A DNA stretch of 10,456 nucleotides from NCBI GenBank assembly GCA_019057635.1, contig DXJL01000062.1:1-10456 (forward strand). Reading direction: 5' to 3'. Made by a program: the position numbers and the translations under genes. The notes below the pieces were generated by a model that ran no database searches, had not been told where the DNA came from, and saw only the letters and a program-made list of their open reading frames with translations. The first letter of the stretch is position 1; every line of letters starts with the position of its first letter. Origin of the DNA: Candidatus Heimdallarchaeota archaeon (GTDB lineage: Archaea > Asgardarchaeota > Heimdallarchaeia > Hodarchaeales > Hodarchaeaceae). Of this stretch, positions 1-10,456 are shown piece after piece.

Positions 1-759
1 CAAGGAGAATCTGCAGAGCAAGTAGCAGATAAATATAAATTAACAAGAGAAGATATGGATCATTTCGGCTTGTGGTCACATCAAAAAGCAACAAAAGGAA
101 TGCGAGATAAAAAGGAATATGAAAAAAGGGTGGTTCCAATTGAAGTTGAAATGGAACATCCAGATGGCTCAACTGAGATGAGAACTGTAGCCGAAGATCA
201 GACAACAAGAGAAGTATGTCTTGATGATCCTGACATCGCTTGGGAACAAATGAAAAGCCTAAAGCCTGTTTTTCGTGAAGGTGGCAGAGTAACTGCTGGT
301 AATTCGTCACAAATCTCTGATGGGGCCTCGGCTGTGATGTTGATGGCCCGAGAAAAGGCTGATGAGTTAGGACTCAAACCTCTTGTAAGCATTTTATCAA
401 CAGCGGTTGCTGGGGATGATCCACAATTGATGTTAACTGGACCAATCCCTGCCATGGAACGAGCATTAACAAGAGCGGGAGATTTAACCATAGAAGACAT
501 GCATTGTATAGAACCGAACGAAGCGTTTGCTTCTCCATGCTTGGCTTTTGCAAAGCATTTTGATTATCCCTTCGATGATCCCCGTGTAAATCCTTATGGA
601 GGCGCAATAGCAATTGGTCATCCTATTGGTTCGTCTGGAGTGCAATTTTTTACGAATATGGTTCATTATCTAGTGAATACTAAACAACGTTTTGGCATTC
701 AAACTCTATGCGGCGGTGGGGGTGTTGGTATTGCCACAGTTGTTGAGCGAACTACGTGA
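1..759 (+). CDS. Thiolase (acetyl-CoA acyltransferase family), 5'-truncated by the window edge
   Basis: Frame 1 is open from base 1 (QGESAEQVADKYKLTREDMD...), so the ATG at 55 is internal. Thiolase motifs are present: VTAGNSSQISDGA, NEAF, VNPYGGAIAIGHPIG and C-terminal LCGGGG. TGA stop at 757-759. Confidence 0.95.
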   Translation, partial: QGESAEQVADKYKLTREDMDHFGLWSHQKATKGMRDKKEYEKRVVPIEVEMEHPDGSTEMRTVAEDQTTREVCLDDPDIAWEQMKSLKPVFREGGRVTAGNSSQISDGASAVMLMAREKADELGLKPLVSILSTAVAGDDPQLMLTGPIPAMERALTRAGDLTIEDMHCIEPNEAFASPCLAFAKHFDYPFDDPRVNPYGGAIAIGHPIGSSGVQFFTNMVHYLVNTKQRFGIQTLCGGGGVGIATVVERTT

Positions 760-1043
760 TTCCTTTAGTTTATTGTTTCCTTAATTTCCAATTAAAGAAT
801 GAAAGGTAACATGTACTATCGGTAATCATCCTTCCTTCCTCCTCAAGTTGTTTTAGCAAAGAAAAAATAAGTTATATGACCTTCTAGAATGTAGTATCAA
901 AAGATTCTTGAATTTTATCTAGATTAAAAGGAATTTTGACAAATAAGAGTAAACAACCAACAGTATGTCGGAGAATATTAATATTATTTAGAGTGATGGC
1001 CTTTATCTTCCCCAAATATCTGATAAGGGTAGATTTTGGCAGA

Positions 1044-1050
1044 TATATAA
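1044..1050 (+). promoter_or_regulatory. Candidate TATA box (TATATAA) upstream of the PLP-enzyme operon
   Basis: TATATAA lies about 53 nt upstream of TTG 1103. The background is AT-rich and there is no clear purine-rich BRE, so support is weak. Confidence 0.3.
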
Positions 1051-1090
1051 TTACAGGCAAGAAAATCATTATGACTATTCACTTCGTATT

Positions 1091-1094
1091 GAGG
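1091..1094 (+). promoter_or_regulatory. Shine-Dalgarno-like GAGG before the TTG start at 1103
   Basis: GAGG ends 8 nt before TTG 1103, which favours TTG over the ATG at 1118. Confidence 0.4.
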
Positions 1095-1102
1095 CTGGAA
1101 AC

Positions 1103-2572
1103 TTGATTGACTTAACAATGAATGAAGAAGTTCTAGAACGAGCAGTAAAACGTGCAAGAGAAAGAAATATCCTAATACCAACTTTTGAAGAACAAAAAAA
1201 CCCACATGAAAATGTTCCAGAAATCATTAAAGAAGACTTAAAGAAATTAAGTTTATGGGAAGTAACCCCAAGGAACTTATTTAGAATCACATGGAAAAAT
1301 AACCCTGTTGAGAGAGGTGGAGGATATCAGAAATTAGCAAACTATATTGAACTCCCCCCTGAATTGACAGGTGTCGAAGCAAGAATCATTGCTTTGGTAG
1401 GAAAATGGTTTCCAACAGGAGCACATAAAGTGGGAGCAGCTTTCGGTTGTTTAGTCCCACGCCTTGTTACTGGCCAATTTGATCCAACCAGACAAAAAGC
1501 CGTGTGGCCTAGTACAGGTAACTATTGTAGAGGTGGAGCTTATGATTCAAGTATTCTTGCCTGTGAATCAATTGCGATTTTACCTGAAGAGATGAGTAAA
1601 GAGCGATTTGAATGGCTTAGTACTGTTGCAGGTGAAGTAATCGCCACTCCAGGGAGTGAATCAAATGTCAAAGAAATATACGATAAATGTCACGAATTAA
1701 ACGCAGAGAGAGGGGATGATATTACAATATTCAATCAATTCGATGAATTTGGGAATCATCTATGGCACTACGAAGTAACAGGAAATGCGATTAAGGAAGT
1801 TTTGGACAAAGAAATAGGTGGAGGATCATATAGAGGCTGTTGTTTCACAACTGGAAGTGCTGGAACGCTTGGATCAGGAGATTTCTTGAAAGAACATTAT
1901 CCAACTAGTTTTATAGCAGCAGGAGAATCAGTACAATGTCCTACACTCTATATGAATGGATTTGGCGCCCATCGAATTGAGGGTATCGGAGATAAGCACG
2001 TTCCATGGGTGCATAATGTAAGAAATACTGATTTTATAGTGGCTATTGACGATGTTGATGCGATGAATTGGGTTAGATTATTTAATGAACCTTCAGGCCT
2101 TAAATATCTTCAAAACGATATTGGTGTCCCTGAGAACATCGTTAATCAATTAGACCTCCTAGGAATATCAAGTATGGCTAATGTGCTATTCGCAATCAAA
2201 ATGGCAAAATATTATGAAATGACAAGCAAAGATATCATTGTTACAGTGTTTACTGATTCAATGGAAATGTACCAATCTCGAGTTAAGGAACTTAGGGAAC
2301 AATTCGGCCAGTATGAAAAAATTCATGCCGCCATTGATTATCATCGATCTATTCAGTCGATTAAAACTGATTATGTTCTCGAACTCACATATCTCCAGAA
2401 GAAACGAGTTCACAACCTGAAGTACTTTACTTGGGTTGAGCAACAAGGAAAAACAATGGAAGAGCTGGAACGACAATGGTATGACGATTCGTACTGGCCC
2501 TCTATTCATAAAATGACTCCTCAGCTAGATGAGTTGATTAAACAGTTTAATGCACGAGTCAATTCCCTTTAA
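1103..2572 (+). CDS. Fold-type II PLP-dependent enzyme, cysteine synthase (CysK/CysM)-like with long N- and C-terminal extensions; substrate unknown
   Basis: 489 aa. Motifs: GKWFPTGAHKVG (K109, nt 1427-1429, equivalent to the PLP lysine of NPxGSxKDR), STGNY (TSGNT-like loop), NQFDEFGN..H, TTGSAGT phosphate loop, HRIEGIG and LGISS. Alternative start is ATG 1118. Confidence 0.88.
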   Translation: MIDLTMNEEVLERAVKRARERNILIPTFEEQKNPHENVPEIIKEDLKKLSLWEVTPRNLFRITWKNNPVERGGGYQKLANYIELPPELTGVEARIIALVGKWFPTGAHKVGAAFGCLVPRLVTGQFDPTRQKAVWPSTGNYCRGGAYDSSILACESIAILPEEMSKERFEWLSTVAGEVIATPGSESNVKEIYDKCHELNAERGDDITIFNQFDEFGNHLWHYEVTGNAIKEVLDKEIGGGSYRGCCFTTGSAGTLGSGDFLKEHYPTSFIAAGESVQCPTLYMNGFGAHRIEGIGDKHVPWVHNVRNTDFIVAIDDVDAMNWVRLFNEPSGLKYLQNDIGVPENIVNQLDLLGISSMANVLFAIKMAKYYEMTSKDIIVTVFTDSMEMYQSRVKELREQFGQYEKIHAAIDYHRSIQSIKTDYVLELTYLQKKRVHNLKYFTWVEQQGKTMEELERQWYDDSYWPSIHKMTPQLDELIKQFNARVNSL

Positions 2573-2601
2573 TAAAATGTATAATCCAGAGTGTTACTGT
2601 G

Positions 2602-3879
2602 ATGAACCCAAGACACCAACAATTATATGATTCGACTTTTTCTTGTCCAAAATGTAAAGCTAGAATCAATGAAGAAGATTTCATTAAGAAATATTGTGGA
2701 TGTGGCTACAGATTAAAGATATCATTTGATTATGATGTATTGAAGGAAGTCGTCACAAAAGAAAAACTCGAGAAAAGACCATTCAATCATGAACGCTATG
2801 TAGAATTTTACCCATTAAAAGATCCAGATAATTTGATCAAATTGGGGACTGGAGGGACACCTTTTGTTAAAGCTAATAAAATTGCTAAGAAAATTGGTGT
2901 AAAGAATCTTTTTCTTAAAATCGAATCAGTAAATCCCTCTGGAAGTTTTAAAGATCGGCCTATTTCTGTAGGCGTCTCGAAAGCAAGGGAACTTGGTTCG
3001 ACAACCGTTACAGCAGCATCTAGTGGAAATGCAGCAGCTGCCTTAGCAACTTTTGCAGCCCGATCAGGAATGGACGCAGTAGTGTTCGTACCTGAACATG
3101 CTCCTCGGGGAAAAATAGCACAATTAACTTTTCTCGGAGCTAAAGTTGTAAGGGTATCAGTTGTGAAAGAAGGAGAAGATCCAACCGTAAATTTATTTAA
3201 AAAAGCATACCAAGAATATAATTGGACTCCTAGTCCTTCATTTGGACCATTCAACCCATTTCAGTTCGAGGGAACAAAAAGTTTAGGGTTTGAAATTTGT
3301 GAACAAAGCAACTGGCAAGTACCTGATTGGGTTCTGTGTAATACTGGGAGCGGGGGCCTTCTAGCAGGAACGTTTCAAGGATTTTTTGAATTCCAACAAC
3401 TGGATTTCATTGATAAACTACCAAAAATGGTAGCAGTACAACCGGCTGAGTGCGCACCCATAGTTGAGTCATTTAAAAAGAAAGTTAAACCATTAAACTT
3501 CATAGATTGGACTAAAACTCCAAATACAATTGCTGGGGGTTTAGCTGATCCCCATCCTTGGGATGGTAATGAAGCACTTGAGGCTATTTATGAAAGCAAG
3601 GGTACAGCAGTAGCGGTAAAAGAAGCTGATATATTGCGAACTCAACGCTGGTTAGCAGCTGATGAAGGGATTTTTGGTGAACCTTCAGGAACAGCAGCAT
3701 TGGCTGGATTAGAAATGCTAGTAAATGATGGAACTATTGATCCATCTGATTTCATTGCACTTCCTATAACTGGGACGGGTTTTAAGGATCCTGAAGTCGT
3801 TTTCGAAACCGTAACAGTGTTTGATGCAATCCCCCCCGATTTGAATAGGCTAAAAAAACTCTTAGAACGAATGGAATAG
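2602..3879 (+). CDS. thrC: Threonine synthase-like PLP enzyme with N-terminal Zn-ribbon
   Basis: N-terminal CPKC...YCGCG. Motifs: LGTGGTP, LKIESVNPSGSFKDR, ASSGNAA, NPFQFEGTKS, TGSGG, EPSGTAALAG and ITGTGFKD. Start is ATG 2602 or the adjacent GTG 2599, 26-29 nt after the upstream stop (likely operon). The family is clear but the true substrate is not. Confidence 0.85.
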   Translation: MNPRHQQLYDSTFSCPKCKARINEEDFIKKYCGCGYRLKISFDYDVLKEVVTKEKLEKRPFNHERYVEFYPLKDPDNLIKLGTGGTPFVKANKIAKKIGVKNLFLKIESVNPSGSFKDRPISVGVSKARELGSTTVTAASSGNAAAALATFAARSGMDAVVFVPEHAPRGKIAQLTFLGAKVVRVSVVKEGEDPTVNLFKKAYQEYNWTPSPSFGPFNPFQFEGTKSLGFEICEQSNWQVPDWVLCNTGSGGLLAGTFQGFFEFQQLDFIDKLPKMVAVQPAECAPIVESFKKKVKPLNFIDWTKTPNTIAGGLADPHPWDGNEALEAIYESKGTAVAVKEADILRTQRWLAADEGIFGEPSGTAALAGLEMLVNDGTIDPSDFIALPITGTGFKDPEVVFETVTVFDAIPPDLNRLKKLLERME

Positions 3880-3998
3880 TAACTTATAGTTATGTAGATT
3901 CCCTCTTTAATGACAATACTGGTCTTTTGGGTAAATAGCAGCCAACAATAATTCTTTCAAACAAAGTAATTATTCCCTTCAATCGTGCGGATTTATCT

Positions 3999-4586
3999 GT
4001 GATTTCGATTTCAAAGCTTAAAGAGCTTCTATCCATGGGTGGAGCAGGTGGAATAGCGAGACGCTATATGGTTATGAATTCCTTTGATGGATCATTAACT
4101 GCGTTGGGAATTATACTTGGATCTTTATTAGCAGATGTTAAAGAACCTTCAACGATTCTGTTAGCGGGTCTTGGTGCTAGTATTGCAATGGGTGTCAGCG
4201 GAGGTTTTGGTGCATATCTTACAGAGATGGCTGTTAAAAAACAGGAAATGGCAGAAAAAGAAAAAGCTATGTTAGAGGAATTAAATGACACTGTGCATGA
4301 TCAGGCAGCTCAGGTATCTTCAATATTCGTAGCTATTGTTGATGGTATAAGTCCATTTATAGCAGCATCAATTAGCTTTATGCCTTACTTCTTTGCTCCA
4401 CTCTTAGACCTAGATATTGGGGTGGCATATATCTCCTCAATTGTATTAACAGCTATTGCCTTATTCATCTTGGGCGCTTATTTAGGGGTTATATCTGATG
4501 AAAATAAAGTGTTATACGGCCTCAGAATGGTTGTGGCTGGAGTTGTGACCGGAATTTTGGTCATGCTCTTGGAATTTGTAGTATAA
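3999..4586 (+). CDS. VIT1/CCC1 family (Fe2+/Mn2+ transporter-like) membrane protein
   Basis: 195 aa with about 5 hydrophobic segments. RRYMVMNSFDG TM1 motif, SIAMGVSGGFGAYLTE TM2 motif, and a short Glu-rich cytoplasmic helix. Start is GTG 3999 (ATG 4035 is an alternative). Confidence 0.85.
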   Translation: MISISKLKELLSMGGAGGIARRYMVMNSFDGSLTALGIILGSLLADVKEPSTILLAGLGASIAMGVSGGFGAYLTEMAVKKQEMAEKEKAMLEELNDTVHDQAAQVSSIFVAIVDGISPFIAASISFMPYFFAPLLDLDIGVAYISSIVLTAIALFILGAYLGVISDENKVLYGLRMVVAGVVTGILVMLLEFVV

Positions 4587-4672
4587 GTAAGAGATTATTC
4601 TTTTCAAATCAGCCCTTAAAAAAGGAGAAAGAAGAAGATTACTCTATAATGAAAAAACTGAAATAATTCCAG
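4587..4672. terminator. Convergent intergenic region with T-tracts (archaeal-type intrinsic termination)
   Basis: TTCTTTT follows the VIT1 gene on +. A6 runs near 4618-4623 and 4652-4657 read as T6 tracts downstream of the LLM gene on -. No strong GC hairpin. Confidence 0.35.
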
Positions 4673-5695
4673 TTATTTTGGAGCAAACGTATCAATCATC
4701 AACTTAACGTCATCTGAGAGTTGATAGAGAATTGGACATGTGCAACCATTATTAACCCATTGTTGAACACGATCGTAACACTCATCAGGAGTCCCACTTG
4801 CCGTTATCTTCTGAACAATTTCATCAGGAATATGTCTCATAGCTTTTCTGATTTGTTCTTTTGTAGCTGGCCACGTGAGTTCCGCATGGATTTTGTCTAG
4901 AATATCTTGAGGCATTTTACTCGCTTTCATTAAATGAGGTTGCTGTCCCATATATTGAGTGAGGAGTTCACGAGCTGCATCTAATGCCTTATCTCGATCA
5001 GGATCCATAGAGCAAACAATGAGCTGAGGCCGATCAATATCATCTATAGATCCTCCACCACGTTTCGCTCCAATCTCAAGATGTTTTAAAGCAGTCTTAT
5101 TGTAATCGGGCGTTACCATATAATTTAATACCACTCCATCTGCAAGTTTTTGTGCACAGAGTTCTCCCGTTAGTTCCATCATTTTCATTCCAGTTGCTCC
5201 AATATAAATGGGAACTTCTCTGGGTTTATCAGGATCTCCATGTACTATATCTAGGGTAATTCCATCAACTTTTACAAATTCTCCATTAAATGTGACGGTT
5301 TCCATATTAAATAGTCTTTTTAACACAGTTACATATTCTTTCATACGTTTTAACGGCTTTGTCCTAGGTGTTCCAACCTTACTTGCCAGTGGTTCCCACC
5401 ATGCTCCAATTCCACAGATAAATCTACCAGGAGCCATTTGATCCATCGTTGAAAATGTAGCAGCAACTGCAGGAGCCACTGTAACTAAATTATTTATAAC
5501 TCCAGAACCTAGCTTAATTTTGTTGGTTACTGCAGCCATCGCTGCCATTGGTACTGATGCTACTCTAGCTAATCGACTTTCTGCCTGCCAAATTGCTTCA
5601 AATTCTTTTTCTTCAGCATATTTAGCAAATTCCATCGACTCAGGTATACTGTGTTTATCTTGTAGGTAAATTGCTACACGTTTATAGTTACTCAA
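4673..5695 (-). CDS. LLM-class (luciferase-like) oxidoreductase, Mer-like, possibly F420-dependent
   Basis: 340 aa. [64 protein letters not shown] and ASGTPDEC are typical of LLM/Mer TIM barrels. TTG start with a strong GGAGGA RBS. Confidence 0.9.
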
Positions 5696-5704
5696 TACTC
5701 AAAA

Positions 5705-5711
5705 TCCTCCT
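5705..5711 (-). promoter_or_regulatory. Shine-Dalgarno site AGGAGGA for the LLM gene
   Basis: Reverse complement of TCCTCCT, 9 nt upstream of the TTG start at 5695. Confidence 0.7.
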
Positions 5712-5758
5712 ATATCTGAATAAATTCGAAAATTCTTCTTTACCAAAAAACTTTGTCA

Positions 5759-8215
5759 TCAATAAAAAGAGGGGGTGGTTTCTGGTTTGTATTTAAATTC
5801 GGGACGACCGTGGAAAACAACTGCAGTACACTTAATATTATTGACTAGCTTTTCTGAAGGTCGTTTACTTAGTCTAGGCTTTCCATAACCTAAAATAAGA
5901 AGGTCAAGATTATCTTTTTTAACAATGTTCCCTATGCTTCGCACGAAATTATGTCCAAGGACGTGACGTTGCTGAATGGGAATCCCCATCCTAAGGGCTT
6001 CTCCAATATTATGTAAAAAGATAGCTGTATTCTCCTGTACCCCCGGAGCTTCAGACATCACTTTTGGAGTAATTAGATCAGGGACATCCGTCCAGTGGTA
6101 GGCAACCAGATCTGACATCTTGGTAGAAGAAACTATAGAAATACCTATTTGTAAAAGGAAAGGATCACGTTTCGTTCCCGGAGTCAAGACTCCTACTTGA
6201 TTAAAAGTGAAATAATCCGTCTTTTTGCATTCCCTACAGGGAAATACCTCGAGACCAGGTATTGGCATTTTCCGAATAGAATCATGTGAAAGGCTTCGTT
6301 GCCAAAATTTCCGGTTCCGACGTGAGGGGAGAATAGCTAGTTGATAGTTACCTGTCGATGTAATATCACACAAGTGTTGAACAATATCTTGTGGTTTAGA
6401 ATGACCTTTTTCTGGACTAACGATCTTCAATTCATAAGGGATATGAAATTCGAGCAATTTATCAGTGTATTTATGAAATTTCTCCTCGGATTCATAACCA
6501 TAGTGATAAAGAGTAATTTTTTGTCCAAATTCATGTGCAAGGTGAACAGCTATTCGAAAGGCATCCCATTCATATTCTTTTCCTGCCAAAGGAACTAAAA
6601 TATTTTCACAGACTGTCGTAAAAAATGCTTCTGGAATATAATCAGCTCTCATTTTAGTATGCTTTCCTAATTTCGAAGATATTTTCATAGGGGTTCTACT
6701 GCGAGCAAAAATAAAATAAACAACCGAACCAAGAGATATCCATATCAGCGTGGTGACAAATGCATCTAGGTGTAAGAGAAGTGTGAATACAAAAATAGTA
6801 ATTAAAGCAATACCCCCTAGTAAAGGAATAAGGGGAAAAAGAGGAGTTTTATAACCATAGTCAAGCTTTTCCCGGGATTTTCTTACTTTTTTCCGAATTA
6901 TTACTGAAGCCAACAAAACCTGACCGAATAAAATCATAAACATGAAGCTTGCAGAAGCTGCTACCGTATCAATGGGGATAAGGACTGCCATGACAATAAT
7001 CAGTAAGCCTGTAACATTAATCGACGTGACTGGTGTATGACGTTGTGGTGAAACCGTTCCTAATTTTGATGGTAGTGAGCCATCTCGTCCTAATGCAAAG
7101 GCTACCCGAGTTGAGGAATAAATTGCAGCATTTAATGCAGAAAGGGTACTTAGCAGTCCTCCAAAGAGAATTACTATCAATCCCAATCCAGGGATCATAT
7201 GTTCCGCTGCATATAACAATCCGAGTTCTTCATGTTGACTTAAGAATTCATAAGTCTGCAAACCACCTGGAGGGGTAAACGCGCCTAATGAGACTAATCC
7301 AACAAGAAGATAAATTGGAATGACAATTAATACTGATAGGATCACTGATTTTGGGACACTCACTTTAGGATCATAAATTTCCTCCCCAGTTTGACATACA
7401 ACCTCATATCCTTCAAATGCAATGAAAGTAAAACCCATAGCCATGAAAATAGTGAAGAAACCTTTTGGAAAAAAGTTATCAATATTATTGAGTGCTTGAG
7501 TAGGATTTCCAGTCATTATTATGAGTCCAGTAAAAATAAAAAAGACTAAAATCAGAATTTTGGCCCCTGAAATCCAAACCTCGGCTTTACCCATAACGGA
7601 GGAACCGAGTTGATTAATCAGTAAGAAAAGGATAATGATGACTACTGCAATAGCTTTTTCGACAATAAAAATCGAATTTTCTGGAATTACAATCCCGAGA
7701 TTTGATAACAATGCCACAAAGTACGCTCCAAATCCAAGCGCATAGAGAGAGCCCGCCACTGCAGCAGCGAACCAACTCATCCATCCAGAGAAAAATCCTT
7801 GCGTTTCTCCAAGACCTGCACGAGCCCAAATATACCCTCCCCCTGCTTCTGGCATTGCTGATCCCAATTCTGCGTAAACCAACGCAATTAAGGTGGCAAT
7901 AACTCCATTAAATGCAAAAGCAACCAATAAGCCAGGCCCCGCAATTCCAGCAGCAATTCCTGTCAATACAAATATACCAGCTCCGATCATAGCTCCCACT
8001 CCAGTCATGGTAGCTTGAGTTACCGTCATATCTCTCGATAGATCAGCTCCAGTTAATACAGAATCTGCACCTTTCTCAGGAACTTTTTGAAGAATATAAC
8101 GTTTTCTACCGTAGAAGAGCACTTGGATTAGTGAGTAGCTTGCTAAGCCAACTACAATTACCATAGCAAGAGCTATCAAAAAAATCCCAAGTAGAACATC
8201 TGATGATACAGCCAT
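5759..8215 (-). CDS. APC-superfamily amino acid/polyamine permease with C-terminal tandem USP-like domains
   Basis: 818 aa. TM1 GVGAMIGAGIF, YAELGSAMPEAGGGY, TM6 FIAFEGYE, and SSTRVAFALGRDGSLP. The soluble tail of about 280 aa has NILVPL and LLILGYG...SEKLVNNIKCTAVVF, a USP-type beta/alpha pattern. Tandem TGA TGA stop. Confidence 0.9.
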   Translation of the reverse strand: MAVSSDVLLGIFLIALAMVIVVGLASYSLIQVLFYGRKRYILQKVPEKGADSVLTGADLSRDMTVTQATMTGVGAMIGAGIFVLTGIAAGIAGPGLLVAFAFNGVIATLIALVYAELGSAMPEAGGGYIWARAGLGETQGFFSGWMSWFAAAVAGSLYALGFGAYFVALLSNLGIVIPENSIFIVEKAIAVVIIILFLLINQLGSSVMGKAEVWISGAKILILVFFIFTGLIIMTGNPTQALNNIDNFFPKGFFTIFMAMGFTFIAFEGYEVVCQTGEEIYDPKVSVPKSVILSVLIVIPIYLLVGLVSLGAFTPPGGLQTYEFLSQHEELGLLYAAEHMIPGLGLIVILFGGLLSTLSALNAAIYSSTRVAFALGRDGSLPSKLGTVSPQRHTPVTSINVTGLLIIVMAVLIPIDTVAASASFMFMILFGQVLLASVIIRKKVRKSREKLDYGYKTPLFPLIPLLGGIALITIFVFTLLLHLDAFVTTLIWISLGSVVYFIFARSRTPMKISSKLGKHTKMRADYIPEAFFTTVCENILVPLAGKEYEWDAFRIAVHLAHEFGQKITLYHYGYESEEKFHKYTDKLLEFHIPYELKIVSPEKGHSKPQDIVQHLCDITSTGNYQLAILPSRRNRKFWQRSLSHDSIRKMPIPGLEVFPCRECKKTDYFTFNQVGVLTPGTKRDPFLLQIGISIVSSTKMSDLVAYHWTDVPDLITPKVMSEAPGVQENTAIFLHNIGEALRMGIPIQQRHVLGHNFVRSIGNIVKKDNLDLLILGYGKPRLSKRPSEKLVNNIKCTAVVFHGRPEFKYKPETTPSFY

Positions 8216-8317
8216 GGTGACAAGTCCTTACTAGAAACAGTAGAGGGAAGAAAGTAATTTGAGCAAACAAATTATTAGGTAATTATAATGTCAATCAAGA
8301 AATATTCAAATTTATAC

Positions 8318-8704
8318 CTAAAATCTGATAGAAGTAACTCCTCGTGTGGATCCTTTCTGGATACGAAAGCTGATATCGGGACGTAAAGCTCTTACTTCTC
8401 GATGTAATCCGCTTTTCTGCCAAATATAAGCTTCTATCGCTTGTCCATGCTTGTACCCATGAATCAATCGGACTTCCTCAACTCCACTTTCAAAAGATTC
8501 AATTATATCATCAACAATTCTTGTTTTTGCTTCATAAAGAGAGACACCATGATAATCAAATGATAAAAAAGGATGAACAGACTTATATTGCTCTCGTTTT
8601 GGATGAGTTTTACCTTTGGATAGGCCTCCAAGACAGTTCAGGCTGCAATATCCCATAAAAGCTTCTTCTGTGAGTTTATTGCCACAATTCTTGCAGAAAG
8701 TCAT
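8318..8704 (-). CDS. Small Zn-finger + Smr (small MutS-related) domain protein, 128 aa
   Basis: Start re-called at ATG 8704, because the 8872 start overlaps the divergent gene and adds non-protein-like sequence. N-terminal C4-x2-C7-x12-C20-S-x2-C24. Smr pattern: FDYHGVSLYEA...VRLIHGYKHG...RGVTSIRF. Confidence 0.75.
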   Translation of the reverse strand: MTFCKNCGNKLTEEAFMGYCSLNCLGGLSKGKTHPKREQYKSVHPFLSFDYHGVSLYEAKTRIVDDIIESFESGVEEVRLIHGYKHGQAIEAYIWQKSGLHREVRALRPDISFRIQKGSTRGVTSIRF

Positions 8705-8783
8705 TTTTTCCACAAAACAGATTAGAAAACGAAAAGATAATAATTTTGATTGAATTGAAGTTTTATCATAGGATGTATTCGAG
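8705..8783. promoter_or_regulatory. Candidate bidirectional promoter between the Smr and DUF3467-like genes
   Basis: 79-bp divergent gap with a central AAAAGATAATAATTTT (8732-8747). It reads as an A-run plus an AT box on both strands, about 30-40 nt from each ATG. Confidence 0.35.
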
Positions 8784-9116
8784 ATGGCCCAAGGATTACC
8801 CCGTAGGAACGTAAAATTTGATAATGTACCGAGTTTTGCTATATCAGGATTTTTTGGAGGAATAAATCCCAACGAAGGAAATATTAGCTTTTTTTCTGAT
8901 AAGCTCGTCCCCCAACTTGGAGCAAATGGTCAAATTGTGTTAGATACTGTCCAACATGATTTTGTTGCAAATATTAAGATGAGTCCATTAATTTTCAAAC
9001 GAATGGCAATATGGATGACACAGCATGTAAAAAAATATGAAGAAATGCATGGTGAAATCCAAGTTGGCCAAATGAAACAAAAGTCTGATCCTGATCAACC
9101 ATCATACTATGGTTAA
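8784..9116 (+). CDS. DUF3467-like hypothetical protein
   Basis: 110 aa with ATG start. The C-terminal VANIKMSPLIFKRMAIWMTQHVKKYEEMHGEI resembles the DUF3467 pattern (xMSPxxxKxx...YExxxGEI) and follows beta-rich segments. Family call is by eye. Confidence 0.65.
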   Translation: MAQGLPRRNVKFDNVPSFAISGFFGGINPNEGNISFFSDKLVPQLGANGQIVLDTVQHDFVANIKMSPLIFKRMAIWMTQHVKKYEEMHGEIQVGQMKQKSDPDQPSYYG

Positions 9117-9159
9117 GTCTCAGAAAAATGCCGTGAATGGACTGGTTCATTGATTATGC

Positions 9160-10428
9160 CTATGTATGGTTTTCAATAAGTGGTACTGGAACAGGTTCTT
9201 TGATTTCCTCTGCTCTGATTAGCGCATTCTTCAATAAAAGTGGTCCAACAATTTCTGTAATTAGAACACTTACTGCTACAATATCTATTAAAACGATAGC
9301 GATGTCGCTAGCCGCTTGCACATTTAATTCCAAGAGTCGAGTATATGCAAAAGCAGCTAGACCTAAAGCTACCCCAGCTTGACTTATTAAAGAGAATGGT
9401 AAATATCGTGTTACCTTTTGCGGCATATTCGAGAAGTAGGATGTAAAGAATGCTCCAGTAGATTTACCAATAGCCCGAGAAATGAAATAAAGTAAAATTA
9501 CCAATATTAAAGGTGTAAGGAGTAGATTCAGTTCCATTTCATATCCTACAAGAATGAAGAATAATGCAATTACAGGACTAGAAAGCCTTTCTACTCCTCG
9601 AATACAGGCTTTATTTTCACACTTGGCCAGTGTACTTAATGCAAAGCCAAATACAATACAGCTTAATATCACTGAGAAATGTAATAGTCCTGCAAGTGAA
9701 ATACATATCAAAACAGAAGGGAATACATATTCTGCGGACTCATATGCTTTGACACCTTCCATATGAAACGGTTTCATTGCGAATGCTAGGGCAATTCCAA
9801 GAATTATTGAACCGATTACCTCAACTATGATAGGTATGAATATCTCTAATAGTGATAGAGTGGAGGTGACGTAGGTAGATTCAGCATAACCTAATGCAAT
9901 ATTGAAGAAAATGATTGCTAGAATATCATCAAACGCGACAATAAACAATATCGTTTGACTGAGTGAACCATGAGCGTTATATTCTCTAATTACTTCAGAT
10001 GTCGCAGCAGGGGCCGTTGCCATCGCAATTGATCCTAGTAATAATGCCAAAATGAAATCCTGTATCAGAAAATTAACTAAGATAGCTACAACCAAGAAGG
10101 CTCCAAGAGCTTCACCAATTAATACGAATGGTAAACCCCAAGAAGCATCTCTTAATTTATATATATCAATATGAGATCCTATGCTATATCCAATGAACCC
10201 TAGTGCGCCTGTTGTTATTAAATATATTAATTCCGGTGTAGGTGGCGCAGGAAAATCTGTTACCATTGTAAATCCTCTTATCACAACTCCTCCTGTAATC
10301 AAACCTAAAACTTGAGGGATTCCGCGATTTCCTAGTCCTCTTGCAACGATAAGAGAGAAAATTATTACTACACCAATTTCTAAGACACCTATCAAAATCT
10401 CTACGTCATTCACGGCTTCTAGTATCAT
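9160..10428 (-). CDS. Cation:proton antiporter (Na+/H+ exchanger, CPA2/NapA-KefB-like), no C-terminal RCK domain
   Basis: 422 aa with about 12-13 hydrophobic segments. Motifs: ALGFIGYSIGSHI, IAMATAPAAT, IVAFDD, LFFILVG, SRAIGK, SQAGVALGLA and EIVGP. AAGGGGA RBS-like sequence at 10434-10440. Confidence 0.92.
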   Translation of the reverse strand: MILEAVNDVEILIGVLEIGVVIIFSLIVARGLGNRGIPQVLGLITGGVVIRGFTMVTDFPAPPTPELIYLITTGALGFIGYSIGSHIDIYKLRDASWGLPFVLIGEALGAFLVVAILVNFLIQDFILALLLGSIAMATAPAATSEVIREYNAHGSLSQTILFIVAFDDILAIIFFNIALGYAESTYVTSTLSLLEIFIPIIVEVIGSIILGIALAFAMKPFHMEGVKAYESAEYVFPSVLICISLAGLLHFSVILSCIVFGFALSTLAKCENKACIRGVERLSSPVIALFFILVGYEMELNLLLTPLILVILLYFISRAIGKSTGAFFTSYFSNMPQKVTRYLPFSLISQAGVALGLAAFAYTRLLELNVQAASDIAIVLIDIVAVSVLITEIVGPLLLKNALIRAEEIKEPVPVPLIENHT

Positions 10429-10456
10429 AATGATCCCCTTTGCATTTTATATTTGA

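Follow-up and report, generated by a model that had tools for sequence, protein, structure and literature searches.

Gene structure and start site

The window analyzed here, a stretch of 10,456 nucleotides, comes from an Asgard archaeon of the order Hodarchaeales. Its nearest records are named Heimdallarchaeota or Hodarchaeota, and the initial annotation was right to suspect an archaeon. The minus strand carries a CDS (8318..8704; ATG 8704-8702, stop TAG 8320-8318) for a small protein that joins a four-cysteine (C4) finger, a short linker and an Smr domain. The N-terminus translated from positions 8321-8704 of the minus strand reads M-T-F-C-K-N-C, and the protein has 128 residues. The mechanical ORF is longer (184 aa), starting at a TTG (8872), with an extension that overlaps a divergent gene at 8784-9116. 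The initial annotation had re-called the start at 8704, and this choice is supported because the equivalent Met is the first residue in 12/12 finger-bearing homologues. A possible archaeal promoter element, judged from its sequence, is an A+T-rich TATA-like box (8737..8747, minus strand) that precedes the ATG by 33-43 nt; the same stretch recurs upstream of the orthologue at another locus (L002). Searches against Rfam detected no RNA family in the window.

This is a real gene, and purifying selection on it is strong. Whole-gene dN/dS is 0.02-0.15 (5 orthologues, 10 pairs), with synonymous sites saturated. By region, the values are 0-0.08 for the finger (8 computable pairs among the 5 orthologues) and 0.01-0.13 for the Smr part (5 orthologues, 10 pairs), while the linker has the highest values within the gene (0.14-0.53 where computable). 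The length of the mechanical ORF, whose 5' part is antisense to the neighboring gene, could suggest a chance ORF lying opposite or beside real genes. However, homologues are present in several metagenomes and genomes, and the predicted fold (confident, as described below) together with the dN/dS values and saturated synonymous sites refutes this reading in practice.

The Smr domain

In the AlphaFold model, which has a pLDDT of 86.1 for the whole protein, the Smr domain (residues 46-128; 8321..8569, minus strand) shows the order beta-alpha-beta-alpha-alpha-beta-beta and reaches a pLDDT of 95-98. The best match by VIA-align is the Smr domain of Thermus thermophilus MutS2 (2zqe; Z 11.0, 1.5 A over 74 aa, 23% identity), followed by 4och (Z 10.2), YdaL (Z 8.9) and the human N4BP2 Smr domain (Z 8.7; N4BP2 structures 7.9-8.7). 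Ranks 1-7 are occupied by Smr domains only, and the best non-Smr fold has a Z of 7.9. SmrB as seen on the disome (7qgr_v) aligns to the model with Z 7.0. All of the top 8 Foldseek matches are Smr domains as well (best E 1.2e-3).

Evidence at the sequence level was also found. The Pfam Smr profile (PF01713) matches the 128-aa protein at E 3.8e-4 with 21.0 bits, which is below the gathering cut-off of 25.7 bits, an operational threshold and no biological feature. The same profile is matched by 8/8 close homologues (best E 6.4e-5), and relatives from the same clade exceed the cut-off (P0027, 33.0 bits; P0013, 28.6; the L013 ORF, 33.4; the L018 ORF, 27.1). A sequence search of the PDB with the single protein or with an 8-member profile returned a designed TIM barrel alone and no Smr chain; a match to Smr required the profile of 29 family members, which finds 2zqe at E 6e-6. 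Since the predicted fold matches 2zqe, the family profile reaches the same structure and relatives pass the Pfam cut-off, the C-terminal residues are, according to the model, a divergent Smr domain with an IF3-C-like fold. This agrees with the initial annotation, which had placed such a fold at residues 47-128.

Apart from Smr, the 128-aa protein has only a weak Pfam match, to a zinc ribbon. Upstream of the Smr domain there is no MutS-type ATPase, clamp or KOW domain, no Pfam match to the ubiquitin-binding CUE/UBA modules was obtained, and the NCBIfam SmrB model did not match the protein (P0001) at E values up to 0.1. An exhaustive protein search without length filter found no long fused Smr relatives; one apparent family member of 1100 aa (P0028) was spurious, being a cadherin/PKD repeat protein. 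The likeness to MutS2 (2zqe and others) comprises the fold, the Asp at the end of strand 1, the H-G that starts the loop, the third loop Gly and a C-terminal G-x-T. However, MutS2, at about 785 aa, also includes ATPase and clamp domains and lacks a zinc finger, and its Smr domain has D-L-R and H-G-K-G-T-G where the finger-Smr protein has D-Y-H and H-G-Y-K-H-G.

The putative catalytic site is a DxH motif (D50-Y51-H52-G53; 8546..8557, minus strand) at the end of strand 1. H52 is invariant in 29/29 aligned family members, and D50, H82, G83 and G87 are each kept in at least 90% of the 29, so the motif that the initial annotation had called intact is conserved throughout the family. The variant HGxG loop noticed at the same time (H82-G83-Y84-K85-H86-G87; 8444..8461, minus strand) lies between strand 2 and helix 2 and is preceded by I81, giving I81-H-G-Y-K-H-G87. 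It aligns without gaps to the H-G-K-G-T-G of three MutS2 Smr domains, which places K85 in the position of the second Gly and bears out the description of the loop as variant. Polar or basic residues occupy this place across the clade. Loop glycines one and three are retained, and 26/28 members have Tyr or Phe at position 84. With the second Gly of GxG replaced, the protein was filed as a divergent subfamily and not as a canonical Smr member. Published work suggests that the GxG (s-x-s) loop touches the substrate; with Lys in place of its second Gly, activity or specificity may differ from those of known Smr enzymes.

The altered loop could also indicate a protein that does not cut at all, in which the Smr domain would be only a binding or sensor module for nucleic acids or ribosomes. 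The related IF3-C folds Alba and TusA, which are binders, align to the model with Z 6-8, and there is the precedent of the Bacillus subtilis MutS2 Smr domain, which binds between collided ribosomes with no cleavage, as stated in the relevant part of a 2025 review. Yet catalysis is the sole known role of the DxH pair, which shows little or no variation among the 29 diverged members, and the non-cleaving MutS2 proteins have lost DxH. We consider a purely non-catalytic role very unlikely.

The predicted zinc finger and the linker

The finger extends from C4 to C24 (8633..8695, minus strand), with cysteines at positions 4, 7, 20 and 24 (C-x2-C-x12-C-x3-C) and Y-C-S at the second pair. In the model (pLDDT about 80), strand-like bridges lead into a short helix (residues 22-25), in a treble-clef geometry, and the finger is predicted from its cysteine pattern to bind zinc. 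The four-cysteine finger of the initial annotation is well founded: all four Cys are invariant in 12/12 finger-bearing sequences, and as these are 29-87% identical to the query over finger and linker, the features exceed chance.

The initial annotation had also assigned the finger to the TRASH/eL24 type. The signature stands, as C-x2-C...C-x3-C with [F/Y]-C-S is present, but the profile and fold matches are weak. No Pfam finger family reaches an E below 0.01 in the protein or in the 8 homologues scanned; the protein matches Zn_Ribbon_1 at E 0.053, and 1/8 members matches DUF2116 ('probable treble clef') at E 0.035. VIA-align of the finger alone gave 19 chains with a Z of at least 2 out of 48,161 compared (Z 2.0-2.8, rmsd 4-8 A). 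Large-subunit or pre-60S entries account for 16/19 of these chains, and 7 were verified as eL24/Rlp24. Foldseek matches of the finger are all non-significant (best E 0.14; ZMYM5 TRASH domain, E 0.76; eL24, E 1.8), and MYND, metallothionein, MYM-type TRASH and zf-HIT fingers rank equal to or above eL24. The signature C-x2-C...[F/Y]-C-S-x2-C, whose second ligand pair sits where a helix begins, is common to this finger and those of the TRASH, MYM (FCS) and eL24-Rlp24 types. The host genome's own eL24 carries this signature too, but has a hairpin of 22 residues between the Cys pairs instead of the 12 of the finger protein. Only at weak scores can the modeled finger be regarded as a treble-clef C4 of the TRASH/MYM/eL24 kind. 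A search of the ESM Atlas with residues 1-36 yielded no usable match. In the host genome, the search for paralogous fingers reached only zinc ribbons of a generic kind at the N-termini of membrane or coiled-coil proteins (E at least 0.05), and nothing better than E 0.11 for DUF2116.

The linker (residues 31-45; 8570..8614, minus strand) is variable and predicted to be disordered, with a pLDDT below 50 for residues 31-42. The basic segment pointed out in the initial annotation does follow the finger in the query (K30-G-K-T-H-P-K-R37), but it is not conserved, being Ser-rich in the 132-aa subfamily (P0005, P0006 and P0009).

Orthologues at the same site in three genomes (G057, G060 and G068) consist of the Smr domain only, and no finger relic was found upstream of them in any frame. 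The finger is therefore an add-on absent from same-site orthologues, which serve as built-in natural controls for what it adds. Another relative (P0017) has a different ribbon, CxxC...CxxC, at the C-terminus, and some others have basic N-terminal extensions. These varied tails point to repeated accretion, in the family, of what appear to be nucleic-acid-binding tails.

Distribution and gene neighborhood

The presence of Smr domains in Asgard archaea is already in print, in the part of the Saito et al. (2021 preprint) text used here. The finger-Smr architecture is rare. The survey found 12 finger-bearing sequences, and the present one lies on an archaeal contig, so the initial annotation's concern about a common architecture on a bacterial contig can be set aside. 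The family was detected in 48/400 genomes of the phylum, limited to 3/33 families, and in none of the 61 other genomes of the class. Within the genus it is present in 8/22 genomes and missing from 14/22. In 8 genomes of the genus the site is empty, with the flanking genes adjacent and 154-277 nt between them, and at least two changes are needed to explain these sites on a tree of the flanking genes. Across all 22 genomes of the genus, no Smr match exceeds the Pfam cut-off. For the genus, the gene is accessory and dispensable.

The nearest sequence relatives outside the genus are stand-alone mini-Smr proteins of 80-95 aa from Promethearchaeota, Hermodarchaeota and some bacteria; one cluster includes a member from Latescibacterota. 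They are similar in D-x-H-G, H-G-[YF]-x-x-G and domain length, but have no finger, fall in separate clades on the tree and occupy variable, often defense-like neighborhoods.

The neighbors of the gene in the window encode transporters and metabolic enzymes. There is no translation-related gene among them, no repair, defense or mobile gene was found in the gene's own neighborhood, and PADLOC matched none of 8 proteins to a known defense family. A neighboring DUF3467-like gene was considered as a partner and rejected: it adjoins the permease gene divergently in 8 genomes without the Smr gene too, which shows that the linkage reflects inherited gene order. A recent mobile insertion was also considered, but the flanking repeats have only 10-14 nt, a size expected by chance. 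GC content around the gene is 0.35-0.37, within the range of the window (0.31-0.45), and presents no anomaly. The gene neighborhood offers no functional hint.

Solved Smr domains include DNA-nicking enzymes, and consequently the fold cannot decide between RNA and DNA as substrate. DNA-directed comparators are Thermus MutS2, E. coli SmrA/YdaL and human N4BP2. The finger-Smr protein might be a DNA nickase of this kind, acting in repair or recombination or as a DNase associated with defense or mobile elements; the finger would then bind DNA. MutS2 Smr domains and YdaL lead the structural matches, and the accessory, patchy distribution of the gene would fit. The mini-Smr relatives of Promethearchaeota (f20) are also found in variable neighborhoods (12 loci; 28 neighbor proteins scanned). 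Their neighbors include an AAA_15/AAA_21 ATPase, Schlafen AlbA_2, C5 DNA methylase, PIN and HepT, a UvrD helicase with Top1 zinc ribbons and a NERD plus SLFN-g3 helicase, a photolyase-related protein and SPL/DUF5131. Conflict roles for expanded Smr families have been proposed by Glover et al., which adds to this case. However, the f20 neighborhoods belong to distant relatives in a separate clade; around the present gene there are neither repair, defense or mobile genes nor PADLOC matches, flanking repeats or a GC anomaly. Moreover, the finger-Smr family keeps DxH, whereas the three aligned MutS2 Smr domains read D-L-R and SmrA has no DxH. A DNA-directed role is, in our view, unlikely.

Proposed function

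Published work shows that DxH is needed for the activity of SmrB, NONU-1 and Cue2. For E. coli SmrB, D99-L-H101 is required in vivo and SmrA is described as having no DxH, both according to the part of the Saito et al. (2021 preprint) text cited here. As DxH-bearing Smr domains are the RNA-cutting ones, RNA cleavage is preferred. We therefore tentatively favor, with a probability of roughly 0.45, a two-module, finger-tethered Smr endonuclease that cleaves RNA in a conditional or accessory role and is not a housekeeping translation factor. The divergent Smr domain formed by the C-terminal 83 residues would be the nuclease module. Asp50 and His52 would sit where SmrB, Cue2 and NONU-1 have the catalytic DxH, and contact with the substrate backbone would fall to the beta2-alpha2 loop (HG-Tyr-Lys-His-Gly). 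At the N-terminus, 25-30 residues would form a zinc-binding C4 treble-clef finger, flexibly tethered, that may raise the affinity for nucleic acid, most likely structured RNA. We infer zinc binding, nuclease activity, an RNA substrate and the finger as targeting module; for a finger-tethered Smr endonuclease, RNA is the likelier substrate.

In bacteria and eukaryotes alike, the decay of mRNA on collided ribosomes is started by Smr nucleases. A ribosome-collision role of the zinc-finger-Smr protein, put forward in the initial annotation, is a hypothesis by analogy with them. The protein would then be a no-go decay endonuclease: its Smr domain would reach in between collided ribosomes and cut the mRNA at their interface, and the finger would serve as the anchor instead of the SmrB hook or the Cue2 CUE domains, for instance by binding rRNA like eL24/Rlp24. 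E. coli SmrB is similar in its small size, its C-terminal Smr domain and DxH, but where the finger protein has its C4 finger, SmrB carries a uS2-binding N-terminal hook, and the second Gly of the loop (G132-H-G134 in SmrB) is here a Lys. Cue2, NONU-1 and N4BP2 also have a C-terminal Smr domain with DxH after a targeting module, a role that the finger would fill here. In contrast to the 128-aa finger protein, they are large and are targeted via ubiquitin-binding CUE/UBA modules.

The collision reading can draw on the DxH kept as in SmrB, Cue2 and NONU-1, on the alignment of the model to disome-bound SmrB, on the large-subunit and pre-60S entries, with their verified eL24/Rlp24 chains, among the finger matches, and on the signature shared with the host's eL24 despite its longer hairpin. 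An archaeal counterpart was not found in the literature searched. On the other hand, several results count against the collision role, and none backs it directly. The finger matches are weak in both Z and rmsd, and the non-significant Foldseek matches put MYND, metallothionein, TRASH and zf-HIT fingers level with eL24 or better. The same-site orthologues do without a finger. The gene is missing from 14/22 genomes of the genus, with 8 empty sites and no other Smr there, and the family from all 61 other genomes of the class. No neighbor is related to translation, the NCBIfam SmrB model finds no match and the N-terminus is not hook-like. Taken with these observations, a collision endonuclease is a rather unlikely reading. 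Its most specific version, a self-contained archaeal no-go-decay nuclease in which an abbreviated eL24/Rlp24-like finger docks on rRNA and the Smr domain cuts the mRNA of stalled or collided ribosomes, we consider very unlikely.

Significance for Asgard archaea

Smr proteins are described for bacteria and eukaryotes only in the part of the 2025 review consulted, and the literature searched yielded no archaeal collision nuclease. Because the gene occurs in only part of one genus of its class and in two other Asgard families, and is dispensable there, it cannot be a general archaeal rescue factor. Its patchy spread also argues against simple vertical inheritance into eukaryotes. The DxH-bearing Smr protein of Hodarchaeales is nevertheless a concrete candidate, very small at 128 aa, for cleaving RNA and binding ribosomes. 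If the no-go-decay reading were true, the finger-less orthologues and the mini-Smr proteins would represent the ancestral, untargeted form, and the protein would be the first endonuclease acting on collisions or stalls to be described from Archaea, in the order that current placements put closest to eukaryotes.

Gene model and selective constraint

The finger-Smr gene lies at positions 8704..8318 of the window on the reverse strand, and its translation gives a protein of 128 amino acids (aa). The cysteines are spaced C4-x2-C7-x12-C20-x3-C24, a variable segment (residues 31-45) separates the finger from the C-terminal domain, and the latter carries D50-Y-H52-G53 and I81-H-G-Y-K-H-G87. The mechanical ORF starts further upstream at TTG 8872, and the extension gained in this way reads antisense to the divergent 8784-9116 gene. 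The Met matching 8704 is the start in all 12 finger-bearing homologues. These starts, together with the translation and its motifs, therefore confirm the coordinates, start and motifs proposed in the initial annotation.

Five same-genus orthologues (genomes G000, G058, G061, G062 and G063) were compared pairwise. Whole-gene dN/dS was 0.02-0.15 in the 10 pairs, with synonymous sites near saturation in nine of them. Values were 0-0.08 for the finger (8 computable pairs) and 0.01-0.13 for the Smr part, and the linker was more relaxed (0.14-0.53, 4 computable pairs). All 12 finger-bearing sequences share the four cysteines, K5, G18 and Y19 without exception.

Smr domain

The Pfam Smr profile matches residues 50-109 (E 3.8e-4, 21.0 bits) below its curated cut-off of 25.7 bits, and the match is likewise sub-threshold in 8/8 close homologues. 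Four more distant clade members exceed the cut-off: the homologous proteins P0027 (33.0) and P0013 (28.6), and the ORFs of loci L013 (33.4) and L018 (27.1). Searches of PDB sequences with the single protein or an 8-member profile found no Smr chains; a 29-member profile retrieved 2zqe, the Thermus MutS2 Smr domain, at E 6e-6. The AlphaFold2 model, built on a 29-row alignment, has a mean pLDDT of 86.1; residues 50-128 score 95-98, and residues 31-42 less than 50. VIA-align gave Z 11.0 for 2zqe (1.5 A, 74 aa), 10.2 for 4och, 9.8 for a MutS2 model, 8.9 for YdaL/SmrA, 8.7, 8.2 and 7.9 for N4BP2 Smr and 7.0 for SmrB on the disome, while other IF3-C-like folds (TusA-like, Alba) reached Z 7.9 at most. 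The C-terminal Smr domain proposed earlier is upheld by both 2zqe matches and by Foldseek against the PDB, where the best eight rows are all Smr domains (top E 1.2e-3).

In the HMM alignment, H82-G-Y-K-H-G87 falls gap-free on H-G-K-G-T-G of three MutS2 proteins; therefore K85 stands in place of the loop's second GxG glycine, with G83 and G87 retained. D50-Y-H52 aligns on D-L-R of the same proteins. The intact DxH motif and the variant loop reported in the initial annotation both stand. H52 is invariant among 29 members, D50, H82, G83 and G87 are present in at least 90%, and Tyr or Phe occupies position 84 in 26 of 28; thus the clade signature is D-x-H-G plus H-G-[YF]-x-x-G. According to preprints and a review, SmrB, NONU-1 and Cue2 require the DxH motif for function, SmrA is without it, B. 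subtilis MutS2 is without it and does not cut mRNA, and the GxG loop is thought to touch the substrate. That the finger-Smr protein is a non-catalytic binder seems quite improbable.

Putative zinc finger

In both predicted models the first ligand pair sits on a knuckle and C20 and C24 lie where a short helix (22-25) begins, a modelled arrangement of treble-clef geometry. No significant Pfam finger family was found (Zn_Ribbon_1, E 0.053; DUF2116, E 0.035 in one of eight members). An isolated model of residues 1-45 (pLDDT 67.9, about 80 in the finger) was compared by structural alignment with 48,161 representative chains, of which just 19 reached Z of at least 2, the best being 2.8. Large-subunit or pre-60S entries supply 16 of these, and seven were confirmed to be eL24 or Rlp24, since a search with the genome's own eL24 brings up those chains too; the other three are two bacterial metallothionein entries and YacG. 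Foldseek returned nothing significant for the finger (MYND, E 0.14; ZMYM5 TRASH, 0.76; zf-HIT, 1.8; eL24, 1.8), and in the own genome residues 1-33 matched nothing beyond unrelated proteins with a generic zinc-ribbon N-terminus (E at least 0.05). The genome's eL24 has C-x2-C-x22-C-x3-C with F-C-S, whereas the finger-Smr protein has x12 with Y-C-S. Of the TRASH/treble-clef finger of eL24 type suggested previously, the models show the geometry, and the scores for the family are non-significant (Z at most 2.8, Foldseek E at least 0.14). A short TRASH/MYM/eL24-like treble clef is the lead, a likeness and not a demonstrated family membership.

Distribution and relatives

Among named records, 'Candidatus Heimdallarchaeota archaeon B3_Heim' (95% identity) and four 'Candidatus Hodarchaeota' MAGs come nearest, and the NCBI cluster names are Hodarchaeales; thus the contig is archaeal and Asgard, in agreement with the probable archaeon of the initial annotation. 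More distant, finger-less matches come from Promethearchaeota and Hermodarchaeota MAGs. The family is rare. A search of 5.77 billion proteins gave 7 clusters at E <=1e-3 and 17 with a profile, and 1.84 billion proteins, every length read, gave 22 representatives of 71-143 aa, apart from one 1100-aa match rejected as spurious. Finger-bearing sequences total 12, in two subfamilies about 50% identical. Across the phylum the family occurs in 48/400 genomes and in 3/33 families: f1 (7/21 plus the own genome), f19 (9/14) and the Promethearchaeota-type f20 (31/135). Within the class it occurs in 8/83 genomes, all of one genus, and was not found in the 61 class genomes outside that genus. The P0019 cluster (185 members; 91-aa mini-Smr with H-G-Y-x-x-G) includes a member whose name assigns it to a Latescibacterota bacterium; therefore the subfamily is not limited to Asgard archaea.

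In f20, 12 loci (L010-L021; for example L020 1516-3008 and L017 149-1704) were inspected and 28 neighbour proteins scanned. There are 1-3 mini-Smr matches per genome, encoding 63-93 aa and in one case 169 aa, in variable contexts. Neighbours include an AAA_15/AAA_21 ATPase, Schlafen AlbA_2, a C5 DNA methylase fragment, PIN, HepT, a UvrD helicase with Top1 zinc ribbons, UPF0175/PIN_5 pairs, NERD with an SLFN-g3 helicase, a photolyase-related protein and an SPL/DUF5131 radical-SAM protein. Such surroundings suggest that the f20 clade resides in variable or defence-type islands, and the stand-alone mini-Smr may be a defence-island nuclease family; PADLOC gave no defence match for the 8 proteins tested. 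The f20 clade is separate from the finger-Smr clade in the Smr-domain tree, and a DNA-nicking or defence role for the finger-Smr protein itself is unlikely.

P0017 (metagenome, 143 aa) is a mini-Smr of the same signature in which a basic linker is combined with a C-terminal, not N-terminal, C-x2-C ... C-x2-C ribbon; here a zinc finger has been fused independently to this Smr domain.

Locus and history

In five close species the order is a divergent DUF3467-like gene, finger-Smr and an amino-acid permease fused to Usp. The DUF3467-like protein (110 aa, 8784-9116, forward strand) has a Pfam match of E 1.5e-4, below the cut-off; its gene is present in 19/22 genus genomes, divergent to the permease wherever the locus is readable. 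The permease (818 aa, 5759-8215, reverse strand) is extended at its C-terminus by about 300 aa that carry a Usp-like match, and throughout the genus this fusion is kept beside the Smr site. Elsewhere the window encodes a thiolase, two PLP enzymes, a VIT1 transporter, a luciferase-like monooxygenase and membrane proteins, with no translation, repair or defence genes. One multi-pass membrane protein (422 aa, 9160-10428, reverse strand) has no Pfam/NCBIfam match at E <=0.1. The two PLP-dependent (PALP) enzymes are encoded by adjacent genes on the forward strand (2599-3879 and 1103-2572); that of 426 aa has a Cys-rich N-terminus (C-x2-C, C-x-C) ahead of the catalytic domain, and that of 489 aa a weak PALP match (E 8.6e-10). 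Neither flanking repeats nor a GC anomaly were found at the finger-Smr gene.

Three genomes (G057, G060, G068) carry at the same site an Smr-only gene of 84-104 aa, with no finger relic upstream in any frame. In eight species (G066, G067, G069, G070, G071, G074, G075, G076) the site is empty and the flanking genes adjoin, 154-277 nt apart. A quick-search tree of the two flanking genes (16 genomes, 371 columns) places the five finger-bearing genomes in a single group (SH-aLRT 100), scatters the Smr-only genomes and requires at least two changes for the empty sites. Most simply, the ancestor of the genus had an Smr gene at the site, which was then lost repeatedly. The Smr-domain tree (41 rows) recovers the genus clade (support 87), and its finger-bearing rows fit a single gain or loss with support of just 42. 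None of the 22 genus genomes has an Smr match above the Pfam cut-off, so the empty-site species appear to live without any Smr protein, an absence not proven beyond the inspected site in genomes 83-99% complete.

Predicted function

Our tentative reading (probability about 0.45) is a finger-tethered Smr endonuclease with predicted zinc binding, activity, substrate and targeting. D50 and H52 would form the catalytic pair, the H-G-Y-K-H-G loop would contact the substrate, and the finger, on its flexible linker, would be an accessory module for binding nucleic acid. The DxH motif, a mark of Smr proteins that cleave RNA, has been lost from SmrA and MutS2 but is kept in this family, which makes RNA the likelier substrate. 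The narrower proposal of the initial annotation, a nuclease of collided ribosomes targeted by the finger, draws on the DxH motif, the finger's weak resemblance to eL24 and the scant knowledge of this process in archaea, but is doubtful given that the gene is dispensable, that orthologues without the finger exist and that no gene context supports it.

Smr domains in Asgard archaea were already reported by Saito et al. (2021 preprint), and Glover et al. 2019 describe eukaryotes with many Smr fusions to RNA-binding domains. Searches of the full text of papers found no characterised archaeal Smr protein or finger-Smr architecture; the supplements of these two papers, phyletic tables among them, may list the family. 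The protein has a divergent Smr subfamily signature and a finger fusion that is previously undescribed in the literature searched. The finger-Smr protein belongs to a lineage of evolutionary interest, yet its gene is accessory and its role predicted.
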